From contig OX597827.1 of NCBI GenBank assembly GCA_951406725.2, positions 39,432,001-39,496,000 on the forward strand: a stretch of DNA of 64,000 nt, given 5' to 3'. The position numbers and the translations under genes were made by a program. The notes beneath the pieces were generated by a model. The model was not told where the DNA came from. It worked only from the letters and a program-made list of their open reading frames with translations, and ran no database searches. Shown piece after piece: positions 1 to 64,000 of this stretch (its first letter is position 1; each line of letters begins with the position of its first letter). Source of the DNA: Octopus vulgaris (taxonomy: Eukaryota).

Positions 1-243
1 GTATGGAACAAACTGCCGGCATCAGTTGTTAGTTGTTGGAGCACTGCATCCTTCAAAACTTCCATGCTTCCTGAGATTCGCCAACACTACACCTGAATTT
101 CTCATCTCCATACACACGCAAGCATGTATCTGACACATACACTGTTCATTTCCCAGACATTTGTATATTACTGCATATGCTTTATATACACTTTTGACAA
201 GTTGTGGTGCACCTGAGCACTGTATACAATAATTTCATTATTA
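1..243 (+). mobile_element. 3' end of a CR1/L2-type LINE (RT C-terminus plus 3' UTR)
   Basis: From 4 the sequence translates WNKLPASVVSCWSTASFKTSM, matching the WNxLPxxVVxxxSxxxFK C-terminal motif of CR1-clade ORF2; ends in a short (ATT)-type tail. Confidence 0.7.
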
Positions 244-548
244 GAATTCAGTTGGATAAATTGTCTTTGAGTTTTTCAGGTACATTTTCTTTATCATGCC
301 TTTTAGTAATTCTTTCAGCTTCAAACTGAATACTCTGTAAATTAAGTGTGGCCACTCCTGTGATGTTTGATGAACCTCAACTTAAGCAATTATTTTGGAG
401 TAATTTGAATTGCATGTGAACATCTGGCTTTTCATAATGGTGAAAAATACTCACTGAGTTCAGAAAGTGTTTTCTTCTATTTATTTTTTGTAGGACTTAG
501 CATGGAGGGTGACAGAAGACAATATAGCAAACAATATGGTTATTTGTG

Positions 549-759
549 GTAAGCTGGCATGATTGTTACTGTGCCAGGCAGAATGCTTAGTAGTATTTTG
601 ACATCTTCATGTTCTGAGTTCAAATTCCACTGAGTTTGACTTTACCTTTCACCCTTTCTGGGTTAATAAAATAAATACCAGTTGAACACTGGGGTTGATA
701 TAATCAACTGACCAACCCCCACTCCCGTATTTGTCGGCCTTGTGCCAAAATTTGAAACC
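549..759 (+). mobile_element. SINE family A (octopus OR-like) with 18-bp TSD
   Basis: Core gttctgagttcaaattcc...gactttacctttca...ataaaataaataccagttgaacactgggg; flanked by a direct repeat caatatggttatttgtgg (532-549 and 760-776). Confidence 0.75.
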
Positions 760-929
760 AATATGGTTATTTGTGGCATCACTTTGCACTTAGTCCATCA
801 AATCTTGATAAGATTGTGCTGTTAGCTCCAGTTGTTTCATATCAAACACATTGGAGCTATAATTCAACTTTGCAATAGCTATCAACAATGTAGTCCTGTG
901 ATACAAAATCATCTATCATCATCATTATC

Positions 930-1105
930 ATCATCATAATCATCATTTAATGTCCATTTTCCATGCAGGCACTGGTTGGATGGTTTGACAGGAGCTGGCA
1001 AGCTAGAGGGCTGCACAAGGCTCCAGTCATTTGTTTTGGCATGGTTTCTACAGTTGGATGCCCATCCTAATGCCAACCACTTTACTGAGTGTACTGGATG
1101 TGAAG
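930..1105 (-). mobile_element. RTE-type LINE 3' UTR fragment
   Basis: (CAT)n tail followed by tttaatgtccattttccatgc...ggatgcccatcctaatgccaaccact; same family as 9995, 10385, 46905 and 54580. Confidence 0.65.
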
Positions 1106-1492
1106 CTAGCATGTGTTTCATTTTTATGTGGCACCAACATGCATGCTTTTTACATGGTACCAGTATTCATGGAGTTACCAGGTAGCTTGCAAGACAAGGA
1201 CCTCTTAACTGAGAGGAGGATATTTCAAAGTCATTGATTTCATGTATCATTCTATATCATAACAACATTTTAGTAATTGCTTTGTTAATATTAATCTCCA
1301 ACTGTCATATCCTAACTTTCTTCCATAGGAAGAAGAGAAATAGTGCAATGGATTCTGATCTTGATTCATTTGGTTTGATTCACTTGCAGATGTTAACATT
1401 AAACAATGACATGATGTCCCCTACTTATTTTCTCCTGCTCCAAGTAGAAAGGCTGCTACTTCAGAAGCATTGTAATTTCTCATAGAATTAGG

Positions 1493-1692
1493 ATGGCGAG
1501 ATGGCAGAATCATTAGCATGCCGGGCAAAATGCATTTCGTCTGTCTTTACATTCCAAGTTCAAATTCAGATGAGGTTGACTTTGTCTTTCATCCTTTCAA
1601 TAAAATAAGCAACAGTTGAGCACTGGGGTTAATGTAACTGACTTATCCCTACTCCTGAAATTACTGACCTAGTGCCAAAATTTGAAACCAAT
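1493..1692 (+). mobile_element. SINE family A
   Basis: ggcgagatggcagaatcattagcatgccgggcaaaatgc...gccaaaatttgaaacca. Confidence 0.75.
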
Positions 1693-2285
1693 TTTTCATA
1701 GAATATGAAACAATGGCCAAATTGAAATATTGTATATCACAGTAATTATGTGAGATTACATATGGTATGTATATTACCAAGTAGTCACAGTGCTCATACA
1801 ACAAGTCCTGCAGATGTTTTAGGATTGTACATTCAAATGTAGCATAATGAACATTCAATGAATAGTTTTCCTATTTGTATCATAGATGCTGTTCGATCAG
1901 AGGTAGGCAATAAAACATTTGAGAAGAGATAGAACAGCTGCACATTAAATTATCTATGTGTACAAATCAGAGATTCACCTAGCATTAAACTTTCATTATC
2001 AGAGATATTCTTTACTCGGTGATCAGTTCTATTGACATTAGGCGTGTATGCTTGCATATATGTATATACATACATACAGATGTCTGACCAGCAAGGTGAA
2101 GCGGCTGACCTCCCCTGTTCGAAGGTTGTAATGGACGCAGGTTCGTGTGTCATATAGCTAGCTAATCAGTGACAGCTTTAGTCTTATATTTATGGACTGC
2201 CATATTAGTTTGGCGATAACTATTAATATCCAGTAACGCTGCCGTAATCTCCTTTAGAGAGACTTAGTAATTTTAATATTTCTAT

Positions 2286-2299
2286 TATATATATATATG

Positions 2300-2383
<84 letters not shown>

Positions 2384-2459
2384 GTATATATTGTATGTAT
2401 ATGTATATATATATATATATGTATATGTATATATTGTATGTATATGTATATATTGTATG

Positions 2460-2494
<35 letters not shown>
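2286..2494. repeat. (TA)n/(TATG)n microsatellite abutting the 3' end of the Penelope-like element
   Basis: Read directly. Confidence 0.95.
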
Positions 2495-2498
<4 letters not shown>

Positions 2499-2798
2499 GA
2501 AAGAATGGAGTCGAACGAAGATGTTAACAAAATTCCTTTACTCTCGACATATGTTTTGAAGACAACATGTTTTCATTCTAAAGGAATAAAGGGTGCATTA
2601 TGCAATCTTCTCATCAGGAAAGAAAGGGAGCCTCTCTCGACAAGACAAACAAAAATTTCGATGACTGCCTACATGGTAAACAAAGCGATAATGAGTGTTT
2701 TTTAAAAAACTGTTAGAAGAATTGACGTCAAAGATAGATAGTAGGAAGAGAATGGTTAAAGGAATAATAGGTAGGGAACAAGTGGAGAGGGAAGGGTA
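2493..2798 (-). repeat. 3' pseudo-LTR of the Penelope-like element
   Basis: Near-identical to 5698-6006. Confidence 0.93.
2534..2628 (-). ncRNA. Hammerhead ribozyme in 3' pLTR (G12 to A, probably inactive)
   Basis: Minus strand: cuuuc CUGAUGA gaaga[long loop]ucuuc AAAAC auau GUC gagag; stem I intact, GAAA mutated. Confidence 0.8.
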
Positions 2799-2865
2799 TG
2801 TTGATTGAAAGAACGTTCGAAGGCTTAGGAAGGAATTTCGCTATAGAAGTGGGGTGGACGTAAAG

Positions 2866-5487
2866 CTAATTGTTCAAACCACAGTGACTATCGTTATCAT
2901 TTATATGAGTAGAAAGTATGTTTCTGCAGTGTTTACATTTGTATGATTTTTCTATGAGTGTGTTTACTAGGGGAACCTTAGAGAAGAGAATACGGAAGAG
3001 TTCAGAGTTGCAAATGTTACAAAATCTCCTGCCCTTATCAAAAGGAAAGGATACAGACAGTATGAACCAATCTAACTTAAAATTTATATTGTTGTCTTTA
3101 AGACGCCAAACTAATTTACTTAGCCCTGTAGTATGTCGTTTTTTACTATCCCTGAATGTTGAATAATGGTTTGAAATTCTCTTGGATAACTGGGAAGTGG
3201 ATGCTCTTATATAGAAGAAGACATCGGTACCGAAAGAAATTCTATACTGGTAAATAGAATTCTTAATCTTAGAATTACTAGACAAAAATTTAATTCTGTT
3301 GGGGTTGTCCTCCGAGATCAAAACAAAGTTTTTATTGTTATGATTGTTGTTACTATTATTATTAGCGCCAACAACTACACTATTTCTATGATTATTAGTA
3401 TTATTAATGGTAATACAACCAGTAATACCACCGACAATAATACCGTTATTGTTGTTACCAAACAACACTACCATTGTTATTAACACGACTAATACTATTA
3501 TTAATATTATCATTGTTAACACTTTCGCTGCTACCAATGCTGTTACTACTAATACTATTCCTATTATTATGATTGTATGATGGGTTGGAATTAGCAAGAT
3601 TAGTGTTGGAACTCCCAGGTGAAGAATCTTTGTTTAGCAGCTTGGTATTGTGGGAAGATATAATTTGTGAAAGATTCCTAGTGTTAGAGAAAGCGATTCT
3701 GACTATGTGGGAATTGATAATAGAATGATATCTAGAATTTCTGGGAAAGTTCCTAGCAACGGCTTCACGGAACTGTAAGGGAAGGTTCGATTTAATTTGT
3801 TTTCCGAAAGGTATTACGAACCAGATACAGTTTTTTGTGGCCTTTGAATTGTTCTTAGTGCTATTTGTGATAATAAGGGGAAAATTTCTGGGTTGGAAAT
3901 TTGGGGTTGAATGGCGCTTACCTCCCCTAGTCCGTAAAGAATTTATTTTATGTACAGGGTTGCTGGCACTATTAGAATTGAAATCATTATTCCTATTACG
4001 AGTAACTTTTCTATCTGGAGAAGCAGATCTTGGTTTAGAATGAGCTGAATTGATGTATGACACTTTCTCCTTATAACCGGCTCTTAACAAGGCGGTGTTA
4101 TAGAAGTCTGCCTTTTGGTTAAAGATGTCAACATTAGCAGATAATTTAGACAGTCTCAGAGATATGTTTTTGACTAAATTATCGGTAATTGGCCTGGCAT
4201 GATTACTGAAAATGCTAATATACTTAAGATTTGTGGAAGGTTTATGATAAGGGAAGTATGAGTTATTCTGCAAATTGAGGGTAATGTCTAAGAAGTTGAC
4301 TTTAGTTAATTCATCATCAAAAACGATGCGCAAGCCCATTCTACTAAAAAACCTAACTAATCTGTTCTTAACCTTCTGTGTTTTTTTTGGTTCGAAACGT
4401 TTTGGAGGTAAAGCAGACAATCGTCGCGATAAAGACCTCCACAGATGTCCGGGAATTGGTCGGCCATTTCATAAAGAATATAAATTCCGACCAAATCGGC
4501 TATCTGGGTGCTGTCTGTACTTCCCATTAGTACATCAAACGCATTAGGGGTATCTCTATGGACCCACAACTTGCTATCGAACTGGATGAAAGATTTCCTA
4601 GCAGTCAATATCACACTAATTTCCTCCCTGGAGAGGCCTGCCTTATTGTGTGTGTGCCATAGGGCCTTATTAAATATAATAGGGTTGATTGAAGAATAGA
4701 AACTAGATATATAGAATTGGATAAATTTAGTGTTGGCCTTATCAGTAATAGAAGTAAACCAATCTACGACTTGAACAGAATTGGACCATAAGCTAAGTTT
4801 TAATTTATTAATTAATATAGGGATATACTTATCTAATATGTATTTACTAAGGGTACCGATATCTGAACTGGAAGGGCATATGAGCCGCAATGCTGGGTTA
4901 GTATGAAAGTTCTGCTTGTGGTCCTTTAAGACGAATCTGGATTGCCTAGGGTTCAATGGTTCCGTCTTCATCTGTAATCCGTAAGTTTCCATAATCTGTT
5001 TAGTTTCTAAGTTGGCCTGCCTGAGAGTATTCCTACTGATGGTCCTGTAATTCTTATGTATCTCCTTTTTGAGCAGTTCCTAATAATGGCTCTTGGTAAG
5101 CTTATAGATGTTGCCGGTTTTATCCGATTGGACCAGGATAGAATCCAAGTTGTTTATATCTCTAGAGACATTATCGAGGTATCTGAGGTGCTTATTCCTG
5201 AGGGGTGATTTATGAAATTTAATATTCTTTACGATGTCCCAAAGATCATCTTTGAATTTCTTCAATCTAAGATTAGGTGGAGGAGTGCCCCTCGATTTAA
5301 ATAGTTTTTTATATTCAAGGGAGACGTCGTTACTGGTCCGTTTTAGGTCCTTATTGTCGTGGAATAAGGTGAGCCATCTGATGCGGATGATAAATGCATT
5401 GGTTTTGTTAATAATTTCCTTAAGGAAGGCTTTTTTTGGTGGTATAGGGATATCCTTAAGGGAGGCGTTAATATTGAACAACTCCAT
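2866..5487 (-). pseudogene. Penelope-like RT/GIY-YIG endonuclease ORF, disrupted (TAG at 5080-5082, frameshifts near 4430 and in 3455-3597)
   Basis: N-terminal SLKDIPIP..FIIRIRW; SDKTGNIY; LRLICPSSSDIG; FIQFYISSFYSSI (RT motif A); VLMGSTDS; GGLYRDD; VNFLDITLNL; YHKP; EN with SIY..FYIRAST..KRISNH..TGLSKLVWRLK..CNIC..E..LVN..CKH. Confidence 0.92.
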
Positions 5488-5697
5488 TTGCGGTATCGGT
5501 TATGTTAGCAGGTTCTCAGGGAAACTGTATAAGAATATTTAAATAGGTGAATGAATTATCCTATGTTTATCGTCAGCATGGAAAATTCGTTTAACCGAAA
5601 CCTGGGTAGCAAATTCACGTCAGAAACACGGTTGAAGCGACCTGTCCAAGGGTAGAAACTCCGGGTTCATGTGCAGAAATTTGTGTGTTGTATATGA

Positions 5698-6006
5698 ATA
5701 AATGAAAGAATGGAGTCGAACGAAGATGTTAACAAAATTCCTTTACTCTAGACATATGTTTCGAAGACAACATATTTTCATTCCAAAGGAATAAAGGGTG
5801 CATTATGAAATCTTCTCATCAGGAAAGAAAGGGAGCCTCTCTCGACAACAAGACAAACAAAAATTTCGATGACTGCCTACATGGTAAACAAAACGATAAT
5901 GAGTGTTTTTTAAAAAACCGTTAGAAGAATTGACGTCAAAGATAGATAGTAGGAAGAGAATGGTTAAAGGAATAATAGGTAGGGAACAAGTGGAGAGAGA
6001 AGGGTA
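5698..6006 (-). repeat. 5' pseudo-LTR of the Penelope-like element
   Basis: Near-identical to 2493-2798. Confidence 0.93.
5739..5833 (-). ncRNA. Hammerhead ribozyme in 5' pLTR
   Basis: Minus strand: cuuuc CUGAUGA gaaga[~41-nt loop]ucuuc GAAAC auau GUC uagag; palindromic stem III ACAUAUGU. Confidence 0.87.
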
Positions 6007-6252
6007 GAGCGTCCACTTCCCAGTTATCCAAGAGAATTTCAAACCATTATTATCCTCCTCCTCCTTCTTCTTCTTCTTCTTCTTCTTCTTCTTCCCTATC
6101 AAGAATTCACAACGACTTCAAACCCACAAGAGTAAACAAGAGAGACAGAGACAAGCAGAAACAAGGAAAATGCTCCTTGAATACTATACAAATATTCTTA
6201 TAAAAAAACTTTTCTTTCAATTTTTCCAAAACTTAATTGTTTTCCATATTTA

Positions 6253-6288
6253 CAGTTGAAAAAGTCTCAATGACTGAAACCAGTACTG
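6253..6288 (+). ncRNA. Minimal hammerhead, U3-A8 variant
   Basis: cag UUGAAAA aguc ucaau gacu GAAAC ca GUA cug: stems I and II pair, NUH = GUA. Confidence 0.65.
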
Positions 6289-6507
6289 AAATGTTTTTTT
6301 ATAAAATTATTTAAGCATTTTTTGCCTTGATTTTTTTTCCATATATATCAACTTGTGTGTTCTTTTTCCACCTTCTACACCTTCTACACACCCACACACA
6401 TATATATAGTTAATCCAAACATGAACAAAGAGAAAACACAACAACGCGAGGACGTGGAACAAGTATAGTGTTATTGGATGCTCAGGAAAGGAAAGAAAGG
6501 AGGAGGA

Positions 6508-6540
6508 TTTAACATTTCGAGTGGAGCTCTTTGTCAGAAA
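6508..6540 (-). ncRNA. Minimal hammerhead, CpG-decayed
   Basis: Minus strand: uuu CUGACAA A gag cucca cuc GAAAU GUU aaa; restoring two CpGs gives CUGACGA...GAAAC GUU. Confidence 0.65.
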
Positions 6541-6640
6541 CATAGAAAAAGGAAAAAGGAAGGGAAGACGGAGAAAGAAAATCACCAACGATACACACGC
6601 AGTCACATATTGAAATATATATATATATATATATATACGG

Positions 6641-6690
<50 letters not shown>

Positions 6691-6745
6691 GCATACATAT
6701 GTGGCACATAAAGAAAAAATTAACCGTTGAACATCGTGCCTCTTG

Positions 6746-6990
6746 GAGGCAAAGTGGCTGGGTACCTTTTGAGCACTGAGCCTGACAGAGGCAAAGTGAC
6801 TGAGTTCCTTTTGATCATTGGGCCTCATGGAGGCAAAGTGGCTGAGTTACTTTCGAGCGTTGAGCCTCAAGGTAGCAAATCGACAAGCTCCTGGGCCGCA
6901 GGGAGGCAAAGTGACTGAGTTCCTTTTGAGTGTTGGGCCTCATGGAGGCATGAGGCTGACTTCCTTTTGAGTGTTGGGCCTCACGGAGAC
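6746..6990 (+). repeat. ~42-bp minisatellite (about 6 units) upstream of an RTE-type 3' tail
   Basis: Unit ggaggcaaagtg(g/a)ctgagttccttttgagcgttgggcctcat at about 6746, 6787, 6829, 6871, 6902 and 6943. Confidence 0.85.
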
Positions 6991-7282
6991 AATGGTTAAG
7001 ACCTTTGGCATTATGTTATACTTGAGAAGAAGACCCATCAAGCTGAGCAAAATCGTAGTCGTGGCAGATACTGGGATCACGCAAATGGCACCCATGCCAG
7101 TGGCATGTAAAAGCACCCATTACACTCTCGGAGTGGTTGGCGTTAGGGAGGGCATCCAGCTGTAGAAAACCATGCCAAATCAGACTGGATCCTTGCACAG
7201 CCTGCCAGTGTGCCAGCCCAGTCAAATCGTCCAACCCATGCCAGCATGGACAACAGACGTTAAAGGATGATGATGATGATGT
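6990..7282 (+). mobile_element. RTE-type LINE 3' UTR ending in (GAT)n
   Basis: gtggttggcgttagggagggcatccagctgtagaaa...ccaacccatgccagcatgga...cgttaaaggatgatgatg. Confidence 0.7.
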
Positions 7283-7894
7283 GCATATAGATATACATAC
7301 ATACATATACACGCATGTTTATGTATGTGTGTGTGAGTGCGTGATGCTAGTTCTTTTGTATAGATATCATATTATTTTATATTTGTTAGTTTGTTGTGGC
7401 AAATATTCTCACTACAGTTCTCTCTCTGTCTCTTTCCAGATACACATACACACACACGAAATAAAAGCTATACGCGCGTGTGGTGTTTTATAACGTACAC
7501 TGTTCACAACTCACATGTTAATACGTGTGTATATATATATATCTTACGTACGCATAAACGTATTTTCTAATATATTTGCTCTCTCCTATTTCTTTTTCTC
7601 GTACGTGTAGGTTTTATCTTAAATATACAATTCTCCCACACTCGCCCTTCATACTTTCGGTTGCTTTAAAATGTAAGCAACAGAGGTTGGAAAAATAAAG
7701 ACCTGAAAAAATACCAAGAAACGAATAAACAAGTAAAAGTTAAAAACTACACATGTAAAAAATATATAATCCGTAACCACCCAATAGCACCAACAACCCG
7801 TATCTTAAAACCAACGCCCTTTTTGGCCGGGAACCACGTTGTTAGAATAAACAAAGCAAATAATAAGGGAGGTAACTCAACCTACCAAATCTAC

Positions 7895-8001
7895 ACGTCT
7901 ATCTGTCTGTCTATACAACCATGCAGTTCACACATGCACTCTCTCTCTCTCTCTCTCTTGTCTGCCTGACTGTCTGTTTATCTGTCTGTCTGCCTGCCTG
8001 C

Positions 8002-8040
<39 letters not shown>

Positions 8041-8197
8041 TCTATACAACTATCAAGCTAACACACACGTGCACCCTCTCTTTCTCTCTCACTCATTTTC
8101 TCTTTCTTTCTTTATCTATCTATCTTTCTGTCTGCCTGTCTGTCTGTCTATACAACCATCAAGCTCACGTACACATGTACACACACACACACACACA

Positions 8198-8233
<36 letters not shown>

Positions 8234-8299
8234 GTATGTATGTATACCTTATTTGTCTACCTACCTACCTACCTATCTATCTGTCTGTCTGTCAATCTG

Positions 8300-8371
<72 letters not shown>

Positions 8372-8527
8372 ACTATCTATCTATACAACCATCAAGCTAA
8401 CACACGTGCACTCTCTCTCTCTCACTCACTCTATCTTTCTTTAACTATCTATCTATCTTTCTGTCTGCCTGTCTGTCTATACAACCATCAAGCTCACGTA
8501 CACATGCACACTCCCTTTCTCTCTTTG

Positions 8528-8589
<62 letters not shown>

Positions 8590-8612
8590 CATTCAACCAT
8601 AAAGCTAACTGT
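7895..8612. repeat. Compound minisatellite with unit core ctatacaaccatcaagct(a/c)ac interleaved with (CT)n/(CTAT)n
   Basis: Cores at about 7911, 8042, 8148, 8381, 8477 and 8590. Confidence 0.8.
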
Positions 8613-9181
8613 CTGTTAATCTATCGATCGATCAATCGATCTTTCTCTCCCCCCCTCTCTCTCTCTCTCTACTTATCCATCTATGCATAACTACCTCAAC
8701 CTGTAATATTTACTACAAAGCAAGCATAAAATAGGTAACATCTCAATTTACAATTTAGTATTTTATTATTAACACTCTCACGTCACCAAAAAAAAAAAAA
8801 CAACAACAAAAAACTAGTCTTTGGATTTGGTACTGCCACATTTCTAGCTATAACAGCTGTTGTGAAGTCTCACTTAGATTTTCCGGTTACGTAAGTTAGG
8901 TATTATCTAATAAAAACATAATTATGAAAGAAAGACAACAAAATCTCAGAATAAGAAAACATTGTACGAGCTGTCAACTTTTTTCAACCAACCAACCAAA
9001 CTTAACTTGGTTAATGTTAAGGACAAATACAAATTTATTAATATATGTGCATCATACACACACACACACACGTGAACGAATGCATAGACACATCCACATG
9101 AACACATACACACACATTCATGTGCTTATCTGGCTTTCATAAAAAGGTTTCTATCATAAGAGCCCCCTTTATTCTCTTTGT

Positions 9182-9230
<49 letters not shown>

Positions 9231-9343
9231 GTATGTACATATATGTATATATATATAGTATTTAAATATATGTATGTATATATGCATATATTTATAAATT
9301 ATTTATTATTACGATCAAACACATCCTTTTCCAAGTAAGTTTT

Positions 9344-9397
<54 letters not shown>

Positions 9398-9994
9398 GTA
9401 TATGCATACACATATGCATACATACACACAAATATATATATATACACACACACATACATTCACATACCACACACATACATGCACATGCCACACACATACA
9501 AGCACATGCCACACACACACACACATATATGACATGCATACACACACAAACACTATGATATATGTAAAAGTGTTTTGGTTTGTCTCTTTTCACATATTGG
9601 TTACCTTACTGAATTGCAGTGTATATATGTGTTTATTTAGTAACAGTATATATACATCCTCTGGAATATGATGCATGGGTCTTTCAGTGAAAAGTACAAA
9701 AATAATAAACACTGCTGGTGTTGATGATGTTGATCATGATGTTGATGATTCATGTAACATTAGCAACTGAGAAAGCACAAAGGATTTGACACGTGCATCA
9801 TTCCATCAGACATGTGGGTTTAAGCATATATTTACACATATAGTCAGATCATATATAAATACATACATGGTTAAGAAGATCACCTTGCAACCACGTGGTT
9901 TTGAATTCAGTCTCACTGTATGGCACGTTCTGCTTTTGCACTGGGCCAATCAATGGGAATTAATTTGGTAGGATGGAAAGTGTGGGGAAGCCCA

Positions 9995-10148
9995 TCATCA
10001 TCATCATTGTCATAATTGTCATCTGACGTCTGCTTTCCATGCTGGCATAGGTTAGAAGGTTTGACTGGAAGTGGTAAACCGGAGAGCTGCACCAGGTTCC
10101 AGTCTGATCGGCATGGCTTCTATAGCTGGATGCCCTTCCTAATGCCAA

Positions 10149-10150
<2 letters not shown>
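9995..10150 (-). mobile_element. RTE-type LINE 3' UTR fragment
   Basis: Same family as 930-1105. Confidence 0.65.
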
Positions 10151-10200
<50 letters not shown>

Positions 10201-10245
10201 AATACACACACATGTATAGACTTATATTTACATATACATATATAT

Positions 10246-10292
<47 letters not shown>

Positions 10293-10384
10293 CACACATA
10301 TACATGCACACATATATATGTGTATATATATATAGATATATATATATATATGTATTTGTGCATATATATATATACATATACATA

Positions 10385-10675
10385 TCATCATCATCATCAT
10401 TTAGCGTCCGCTTTCCATGCTAGCATGGGTTGGACGGTTCAACTGGGGTCTGGGAAGCCAGATGGCTGCACCAGGCCCAGTCTGATCTGGCAATGTTTCT
10501 ACGGCTGGATGCCCTTCTTAGCGCCAACCACTCCGTGAGTGTAGTGGGTGCTTTTTACGTGCCAGACGGGGCTGGCAAACGGCCACGGTTGGATGGTGCT
10601 TTTTACGTGCCACCGGCATGGGGGCCAGGTGAGGCTGGCAACGGCCATGATCGGATGGTGCTTTTTACGTGCCAC
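10385..10675 (-). mobile_element. RTE-type LINE 3' UTR with three internal ggtgctttttacgtgcca repeats
   Basis: (CAT)n tail plus conserved family sequence; the internal repeat is read directly. Confidence 0.7.
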
Positions 10676-10683
10676 ATATATAA

Positions 10684-10758
<75 letters not shown>

Positions 10759-10889
10759 TTTATGGGAATGGCGTCCACAAGTTTTCCATCCTACCAATAC
10801 TCTTGTACACTTCAGCTGCACCTTTCCTCCCCATGGATTACACTAGACTCCTCTGTTGATGAGAAATCGATCCAATACACCACGACATT

Positions 10890-11093
10890 TGAAGTTTTTG
10901 AAGTTTTTGCACTTTTTAAAAACTTTTTTGTACTTTCTGCTTTTTCCTATTGTTGTTTCTTACCCACTACATATTCTTTATTTTCTCTCCTCGAAATGTT
11001 AAAGACTTTTTCACTTCCCGAGTGTTAAACTAATACATCTGTTTGTTGTCTACACCACCTGTCTTCGTCTTTTGTTTTTTTGTGAATTCTCCA
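10890..11093 (+). repeat. pLTR-like repeat with HHR core deleted
   Basis: Inverted copy at 13316-13523; homologous to 13548-13722 but missing 40 bp that span the HHR core. Confidence 0.75.
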
Positions 11094-11116
11094 TATATAT
11101 GTGTGTGTCTGTGTGT

Positions 11117-11620
11117 AGGTGCAATGGCCCAGTGGTTAAGGCAGTGGACTCGCGGTCATAGGATCACTGTTTCGATTCACAGACTGCGCATTGTGAGTGC
11201 TTATTGAGCGAAAATGCCTAAAGCTCCACGACGCTCCAGCAAGGGGTGGTGGTGAACCCTGCTGTATTCTTTCACCACAACTTTCTCTCACTCTTTCTTC
11301 CATTTTCTCTTGTACCTGTATTTCAAAGGGCCAGCCTTGACACACTCTGTGTCATGCTGAATCTCCCTGGGAACTATGCTAAAGGTACACACGTCTGTGG
11401 AGTGCTCAGCTACTTGCATGTTAATAAATGAGCTATGATGTCACTGGTGCTAAGCTGTATCACTTTTTGCCTTTCCCTCAAATAACATCGGTGGTGTGGA
11501 GAGGGGAGGCGGGTTGCATGGGCGACTGCTGGTCTTCCATAAACAACCTTGCCCAGACTTGTGCCTGGGAGGGGAACTTTCTAGGTGCAATCCTATGGTC
11601 ATTTATGACCGAAAGGGGTC
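11117..11620 (+). mobile_element. tRNA-derived SINE family B (long form)
   Basis: A box tggcccagtggtt, B box gtttcgattc, body ttattgagcgaaaa...aagctccacga; copies at 16211, 27095 and 59420. Confidence 0.8.
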
Positions 11621-11681
<61 letters not shown>

Positions 11682-11740
11682 TGCCATTCCATTAACATAT
11701 GACCAACAAAAAAGTACTCCATCCAGTGAGAGATAAATAT

Positions 11741-12013
11741 CATTTAATGTATAAAGATATGAACTACTAATAGTTTCTTGCATTGGAGATGTGGATCTAG
11801 GCAGGTTTTTATGACACACCTTATGTCCCCGAGCAATCTTTAAGCATTGAGTACATGGTCTATTCAAGGTCCTGTTTTCTCAATTGAATAAACTATGTAC
11901 TTAGGGCTCAAAGATTGCCCAGGGACATAAAGCATGTTATATAAACCTGCCTAGACTGATGTCTCCAATACCAGAAACTCTAGTAGCTCATATCTTTATA
12001 CTATGAACATTAA

Positions 12014-12061
<48 letters not shown>

Positions 12062-12171
12062 TTAATGTTCATAGTATAAAGATATGAGCTACTAGAGTTT
12101 CTGGTATTGGAGACATCAGTCTAGGCAGGTTTATATAACATGCTTTATGTCCCTGGGCAATCTTTGAGCCC

Positions 12172-12173
<2 letters not shown>
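11741..12173. repeat. Fold-back repeat: older imperfect IR (11741-11866 / 11885-12013) plus perfect palindrome 11902-12173
   Basis: Arms compared base by base. Confidence 0.9.
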
Positions 12174-12204
<31 letters not shown>

Positions 12205-12215
12205 ATATGAGCCCC

Positions 12216-12255
<40 letters not shown>

Positions 12256-12269
12256 ATATATATATATAT

Positions 12270-13241
12270 CAGGTCATTAAGAATGAAATGTCTGTTATGC
12301 ACCAAGTTTGACAGTTGTTAATTCTAATGTTTTATCCTGACAATTCTTTGTTTTACAATATTGAAGAGTTACATCATCACTTTTTGAAATGCAATTCATA
12401 GTGCCTGATTATGTTGTGAGTTTTCTCTTGTAAATCAATTTTTGTGAACCCATAGATAGATAAAAAAAAATTCGTGTTGTTTATGAATATGAGTTCTGTC
12501 GTGGAAACAGTGCATCCCAGACAGCTTGAAACATCAATGTGGTGTTTGGTGAAGATGTGACAAATGAGTGCACTGTATGACGATGGTTTGAGAAGTTCCG
12601 GTCTGGTGACTTTTCTCTTGAAAATCAGTCCCATGGTAGACCTGAGACCAAGGGTGATAATTATGAGCTGGGAACTGTAGTGGAAGCGGATACATCTCAA
12701 ACTAGGCTAGAGTTAGCAGCAAGGTTTGATGTTTCGATTCCAACTTTATTGGATCATCTGAAACAAATCAGTTAGGTAAAGAAGCTGGACAAGTGGGTAC
12801 TGCATGAACTGAACAAGCATCAAATGACACGTTGTCTTGAAACTTGCTGTTCTTTGCTGTCATGGCATAAAAGCGAACCATTTTTGCATTTTTGCATCGT
12901 ATTGTTATGTGTGATGGAAAATGGATTCTTTTCAACAATAGCAAGCGTTCTGCATGGCAGTTGGGTAGAGATGAAGTGCCAAAACACAACCCAAAAAAGA
13001 AGAATATTCACCAAAAAATGCAATTGTGTCTGTTTGGTGGTCCAGTGCTGGTGTCATCCACTACAGCTTCAAGAGATCTGGTAAGTCAATTACAGCAGAG
13101 GTATACATCAACCAACTGGATGAAATGATGAGTGAACTTGCAATTAAACAACTGAGATTGGTCAATAGAGAAAGGCCAATTCTCTTGCATGACAATGCTC
13201 GACAACATGTTGCACAAAGAACACTACTCGAGTTACAGGAA
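12270..13241 (+). mobile_element. Decayed mariner transposon (Hsmar1/SETMAR-like transposase), 3'-truncated at (CA)n
   Basis: RWFEKFRSGDFSLENQSHGRP, KLDKWVLHEL, RIVMCDGKWILFNN, SVWWSSAGVIHY, ILLHDNARQH across frameshifted ORFs 12824-13084, 12892-13128 and 13026-13241. Confidence 0.92.
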
Positions 13242-13260
13242 CACACACACACACACACAT

Positions 13261-13315
<55 letters not shown>

Positions 13316-13317
<2 letters not shown>

Positions 13318-13722
13318 GAGAATTCACGAAAAAAAAAACCAAAAGACGAAGACAGGTGGTGTAGACAACAAACAAATGTATTAGTTTAACACTTGGGAAG
13401 TGAAAAATCTTTAACATTTCGAGGAGAGAAAATAAAGAATATGTAGTGGGTAAGAAACAACAATAGGAAAAAGCAGAAAGTACAAAAAAGTTTTTAAAAA
13501 GTGCAAAAAGTTCATAAACTTCATATGTGTGTATATAGGTCGATAGCCACTACACATTCTTTATTTTCTCTCCTTGTTTCTTTCTGTGTTCCTTTCTGTG
13601 GAAGAGCATAGGCTCGAAACATTAAAGACTTTTTCACTTCCCGAGCATTATACTAATACATCTGTTTGTTGTCTACACCATCTGTCTTAATCTTTTGGGT
13701 TTTTTTTTATGAATTGTCCCCC
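13316..13722. mobile_element. Inverted pair of pLTR-like repeats between microsatellites
   Basis: 13316-13450 (-) is inverted relative to 13548-13722 (+); the latter holds an HHR. Confidence 0.75.
13592..13627 (+). ncRNA. Minimal hammerhead, variant core CUGUGGA
   Basis: cuuu CUGUGGA A gagc auag gcuc GAAAC AUU aaag: stems I and II pair perfectly. Confidence 0.7.
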
Positions 13723-13810
13723 TATACATACATACACACACACATATATATATATGTATATATATGTATGTATATGTATATATATGTATGTATATGTATA
13801 TATATGTATG

Positions 13811-13857
<47 letters not shown>

Positions 13858-14145
13858 CCACTATAGCCTCAGGCTAACCAAAGCCTGTGAGTGTATTTCG
13901 TGCACGGAAACTGAAAGAAGACTGTCATATATATGTGTATATTTGTGTGTATGTGTTTGTACCCACACCATCGCTTGACAATAGATGTTACTGTGTTTAC
14001 GTCCCCGTAACTTAGTGGTTCGGCGAAAGACCCCGATAAAATATGTACTAAGCTTACAAAGATTAAATCCTGGGGTCGATTTGTTCAATGAAAAGCAGTG
14101 CTTAAGCATGACCGCAGTCACATAACTGAAACAAATAAAACAATA
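13858..14145 (+). mobile_element. SINE family C, 5'-truncated
   Basis: ctatagcctcagg...aaagcctgtgagtg...ggaaactgaaagaag, internal (TG)n, tail gtccccgtaacttag...cagtcacataactgaaacaa. Confidence 0.7.
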
Positions 14146-14269
14146 AAAAACTATGCCATTTCAACCCCGAGCAACGCCGGGTATCTCTGCTAGGGTAATA
14201 TATATATATCCACATGCACACACACACACACATACATATACACATATATATACATGCATGTATAGGTAA

Positions 14270-14315
<46 letters not shown>

Positions 14316-14881
14316 TTGTGTGTGTGTGTTTGTGCGCGCACGTGTGTATGTGCGTATGTATGATGTATGTGTATGCGCGTGTGTATGGTGTGTGCGTAGT
14401 GTATGTCTGTGTATGGTGTGTGTGCGCGCACAATGAGTGACGTTGAGGCATAGAAATATATTAAGCAGAAATAAAAAAATATGTAAACGAATTCATGATG
14501 TAAGGGAGATCACTCTGGTAAATACCCTGATCATTTTTCCAAACTGGTCAAGTGGTGATGAAAGTTGGCTTGACTTGCAATATTAGTCACCTTGCAAGAT
14601 GCTAAGTTCAAACCGCATCCAGACCAATTTCTTTTTATACTCCTCGAATGGCGAGGGTCAATAAAATGGCATTTTTTTCATTATCGAGTTTCAATAAACG
14701 CTATGAAGCACACATACACACGCTACCCTCCTTCCTCCTCGTCCAACTCCTTCTCGTCGTCATCCTCCTCATCCTCCTCAATAACAGTCATAGTTGAAGG
14801 AGAAAACAAAAATTAAAATGTAGTATAGTTTAAATCTTGATCGTGTATACTTTACCTTTCATCCTTCTAAGGTCAGTCAAA

Positions 14882-14918
<37 letters not shown>

Positions 14919-14967
14919 ATTTGTATTTGTCCCCTCTGAATTCAGCCCTGCGTGGCTAATAAAAGAA

Positions 14968-15026
<59 letters not shown>

Positions 15027-15696
15027 GTAGATGGGGGTCGACGTAATCAACTATACCAACGATGGTGGTGCTTTAGCATGGCCACAGCCAATGACTGAAC
15101 TCAGTAAAAGAATTAAAGAGAGAGTGACTACCTGGCTGCCGCCTCGCCTCTACCTCATACTCGAAGATGTCTCCGAGTTCTTTGTATCGGTTCACTAAAC
15201 GTTGTTATTATGTCCAATGTGGAAAAGGCTGCGAACCAGCATGAATCGTTACCAAACCGGTTAAAAAGTATTTCTTCCAGTTTGTTACGTTCTGAGCTCA
15301 AATGCCGCACGCACACACACACAACACATAGTAGATGCAGTGTAGCCGAATGGTCAAGAAGTCCCCTTCGCAATCATGTGATCTGTGTTTCGATTCTATT
15401 GTGTGGTACCTCGGACAAGTTTCATTTTCTATAGCCTCGGGTCGATCCATACCTTGAGTGTGAAATTGGGTGGACAGAAACTGTAAGGAAGCCTGTCAGT
15501 TGGATTGTACCTGTAATCCAAAGGCTCAGTTTGTCGCGGTAATTCTACATGGGAATTACATCATGGGTATACGTGCCTGTGGAACACTCAACTACTTATA
15601 CGCTAATTCAATGAATCAGGTAGCATAGTTGCTGTATAACTGAACACTCTTGGTCGGAGATTCTAATCAAGATCCAGTAATATATCACACACACAA

Positions 15697-15925
15697 GGCG
15701 GCGAGCTGCCAGGATCGTTACCGCGCCGGGCAAAATGCGTAGCGGCATTTTGCTTGTCCTTAAGTTCTAAGTTCAAATTCTGCTACGGTCGACTTTGCCT
15801 TTCATCCTTTCGGATGTCAATAAAATAAGTACCAGTTGAACACTGGGGTCGATGTAATCGACTTACCCACTTCCCCGAAAGTGGGCAGTGGCTAAGTGTT
15901 GGTCTTGTGCCAAAATTTGAAACCA
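15697..15925 (+). mobile_element. SINE family A
   Basis: ggcggcgagctgccaggatcgttaccgcgccgggcaaaatg...gccaaaatttgaaacc. Confidence 0.8.
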
Positions 15926-16210
15926 CTATCACACATGCTAGTCAAGGATAGAAATGAAGGGAAATAACTCATTCTAAAAGTAATCAATGTTACATAAATG
16001 TGTTAATCGTTTAATCTATGTTTAATCTATCCATCAGAGGAATTAGCTCTGTCAATTTCGGAAGACTACCTACTTAGGTTATAATTTTGGTAGGATTTGA
16101 ACACCACAATTCATGTTTCGGATAAAGAAACATTAGTCAAAAACTTTCGTGTTCTCTCGCCAGTAAACTATCTCTCCCGTGATTTTGCTTCAATTAATTA
16201 CAAATAAAGT

Positions 16211-16512
16211 GGAGGCGCAATGGCCCAGTGGTTAGGGCAGCGGACTCACGGTTTTAATTCCCAGACCGGGCGTTGTGTGTGTTTATTGAGCGAAAACATC
16301 TAAAGCTCCACGAGGCTCTGGCAGGGGATGTTGGCGACCCCTGTTGTACTCTTTCGCCCCAACTTTCTCCCACTCTTTCTTCCTGTTTCTTGAGTAACGC
16401 TGCGATGGACTGGCGTCCCGTCCAGCTGGGGGGAACACATACGCCACAGAAACCGAGAAACCGGGCCCATGAGCCTGGCTAGGCTTAAAAAGGGCTCATA
16501 AATAAATAAAAA
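16211..16512 (+). mobile_element. tRNA-derived SINE family B (short form) with (TAAA)n tail
   Basis: ggaggcgcaatggcccagtggttagggcagcggactc. Confidence 0.8.
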
Positions 16513-16678
16513 ATTACAAATAAACAACTACTTTTTTTCATGGTACTTTATTTACAGCTGAATATACTGATTCTCTGTTTTATATATAATATTAATTTAT
16601 AGCTAGGTGAAATATACCCCTGCATAGGTCCTATCTAGAGACAAGGAGACTGGGCTATTTTGATGCAAGTCCCTGAAT

Positions 16679-16895
16679 AATGGTTTCAAATTTTGGAGCA
16701 CGGTCGGCAAGTTTGAGGGAGTGGCTAAGTCGATTACATTGACCCCAGTGCACGGCTGATACTTACGTTATCGATCTCAAAAGGATGAAAGGCAAAGTTG
16801 ACCTCGGCGGAATTTGAACTCAAAACATAAAGGCGGGCGAAATGCCGCTAAGCATTCTGTCCGGCGCGCCTATGGTTCTGCCAGCTCGTCGCCTT
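16679..16895 (-). mobile_element. SINE family A
   Basis: Reverse complement of the 15697 copy. Confidence 0.8.
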
Positions 16896-17563
16896 CTTAA
16901 GTCTCTTAATAACGGATACAACATACTGAAGTGCGGATGGCGTGAGTGTGTGTGTTCTACATAGAGAGAAAGACAGATAGATAGAGACAAAAAGAAAGAT
17001 AGCCCCTACAGAAGCTCTTAGGACAGGGTATTAGACAATTTTCATAAAACAGAAGATGAGTCTCACTTCACCTGGAAAGGATACTGATGTATTGCATGGA
17101 ATATTTCCAGATGAAATCGTATTATATGTTTCCTCGTAGGGCGATCTGAGGCAAGGCAAAATTCAACTATACGAGCCCCACAAACTATAAAGAGCAAATG
17201 CTTAGAGTGGATTTGAACTGAAGACCTTTCGCATCGGACTTCAGTACTATTGTTAATGCTGTCGTTTAGCCTCCTGAGCAACCCTGACTTACCAGACTTA
17301 GGGTCAAGGGCATTTTATCAGTGACCACCCCGTTTTTTTTCCTACCGTACTATTTTTGTATTCTTTTTCTAAGAAAGTAGTATTTATGATTTGATAGAAA
17401 TTTAGCTGCTGTCTTTAAGCAATTCAAATAACCAGATAAAGGCTGGTATCGTTAGCTTATAACAATCGCGTTTCTAGTACAGTCTGTGTGGCAGGATAAT
17501 AGATATTACCAATATTCTGGCTGGTTGCTTGACACAGCATTAACGCGAATTTACGTTGTGGAA

Positions 17564-18586
17564 GGCAACCATACTGTGAGGTGAACTCAAAATAATTATT
17601 AACTGAAATTATAACCCTAACGAACGAAAAAAAAAAATTAATCATCAGTGATAAAGAACTTGTTCTTAGAGAAGAAAAAGTAGGAACTTCCGTAATTACA
17701 ATCAACCAAAAATTAAGTTTAATTATGCAGTGAGCGGACAGAATGCGTCTGATTTTTGGCAGACATGCTGACCACATCGGACAACAGTTTAGTCCTCTTT
17801 AATGAAACATTCTATCACTCTCTCCCTCTACATGACTATATTTATATAATATTTAAATTTAATTTTTTGCTGATAGAAATTTTGGTAATGTTTCCTTTGT
17901 CTTTCTTTGATCATAAAAGGGAAAGACTTCCGCCCATCTCCCCACCCCCATTTCCTCCCAAATTTGTTTATTTTTGTAATTATTTTGCCAAAAAAATCCC
18001 CGTTTTCGGATACGAAGGTTCCGGAAAATTGCCAAAAATCGGCATCGTGAAATCTCACCCACCTTTCCCCACCAACTTCTTCAATTTTGACTTTTTTCCC
18101 CAACAGTAACCCTAACCTTAAAACCCTAACACTAAAACCCTAACCCTAAAACCGTAACCGTAACCCTAAAACCCTAACCCTAACCCTAAAACCGTAACCA
18201 TAAGTACAGAAATGTTTTGAAATTTTTGTCCGAATCATGTCCGTATTTTCTGCATATTTATAAAAAAAATTCTTAAAAAAAATTTTACAAAGATTTTTGG
18301 AAATTTTTTTCAGAATCCTAATCTCCGTATTTTCCCGCATATTTTGAAAAACATTATTGTGAAAAAAGTAAAAAATGAAGGAGGTGGGGTGGTAATTTAG
18401 AAATGTCGATTTTAAACAATTTTTTTTGCAGATTCGTATTCCCCGTAGCCGAAAAGGGGGGTTTGTATAAAAAAATAAAAATCTTTTTAAAGGGTGATTT
18501 TTTTGTGGGGGAACGGGCTTGCCTATAAAAGTTACAATTTCAATTAGTTAAAAATATTTTCGGTTCACCACGTTAAATATAGTACC
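17564..18586. mobile_element. ~1-kb non-autonomous DNA element with imperfect terminal IRs and internal telomere-like repeats
   Basis: ggtgaactcaaaata (17580-17594) vs tattttcggttcacc (18555-18569); TAACCC/TAAAACCC array at 18108-18200; no TSD found. Confidence 0.5.
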
Positions 18587-19017
18587 CTACCCTATATTAT
18601 ACTATACATACGTACATACATACATATACATACATAACGCACACGCACGCACCCCCACATAAATATATATAGAGAGACACATACTGAGAGATATAATATA
18701 GTTACTTTAATCTACAAATTTAGAAACTCCCTTAAACAAAAGAGGATTCAATACGCAAAAATTTAGAATGAAATATTTTATTTATCCACAGAGCGTCCAA
18801 CGATTGTATAAAGGTTTCAAAACTGACGTAAGTCTATTACTTTTTTCTGGGCAGAAACCAATAGAATCAGGCACGCACGCACGCGCGCGCGCACATACAC
18901 ACAGTCACTCACAGACGGCCATAGATACATACATGAACGTATATACATGGAGTATGTATTTAATATTAGTCAATGATCATCCGTCTTCGTCAACTATTTG
19001 TTTCTAAAATATAATTG

Positions 19018-19428
19018 GGATCTTTTCGGTTTGAACGGCAGTTTTTAACATAATTTCTAGATAACTAAACACTTTTAAACTTCGTATACTGGTAGAATGT
19101 GTTTATAAAACATCTTTTTCTCTTGGCTTTATTGAGAAAATTCTATAGTTCGTGAGATATTTGTTGTTTTTTTTCTTCAATTTCTGCAATTTCAACCAAT
19201 CACTGACGTCTATTGAGGTAAAAAAACATTCTGTGCCGTACGAATATGTCGCTCGTTTAAGAAACAGATTGGGTTTATTTACATTTGTGAAGAAAAAAGA
19301 TACCCTTCCCTCCACCCCTAACCCTAAAACAGATTGAAATGCAATAGATCGATACTAGGGTCATAATTATGGGTGACAATTTCGTATGACACCGCTAGAA
19401 AAAACTGCCGTTCAAACCGAAAAGATCC
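19018..19428 (+). mobile_element. MITE with 29-bp TIR (GGATCTTTTCGGTTTGAACGGCAGTTTTT) and 8-bp TSD tataattg; Merlin-like
   Basis: TIRs and TSD read directly (19010-19017, 19429-19436); the superfamily is inferred from GG termini plus 8-bp TSD. Confidence 0.9.
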
Positions 19429-20981
19429 TATAATTGTTTTAACTAAATAAAATGTTGGTATTATTGTTGAGTTTTTAACTGGTGTTCTTTAACCTAACCT
19501 ACTATCTCTAACTCACACATGCATACAAACAAACTTTTCCTAGCATACACACACATACTTTGACGCATTCTCTCTACTATATGCACTCAATAGCATTCAT
19601 ATTATTGTTTATATTTTACTGTTGTTTTTATCCTTCTCTTTCCAACACAGACGTAAATGTTCTTTCTAATACATTCTCTCCTTTTCTCTCTCTAACACAC
19701 ATAATCGTACTTTCTCTTTTGCTCGCTCTTGGTCTATTTCACACACTTATTTTAATGCACATATGCACACATTTTCTTTCTCTCTCCGCTCTTTGTCTGT
19801 CTCTCTCGTGCACGCAGACATTGCATTAGCCTGTCTAATTATCAACATTATAGAAATATATTACACGATAAAACATGAGAGAGAAAGGAAAGAGAGAGAG
19901 AGAGAGAGATGGGAAGAACAAATGTTTTTAAAAAAACCATTGACCCCCCCCCCCCCATCTCGCCCCCATCATCATCACCACTAACAGGTCTTAATTGCTT
20001 TTTTCTTTGTGTGTGTGAGGTGGGGAGCACAACAAAAAATGTGAAAATATGTGTGCGCGTGTGTGTGTGTGTAAGAGAGGGAGGGTGTGGGGGAGAAAGA
20101 GAGAATCAGTGAAAATGAGAGAATCCACAAAAAATTTAAATGAGTATATTTTTGAGAGAAAGATATGCACGAATGCAAGCATGGTTGAGTTGTTAAGAAG
20201 TTTGTTCCGCAATCATTCGGTTCCCAGTTCGGTATCACTGAGTTGATATCAGTGAAATCTCTCTTTTTTTTTTTCATTGCCTCGGATCGGCCAAAAGCTT
20301 CTGGGTTAAATTAGGTAGCTGGATGGACTGCAACTGCAAATCAAAGGGACAGCCTAGCCATACATATTATGCCACAGTACGTCTACCTGACGGTTACATT
20401 AGGGGTACAATTGTTTGAGGAATAGCCAATCATTTACATTTAGAACTCAATCACTAGGCAGTTCGGTTGATTAAACAACTAGAATATGCTTCAGCGAGCC
20501 CATCAAAAATCCATTTATTTTACTTTTTATGAAGGAAAATAAAGGACAGATGAGAAGAGAAAGACAAGGGAATATGAATGTATATTACACATGAAAAATT
20601 TAATTGTAGTCGTAATGGTAGTGGTGGTGTTTGAGGTTTTAGGAGCTCTTCTATTGTGAGATTTTACCCCTCCACTTTACAGTACTCACTGTTGTCACAC
20701 TTTGGTTGAGACAACAGTTTGTTTGTCTGTCTGTCTGACGGCAATATGATCATCATCAACAACAACAACCGCACAATAACGGGCTCCAGTGTTAATTTAT
20801 GGTTCAATGATTAAATATAGGAATGTGGTGTAGGATTGAGCGATAGGCATCCAAATAAAAACATAATTGCTCCAGACTAAACCAAACAAACAAAAACACA
20901 TCACCGCCCATGCCAGAATTGAATAACTGGATGTAAAAGCAGGAGGAACTCTCTCTCTCTCATACACATACACAAATAAAT

Positions 20982-21054
<73 letters not shown>

Positions 21055-21177
21055 CGGCTAGCCAAATCTCCTCCCGAAATCTTTCCCTAATGTCTTATAA
21101 TTAGAAGGATATAAGTCGTGGTCCCAAATATAGCATTTATGAATTAAAGATTGGATGGTCATGATTAAAATGTCTTT

Positions 21178-21595
21178 GGATCTTTTCGGTTTGAACGGCT
21201 GTTTTTTCTAGCGGTGTCATATGAAATTGTCACCCATAATTATGACCCTAGTATATATCTATTGCATTTCAATCTGTTTTAGGATTAGGGTTAGAGGTGG
21301 GGGAAGGGTATCTTTTTTTTCTTCAGAAATGTAAATAAACCCAATCTGTTTCTTAAACGAGAGACATATTCATACGGCACAGAATGTTTTCACCTCAAAA
21401 GACATCATTGATTGGTTGAAATTGCAGAAATTGAAGAAAAACAACAACAAATATCTTACAAGCTATAGAATTTTCTCAATAAAGCCAAGAGAAAAAGATG
21501 TTTTATAAACACATTCTACCAGTATACGAAGTTTAAAAGTGTTTAGTTACGTGGAAATTATTTAAAAAAAACTGCCGTTCAAACCGAAAAGATCC
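21178..21595 (-). mobile_element. Second copy of the same MITE, opposite orientation, 8-bp TSD atgtcttt
   Basis: TSD at 21170-21177 and 21596-21603; internal sequence is the reverse complement of 19018-19428. Confidence 0.9.
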
Positions 21596-22292
21596 ATGTC
21601 TTTGATCATAGGTCTGCTGGATTAGGGCTGACATGGTGGTAAACAATACAACCAACAAAGCAGTTTCAATGTGGTCCTAGTTTTTGATCACACTCTATCG
21701 TCTTAGAAATGGAAGAACTCATTACATAATGTGGTTCTAAATATACTATATCTGATTGAAAGACAGGATGGTCATGCATGGTATATCTATGATCATAATT
21801 TTGTCAGCTCGGTCACATCATCGTCAACAATAACAAAACAGCAGAGCTAGTGAGAGCCTCAACGTGGTCATTCGAACTGTTAGAAATAGTAGCCAAATTT
21901 CCTTCAAATCACACCCTATCGTCTTAAGAGAAGAAAAGACATTAAATATTATAGTCCTAGAATATACTACGTCACAATAAGAGATGAACTGGTCACGGCT
22001 GGAACGCATTCATCATCAAGTCTGCTCAACTTGCTGACGCAGGGACTAAACATCACCAACATAACCCGGTGCATTCCTAGAACACTATTACAACACCTTT
22101 CTTCAATAAAATCTAATGTTTAACGCTTTTGTCATTCCAATAATTCTTGTATTTCTATTTCTTTATTTATTTTGTCATTTACTGGGTTTGGGTGGGAATG
22201 GCAGTGCCCATTATTTTCACAGGTCCTCTAAGACCGCCGCAGGTCGATGCAGTCAATGTTTCGCTTAAACTGTTACTAGTCAACACCATATA

Positions 22293-22479
22293 GCAATGCA
22301 TCGCAACCTACTTTCACTTGCGGCACACTTATATTCTTTTCAAAATTCGGCGGCACACTTGAACTAAAAATATAACTAAAAGTATAGGGGGAAAAAAATT
22401 ATATTCTGGTTACACTGCGGCACCTAACATCGTCTCTTGGTATACCATTGTGCCGCGGCGTACTAGTTGTGGAGCACTG
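22293..22479. mobile_element. Decayed hAT/Charlie-like MITE
   Basis: Ends caatgcatcgcaac... / ...gttgtggagcactg; internal gcggcacac repeats. Confidence 0.5.
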
Positions 22480-22861
22480 CCTTATAGTAAAACGTGAGCA
22501 AAGTAGGTGCACTAAAGCGCCGATGTCTTGATGAGGAAGGAGTGGACAAAGTGACTACTGTGGGGCCTGACGAATTGGACACGACATGAATGGTAAAGGG
22601 AGGAGAGGCAAGTGATTTGATAGTGTCTGAATGGGGGTGACACGATACTAACCAGCTCCCAAGATGCATGTACCAACATAGTTGCGGTAGAAAAAGAGGA
22701 GAGAAAATACAACACTCCAGAGAGCCAGACGATGGAATATCTGAGTAGAATGCAGCTCGGACTATTTGTTTGCGTCAGCAGCAGCGCCTCTTCTTATGAA
22801 GAAGCGAAGCTCTATTGTTGACAAGTTCTGAAGTACTTCCTAGTTCTGAATGATCTTTTCT

Positions 22862-23050
22862 ACAAGGCCTGAAATTATTGGGGTGGGGGGGTTACTTGAT
22901 TTCATCGCCCTCCATGATCACCAGGTACTTATTCTATCAAGCCTGAAAGGATGAAAAGCTAAGTCGACTTCCGTTGAATTTGAACTCAGAACATAAAGCC
23001 GTAAGAAATGTCGCTAAGCATTTTGACCGTCGAGCTAACGATTGTGTCGC
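22862..23050 (-). mobile_element. SINE family A, decayed
   Basis: aaggatgaaaagctaagtcgac...gaatttgaactcagaac...gctaagcatttt. Confidence 0.65.
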
Positions 23051-23244
23051 ATGAATAGAAATCATTCGCCCTTTACTGGTCTCCATCTTATCGACTCCGG
23101 AATTTATGAATAGCAAAGCCGATTCTAATGAATTCAAAGCAGCGCAGTTAAAAACTGCAAAGCATTTTCAGTCCAAATCTTTAACATATCTTGCTCTGGT
23201 TTCAGACGAGGTGTAGTAATCACAACTTCCTTATCGAACACGCA

Positions 23245-23378
<134 letters not shown>

Positions 23379-24744
23379 ATGACATCAGAGCACGATTAGA
23401 GCTACGAAAATGTCACGACAAATAGGTGTTACGATTAATTCAAATACAAAAATAATATTTGAAGTAATTAAATATTTTAAGTCGCTTATTTAACTGATAA
23501 CACATGGCTTGCACACAATTACAACGCAACTTAAATCATGGCATTGTATGAATGTTAAAAGAAATCACGTTTTATTCGATGTTTTAAATAAAACAATGAA
23601 ACAAAACAACAACAAAAAAGACTTAAATCGGTCATTTGCAGAAGTTTTCCTGTGACTTTTTCCTTATAACATTTTTCTTGGATTCTCAAGCACGTACACA
23701 CACACACACACACACACACACAAGCTTATGTGCATTCGTGCGTATATGAAACAACGTATGTGCGTGTTCAAGATTTCACACTCAAGTGGGTTTAATATAT
23801 GTAAAGTTGTTAATGTACATGTGTGTGTGTATATTTATGCAGCTATAATATGTATGATGTCTATGTAAATATGCATGCATTTATGAATTAATGGTTCGAC
23901 ACCTCTCACTCACAATACCTTAATCACATTTTAGTGATGTTCACTCAAATATAACTGCAGAGTCAGTGTTCGATGTGTGTGCGTATGTGCACGTTTTTGT
24001 GTGTTTAAAGTTTTCACAAGTCAAAATATAGGCACTAATATATTAGGTAATGGTAATAGTAGTAATAATAATAATAATAATAGAATATATTATTATTATT
24101 GACATAATATCATAGTCTCTATGTAAGTTATTACCGAATGGTTTCATACCAAATATGGAGAGGCAAATTTAGCAATCATCGGACATGACTGAAATCAGCA
24201 GTCATGAGACAATAAAAATTACATAAATAATGACCATAATATACCACCCTAATTGCCTAATGTATGAGTGCCTTTTTCCTGACTCATGAAAATGTGTTGA
24301 ACACCACACACACACATACTAGGACAATCCATGTTATATAAATATTATATTTCTATTTTGGTGAATAATCATAAATCTTCACAATCCAATGTTTCATAAT
24401 GTCTTCGATTTTGTTGTAAATTCGAAGTTGTCCCATTATGTTATGCTTTCAGCCAGCTTTTAAGTATGGAACGAAATGAATGACATAATTGAAATGTTAA
24501 TCGTGATGAAATAAGATCGAGAGTTATTCTTTCAACAATATCAACTATTTCAGTTAACGTTATCGATTCCGTTCCATAGTTTTAACACTCGAACATATAC
24601 CGTGATAAGAAGAATAATATTACAAATACACGTGTGTGTGTGTGTGTGTGTGTATAAATCCATCCATACATATAAACATACATACACAAACACACACATG
24701 TATGCATGTATGTATGTATGTATATATATATATATGTATATATG

Positions 24745-24775
<31 letters not shown>

Positions 24776-24778
24776 GTA

Positions 24779-24845
<67 letters not shown>

Positions 24846-25810
24846 TATATAACTCCAAGAACGTATTTGCGTAAAGAGGTACGAAGTAATTAACCAATAG
24901 CAAGGCGTCAATGTGTGGACACGAAACCGGAAATTCTTTGAAATTATTTTTATTCCTGCACAGTTCTTGCCGTTTCCTCTCCTTCCAATTCCCAATACAA
25001 TGTCTGCCATATGTAACACATCACAAGTAAAACAAAATTAACGGAACAACAACTGAAAAAAGGGGAAAATAAAAACACGTTTTCAAGGCAACAATTATGG
25101 AATACAAGTGGAATTTTTGTATGGATATTGGTCTGGAAAGTGGCACTCGTTTGTGCAGTAATGAAACCTAATTGAAATGGCTGGAGCGTTAAGTTCTAAT
25201 GATTAATTTTCATATATTTACGAATCCACCCAATTACTGTTGTTTAATAATTAAATGATGATTTTAGCCTTGGATTAACTGAAAGCAAAACACGTTAGAC
25301 TATACTTCTAATTAGCTACAAATATTTTTTTTCTCTCTATTCTAAATAGCTTATGTAGATAGATATATGAAATAGCAAACTCAATTACTGGATAATTTCA
25401 AATTGACATATTTTCACTGTAAAGAAGATAAAAAGGAACTAAACAAGCATAGATGGATGGGTGAATGAAATCGACATCAGTAAATTACTGATTGTTGTTC
25501 TTGTTGAGCCCCAAGTCAGCTGTTATTGAGTAGATCTACGATTAAAGACGTTCTATCTATCTTTATTCATACATCATTTTTGTCCATCGGAGTGATGATG
25601 ATCATCTAGTCATCGTTAAGGATGACTGATGACTTGAGTGGTGACTGTTTAAAATAAAGAGTTGCACACCGTCAACCTCATTCTCTTGTCCGCGACAGAG
25701 AGAGAGAGAGAGAGAGAAAGAGAGAGGGAAGGAGACTTGGTCTTGTCATATCCAATCCAGTGACAAGGTCAGATCAAGACGACAGATGATGAAGACGGAT
25801 GCAGTGGATG

Positions 25811-25959
25811 CACTAGCGTAGCTAGAGTGTGTCCCGCTTGTGACAGCTCTTCAGTTTGCTGCCCCCAGACCCCCACAAAAACACATATTGCCTTCAGCAG
25901 ACCCTAAAGTGCCACTCCTTTAAAAGTGCCGCCCGGGGCGGACCCCTGCTACGCTGGTG
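25811..25959. mobile_element. Small hAT-like MITE
   Basis: TIR cactagcgtagc / gctacgctggtg; degenerate 8-bp TSD agtggatg / tgtggata. Confidence 0.6.
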
Positions 25960-27094
25960 TGTGGATAACCAGGGTGTCATACTCGGCTCATCTCGATATT
26001 GTTGAATTTCTTCCGATCTGATGATCTAATAGCGCAACTCAGTCTATGCTGTTGACAGTACTTTAGTTAAAGTACGGCTTTAAATCTGCCAAGAGTTACT
26101 TCTTTTCAGTATTTCCCATTGATGACAGTTAAAGACGTAGAAACGCTGCATATGGGGATTCCGACAGGGGGCGACAGTGGGCAGATATTCATCTGAACAA
26201 GGTGTCCTGGTTAACGTAAACGGTGCTTGTGCACCGTCATCTCAATGCTCAAGACGTCGGCTCTCAGGACCTCTGTGTCTGGAGTCCATAAAGAGCAGCC
26301 AACATTCAGAATGTGTCTCAGACATCTCCGATTGAAGTGTTCAAGAACCCATTTTTCTTTCTCTCTTTCCCTTGCACACACACACACACTTTTTGATTAG
26401 CTGTGTACCGCGCGTATGTACTGACGTCGCTCTTTTAGCTATGTTTGACATGGATCGTTTACAGGCGTCATGTAAATGCCCTTGAACACTTCCATTAGAT
26501 ATATACATATATTACACACATACAGACACATATATGCATATACAGTCCCTCTCTCTCTCCCTCTCCCCCTCTCTCTCTCTATATATATGTGTGTGTGTGT
26601 GTGTGTGCTCTCGTATATACCTACTCTACGAATGAGTATATTAGTCAAAGTATACTGTATTATAGATCCATTTCAGCTGATCTTACCGATCGGTTTTGCA
26701 TTAAATGTTAGATAATGTAAACACACACTCACTTGTATACAAATACACAGATAGGCTTATGCAGATTCACTTGTTTGTAACCCCATTGGCAATTACACAC
26801 ATGAATATAGAGATTCACTTGTATAGATACTCTCATAAAAAAAGAACACACACACACAGTGTACTGTTCTATGCTGGTAAGATCAACAACAAAAAAGTAC
26901 TCCATCTGGTAAGAGATAATATTATTCAATAAACACAATAAATGTTTTTTATGCTACTATTAGTTTTCTGCGGTGAAAGCATCTCTGACAGTATTTTTTT
27001 AAAACACGTCTGGTGACCCCAGATGTGTTACTGTCTGAGATGCTTTTATCGCATGAAACTAAGTGACACACAAAAGCATATTTTTTTGTTCCTT

Positions 27095-27331
27095 CTCGAG
27101 CCACGCCTGACTCATAGGGCGTATATGTTCCCCACCTGGACGGGACGCCGGTGAGCTGCAAGAGGAAAGAGTGAGAGAAATTTTTGGTGAAAGAATCAGC
27201 AGAGGTTCACCATTACCTTTTGCCGCATGGAACTTAGGTGTTTCGCTCATAAACACACACATCGCCCAGTCTGAGATTCGAACCCGCGATCCCTCGACCG
27301 CTGCTCTAACCACTAGGCCATGTGCCTCCAC
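27095..27331 (-). mobile_element. tRNA-derived SINE family B
   Basis: gttttcgctcataaacacacac...gattcgaacccgcg...taaccactaggcca. Confidence 0.75.
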
Positions 27332-28714
27332 ATAAAAACAGTTTTTATTGAATAATACACACACACACATACACATATTCGGTCAACACTCTTAGCAGTA
27401 GAATTCTGCGTTCTTCAATGTACAAGAACAATGCACATTTTTCGATTACCACGGCTTGGCGGCAGAACAGAAGCCTGTTTCCCATCTAGAATATTGTTCC
27501 GTCATTCAAACATGTACTAGCGACAAGAAGAAAATATATTCCCATTCTGTATTTTGTATGGAATAAAACAATTTGTACCAATTTATTTTGTGTTTCGTCT
27601 TCTACATTGACAGACTCTACTTTTATTTCATTTTTCATATATCATAACCCCAGCCAAAGAGAGACATGAATGTTGCGAATAATGTTGAATTTATTCTTAA
27701 CCGAGCATAAGGTTTCTATATAATTAGATTGACCTGGTACTTATTTTATCGACCATGGAAAGAAAAATGTCAAGTCGACCCAGGAGGGATTTGAACTCAG
27801 AATGCAAGGAATTGTAACTAAATTCAGCATCCACAGCATGACAGGAACAATCTCCTCATCCACAGCATGACAAGAAGATAACTCTCCCCTCCACCTTGGC
27901 TGAATAAACAGGATAAAGAAGATAGGTGATAGAGAAAGTAAATCATTTTAACTACGTATACCGCACGATTTGCCGCCAGCATAATATCTATCCGTATACT
28001 AGTTAAAATAATTATTGATCTTTCACACCGGCATAAGGAAATCAATTTCTGAAAAAGAGTCGGGGTATGAATTGACGGATGTTACGACTAGAGAACATGT
28101 CTACTATTTAGTTAATCATCCATTGAAGGATAAATAACAAAACCAATCTCAACAAGGTTTGAACTCAGAATATAAAGGGACGTAACTTAATACAATACAG
28201 CTTTAGTGAGACGTTCTACTGTTTACCGACTGGCTAAATTATTTATTGCAGGGTATTGCAATATGCTGAGTCATTCATTTGTAATTGCTTCTGTAGTTCA
28301 GGAAAAAAAAATCCCCAGCTTGTGACTAATTCAAGAAATGGAATATATATATATACATATGCCTACATGCCTATACATATATACATGCATGCATACATGC
28401 ATACATACATGCATGCATGCATACATACAGGCATACATACGTACTACGTACATACATACATACAGGTAGACAGGCAGATACAGGTAAACAGGCAGATAAA
28501 AAGTCCCCAACTTGTGACTAATTCAAGAAATTGAATACATATAAATACATATGCCTACATGTTTATACATATATACATGCATACATACATGCATGTATAC
28601 ATACATACATACATGCATACATACATACGTACGTACATACATGCATAGAGGTAGACAGGCAGATAGACAAAAAGATAGGTAGATAAACAGACAGACAGAT
28701 AGACAGACAAAAAT

Positions 28715-28746
<32 letters not shown>

Positions 28747-28759
28747 GTATGTATGTATC

Positions 28760-28953
28760 TTTTATCTTTTGTTTCAGTCAATTAGACTGCGGCCATGCTC
28801 CGGCACAGCTACGAAGGGTTTTAGTCAATGAATCGATCCCAGTGCTAATTCTATCGATCTCTTTTTGCCAAACCGCAAGTTTACGAGGAAGTATACAAAC
28901 CAACACCGGCTGTCAAGCAGCAGTGGGAGACAAGCATAGATATTATACGTGTG

Positions 28954-28991
<38 letters not shown>

Positions 28992-29150
28992 CGGGTTTCC
29001 TTCGGTTTTCCTTCTACCAAATCCACTCACACGGCTTTGGTCAGCTCGGAGCTATAGTAGAAGACACTTGCCTAATGTGCCACGCGGTGGGACTGAACGT
29101 GCAACCATATAGTTGGGAAGCAAGCTTCTTATCACAACAGCTACAGCCAT
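28760..29150 (-). mobile_element. SINE family C with internal (TA)n
   Basis: ctaccaaatccactcac...gctatagtagaagacacttgcc...gggaagcaagcttctta; tail tgtttcagtca...ggccatgct. Confidence 0.75.
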
Positions 29151-29241
29151 ACCGGCACACGCGCGTGCACACACACATACACACACATGCACGTACGCAC
29201 GCACACCTACACATACATATACACACACATATAGTGGTTAC

Positions 29242-29379
29242 CAGGGGCGAACTGAGAGTATTAAAGGCCCTCGGGCCCTTAGCGTTGATATTAGTAGAGT
29301 TAACGTGTAGAGTGCGGGCCTCTCGAAGCTCCGGGTCCTCGGGCAGTGTTCGATTGACCGACGGCTCAGTCCGCCCCTG
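29242..29379. mobile_element. 138-bp hAT-type MITE with 8-bp TSD gtggttac
   Basis: TIR caggggcgaactgag / ctcagtccgcccctg; TSD at 29234-29241 and 29380-29387. Confidence 0.88.
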
Positions 29380-29486
29380 GTGGTTACATATGTAACCACT
29401 GTATGAATATATTTTAAATAAATACATATAAAGATATAGGCATATTGTATTATAGTATGTTATATATATATATATATATATATATA

Positions 29487-29879
29487 TCTTTATATATAAA
29501 AGTAAGGTTGTGTGTCTGTCTGCTACGAATTAGATTCCTAACTACTCCCACATTTTGCTGTGCAGTTTAACCAAAACCGGGTATCTTATAGTCGTGATTC
29601 ATATCGAGCCCTTCTGGGTATTAGCGCGCGTCTACGATGAGTCTACGATTTAAAAAAAAATTTACCATAATTTTTTTCCATTTTAATACATTTTTCGCTA
29701 TTATATAAGGGAAGTAACTCTCTAAAAATGTCTACGATGAGTCAACGATTTAAAAAAAAATTTACCATCATTTTTTTCCATTTTTAATGCATTTTTTTGC
29801 TATTTTTGGGCTATAACTCAAAAAATGCTTATATAGTTATTTCCCTTACAAACCCGAGCAACACCGGGCGATACTGCTA

Positions 29880-29880
<1 letters not shown>
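29487..29880 (+). mobile_element. Non-autonomous Helitron inserted in (TA)n
   Basis: Starts TC, ends CTAG, lies between A and T, subterminal hairpin cccgagcaacaccggg, internal ~100-bp tandem duplication (tctacgatgagtc x2). Related 3' ends at 14166-14193 and ~35845-35872. Confidence 0.85.
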
Positions 29881-29943
<63 letters not shown>

Positions 29944-30356
29944 GATATATAATATATGATGTATACATTAGACATATATATGCCTATGGTACATCACACA
30001 CATACGTGCATATACCCACTTGACGCACCCCAATGACGCTTTTAATCTATAATCTGAACCGGATAAAGCTTCATGAATTAATGTTTATCTTAAATAATAA
30101 GTCGCAATATCTGTAACGGCGACATTAACAACTAAACCATCTGAAACTGATACCCTGCTGTGCATAAGAAACTGAAAGTAATAATTGTTTTCTTAGAAAA
30201 CGTACTGTCTCGAAAATGCCAGAAAGGAATACATTTATGTGGTTCTGCGTTTTCACTTTAAGAAAAATTGGTTGTTTTTGTGATACGGCATAATGAACAT
30301 TTTGGATGAGTTTCAGAATATTCTTTCTCAGTTGTCCGTTGCGGACATACGAATAG

Positions 30357-30437
<81 letters not shown>

Positions 30438-30534
30438 CGTGCGTGCGCGCGCGTGTCTGTAAGAGGCGGGTTCAACCGGTATACTGGTCTAGGTCCGTGA
30501 GCGCCAAGGAAGTGCCCTGCCCATAACTAACCGA

Positions 30535-30575
<41 letters not shown>

Positions 30576-31126
30576 CCTGATGGCCACCTTCACTTTTGAG
30601 GGTACTCTGATCCGTGGGGTGGGGTTCGAAAGGTGTCTTGTTGCGCCGTGCCAAATTTCGCTGGTCGGTCCTACATACATGCACACGTTCATTCATTCAT
30701 ACATACATACATACATACATACATACATACATACATACAGAGATAGATAGACTGAGCGATATATAGACAGGTAGATTAACAATAATAAATGAAATACATG
30801 AGAACATCTACATACATTATACCGATTTACACATTTCATACACAAGCACTCACGGTGTAAAGTAAACAATTCAATAGAACGAATATCAATTTTATTGTGA
30901 GTGTTGGGATATTCAATACCTCTCGGAGATTAGTGGTGGATTTTCTGTCGCATTCGACAATGAACATACAGTTGCATAATTCCACAGAGTAGAATTAAAA
31001 CGGGGAGCGGCCGAGTAATTCTAGAAACACGTGTTCTCTAGACGCAGTTCTTCTTGTTATAGAATGTGACGACAAAGCTGTACTTCCGAATCGAAGAAAT
31101 ACAATTCTAAGAGAGAAAGTTGGGAA

Positions 31127-31193
31127 AGAAGAAGAAGAAGAAGAAGAAGAAGAAGAAGAAGAAGAAGAAGAAGAAGAAGAAGAAGAAGAAGAA

Positions 31194-31244
<51 letters not shown>

Positions 31245-31268
31245 CAACAACAACAGGAGGAGGAGGAG
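31127..31268. repeat. (GAA)n trinucleotide tract
   Basis: Read directly. Confidence 0.95.
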
Positions 31269-31627
31269 TTGGAATCGAGCCCAATGTTCCAGGAGTACGA
31301 AAGGATGAAAAAGCCAAAATTGTGATCGGCGAGATTTGAACTCACAAATATATGTATATAAATATCTGTGTGTGTGTGGTGTGAGTGTGTAATATATGCA
31401 TATATATTTGCGGGTGTATGCATAAGATGTATTATCATTATAATTCATATTTTTTTTTATTGTTCAAAGACACATTGCGCCAAAAGTAAGCAATGTGCAC
31501 GTTACCCACATGCAGAAATCAAGAACCGCACACACACATATACACACACGCACACACACACATTACAAAACCGTACATGTGTGTTTGACAAGTTCATGCA
31601 CGAAACTCAATATCTTAGGTTTTGTTG

Positions 31628-33430
<1,803 letters not shown>

Positions 33431-33854
33431 TACATGTTTATATACAAATGCACACATACACACACAAGCTGCAATCACAAACACTTTACATACAACTGTG
33501 CGTGTGTACACATGTGCGCATATAATATATTCATATATTACACGTGTGTATGTATTTCTGTATATGTATGTGTATGTGTGTACGTTGACTGCAGCCCTAG
33601 TACTTATTTCTGATTTAGACATATTTTATCAATATCTCTTTATCGAACCGCTAACCTATGAGTCAAAAAGAACCTGAATAAGAACAAGGATGCAAATATA
33701 CATGCATAATACGCATAATAATTCCTTCGACCGAATTCTACGCATAAAGAATTTGTCCACTTGTGTAAGGTAGCGGCGTAGTGACATCGAACTTGGAACT
33801 ACGCGTTGGCAATGCGAAGTTCTTAATCATCACATCGCTTTGCCAACGCACTCA

Positions 33855-33917
<63 letters not shown>

Positions 33918-33978
33918 GCATACCTACACTTGTGTCGCCCGCACTCTGTAGGAATACATAAAAAATATATATAATTGT

Positions 33979-34027
<49 letters not shown>

Positions 34028-34068
34028 GAGAGAGATAGACAGACAGACTGACAGATAGATAGACAGAC

Positions 34069-34132
<64 letters not shown>

Positions 34133-35252
34133 CACTGATGCATACAAACACACATATATACGTATTTTATATTCTATATAACAACAGAGAGTAATTAGTC
34201 GGAAGTCTGTTGGTGACTGAATATATTATGCAATGAAGCTTTTGCACGCTTCGACTCTTTTTTATAGATCTTCCTCACCCCCTCTTTCTCTCACCACTTT
34301 ATACCTTCTCTCTTTTCTTCTTCTCGTGTTTGTCTTCAGTGTCTGTTTAACTCTTTTATTCCTGTTGCATTCCTCTCTACTTTTGTCTCTTATTTTCTGT
34401 CAGTCATTCCTCTTATCTACTCTCTCATTCTTTCTCTTTCTCGTGCTCTCTCTCTCTGTTTCTTTCTCATTCTTTGTCTTTCTTTCTCTCTCATTCTCTC
34501 ATGCTTTCTTTCCTTCTCTCTTTCCCCTCTCTCTTTCGCTGTCTTTCTAACCACTATCACCAGTTTTTTTTTAAACGCACCAATATTCGTTCCCTTTCTT
34601 TCCATACTTTCTTTTCACTCTCTCTCTCTCTCTCTCTCTCTCCATCTTCTCTCACTTAATCTTCCTAGCTTTAGCAGTCTTTTATTAAGATGTACCGATA
34701 TTCAGTCTACCTCCTTCCATATTGTGTTTTACTCTCTCTCTCTCTCTCTCTCTTTCCCTCACTATCCCCATTCCCGCTCCCACCTTCTCTCTGTTTCTCA
34801 CGCTGTCTCTCTACATTTCTCCGCCTTAAAACATCATGCTTTTTCTCTCACCTACCTCATTCTTTCTCTTATTTTACCTATTATTGCCTGCATTGTCTTA
34901 TTGTCTCTGACAATTTTTCTGTTTTTAATTCAACGAACTCTTTTTTTTTTTTACTCACATTGCTATTCCCGCCCTTCTGAAACTCTCTCGAATTCTGTCT
35001 CAGTCTAATCAGTATTTACTCTCTCTCTTTCTCTATCTCTCTTTTACCTTCTTACTCCCTTTCTCTCCATCTTTCTCTCACACTCTTTTACTTTATCTTC
35101 CACTCTTAGTCCCTACTCCCACGTCCTTCCTTAAAGAATATTTGTCCCATTCGGTCACAATAACCTCCAGCTGTATTATTTTACCTCTGACTAATACTTC
35201 CTACAAACGGCCCCCTATCTAAATCATTTATGTCTGGTTCCATTTATATTTT

Positions 35253-35323
<71 letters not shown>

Positions 35324-36007
35324 GACAGTGTAATAGCAGAGAAAGTAGTGCTAGTCTCGATTCAGTCCACTCTACTGCCACCTATATTTTGTGGGGTTAT
35401 GCCAAAGTCAGAGATCTCTCTCTCTCTCACACACACACAGGGGAGGACAACATGAGTAATTTCTTTCTGGTTATTTTTTTTCCCTACCTGTTTGAAACCA
35501 TTACATTGCATGTATTGCATCATCGTTTTGCAGTGTTGCATCATCTTTAGGAATAAAATTTGGTCAGCTTAGTTGTTACTGTAGTTGAGAGAGTTTGAAA
35601 CAGTTTTCAAGGAATTTTGCCTCAGCTTTGACCCGGTAGTAATTGAGGTTTCTAATAAAATATCTGGATAATTTTGGGTGTTTAACAATCAATATCCTTT
35701 CCTCTGTTGGATTCCTAGTCAATTTTTTTTCCCCATACTAATGTCTAATTTGAACGTTTTCAACTTTCAGAAAATGATGTCTAAAATGGGATAAAATGAG
35801 TAATGACTATACAAATAACATAATGTGATTGTAGATCATAACATCTGGGCAACGCCGGGGTGCATTGATAGTTAAACATACATGTATATATATGTGTTTT
35901 CCTTACCCGCTTGCTCACCCAATAAAAATTTGTCTATTCAATTACTCTCTCCTTTATCACACTCTCATAGCAATACAATAATCCCTCAACAATCGGGGGT
36001 TTTGGTA

Positions 36008-36168
36008 CCTTATAATTTAACACACTCACCGGTAAAATTTCCACTTATTTCTTATTTTTATTTTCCTAAAATTTTCGTTACTTCTTGCAACCTTTTCAAT
36101 AGTCTTGACTCTGTCTGTTAGTTACACTGTGTTCCTTTGTGTTTGTTTGTGTGCATGTGTGTAGGTCA
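36008..36168 (-). repeat. pLTR-like repeat carrying an HHR; inverted copy at 42794-42953
   Basis: Alignable along its whole length to the reverse complement of 42794-42953. Confidence 0.8.
36066..36102 (-). ncRNA. Minimal hammerhead, U3-A8 variant
   Basis: Minus strand: cua UUGAAAA G guugc aagaa guaac GAAAA UUU uag; one mismatch in stem II. Confidence 0.65.
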
Positions 36169-37246
36169 TAAATAACAGAGATGAAATTTTATTCAACAAT
36201 AAGAAAATTCTAATATCATGACAAACTGTGTGTGAGTCCATGTCTTTATATATATATATAACACACACACAAGCAAACACTGAGTATGAGTGCAAGTAAG
36301 AGAGAGAGGTAGAGAAAGAAAGAGAGAGAGAGAGAGAGAAGAAGAGAGAACCCTCAACTTGCCATATATCTTATCCATTTTTAATCATACTCTTCTCTCC
36401 AATTCTATCATACTTTGATTTTTATCTTTTCGCTTACATTTTTTTCTCCCCTTTCCAGTCAGTTTCAATTTACAGGAATTTTCCAAGGAGTTAAAAAAAA
36501 AACCTAGCTTTTTACCCCCAAATCAGCCTGTATGTATTAAATGATGCATAAAAAATAAAACAGTATGTGCAAAACCTTTCTGTTTTGAAATACCCACTTT
36601 TATTAATTTATCTATTTATTTTTCTATTTATTTATTTATTTATTTACTTATTTATTTATTTATTCATTTATTTTAGATCTTCTCTTTTTACATTATTCTT
36701 TAATTTTTGTTCTTTTATCATCAATTTACATCTTTAAAAGCAGAAACAGCTACTCATTGCAAAGTATTTTCTTGAATACTTTATCAATGGGTAGTGGTGT
36801 AGTTGTGTAGTCAAGAAGCTCGCTTTGAACCATGTGGTTTTAGGTTCAGTTCCACTGCATGACACCTCTGGCAAATGTCCAGACTGACCAAAGCCTTGAG
36901 TTGATTTGGCAAATGAAAACAGAATGGAAGATTATCATATGTATGTAAGTAAATACATACATAAATTATGGTAACACTGTATTGACCAGACTTCTGGAAA
37001 TTATACATTGCTGGTCACAATGCACTTTACATTGTTTTAGCTATTGATTGATGCCACCCTGCTGGCTAGGCAAGCAAGCCAACGTTCCCCACTTATTGGA
37101 AGGCTAGTCCAATGCAGGGTGGACTACAGCAATGGAAAATGAAGTGTTTTGCTCAAGGTCACAATGTATCACCCAGTCCAGGAATTGAACCCATGATCTA
37201 GCAATCAGGAGTGTAACACCCTAACCACTTGGCTATGTGCCTTCAT

Positions 37247-37303
<57 letters not shown>

Positions 37304-37474
37304 CATAAATATAGACGGAAGCGCGGCTGTGTGATAAGAAGCTTGCTTCCCAACCACATGGTTCCAGGTTCAGTCCCACAGCATAGTTTTTGTGCAAGCA
37401 TCTTCTACTATAGCCTTGGACTGACTAAAACCTTGTGAATGGATTTGGTACATGGAAACTGAAAGAAGCCCATA

Positions 37475-37522
<48 letters not shown>

Positions 37523-37611
37523 CAGTCCTATATTTAAGAGATGAGGAATTATGTACATTATTTACATTATTTACATTTGACTGATATTTATCCTCATCTT
37601 GTTTGTTGTTT

Positions 37612-37655
37612 ACACAACGTTTCAGCTGATATACCCTCCAGCTTTCATCAGGTGT
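37612..37655 (-). ncRNA. Minimal hammerhead ribozyme, intact core
   Basis: Minus strand: acac CUGAUGA A agcug gaggguauau cagcu GAAAC GUU gugu; palindromic stem III AACGUU. Confidence 0.88.
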
Positions 37656-37719
37656 CTTGGGGAAATTTCGAACCTAGATTCTCATTCCTATGATATTTTT
37701 CAATGTTATCATCATCATC

Positions 37720-37761
<42 letters not shown>

Positions 37762-37918
37762 ATACTGCCTGGAATCGAACTCGGAATCTTGGGGTTAGTA
37801 GCCTGCACTCTTAACCACTATGCCATGTGCTCGTGGGCATATGGCATAGTGGTTAATAATAATAATAACATCAAAAGATACCTTAGGAATGAGAACCCAG
37901 GTTTGAAATTTCCCCAAG

Positions 37919-37962
37919 ACACCTGATGAAGGCTGGAGAGTATATCAGCCGAAACATTTTGT
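37919..37962 (+). ncRNA. Minimal hammerhead ribozyme, decayed at stem III/I
   Basis: acac CUGAUGA A ggcug gagaguauau cagcc GAAAC AUU uugu. Confidence 0.8.
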
Positions 37963-38018
37963 AAACAACAAACAAGATGAGGACAAATATCCGTCAAATG
38001 TAAATAATGTAAATAATG

Positions 38019-38067
<49 letters not shown>

Positions 38068-38414
38068 TATATATATATGTGTGTGTGTGCCTTTGTGTCT
38101 GTGTCCACCTCTATCATTGCTTAACAACCAGTGTTGGTGTGTTTGCATCTCTACAACTTAGCAGTTCAGCAAAAGCGATCGATAGAATAAGTACCAGACT
38201 TAAAAAATAAATACTGGGGTCGATTCATTGGACAAAAAAATTGAAACTGGTGCCCCAGCATGGCCTCAGTCTAATGACTGAAACAAGTAAAAGGTAAAAG
38301 ACGTGTGTAAGTATGTGGGCATGTGTGTACGTCTGTGTGCACATGTGTGTGTAAGTGTGTCTGTGTACATGTTTGTGTGTGTGTGTGCGTGCGCACATGT
38401 TTGTGTGTGTGTGT

Positions 38415-38447
<33 letters not shown>

Positions 38448-38599
38448 CGTTCAGCTTACAGGTTTCACAAATTTTACATATGTCAAATACACTTACTCAC
38501 CAGTAACTGTACTATAGGATCTTAATTGTAATATTCTTTAATAATTACTTTGGTAAATCATAAAAGTAGGTATAATTCTGACTGAAGAGTCAGCTGAAA

Positions 38600-38891
38600 T
38601 GATGCGAAGATGAAGAAGATAATGATGATAATGATCACGATATTATGATGTTGGTGCTGTTGATGATGGGTAGGGTAAAGATGATGATGATGATGATGTT
38701 GGTGGCGACAACAGCAATGATAACTGCAATGGAAATGATGATGATGATGACAATGGTGGTATCAGTAGTAATGATGGTGGTGGTGGTAGTGGTGGTGGTG
38801 TGGGTGGTGGCGGTGGTTGTGGTGGTGGTAGTTGATGGTGTTGATGGTTGTAGTAGTGTTGGTTGTGGTCATGGTAGTGAGGTAGTTGCGG

Positions 38892-38928
<37 letters not shown>

Positions 38929-39030
38929 TAGCTGTATTGATAATGATGGTGTGATGATGGTGCTGTTGATGATGGTAACTGTGGTGATGGTGATTGTAGC
39001 TGTGATGATGATGATGATGGAGCTGATGAA
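38600..39030. repeat. (GAT)/(GGT) low-complexity tract
   Basis: Read directly. Confidence 0.9.
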
Positions 39031-39360
39031 TACTCCACCCACCAATAGAAAAAGAAATATGTAATTCTGTTCTAATAGATATCTGAAGAATTTTATTAAG
39101 TAGTTGTTGGTTTGGTAAGGAGAGAGAAGTGGGTGAGGAAAATCTTCAAAGAATTTCCATAAAAAAAAAAGAACAGAAAAAATAAATAGAAAGGAAAAAA
39201 ATAAGATGGAATTTAAAGAATGCAAAAAATGGTGAATTGTAAAAGAGTGCAGGATAGAATGCTTTGCATTATTTGTTCCAGACCTCTGTGACCTGTGTTC
39301 AAATCCTGCTGAGATCTGCTTTGTCTTTCATCGTTATTGGGGTTGATAAATGAAGTGTGA

Positions 39361-39665
39361 AGGTGCATGGCTTAGTGGATAGGGTATTTGGCTCATGACT
39401 GTGAGGTCGTGAGTTCAATTCCTGGAGAAGCATTGTGTTCTTGAGCAAGATACTTTATTTCATGTTGCTCCAGTCCACTCACCTGGCAAAAATGAGTTGT
39501 ACCTGTAATTCGAAGGGGCTGGCCTTGTCACACTCTGTGCCATGCTGAATCTCCCTGAGAAGCACGTTAAGAGTACATGTGTCAGTGGAGTGCTCAATTA
39601 CTTGCATGTGAATGTTCTGTTGATCAAATCAACTGGAACCGGCATCATTGTAACTGATGGAGAGC
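39361..39665 (+). mobile_element. tRNA-derived SINE (family B-related)
   Basis: tggcttagtggatagg...gagttcaattcc...tgtgttcttgagcaagatacttta...ccttgtcacactctgtg. Confidence 0.7.
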
Positions 39666-39859
39666 CAGGCCAAAAAATGAAGTACCAAACAGTTCTTGAT
39701 GGTGGACTGGAAGAATTGTTGAAATATTGGACAAGATGCCTTGTGGTATATATCACATCTTTTTGCATTCTGAGTTCAAATTCCATATTCTATCATGGGT
39801 CTCTTCAAGGCATGGAAACACAATCTTTGGGACTCAGCTAATATTAGATCTTCAGGGTC

Positions 39860-40191
39860 CGATGGTACTGGCATTCTATCAGTTATGATGACAAGTGTTC
39901 CAGCTGATTCAATTAACAGAACAGTCTGCTTGTGAAATTAATGTGCAAGTGACTAAGTACCCCACAGACACTTGTACCCTTAATATAGTTCTCGGGGGGA
40001 TTCAGCATGGTACAGACTGTGAGAAGGCTGGTGCTTTGAATTACTGGTACAACTCATTTTTGCCAGCTGAATGGACTAGGACAACATGAAATAAAGTGTC
40101 TTGCTCAAGGTCACAAGGCACTGCCAGAAATCGAACTCACAAGCTTACAATCATAAGCCGAATAACCTAACCACTGAGCCATGCACCTTCA
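39860..40191 (-). mobile_element. tRNA-derived SINE (family B-related), inverted relative to 39361
   Basis: aagtgtcttgctcaagg...atcgaactcac...taaccactgagccatgcacc. Confidence 0.7.
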
Positions 40192-40424
40192 TACTGTCAG
40201 ATGGAGTGATGTATTGATCAGAACAGCATCTTACATCAAGCTACATGAGTGTCTTCCCTTTTAAGCATGTTGATATATATGCTTACATACCTGTTGAGTC
40301 ATTTGTCCACTCTCTGTAATAAAAGCAATTAAATATCACTGTGCTGCCTAAGTGAGTGCACTTCTATCTGTCTGTCCATCCGTCTGTCAGTCTGTCTGTC
40401 TGCCTATTATTTATCTATATCTAT

Positions 40425-40480
<56 letters not shown>

Positions 40481-40601
40481 ATACCTCATATTTAAAGAGA
40501 GAGAGAGAGGGCGGGAGGAAGAGTGTGTGTATATACAGATGGAAAGACAGACAGATAGAAATACAGAAAGACTGACGGCCAGCCAGTCAGTCAGCCAGTC
40601 A

Positions 40602-40639
<38 letters not shown>

Positions 40640-40674
40640 CAGTCAGCCAGTCAGACAGACAGACAGACAGACAG

Positions 40675-40743
<69 letters not shown>

Positions 40744-40890
40744 TGATAGATACATAGATACATACATACATACATACATATATACATGCATGCATATATA
40801 CATACATATATACATACATACATACATGCATGCATACATACATATATACATGCATGCAGGCATACATACGTACATGCATGCATGCATACA

Positions 40891-40924
<34 letters not shown>

Positions 40925-41661
40925 CTTACATACATACATATATACATGCATACATACAAACATACAAACATACATACATACATACATACATATATACATA
41001 CATACATACATACATATATACATGCATACATACAAACATACATACATATATACATTCATACATACAAACATACAAACATACATACATACATACATACATA
41101 CAAACATACATACATACATATATACGTCACACACAGTCTATGAAAATTATCAAAAATACCCACCTACAACCTGTTATCACAACCACAAAAATGACCAACA
41201 GTTTGATAATACTATTTGAAAAGGACTCAAAATATCTGGTTGAAACTGTTTTTAGCCTCAAATCCCATTGGCTTAGTGTCATTTGGCAAGGAGTCAAGCC
41301 ATATTATTAAAGAGGCTTCCTAATCTGCCAATGTCTTATCATGGAGATGCAGCAAAGTGGGTGACGTCAGAGCAAAAATCCTTATTTACAGGACATATCT
41401 CATTGATTTAGTTGTTGCTTTTATTGTGGTTATTGGTTGATTTAAGTACATGTAGACACACACACATACACACACACGCACACACATACACATGCATATA
41501 TGACCAGTAGAGATCTTGGAAAGCCATATCTCAAATAAAGACTCAGCATACAATTATGTAGTGTGTGTATTTGTGTGTGTGTATGTATGTATGTATTTAT
41601 GTATGTATTTACATATGTATGTTTTATGTATGTACCCCCCTCTCTCTCTCTATATATATAT

Positions 41662-42020
41662 ATAATTATTATTATTTGAGGGAATAAAATCCAAAACTTA
41701 CAAGGAAAAAAATTCAATTTAGAAATACTAAATCAAATTTCACACAATATAATATATATATAAAAAATTAGAAAAACCCCACCTTTTATCAATTCAAAAT
41801 GAACAATTAAATTACACCATCTAGAAAATTACATATAATAGAAATATTAACATTAAAATATATACAAATTATACACATTATTATTTTTTTTTTGCAATTT
41901 ACTTAATCATTGACATTTTATTGTTATTTTAATGTTAATATTTCTATTATATGTAATTTTCTAGATGGTGTAATTTAATTGTTCATTTTGAATTGATAAA
42001 AGGTGTTTTTTTCTATTTTA
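41662..42020. repeat. AT-rich fold-back unit between (TA)n tracts
   Basis: Perfect 81-bp inverted arms 41780-41860 / 41925-42005; the left part is related to 49220-49290. Confidence 0.85.
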
Positions 42021-42028
42021 TATATATA

Positions 42029-42134
<106 letters not shown>

Positions 42135-42533
42135 GCAAAGTGAAATTGTAAGGTACTGCACGAGTGGAAATATATATGAAAGAAGAACTCCCCAATCACT
42201 ACGTTATGCATCAGTACCAGGCTGTGCATCATTACTGGACCACAAAGGAAGAATGAATTTAAAAATTTTATTTCTATTTTATCGACTGCTGTAATTAGCA
42301 GGCAGATTTTGCATTATATATGTATCATATATGTAAATATATATGTAATAAAAGTGAAATTCTTAATGGCATTTCGTTCAACTTTACATTCTGAGTACAA
42401 ATTCCGTTGAGGTCTACTTTGCCTTTCATCCTTTTAGGATCAATAAAATAATGCCAGTTAAGCACTGGGGCTGATGTAATTGACTTTACTATCTCCCCCA
42501 AACTTGCTGACCCTGTACTAAAATTTGAAACCA

Positions 42534-42582
<49 letters not shown>

Positions 42583-42859
42583 GTAATAATTAAATCATAT
42601 ACTATACATTTTATTGTATTCTGTCATGCACATAAGCCTCTGTTGTTCAGAAATAACTGTTTTGCATACATACAGATGCACACACATACATATATACATA
42701 TGCATACACACACATATATACATATATACACATGCAAACACACACACATACATACATACATGCATGCATTTATAGGCACACACACACACACACTGACCCA
42801 CACACATGCGCACAAACAAACAAAAGGGAATGCAGTGTAAATAACGGACAGAGTCAAAA

Positions 42860-42896
42860 CTATTGAAAAGGTTGCAAGACGCAACGAAAATTTTAG
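42860..42896 (+). ncRNA. Minimal hammerhead, U3-A8 variant
   Basis: cua UUGAAAA G guugc aagac gcaac GAAAA UUU uag; stems I and II pair, palindromic stem III AAAUUU. Confidence 0.72.
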
Positions 42897-45475
42897 AACA
42901 ATAAAAATAAGAAAAAAGTGGAAATTTTACCGGTGAGTGTGTTAAATAATAAGGCACAAAAATAAAATGACTCTCCCCAGACACAAAAGAATATGCTTCA
43001 ACACACGAACTCATATAAAGAATCTTGCAAACCAAATCCAAAAACGAAACATAAGCCTCTGTTGTTCAGAAATAACTGTTTTGCATGAAACCAATCCAAG
43101 GGACAGAAACAGGTTGTGGGTCAACTGATATAAAGAATGTAACTACTTTAATGTTGCTGATAAGACATAAGAAGACATGAAACATGTTGGTGAATCATTC
43201 ATAAGTCCTTGTATAAAAGACCTCATCTTGAGTATGTTTTATGTAGATTCTGTTGAAAATGTTTGTGTCCTGTCCTGTTTCCAACACTACTTTATCAAGG
43301 TATATTAATGATATTACCAATAACATTAAAGTTTAATGTGTTTTGTATTTACATGTATGTAATGCTTATGCATTACAACAAGGTAAGTCTACAGATTTTG
43401 CTTGGCTGGCAATTTTACATCATTTTGTCTGATATGACTAAGTTATAGAGAAAACTGAAAGATTGTGCTTATTTGCAATTTTTGAATAACACACCATAGT
43501 AAATAAGGTATTTGCTTATTGTCTTAGCTTTATCACTGCGGTATGCAATAAAAGAGCAAAACAATGATAAGAAAAGTAGCTGATGCTGCAGACACAAATC
43601 AAGAATATTGCAAAAACATTGTAACAGTAATCACTGCATTCTTCACAAACATGTATTAGTAACAAAAAAAAAAAAAATTCTGTTGCATTACAATCAGTTT
43701 TAGACAAAGCAGTGCTGAATGCTAATAGTTTTAGCATCTTTTTATTATCAGCATGTCAAAATATAACAAAATGATTAAAAAATTATAGCTTATATATTGT
43801 GTGTTTGTGTGTGCGTGCAGAGGCACACGGCTTAGTTGTTAGGGTGTTGCACCCATGATTGTATGATTACGGGTTTTGATTCTTGGAATAGGGATGTGCT
43901 CTGTTCTTGAGCAAAATACTGCATTACACTTTGCTCCAGTTCATTCAGCTGGCAAAAGGGAATAACACAGTAATGGACTGCCATCCTGTTCAGGAAGTGG
44001 GGGAATATATACGTCACAGAATTCGAGAAACCAGTGTTATGAGTCTATTGCTTGGGAAGAACCCTTGATCTTTTTTATGTGTGTACAGGAAGATCAGTTA
44101 TGATTTTATTCAGCATATTTCCCTCTCAGATTCACACACTTATTGCAGTGGTTCTTCAGCTTTCTAAGCCCTGTAAAAATGCTTGGAAGGTTGGGTCTCC
44201 AACCAGGTCTTTCATGATACCCTTAAAGTCAGGAACTTTTCAGCACCCCTCATATAAGTATCATAAATACATTAAAAAAATATATGAATATACATTTAGT
44301 TCATACATACATACATACATACATACATACATACACATGCATATGTATGGTGCAGTCATGATTGTGTGGTTAAGAAGTTCACTTCCCAACCACATGGTTT
44401 CAGGTTCAGTCTTATGGCTCATCACCTTGGGCAAATGTCTTCTACCACAGCCTTGGATTGAACAAAGACTTGTTTGCAGATTCAGAAGACCAAAACTGAA
44501 AGATCTGTGGAATAAAGAATCAGATAACCCATACTCAAGAAAAGAGGTAAAGCTGGGGAACAGGGAGGGTGTCTGACTGTAAAACAATGTCCTAATAATA
44601 TATTCACCTGACCCATGGAAAAAGAGATGCAAGTACAAAGTAGCACTCAATGTATGGCATGTATGAACGGATGGATGCATGCTTGCATGTCTGTGTGCGT
44701 GTATGTGCATGTATGTGCGTGTGTGTGCACGCGTGCGCCCCCCCCCCCCCCCACACAATACAAGATTATATCAAAGCACCATGGGTTGTTTTTTTTTATT
44801 TAAATGACACACACACACACACACATACATACATACATACACACATACATACATACATACATACATGTGTATATATTTGCCTGGTAAGTACATCTCCAAC
44901 ACACTCACACGCACATAAGAATAAAGTGTCTTTCTCTGAAGCTTTTCTGTTTCATATGATGTCATAAAAAATGTTGGAACTGGAGATTATCCAAAAAGTT
45001 TAACAGAGGATTCCAAATTAAAACAAATTCGGGAAAACTAGCCGAACCGTTCCATCAACTTTTCTCGTGTCACACGTCTGTTAAGCTACTTTACTTCAAA
45101 GCGTCAACAAATTCTGAGAGTTACCTCCCTTGATTTCCAGTTGTCGCAGAGGATGAGCAATGACCTTATAAAACATAATCTAGCCATTAAAAGTTATCTC
45201 CCTTGTTTTATTCGTTAACGTGCTGACCATTCCGTTACACATTTCATTGCCCGTAGCTGTCCTGTGTAATGCCTAGTTATTGTCTCCTTTACTTTCTCTA
45301 TCCTTGTGCCTCTCCTTTCTCTCCCCCACCTCTTTGTCACACTGTCATATATTCTTTCTCTTTCTATTCCTCATATATACCAACGCTTTCATTCACTCAC
45401 CTCTCTTAAACATTCAATTTTCTCATGCATTTATAATCTCTCACACACAAAATTCGCAAACACGCTGGTTTCCTC

Positions 45476-45528
<53 letters not shown>

Positions 45529-46419
45529 ACGCATACGGCTTTCTGTCACATTTACACACTCTTTGTCACTCCTTCCTCCACACTAGTTTTCTCTCTCTGT
45601 CTCTCTTAAGCACACGCACTGATTTTCTCTGACTTTCACACTATCTCTTTTACTCTCTCCTCCACACCATCTTTTTCTAAAATATGTGTCTCTCTCACTT
45701 TGACTCTTTGTCACATGCTTGCTCTACTTCCACACAAGCAAACGAGGAAGCTTCTATGTAATCGTTCACCCCTATTAGAAATCGCAGTCGAATCGCCCTC
45801 AAACAACACTCCCAATGTCTTTTAAAAGGTGACAACATGCTGGACAGTGTAGTCCTGAATACTTAGTACCCAGGAAAAAGGCATTTAACAATTTTGAACA
45901 TGGCTCTGCTTAGTCAGAGTAGGAGCTGATGCTGACCACCAACAGCACCGTCTCCGCCGCTGCCACCACTACCGCCACGACTACAACAACGACGACGACC
46001 AATACCACCACCACGACCTCCTCCCTCCTCCCCCTCCCCTCCTCCATCCTCCCCCTTCTCCTGATTTTCCTTTTTCTCCATGTGAAGAGATCACATATCT
46101 GCCCCTCCAATTCCTTCTCCCTCACTTAGTGGACACAAAAGTAATTAAAGAGCACAATTCACAGTGTGACTTGCAGTGGTTGTTGTTGCTGTTGTTGTTG
46201 TTAGCTATGATTGAGGAGAATTGTGACTGAAGGTATTCCAGCTGAAACCAACCCATGTTTTTTTTTCAGTTATATTGTAAAGGAAACATTATCTAACATG
46301 TCATTCCTTTTAAAAGATGGTATTGTGTTAAGGAAAGTCTTGTGGCTACAATTAGTATGTTGAATATTCTTTCTCTCTTTCATAGGTGCTGTTTTTTATC
46401 AATACTGAGAATTTCCCAT

Positions 46420-46700
46420 TAATTGCATGTTACAAATGAAGAGGAACTTATGTAAAGAGCTGAGCTGGAAATTTTAAAAGATATTTTGAGGAAAAGGAGT
46501 CACTTTATTGAAAATGTCCTGCATTTGAAAGAGTAAAAGATATCTCAAAGAGCAGTGGAATAGATACCAGAAAGTGGAAACGGAGAAGAGAGAGTCCATA
46601 TTATGCTTGTAGGGGAAAAACTTCTCCATCTCCAGGATGATCTGCAGCAAGTGATAATAATATGGGAAAACAGAACCCAATTGTCAACAAAATTGTGTCA
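46420..46700 (+). mobile_element. Decayed RTE-like LINE ORF C-terminus
   Basis: VTNEEELM*RAELEILKDILRKRSHFIENVLHL...AVE*IPE, then KRRR after a frameshift; resembles RTE NEEL..R..GHVLR..W.P.GKRxRGRP. Confidence 0.6.
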
Positions 46701-46739
46701 AATTAGACAAGTGTTAGGTGACCAAAGATAATTGATTAG

Positions 46740-47355
46740 CCCTTTAGCATTTAAGCTGGTAGTATCCAGCCCAAATATTCACCCTTTTTTATGTTCAAAT
46801 TGGCCAGATCCTGCTTCTCTTACCTACCCTACAATGTTATTCTAAAAAAAAAAATGATACTTATATTATTGAAAGGTACAATATAATGCATGATTAATTC
46901 AAAATATCATCATCATCATCATTGTTTAATGTCCACTTTCCATGCTGGCATGGATTGGACAGTTTGACATGGAGCTAACAGGGAGCTGTCCAGACTCCAT
47001 TTGTCTGCTGTAGCATGGTCTCTATGGCTGGATGCCCTTCCTAACATTAACCACTTAACAGAGTGTGCTGGGTGCTTTTTACATGCCACTGGCATGGGTG
47101 TGTTAACACACCACCGGCACAGGTGCATTAATACAGCACTGGCATGAGTGCTTCTTAAGTGGCACCATAAGTGGAACCAGCACCTGAAAGGAGAAGCCTG
47201 TATGTGTGGAAGAGAGCGATTTTACTTAGCTTGACATGTCTTATCAAATACTGCAAATCACTACATCTTCTGGTCCTATGTCATTTCCTTAGTGAGGCCC
47301 AGCGTCTGGAATGAATAAGCATTACATTTCACAGAGCAATCTGAATGCTAAAGGG
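46740..47355. mobile_element. piggyBac-like MITE interrupted by an RTE 3' UTR (46905-47310, -)
   Basis: TIR ccctttagcatt / aatgctaaaggg; flanks ttag/ttgg are a degenerate TTAA. Confidence 0.65.
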
Positions 47356-48279
47356 TTGGAACAAAGAACAAAAACAGAAAGTTGAATGTCATATATTATC
47401 ACCAACTCTTGTTAAACCTAATGACTGCAAATAGAATCAGATACTTGCAATGAGAATTCATTAAATACAGAGACTGGCACTAAATTTAAAACCTGAATCC
47501 ATCAATGTTTTGAAGTAAGCTGCAGCTGCCATTTGTGAAAGAGACAATTATTAGATTATGTCATGTAGCAGCATGGTTAGGCACCATTCATTTATTTTGA
47601 TTTAAGAAAATAAATAAACAGTGTCTATCTTACCTGCCCATAAATACCATTCCTTCAAGGGTGTATGTTACTTCAAAGCATTGATGGACGGGTTTTAAAT
47701 TTGGCACAGTTTTGTTGTCAATATCTCTGACAGCCTAATTCAATAGCCTACAGTTCTGATTGGCTGATTATATTCTTGCCAACTCCCATATTCACACTGT
47801 TGGCATTACTTGTTTTGGATGTTCATATGTTATACTTGTTAATGTGACAGCATATCAGTTTTCTACTTACCTGCATTATGGTGGAACCTGAAGAGTTGAG
47901 AGACTCAGTCTAATGCATTGCATAATCTTGTAACTGTTGCATGTCCAACATACCAGCTGGTATGACATAGTGCTACTATAAAACCTCTTAATGAAACACT
48001 GTATGTGGCAATACTATATAATCCAGTCATTTGATTTTATTATGATATTACACATGCTTAAAGTTCTTGTCAATTATGAATACTCTTGTATTTGGTGATT
48101 AACCAAACATCAGTGAACTTCCCCTCACTGGTGCATCCTTTGCCAATGGGATGGGTTGTCCATCTGTTAATCTGTGTAATACTGTCTAGCCATTAAATGT
48201 AGTGTGTTTCATTTTGATATGCCTTGATTTGGTAAATGGATCCCCTTTAATTTATATACATATATATTAAAATGGTGAC

Positions 48280-49202
48280 CTTTGAGCTGCATTTTCATGT
48301 TGGGGAAGAGATGGAAGTGTGCTGGTGCTAAATCTGGAAAATAGGGTGGGCACAGAAGCAATACCATGTTGTTTTTGGTGAGAAACTCACGAGTGAAGGG
48401 AGCTTAGTGACAAGAGTGCATTGTCATCATAAAGAATACAGACGTTAGGGTTGACTGCGTGGACCCATACGACAGACCAAAAGCATCAGCAATGTTGTTG
48501 ATTGTCCTCAAACAATCCTCATTTACAAGCTGATTTTAAGCCGGCGAGCTGGCAGAAACTTTAGCCCACCGGGCAAAATGCTTAGCAGTATTTCGTCTGC
48601 CGCTACATTCAGAGTTCTAATTCCACCGAGGTTGACTTTGCCTTTCATTCTTTCAAGGTGGATTAAATAAGTACCAATTATGCACTGGAGTCGATATAAT
48701 CGACTTACTCTGTTTGTCTGTCCTTGTTTGTCCTCTCCGTGTGTAGCCTCTTGTGGGCAGTAAAGAAATAAGTTGATGAATTTTCTCCATATTTCTGGGG
48801 AAAACACTCATGACAGGTCTTCCAGATCGCTCACCATCTTCCAGAGAGATCCTTCTACATATGAAGCACCTATGCCACTCAAAACATTGTGTATGACCTA
48901 CTGCCTCATCACTATAAGCTTGCCAAAGCATGATCAATGTCTCTGTAGCAGACTTCCCAAGTTTTAATGCAAAATTTCATATTGGCTCTTTGTTCCAACT
49001 TCCTGTCCATGACAAAAGTTGCAGACTACAGCATATGTGATCACAAAAACACAAATTTCACAACTTGCAAAGTAAACACAGCAATGTCACTCAGCACAGT
49101 ACCACATGATGGTCACTGCTCTCACTGTGCATGCAGTCATGTGCTGCCATCTGTTGGTGCTCCACAGAACTAGTCTGGGAACTTTTTTATAGCACCTCAT
49201 AT
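48280..49202 (-). mobile_element. Internally deleted mariner with a SINE A insertion (48540-48772)
   Basis: MLWQAYSDEAVGHTQCFEWHR..SLEDGERSGRP; DDNA; PPYFPDLAPAHFHLFP (YSPDLAP motif); end tatgaggtgctataaaaaagttccc next to (TA)n. Confidence 0.85.
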
Positions 49203-49295
49203 ATATATATATATATATAATATTAGGGAGTATAAATCCAAACTTACAGGGGAGACTTCAATTTAGTATTAAATCAAATTTCACAATATATATAT

Positions 49296-49362
<67 letters not shown>

Positions 49363-49507
49363 TGTCTATTTACTAATTATATACTGTTTATTTATTATTA
49401 TATACTTTATTGTGATCTAGATAAATGTTTTATCATATATTTTATTTTTTCTATATGGTTTATGTCTATCATTGTTTGACTTCCTTAATAGTAGTTTTTC
49501 TCTAATT

Positions 49508-49546
<39 letters not shown>

Positions 49547-49817
49547 GCGCATGCACACACATACATAAGTAGTCATAATGAAGTCAAACCAAATAGTGAT
49601 ATTTTGAAATCACTTAATATATACTATGATTTAAAATTATTAGTATTTGGTTTGACTTCCTTATTATTACTTATACAACTCGATGGCAGGACAAACCAGC
49701 CAGTCTAGACTGCCTTGTGCAAATACTCTTACAATGATTTGGAGTAGTTTGCTACATTTGATTTGAGTAAAAAATTTCTGGTACCATGCACCACTTCTTA
49801 GCATAACATGAAATATA

Positions 49818-49885
<68 letters not shown>

Positions 49886-50472
49886 CATACATGCATACAT
49901 ACATACAAAGATAAATACATACATATAGAGAGAGATACAGAGAGAGACAGAGATAGAGATACATGTATGTATGTATACATGTATGTGTGTATATATATGT
50001 ATATATATATATATAAGCTTGAAATGTTACACTGACCTCTTTTTTTCTATCTTAAACTGAGCATCAACCTAATACATGCCCTGTGTATGTCCATTTGACT
50101 CTTGTACTTTTGCTCCTATTTGCTTATATGTGTGTGTGTGAGTGTGTATGTATTCATGCATATATATATATATACACACACACACACATACATTCACACA
50201 AACATATATATACTATGCAGTGGAAGTCACTTATAATTGTGGCTAATGCAAACTGCTGGTTATTCTTATAAAAATGGGTTTGTCTCAAAGTCATTACAAT
50301 AAGGAGCATCCATTGAGTAATTTATCAGTGATTATCTATTTATCTGTGTGTATATTTATCTCTCTATGTGTACGTGTGAGCATATATATGTGTGTGTTGT
50401 GTGTGTATATATATGTGTGAGTGTGTGTTTATATATATGTATTTATTTATAATATATATATATATATGTATT

Positions 50473-50519
<47 letters not shown>

Positions 50520-50568
50520 GTGTATATATATATATATGTATTTATATGTGTATGTATATATGTATATA

Positions 50569-50620
<52 letters not shown>

Positions 50621-51074
50621 TATCTGTGTGTGCATTCATGCAAATAAGAAAACATACATATTTATTAAAATATACATATACATGCTTTCATACAAAATAG
50701 CTGTATACATATACACACATGCACAAACACACACACACACACACGCACACACACACATACATATATATATGTGTGTGTGTATATATGTACATATGTATAC
50801 ACACACACACACACATATATATATATACATACATATATATATGTGTGTGTGTCTGAATCGGTGTGTATGTTTATACATGTGTGTGAACTGTAAAAAATAT
50901 CATTAATAAAACAACAAGAACATACAAATAATTTTCATTTTTAATAGTAGTTAAACCTTCTTACAAACTACCTGAATCCAGCCTGTCTAGTGCACCAGAC
51001 TCCACTTCATCTCACAGGCCAGCTACACTACCATACCTGCACCCACTCCCACACTCATATGTAAACACACACAG

Positions 51075-51105
<31 letters not shown>

Positions 51106-51209
51106 TGCATGTACACACACCAAACAGTTTCCTTGCTAGACAGGAAGACTGATGTTCTTATTACAGGGGAAGGACATAACTCTTGACCAAAAATACCTTG
51201 ACATCTCCT

Positions 51210-51820
51210 CACCCTTTCCTGCCACTACTACAACACGCCACTGCTGCCACTGATGCCGCCACCACCGACGCCACCACCAGCGCCATACCACCACCACAAC
51301 CACCGATGCCACTGCTGCTACCCCAATCACTGCTACCCACACTGGCAACGAAACACCACCAGCATCTCTAACAATTACACCCCCAAAACCATCATCACTA
51401 TCGTTATCACCATTGCAACTAACACCACCACCACCACCACCACCACTACCATTACCACCACTAGTTTCACTACCCTCTGTACAACTTACAGTACAACCAG
51501 TGCTGCCACTGCAGCCAACACTACCTCCGTTACCATCACCGATACTAACTTCACAAATACCACCACAAACACCACCACCATCGCCCTATTATCAACACTT
51601 CTACTATTACAACCACCACTACTGTCACTACCACCACCACCATTCTCATCACTTCCACTATCACTAATCTGATGAAAATCACCATCCGCCCCCACCCCGC
51701 CCCCACCCCGCCCCCATCATCACCACCACCAATACCACCATCCCCACCATTACTACTCCCACTACTTCTACCACCACTTCTACTACTACCTCTAACAACA
51801 ACAACACCACTCCCCCTGTC
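51210..51820. repeat. (CAC)/(CTA) low-complexity tract
   Basis: Read directly. Confidence 0.9.
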
Positions 51821-51916
51821 TTATTAATGAACACCCATAGCAGGATGCTAGCAAAAAATAAAAAAAACACTTGATGGACAACATCCCTTCTAGTCCCTGG
51901 TCAGAGAGCCAGACAG

Positions 51917-51951
<35 letters not shown>

Positions 51952-52079
51952 GAAACATATATTCACTTACACAAATACTAATACATTCGCACACATATAA
52001 ATACACGGAAATGCATATAAACACACAATGTCATACATGCATACGCACACACACACACACACACACAAACTCATGTGTA

Positions 52080-52127
<48 letters not shown>

Positions 52128-52685
52128 GACATTCTTACATACATTCATACACACACCCACATACAGACACACATACGCACACTCGCGCGCATGCACACAC
52201 ATACACATGCAGACACACACACACACAAATATATACACTCACGCATGCATAAATATATGCACTTGCAAATCCGCATGTGCACACTGGCAACCCCTACAAT
52301 GCACAAAACAGAATGAAAGTTGAACGGCACATGCACATTCATACACACATGCATGCACACATACACACGCACGCACACACACACACACACACACATTCAC
52401 ACACAGAGATACACACTACAGCGTTGTACTAAAATACTATAATATAGTAGAATGTGGGGTGGACGGAAGTATATGGTCAGACTTGGCATTTTATTAAATT
52501 CATGTTTCTCACAGTATTGTATGTCTTTGCAATAGAATACAACAGGAGGCGGTCAGGAAGAAAGTTGACCAAAGCAAGGAGACTGTGTATAACACACCTT
52601 GGAATATATGTACATACATACACACATATACATATACCTACGTAAAGACATACGCATATATACATACATACATACATACATATAC

Positions 52686-52733
<48 letters not shown>

Positions 52734-53108
52734 ATGTATATATATGCACACACACACATACAAAAATATATTTTATATTATATTATATTATATCATATTA
52801 TATTATGATATATTGTTTTATATCATGTTACACATTTGATAGAGCTGGAATGTTATATTGATACTGATATATACAGATATCACACAGGTAGCAAAGAAAA
52901 TCACCCGTTTGACTTGACTTTTCCAGCTAAGATTTATCCATCAATGGGGTGATTCACTTAATTGAATATATAAATCTGTATCCATCCATCCATCCATCTA
53001 TCTGTCCGTCCGTCCGTCCATCCATCCATCCATCCATTCATCCATCCATCCATCCATCAATCTATTTATATATATATATATTCCAATACACACAGATACC
53101 CAAATACA

Positions 53109-53172
<64 letters not shown>

Positions 53173-54579
53173 TATATTCACAAATACATATATGCGCTCC
53201 AACATGCTACAATGGACCAAACCAAACTTATTTTAATTTCATCCATTTAGTTTCACACCATATTTTTCAATTGATGAACTAAATTCTGCCCAGGATTTAC
53301 TGCAAGAAAATTATTACAATGATCTGGTCACTAATTTCCATTTACAGTCAAGTGGCTTAAGCATGTGCAGTTAAGTGTCTTGCTTAAGGGCTGTACACTT
53401 AAGGACTCCACACTCCATGCACTTGACAGGCATTTAGTGTCGAGTGTATTTGTGTGTTATGTGAATATATTTTTATTTCAGTGTGCATACATGTATTTGC
53501 GTGAGGGTGTGTTTGTAAATGTATGTATTTTTAAGTATGTGAATATATTTGTCTGTATGTACATGTGTATTTTGTAGGTAGTTTCTGTTTGTTTTAATTT
53601 GCCAAGAATAACACAGCCAATTTTTCATTGAGAAGAATTTGGAATAATAGTAACGAAGAATCATGACATAATATTGTGAAACAGAATTACTGAAAATATA
53701 AAAATGATGAATGGAACAAAAATATAAAGTCAATACAAAACAAAATATATAAAATAAAAGGAATATAAAGAATTGAAAACAAGAAGAGAATAACCAAAGC
53801 AAAAAAAACAAAAAAACTTTGAAAGTTGGAAAATTATGACATTCTGGATTCTTGGTTTTTGTTGTTGTTGTTGTTGTTGCTGTTGCTGCCTTTGTATTAT
53901 AAAAGAGAATTAGAAATATTTTCTTAGTTTCCAAGACATTTGGGGAAAGTTTTGTTGGAAAAAAAATCATTACTACAACATCCACCTCTTCCATCATCAG
54001 CATAAAAAAAAAACAAAAACAAAAAAAATACAGAAGCTAAAACAAGAGTAAGAAGGTAAGATGCTTTGATATTTAATTATTGATTTCTTGTGATTTGATT
54101 TTTTAAAGAAAAATAACTATTTTTATAACTATTTTATGGAAACTTCTGATCATCATCATCATCATTGTCATTGTCATCATTGTCGTTATTGTTGTCGTTA
54201 TCATATGTCTGTGTGCATGTGTGTGTGTGTCTTTGGTGTCTTTGTGTCTGTGTTTGTTCCCCCATCACCCACTGACAACCAATGTTGGATTGTTTACATC
54301 CCCGTAATGTAGTGGTTCAGCAATAGAGACCAATAGAATAAGTACTAGGCTTAAAAAATATGTTATTGGGTTGATTTGCTTGACTAAAACCCTTCAAAGT
54401 GGTGCTCTAGCATGGCCGCAGTCAAATGACTGACATAAGTAAAATAATAAAAAAAATAGCAAAATATATATATATATATATATCTTCTCTCTCTTTCACT
54501 CAGTGCCAACACACAAAACTCTTGTACTTTGGGTTCCTCTTTTACTTCTGCAAAATATTATTAAAAAATAAAAATATAA

Positions 54580-54960
54580 ATCATCATCATCATCGTTTAA
54601 CATTCGTTTTCCAGGCTGGCACAGGTTGGACGTTTCAACTGGGGTCTGGGGAGCCAGGAGGCTGCACCAGGCTCCAGTCTGATCTGGCAGTATTTCTACA
54701 GCTGTATGCCCTTCCTATCGCCAACTGTTCTGAGAGTGTAGAAGGTGCTTTTTTTACATGCCACCGGCATGGGCCAGAGCAGGCTGGCATTGACCACAGT
54801 TGGATGGTGCTTTTTAAGTTTCACCGGCACAGGAGCCATTTGAGGCGGCGCTGGCATCGGCCATGTTCGGATGGTGCTTTTTATGTGCTGCCAGCACGGG
54901 GACCACAATTAATTTCCATTTGACTGTGATTTGATTTGATTTGATTTTGATTTTGAGTTC
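54580..54960 (-). mobile_element. RTE-type LINE 3' UTR
   Basis: Same family as 10385-10675. Confidence 0.7.
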
Positions 54961-55500
54961 TATCTTTCCTATTTTCATCAACATACCTGTATATATATAT
55001 GTGTGTGTGTGTGTAGAAAATTATTGTTGACAGCAGTTTGCAATGTTTCACCAAAAAGGAAAACTATACTCATCACTAAATGTGACTAGGGTGTTAGAGA
55101 CACCTACATTGCTAGAAATAAGAGCTAAAATGCACTAATGCTGTAGTAGTGAAAGTACATAATTGTATACATATATACTGACAGGGACAGTAATCTTTTG
55201 CAAACACCGTTATATATATATATATAGAAGTTATGAAGAATTTATGTCAAGATGACTCAAACTAACAGGCATGCATTCTGAGTGCTCAAATAGGTGTACC
55301 ACCAAAATTCCAGTTGGAACAGTTGTGTGAATGTCCTGTTCAAAAACGGCTAAGTAGGTATAGGTTAAAGTAGTGAGGGAAGGCAAATGATTAGTCAAGG
55401 CAGGACATGGACAAATGATTTCATTTAATTCAATTAAAAAATTTTACTACATATCAAATGGTAAAGATAGTACAAACTGGTAAAGCTACTATCTTTAACC

Positions 55501-55556
<56 letters not shown>

Positions 55557-56360
55557 GGCGCAAGTGTGGCTGTGTGGAAAATAGCTTGCTTACGAACCGC
55601 ATACTTCCGAATTCAGTCCCACTGCATGGCACCTTGCACAAGTGTCTTGTATATGTCTATTGAATTTGATAATGCCAATTTTCTCCTTCAATTGTGAATC
55701 CTGTGATGATTGTACTTATTAAAGAGAAACAACAGTAGTAGTGGGCACAACCACATGGGGAGTGGAGAAGAACAACTGCTTCTACCTATATTGCCAAAGG
55801 CCTTAGTCACTTGTCACTGCCTCTGTGAAGCCCGAAGTTTGAAGGTTGCTTTTTACATGCTACCAGTACAGGTGCTAGTTATGTGACACTAAGTTTGGTA
55901 TCTGTCCAGAGATAGTATTTCTTCTAAACTCAGTGTTTAAAATCAAAAACCACCCAGTAGCACAGGTGACATTGCTAAATGTGCATTTCTGTGTCTTTGG
56001 GCTTTGTCAATAGCACATGTTAGTGGCAACCTCATGCTAAGACAAAATCTGTGGTTACTCAAACATTTGTGCTTTTTAACAGTGTAAATCAATAAGAGAA
56101 ACTATCTTGGGACAACTATCAATAGTTCTGATGACTTGTCAAAAGCACCCATGCTGTAAAGTACATTATGTAGAGTGGTTGGCATTAGGAAAGACATTCA
56201 ACCATAGAAACCATGCCAAGGCAAATACTGGAACCTGAAGCAGTCCTCAGACATACCTGATACTGTTAAACCATACAACCCATGTCAGCGTGGAACATGA
56301 ATGTTAAATGAGGATATACATACAAACATACATACATACATACATACATACATACATACA

Positions 56361-56391
<31 letters not shown>

Positions 56392-56404
56392 GTATGTATG
56401 TATG

Positions 56405-56436
<32 letters not shown>

Positions 56437-57059
56437 CACTATTCATTGTAAATGTTACCAATCATCCCCCATACATTTCACATTATATCCCTACTACTGT
56501 CCTTTATCACCTCCTCCTCTTCCTCCTTTTTCCTTTGCTTCCCCTCCCACAAAACTGACCACCTCAATCCCCACCTCTAATTATGTCACCCTCTTTGCAC
56601 TTACCTAGCCAACCACTTTTTCTGTTCCTCTGTCCCTATTTCTTCTCTCATAGTTATCTTGTATCTTGAGATTATGCTCTCTCTCTCTTTTCAGCTGGGG
56701 AAGCCACATTGTCACTTCTTCAGCAAGACACTTGTTTCTATCCTTCTTCACATCCCTCAGTAGTATATCCTACACAGTTCAGGAGTCATGTCTCATGACT
56801 ATTTGGTGACCTCTCATGAGCTGGTGCCATGAAAAAAGCACCCTGTGTAGTCCATAAAATGGTTGGCAGAAAAAAACGGATAAAGTCACTGAGAAAGTCT
56901 AAGTTTGTGACAGGATAATTAAGTCTTGTGTAATTTTAAACAAGACCTCACCAACAGTATATCCACTGATGCATTACATTCAGAAGTGACAGATAAACAA
57001 ATGGACTGTATCTATGAGATCCTCTTGTCAAATGCCATCATAACTGATGAAAGTAACCT

Positions 57060-58330
57060 TGACATAAGAGCTGGTTATTTTAATGGACATGTTAGTTAAT
57101 TCCATTGTACATGGAAACTATATGATAGTACAAGGAATGATGAAGGATCAAGAGGAGTTTAAGACTGGTTTCAGTGAGAACCTGTGCATACTGCAGACCA
57201 AGTTCTTAAAGTTGAATCAGTTGAAGAATTAGAGAACAGATTCCAAGTGTAGAAGAAAGCTTAGAATCAAGAAGTCATAAAGTAAACCTAGCAATGACAA
57301 ATGATTTAGTTTACAGGAAAGAAGTAGGAAAGGAATTTCATACTGTGTAAGCAGTGTAAATTATAAGTGCACAAGAGGGATAGTGGAACACAAACAGGTA
57401 ACAAACGAGGATTTTGAATCGGTTTTCCGTTTATATAGTTTCCATCGTGAGCCTCATTGTGATCTTGCGCATAGCAAATGGATGCAGGTGAGGTCTCACT
57501 CCAGTCTCGGAGATGGCTATGGCTGCCACGAGATCTCATCTAATATGGCACTAGCTGCTTGTGCCGCTACACATGTTATTATACGATAATAATAATGTTT
57601 GTCCGTTGTTGTTGATAATGACCAAAGACATCACATGGAAGAAGAAGATGGGTCACAGTGTGTCCAACTGTGGCTGATCAGTCCAATGTGTGCTAGGAAG
57701 GTTCTGCTGCTGGTTGAGCATGTGTAGTTTGCTAAGAATGAAGGCAAGGAATTAGTTCTGGACTTGTGCAGCTCGTATTTTTTCTTTTTGCTCCTGTGAT
57801 CCTATTCTGTTTGTGGTGTACCTATGCCAGGAAGGGTAGTCCTGTGCTTGATTTCCAAGAAATATAAGTAATTAGTGTTAAGAGCAGCCCTAAAATAACT
57901 TTTTCCAATGCTTGAAGAAATCCCATGAAGCAGTTGGTAACTTTAGCAACTTAGTTAACCAAATTAGCAGTGGAGGAGAGTGTTCTAAAAGTATAGAACC
58001 CAATGTAAAAGTAGGGTGGAAAAAGTTCAAGGATCTATTAGATCTGCTGTCAATAAAGTTATTTCCCTTCAAGTGAAGGGTAGATTATCATATAAAGCAT
58101 TTGTATGAAGTGTTGTGTTACATGATAGCACATTAGCCTTGAATGAAGTGGATGAGTAAAAAATGGGGGAAAAAATCAGGTGAGTATAGTCTGTAGGACT
58201 TGTAATGCTAGTTGTATGAATGATGGAACCTGAATGAGTTTGGAGGAAAACTGGCTTTGATAGAGTAGAGAAAATGAAGTAGAGTAAATATCAGTATGGA
58301 TGGAGGGAAACGGTGAGGAAAAAACAATAA
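57060..58330 (+). mobile_element. Highly decayed RTE LINE RT region with a nested insertion
   Basis: Near 57185-57300: (Y)ADQVLKVESVEELENRFQV*..LESRSHKVNLAMT; near 58020-58160: KFKDLL..SLQVKGRL(Y)..V*SVVLH. Confidence 0.65.
57590..57860 (-). mobile_element. BovB-like RTE 3' end nested in the previous LINE
   Basis: Minus strand RTFLAHIGLISHSWTH resembles the BovB-clade C-terminal zinc finger R(T)FxARIGLxSHxRTH. Confidence 0.6.
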
Positions 58331-59332
58331 TGGAAATGAGAGGAGCTAGAAAACTACAAGAAGGATCTACAATTTGTAAAATTGGAGGGGAAAAAGAAGT
58401 AAAAGAAACATAAATTATCTTGTGTATTGAAATAGTATAAGATAGAATGTAATTAAGAAACTGTGAAGATATCTATATGCTTAATAAAAGTGTATATGTA
58501 AAAAACAGATGTATATACTGATAGACACTGATGCATATATTTACATACATATCCATATAAACACACATGTATGCATGCATGCACACATACACACACACAT
58601 ATATTTGTGCATACTTACATATGTTTATGCATATATATACATACATAAATATGTATGCGTAAATGTATATATAATCACATACAAATATATATATGTATGT
58701 ATGTGAGTGTGTGTGTATATATATATATATATATAATATACACATATATGTGTGTGTGTGTGTATGTTTGTGTGTACTTATATATATACATATATATATA
58801 TACACACACACACACATACACACACACACATTTATTTGTTTATATGTATGTATTCAGTAACTAATTTAGATATCATAAGGCCCTAAGCTATATAGAGCAT
58901 GAAGTCCCTTTACTTAAAACTCGACCCCGAAGGTCTCACAAAAATTGAAAACTTATATGCCTTTTAATTATCTCTGAGGCTCAAATGGATTGTGAGGGCT
59001 TATGGGGTAGCATGTTTAGCTTATGTCTACACCCTGCACTGAGTATATACTTAGATGTAGATATTTAAGTGTACTCAAGTGTATGCACAGATGTATATAC
59101 AGATAGGAGTTTATACAAAAACTAGTCAGAAGAAACATTTATACATTTATTATTTCTGTAATAATAAATGTATAAAGGTGGAGATGTATAAGCTGTATAA
59201 ATGTATATACCTGTACATAACAGGTATACATACATACATACATGCATACATACATACATACATACATACATACATACATACATACAAACATACATACATA
59301 CATACATACGTACGTACATATATACACATACA

Positions 59333-59366
<34 letters not shown>

Positions 59367-59419
59367 CATACATGCATACATACATACATACATACATACA
59401 TACATACATACATACATGA

Positions 59420-59797
59420 TGGCACTCTGTCGGTTAAGATGATGAGGGTTCCAGGTGATCTGATCAATGGAACAGCCTGCTCGTGAAATTAATGTGTAAG
59501 TGGCTGAGCACTCCACAGACATGTGTACCCTTAACGTAGTTCTCGTGGAGATTCAACGTGACACAGAGTGTGACAAGACTGGCCCTTTGAAATACAGGTA
59601 CAACAGAAACAGGAAGAAAGAGTGAGTGAAAGTTGTGGTGAAAGAATACAGCAGGGTTCACCACCACCCCCTGCCGGTGCCTCATGAAGCTTTAGGTGTT
59701 TTCGCTCAATAAACATTCACAACACCCGATCTGGGAGTTGAAACCACGATCCTAAGACCGCAAGTCCGTTGCCCTAACCACTGGGCCATTGCACCTC
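59420..59797 (-). mobile_element. tRNA-derived SINE family B (long form)
   Basis: Reverse complement of 11117-11430. Confidence 0.8.
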
Positions 59798-60399
59798 TAC
59801 AACATACATACATATATACATACATACATTTTTAACTGAAGTTGAAAGCTTGTCTTGCAACTTTGAGTTTCACACCCCAGTGATTTTCAGGTGAGACAAT
59901 TTAATAAAATCTATATATATGTATGTTTGTGTGTGTTTGGTGTACCGTGACACTAGTCAACTATATCTGGGAAATATGAGACTAGAATATTGACCACAAC
60001 AGCAAATGCAGGTCCTTGTTAAGACTGATAGAATACATCAATGGATCAATGAAATGCATACTTTATCTAACAGAAAGAACACATTTTATTCAGATTAAAA
60101 CTTGGGAAACTGTCTTAACATCAAAAATGAGATCTGCACCAAATGTCTCCTCACCTGTTAGAGTGCTCTGTCTTATTATGTCCATCATCATCAGACAAGT
60201 CTTATCACACTCCTTTGGTCTTATGTTTTTACTTCATTCACAGCTTTGGGTTGGTTGACCAATGCCTTGTAAGTGGATTTGAAATTCAGACAATGGGAGT
60301 TGTATGGAAGTCTTTTGTATCAATCTGTTCATCCATTTACTCATCCATCCATCCAACCTGTCACCCACCCACTTACCCACTTATCCAACTAGCCAACAA

Positions 60400-60890
<491 letters not shown>

Positions 60891-61074
60891 ATATGCTTAT
60901 TCTCTGTACAACATATTGAGTTCTCTTTTCTCTCATTCAAAGAGACAAACATTTAATAAATATGTGTGTGAGTGTGAGTGTGTGTTTGTGTATATGTGTG
61001 TTTCACTGATGAATATCACTAAAAGATATTAATATCAATGAGAAAACTGAAAAACATCTCTGCTTTCAAATCTC

Positions 61075-61490
61075 TCTTTACTCTTTTACTTGTTTCAGTC
61101 ATTTGACTGTGGCCATGCTGGAGCACCGCCTTGTAGTCAAACAAATCGACCCCAGGACTTATTCTCTTGTAAGCCTAGTACTTATTCTATCAAGCTCTTT
61201 GCTGAACCGCTAAGTTACAGGGACGTAAACACACCAGCATCAGTTGTGAAGCGATGTTGGGGGGACAAACACAGACACGCAAACATATACACACACACAT
61301 ACATATATATGTATATACATATATACGACAGGCTTCTTTCAGTTTCCATCTACCAAATCCACTCACAAGGCTTTGGTTGGCCTGAGGCTATAGTAGAAGA
61401 TATTTGCCCCAGGTGCCACGCAGTGGAACTGAACCCAGAACCATGTGGTTCATAAGCAAGCTACTTATCACACAGCTACTCCTATGCCTA
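61075..61490 (-). mobile_element. SINE family C, inverted relative to 60400
   Basis: Reverse complement of the same family. Confidence 0.8.
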
Positions 61491-62041
61491 GAGATAAAAA
61501 TTTTTAAAAAGTGTGATATTTGTTCCTCCTAACTGACACTTCCTTACTGTTGCTTCTGTCAGAAACATAAGGAACCCAAATGGAAAAGCCTGCAACTGGA
61601 AACCAGCTATAAAAAATAAACTAATAAGCAACAACTACATCAGTCCCAAGTGATACTTTTATTTGTTGTTAATTTGCAATTATATACAGTTATATTTTAA
61701 GACATTTAGTCCAACACTACTATGTCAGCTTTGTTACAATTTGATCTGAATGACATGTGGCATATTGCCCACTTATTTCAGGCTCCATGACATCTTAATG
61801 GGGAAGGTGCAGCATCCTGAGGTGTGTCTTCACTACTTCTCCTCTCATGTCTTCTTCAGTCTCCTCCTTTTCCTTGAGGCTAGTAGTGATGGTGATGGTA
61901 TTGGCAGTGGTGGTAGTTTTAGTGTAATTTTATGCTTGTTTTATTTGATAGGGTGAGAATTCTTGTACACGGGGTTTGCTCTCTGAATCTTTATGGGTCC
62001 GCTTTGAGCTCTCTCTCTCTCTCTCTTGTACGCTAATTATT

Positions 62042-62250
62042 AATGGTTTCAAATTTTGGCACAAGGCCAGCAATTTCGGGAAGCAGGGTAAGTCAATTAC
62101 ATCAACCCCAGTGTTCAACTGGTACTTATTTTATCGACTCCAAAAGGATGAACAACAAAATTGACCTTGGTGGAATTTGAACACAGAATATAAAAAAAGA
62201 TGAAATACCACTAAGCATTTTTCCCTAGAGTGATAACATTTCTGTCAGCT
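62042..62250 (-). mobile_element. SINE family A
   Basis: tggtttcaaattttggcacaaggcc...ccccagtgttcaactggtacttattttatcgac. Confidence 0.75.
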
Positions 62251-62430
62251 TTTGTTCATTAATTTTTAATGGATATGTAATTACATTTGTTGGCTAACCT
62301 ACAGAAAATTGCAAGAAAAAATTCCCTCACACATGCATCAGATGCATCAACAAAATTATAGAAATGATACACACAGCATTTTAGATGAACCAAATGCTCT
62401 TGGTCATAGAATGGATGAATATATCATTAA

Positions 62431-62886
62431 CCTTCTTTCTACCATAATTCACTGCATCAGTTTCTTTTAATTTAAAACTAATAAAGAATTTAGTGAAATA
62501 ACATTGTGGTTATCAATCTGGAGTTTGGAACATAAATTACTTTGAAATTCTGATGGAAGGATTTAATTTAGGCCATTTTAAATCAGTAGTTCTCAATAAT
62601 TTTTTTCTACTTATGGAACACTTTTATTCCTATTTTACTCTGATGGACCCTCATAGCCATTTGATGTCTAAAAACTCCTGTTATATTTTTATGATTAAAT
62701 ATTATTAAGAATTGTATTAAAAAAATGTTTGACTATTTTGTATATTGTAGAAATATAACCAGTTTATTGCACCTAAATTTTAACAACAGAATCTTATATG
62801 GATCCCCACCCACAAGAACAATATCGAGAACCACTGTTTTAAATCATAGAACAAAGTGTGGTCTCAGGTTGATTGGTATTAATGGG
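62431..62886. mobile_element. piggyBac-like MITE (TTAA TSD) hosting a nested hAT MITE
   Basis: ttaa|cc... and ...ggg|ttaa; the TIRs are degenerate. Confidence 0.5.
62584..62836. mobile_element. hAT/Charlie-like MITE with 8-bp TSD ttttaaat
   Basis: TIR cagtagttctc / gagaaccactg; TSD at 62576-62583 and 62837-62844. Confidence 0.85.
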
Positions 62887-63589
62887 TTAAAGAAGTAGTA
62901 AAATAATCTATATCTATAAAACAGTCCTTGGATGAAAATTGTATGCACATTTTGCTTTGATGGTTAATGGCGGCCAAACTGAGGATAGAATCAAGCTGAA
63001 AATTGGCAGGGATACTAAATGCTTGGTGAGGATGAGACCCGTGATGGTTAAAATTTGCAAGCTATAAAGATGTGGTTGCTATGGCAAAAAGAGTAATTTT
63101 TTATCGATTCAAGGGGGCCCAGAACCCCTCTAGGTTTGTGCGATTGGATTTTAATGCCCAGTGGCATGCACTGCAGGCTGTTGTGCTTAATAAACATACA
63201 TTTAGTCATGAAATTCTGGCTACTAGGAAACGATTTTTCATTGTGAAAAAACGAGTGCTTTTTGCCCTCATTTTCTTTTTAATTTTTAATAAAATTTTCG
63301 TTTTTTTTTAAATTCCTCATCTTTAAAATGTTGCCTGAGTAGACCCAAATGAAATCAGGTTATAATGCTAGTATAAAATATATCTGACCTGAATCACAAA
63401 TGAACAGTTAGAATGAATTATAGAATCATCAGAATTAAAAACCTTTTCAGCACCTTATCACAAACTTACCAGCCACAGAGCAAACTCCAGAAAAACAATA
63501 TAATACACAAATGTCAAAGTAATCATGAGAGTTGTAAACATTATGACTCAAACTGTTACATTTTCTCGTTAGCTGACCCTGTACTTGGT

Positions 63590-63825
63590 TAGTTCACATT
63601 AATCCCACAAGGAATATCGGATTGGTTTCCTGGTTGCTCTGGTGTATATATTCCTCTCTGGGTGGGGCGCTGGTCTGTTGCAGGATTACTTATTTTTACC
63701 AGCTGAGAAGATTGGAGCAGTGTGAAATGAAGTGTTTTGCTTAAGAACACAATATATCACCTAGTTCAGGAGTCAAAACCACAATCTTACAATCTTACAC
63801 TCTAACCTCTAAGCCATGTGCCACC
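63590..63825 (-). mobile_element. tRNA-derived SINE, decayed
   Basis: gtgaaatgaagtgttttgcttaagaacacaa...taacctctaagccatgtgcc. Confidence 0.6.
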
Positions 63826-64000
63826 ATTGTATTTGTAGCATTATTATTCAAAACACAAAACTAGTTTTAAAAAATATTAGCCAGATAACACTATCTCCTA
63901 AGATTTAAGGAAAAGAAAATGAACTAAGATAGCATTGTTAATAGAGAAATACAAACAAAAAATCAATACACAGATTCAAAACATAGGAAGTATAACAACA

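What the first reader, a model, noticed from the sequence alone, without database searches (positions are those of the whole stretch)
37522..38020. Fold-back ribozyme unit: inverted hammerheads with stem II covariation, nested in a SINE microsatellite
Seen: the left arm (-) has stem II agcug/cagcu and the right arm (+) has ggcug/cagcc, an A-U versus G-C compensatory pair. The unit is bounded by (TA)n and splits a family C SINE. Inference: transcription from either strand yields an HHR plus a long hairpin. The same (TA)n-bounded fold-back layout recurs at 13316-13722 and 41662-42020, suggesting microsatellite-targeted PLE-derived mini-elements.
Basis: partly seen in the sequence, partly recalled or inferred. 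Interest (0 to 1): 0.7.

Follow-up and report, generated by a model that had tools for sequence, protein, structure and literature searches.

The report
Penelope retrotransposon end with tRNA-derived head
This is a decayed head-to-head pair of short copies of the end-repeat of a Penelope-type jumping gene, an already described layout; the unusual part is a tRNA-derived leader built into that repeat, which likely acts as an RNA polymerase III promoter and would let a protein-coding element shed SINE-like copies of its own tip.

Summary
The stem II 'covariation' is chance (A-U in 3 of 109 arms, p=0.39; the 3' base is a decaying CpG). The family does not target (TA)n (0 of 90 other tailed ends). 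The ends are not fixed, and the two 'recurrences' are unrelated families. The unit is a known Penelope-like (PLE) product: head-to-head in 57 of 103 loci, a 33-nt tail on one arm only in 54 of 57, target duplications in 32 of 56. I found the autonomous parent (RT plus GIY-YIG ORF); the arm is its pLTR and reads in frame into the ORF start. New: that pLTR begins with a tRNA-derived head (A and B boxes), present after all 24 complete ORF ends; only 3 of 60 headed short arms extend upstream of it; and the 2.6-kb element nearly lacks T4+ runs (suggestive only). Pol III transcription is inferred, not shown. Family RNA is read-through with an A-to-I-like excess. This scan noted the same element and reading before on other DNA (four unreviewed notes).

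The parts
37326..37479 (+). 5' part of the host SINE (older, unrelated family)
   Evidence: 72-83% matches to other window copies
37480..37520 (.). (TA)20, part of the host SINE's internal microsatellite; insertion site, any target duplication is hidden in it
37521..37553 (-). 33-nt PLE 'tail', on this arm only; in parent copies it runs in frame into the ORF
37554..37718 (-). Left arm: pLTR body of the PLE
37612..37655 (-). Minimal type I hammerhead motif, intact core, 6-bp stem II, 4-bp stem I, palindromic loop III
37719..37759 (-). (AAT)n linker of the pLTR, variable in length between copies
37760..37836 (-). tRNA-derived head; A box about 37815-37825, B box about 37771-37782
   Evidence: box consensus recalled
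37811..37856 (.). Palindromic junction: 5' end of the head plus an inverted 22-nt copy of it
37856..38020 (+). Right arm: second pLTR body, tail-less, most of its head deleted
37919..37962 (+). Degenerate hammerhead motif (loop III palindrome and one stem I pair lost)
38021..38078 (.). (AT)n, rest of the host microsatellite
38080..38300 (+). 3' part of the host SINE
   Evidence: 68-75% matches to other window copies

Best explanation
The unit is one old insertion of two short, head-to-head copies of the terminal repeat (pLTR) of a Penelope-like retrotransposon, and the tRNA-derived head at the start of that pLTR likely works as an internal RNA polymerase III promoter. Shown: the parent element is ORF (RT, then GIY-YIG) - about 30 nt - tRNA-like head - (AAT)n - hammerhead body - tail, and head-body-tail also stands in front of the ORF and reads into it. 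Inferred steps: (1) transcription starts about 8-14 nt before the A box and yields RNAs that begin at the head; (2) the element's RT/endonuclease nicks AT-rich DNA and starts reverse transcription at two internal sites about 33 nt apart, as shown in vitro for PAc, giving one tailed and one tail-less end; (3) the two strands join head-to-head by fold-back priming or by twin priming, leaving an 8-14 bp target duplication; (4) here the target happened to be a (TA)n tract in an older SINE. The copy has since decayed neutrally; when such pairs are read through inside longer transcripts they would form duplex RNA that is A-to-I edited, with the hammerhead buried rather than active.
For: Layout: 57 of 103 loci head-to-head, 1 tail-to-tail, 6 with a direct neighbour; exactly one tail in 54 of 57; shared flank word of 8 nt or more in 32 of 56 pairs against 62 of 3080 cross-paired controls. 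Parent: ORF directly upstream of the head in L016, L025, L059, L062, L064, L072, L074, L184; of 29 loci picked by ORF alone, all 24 whose match reaches the ORF end carry the head next to it; body and tail continue in frame into the ORF start and lie in front of it in most of 30 ORF-start loci, with heads at position 1 and 3 in L270 and L274. Both arms of a pair share the subfamily variant at core position N7 in 41 of 44 pairs, as expected from one template. Head: scores 57 against two genomic tRNA-Arg genes, shuffles 20+-4. 5' ends: of 60 arms with an A box in 88 loci not picked by head, 3 continue into the parent's 3' UTR; by BLAST 4 of 88 head-bearing arms continue, 49 stop between -14 and +9, 35 stop further inside. 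T4+ runs: 0.40 per kb over 96.7 kb of copies against 2.29 expected from composition; 1.3-9.1 per kb in 11 other PLE ORF stretches of this genome. RNA: A>G at 13-15 and T>C at 9-12 places against 2 and 1 in 163 genomic arms, while C>T and G>A match; A>G 24-26 and T>C 19-22 against 9 and 4 in contigs of run X19. Literature: PMC3846280, PMC8557442, PMC11167929, PMC4209133.
Against: No direct evidence of Pol III use: neither lay showed a place where many molecules begin or end, at the head or at the cleavage site, and 67-82% of laid reads run on into unlike sequence (three runs of one study, apparently unstranded, the head masked). The T-run deficit is not significant against codon-preserving shuffles of a 445-codon stretch (P 0.13-0.15), G4+ runs are absent too, and an order-2 Markov model expects only 1.4. 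The head is not called as a tRNA by ARAGORN or Rfam, and only 7 tRNA isotypes were available for comparison. A native 5-bp palindrome at the head's 5' edge could set the boundary without any promoter. Many 'unique' flanks are short inverted remnants, so truly single copies are few (about 8). Pfam GIY-YIG did not hit the endonuclease stretch and RVT_1 hit weakly, E 0.002. Editing signal is family-level, from other individuals; contigs drop rare variants, and one A>C change is also RNA-only. All loci are best-scoring hits, not a random sample.
Confidence: 0.68

Rival explanations
1. The tRNA-derived piece is a passenger (for example a captured SINE head) in the PLE's 3' UTR. The element is transcribed by Pol II, and short copies end at the head because reverse transcription stalls or folds back at the small native palindrome and tRNA-like structure there.
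For: Native palindrome at the boundary; palindromic junctions read as self-priming in Adineta PLEs (PMC3846280); 35 of 88 arms stop inside the head, so truncation is common; RNA seen is read-through; TATA/Inr-like Pol II motifs are reported in other pLTRs.
Against: Some non-inverted copies with unique flanks also start at head positions 1-7 (L012, L024, L165, L171, L173, L180, L183); upstream pLTRs start at the head too (L270, L274); low T4+ density over the whole element.
Confidence: 0.25
2. The tRNA-like piece is a processing signal: RNase P or a similar enzyme cuts a longer transcript at tRNA position +1 and so makes the 5' end.
For: 5' ends cluster near the position equivalent to tRNA +1.
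Against: Acceptor and T stems are imperfect by inspection; no tRNA call; many ends lie several bases upstream of +1.
Confidence: 0.05
3. One reading: a fixed fold-back ribozyme mini-element that moves as a unit, targets (TA)n and keeps stem II by selection.
For: Inverted layout is frequent; this copy lies in (TA)n; within-pair divergence is slightly below between-locus divergence (0.083 against 0.089, p=0.035).
Against: Junctions vary by locus; 0 of 90 (TA)n flanks; no covariation; this locus's arms differ by 11.8%; right hammerhead degenerate.
Confidence: 0.02

Closest known systems
Penelope/Poseidon-type PLEs: Pen2a_Av of Adineta (PMC3846280, passages read) and PAc of Anolis (PMC11167929, passages and second half of main text read)
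   Same: pLTR overlapping the ORF start, inverted upstream pLTR, 31-40 nt tail on one end, 8-10 bp target duplication, palindromic junction, hammerhead in the pLTR, AT-rich targets.
   Different: Those pLTRs are described with TATA/Inr-like motifs or an unspecified promoter; no tRNA-derived head is mentioned in the passages read ('tRNA' occurs 0 times in PMC3846280). Here short pLTR-only copies far outnumber ORF copies.
Minimal hammerheads of metazoan PLEs (PMC4209133, parts 1-2 of 4 read)
   Same: Long stem II, short stem I, bulged base after position 9, G10.1-C11.1 pair, palindromic loop III; paired motifs on opposite strands 100-700 bp apart are already reported there.
   Different: None in the motif; activity not tested here.
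Schistosoma Pol III SINE-like hammerhead repeats (Sm-alpha; seen only through review PMC6765202, passages)
   Same: Pol III-type promoter followed by a hammerhead.
   Different: Described as non-autonomous and often tandem; here the head is part of an RT-coding element and copies show PLE tails and inversions.
TRIMp3: Helenus, Ajax, Cassandra (PMC10886601, abstract and passages)
   Same: Small-RNA-derived Pol III promoter inside a terminal repeat.
   Different: Those are non-autonomous LTR elements with PBS/PPT and 4-5 bp duplications; this is a PLE and the head is in the protein-coding parent.
Naiad PLEs (PMC8557442, passages)
   Same: Inverted 5'-truncated copies and tail.
   Different: Naiads prefer (TA)n, have an N-terminal endonuclease and lack canonical hammerheads; this family does not target (TA)n.

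Membership tests
Penelope-like element (EN+) | Single ORF with PLE-type RT followed by GIY-YIG endonuclease | tested here: met
   L025 RT stretch 32% to a Neptune-type ORF, E 6e-22; relatives carry PF00078 and PF26215; GIY-YIG-type motif read at the ORF end (motif recalled), although Pfam GIY-YIG gave no hit. All copies seen are broken; longest open stretch 569 aa among 150.
Penelope-like element (EN+) | pLTR at the 3' end that repeats the ORF start | tested here: met
Penelope-like element (EN+) | Inverted 5'-truncated copy and a 30-40 bp tail on one end | tested here: met
   57 of 103 inverted; one tail in 54 of 57
Penelope-like element (EN+) | Short target-site duplication | tested here: met
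   32 of 56 against 62 of 3080; not readable at this locus because of (TA)n
Penelope/Poseidon clade | RT groups with Penelope/Poseidon rather than Neptune, Nematis or Naiad | tested here: inconclusive
   No reference sequences or tree. It lacks the CxxC motif before GIY-YIG that PMC8557442 gives for Neptune/Nematis and that L110 has, is 26-32% identical to L110, and has a C-terminal endonuclease.
Minimal type I hammerhead | Core, stems I and II, bulge, palindromic loop III | tested here: met
   Left arm complete, right arm degenerate; core intact in 72 of 88 ungapped arms, all features in 36. No Rfam match.
Minimal type I hammerhead | Self-cleavage | not testable with these tools
   No read pile-up at the predicted site; one copy, L043, starts exactly there.
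tRNA-derived SINE | tRNA-derived head with A and B boxes | tested here: met
tRNA-derived SINE | Pol III transcription from the head | tested here: inconclusive
   5' boundary and T-run deficit for; no start pile-up and weak shuffle test against
tRNA-derived SINE | Separate non-autonomous family sharing only a 3' end with its partner | tested here: not met
   The head is part of the ORF-bearing element in 24 of 24 complete ORF ends
Non-LTR retrozyme / Sm-alpha type | Head-to-tail tandem hammerhead repeats | tested here: not met
   Direct neighbour in 6 of 103 loci
Non-LTR retrozyme / Sm-alpha type | Circular or monomeric cleaved RNAs | not testable with these tools
   Needs RNase R or small-RNA libraries
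Foldback/MITE DNA transposon | Symmetric fixed terminal inverted repeats and fixed-length duplication | tested here: not met
   Asymmetric tail, variable centre, duplications of 8-14 nt
Microsatellite-targeted PLE | Insertion bias for (TA)n | tested here: not met
   0 of 90; positive control 16 of 24

The most novel reading that the evidence does not exclude
An autonomous, protein-coding Penelope retrotransposon that has switched to RNA polymerase III: the captured tRNA-derived promoter in the upstream pLTR drives the whole 2.6-kb RT/endonuclease unit, which has been purged of T-run terminators, and the same promoter in the downstream pLTR spawns tens of thousands of SINE-like copies, so that the element is its own SINE.
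Probability: 0.27. Interest if true: 0.82.

Novelty: new variant of a known kind. Interest (0 to 1): 0.5.

Why it matters
The fold-back with inverted hammerheads is standard PLE anatomy and needs no new element class. The tRNA-derived head inside the pLTR of the coding parent is what stands out: it would give a direct route from an autonomous retrotransposon to a SINE-like family without a separate partner, extend SINE-like biology to PLE machinery, and, if Pol III reads the ORF, pose a testable question of how such an RNA is translated. Frequent head-to-head pairs would also supply many duplex substrates for RNA editing in this animal (an octopus, inferred). Nine paper searches listed no report of a tRNA-headed pLTR, but Repbase, Dfam and most subscription papers were not searchable.

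Tried and rejected
Rfam scans: no hammerhead or tRNA among the rows shown (one search shows 150 of 332), only microsatellite-driven miRNA hits. ARAGORN on the window: 0 genes. GIY-YIG family search returned Neptune-type PLEs; none of 30 loci and none of 20 longer stretches ends in this pLTR; L126:3-133 is a neighbouring insertion. Peptide search of the body found no long open frame among 150; the only longer database protein is an Octopus sinensis model that includes the repeat. My first reading, a separate tRNA-SINE with a PLE partner, was dropped. Run search: no RNA holder listed. Lays showed no start or end pile-ups. Local folds of the two hammerheads did not give the ribozyme fold as minimum, as expected for minimal motifs. 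No excess of copies starting at the cleavage site was seen among tail-selected loci (small sample). Rows dropped before counts: duplicates L031, L061, L075, L078, L079, L160; the window's own locus L001 was left out of flank and duplication counts. Pfam scan of 31 of 67 window ORFs found only mariner pieces, so gene context is unknown. No supplements were read.

Full report
Observation. The unit lies in a (TA)n tract that joins the two halves of an older SINE; four other window copies of that SINE have a microsatellite at the same place. The 502-nt region folds at -260 kcal/mol, z -29. Rfam gives no hammerhead match, but the motif fits the minimal PLE hammerheads of PMC4209133. The left motif is complete; the right one has lost its loop III palindrome and one stem I pair.

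Covariation. Among 109 arms the pair is G-C 71, G-U 26, A-C 5, A-U 3, other 4; Fisher p=0.39. The 3' C is in a CpG and is changed in 27% of arms; CpG sites average 16.5% change against 3.9% elsewhere. The A-U pair is two independent decay events.

Family. The window lies in a 2.8-Gb genome, an octopus by inference. A peptide search had 39,123 first-look candidates, a rough sign of tens of thousands of arms. In 103 loci picked by body, tail, head or peptide, 57 are head-to-head, 1 tail-to-tail, 6 have a direct neighbour; 54 of 57 pairs carry the 33-nt tail on exactly one arm; 32 of 56 share a flank word of 8-14 nt against 62 of 3080 cross-paired controls; inner junctions vary. These are the features given for PLEs in PMC3846280 and PMC8557442; PMC11167929 ties the tail to two internal RT start sites. 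Arms of a pair share a subfamily variant in 41 of 44 cases.

Targeting. (TA)n follows 0 of 90 other tailed ends (background 2.9% of 6152 30-mers), any microsatellite 3 of 90 (background 9.5%); both-side (TA)n in 0 of 56 other pairs. The same kind of search finds (TA)n at 16 of 24 copies of the 13316 family, so the tool is not blind to it. That family had an inverted partner in 0 of 24 other loci; the 41662 family in 7 of 19, with TA after 17 of 19, about half of it a short internal tract. Neither is related in sequence to this unit.

Parent element. L025 holds a broken RT plus endonuclease frame that ends about 30 nt before the head; L016, L059, L062, L064, L072, L074 and L184 share that junction. 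Of 29 loci picked by the RT alone, 24 reach the ORF end and all 24 carry the head there; the other 5 break off earlier (L218 and L222 may be one duplicated copy). In L248 and L249 body and tail run in frame into the ORF start, and most of 30 ORF-start loci have pLTR sequence in front, some from the head on. So head, (AAT)n, hammerhead body and tail are the pLTR. Copies differ from the column majority by about 7% and none of 150 has a whole open frame: the family looks inactive. Clade assignment to Penelope/Poseidon rests on motifs, not a tree.

The head. It aligns to genomic tRNA-Arg genes at score 57 against 20+-4 for shuffles, with other isotypes at 28-46; A and B boxes are in tRNA spacing (box consensus recalled). 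It is not called as a tRNA. In 88 loci not picked by head, 4 of 88 head-bearing arms extend into the parent, 49 stop between -14 and +9 and 35 stop inside; by an A-box-anchored count 3 of 60 extend. T4+ runs, the Pol III stop signal (established knowledge), occur at 0.40 per kb in 96.7 kb of copies against 2.29 expected, and not at all in the majority state; 11 other PLE stretches have 1.3-9.1 per kb, two short stretches of another LINE type 0 and 1.7 per kb. Against this, codon-preserving shuffles give P 0.13-0.15 and G4+ runs are also absent. Pol III use is therefore likely for the short copies and only possible for the whole element.

RNA. Three raw RNA runs of one study lay thousands of reads on both strands; 67-82% run on into unlike sequence and no start or end pile-up appears. 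A>G and T>C places exceed those in genomic arms (13-15 and 9-12 against 2 and 1) and in contigs of run X19 (24-26 and 19-22 against 9 and 4), while CpG changes are similar. This fits A-to-I editing of duplexes but is family-level, from other individuals, and private variants of expressed copies contribute. On either strand the antisense arm is made first, so the single hammerhead would be paired off (inference).

Known and new. The layout is known. Paper searches (listings only, apart from the papers named) showed no tRNA-headed pLTR; closest are Schistosoma Pol III hammerhead repeats (PMC6765202) and TRIMp3 (PMC10886601). Passages of PMC4758252 and PMC8967140 add nothing on it; the 1994 octopus SINE paper and Repbase were not seen. 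After I had reached this reading, one search showed four unreviewed notes of this scan with the same conclusion on other DNA; they are not independent support, and one gave me the lead to PMC3846280.

Verdict. Observation partly confirmed, interpretation partly supported. A new variant of a known kind; interest 0.5.

Noticed in passing
window 13316-13722 and 10866-11093: A second repeat family, (TA)n-biased (16 of 24; microsatellite 20 of 24), with a hammerhead-like motif whose core mostly reads CUGUGGA instead of CUGANGA; one copy (L210) has the canonical core. No parent ORF found next to it.
   Followed up: partly
window 41652-42019; L119-L121, L129, L298-L312: A third, younger family (97-100% copies), about 80% like the ends of a Neptune-type PLE; longer copies carry their own hammerhead upstream and a roughly 110-nt optional extension.
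   Followed up: partly
L110:745-3090 and about 20 other places: Young Neptune-type PLE with an open 781-aa frame and a U3-A8 hammerhead variant like that in PMC4209133.
   Followed up: partly
L269, L273, L292, L280-L285: Internally deleted pLTR-short ORF start-pLTR derivatives of the family, some with shared breakpoints (120-127, 159, 233 nt into the ORF), possibly amplified as mini-elements.
   Followed up: no
L007, L021, L046, L018, L027, L041: The (AAT)n linker of the pLTR abuts 3' ends of other retroelements (LINE-like ORF ends and SINEs), suggesting it is a secondary target.
   Followed up: no
family alignment, core position N7: A subfamily differs at N7, the free position of the hammerhead core (26 of 110 arms), linked to one other variant; other core positions vary by 7% or less. 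One event, so only a hint of selection on source elements.
   Followed up: partly
L043:1501-1595: One copy begins exactly at the first base after the predicted cleavage site.
   Followed up: partly
window 12975-13361 and 48656-48976: Mariner transposase fragments (PF01359, PF17906).
   Followed up: no
window 18107-18203: Short interstitial telomere-like (TAACCC)n array.
   Followed up: no
P0001: An Octopus sinensis protein model includes part of this pLTR's translated body at 89% identity; exonisation or annotation artefact.
   Followed up: no
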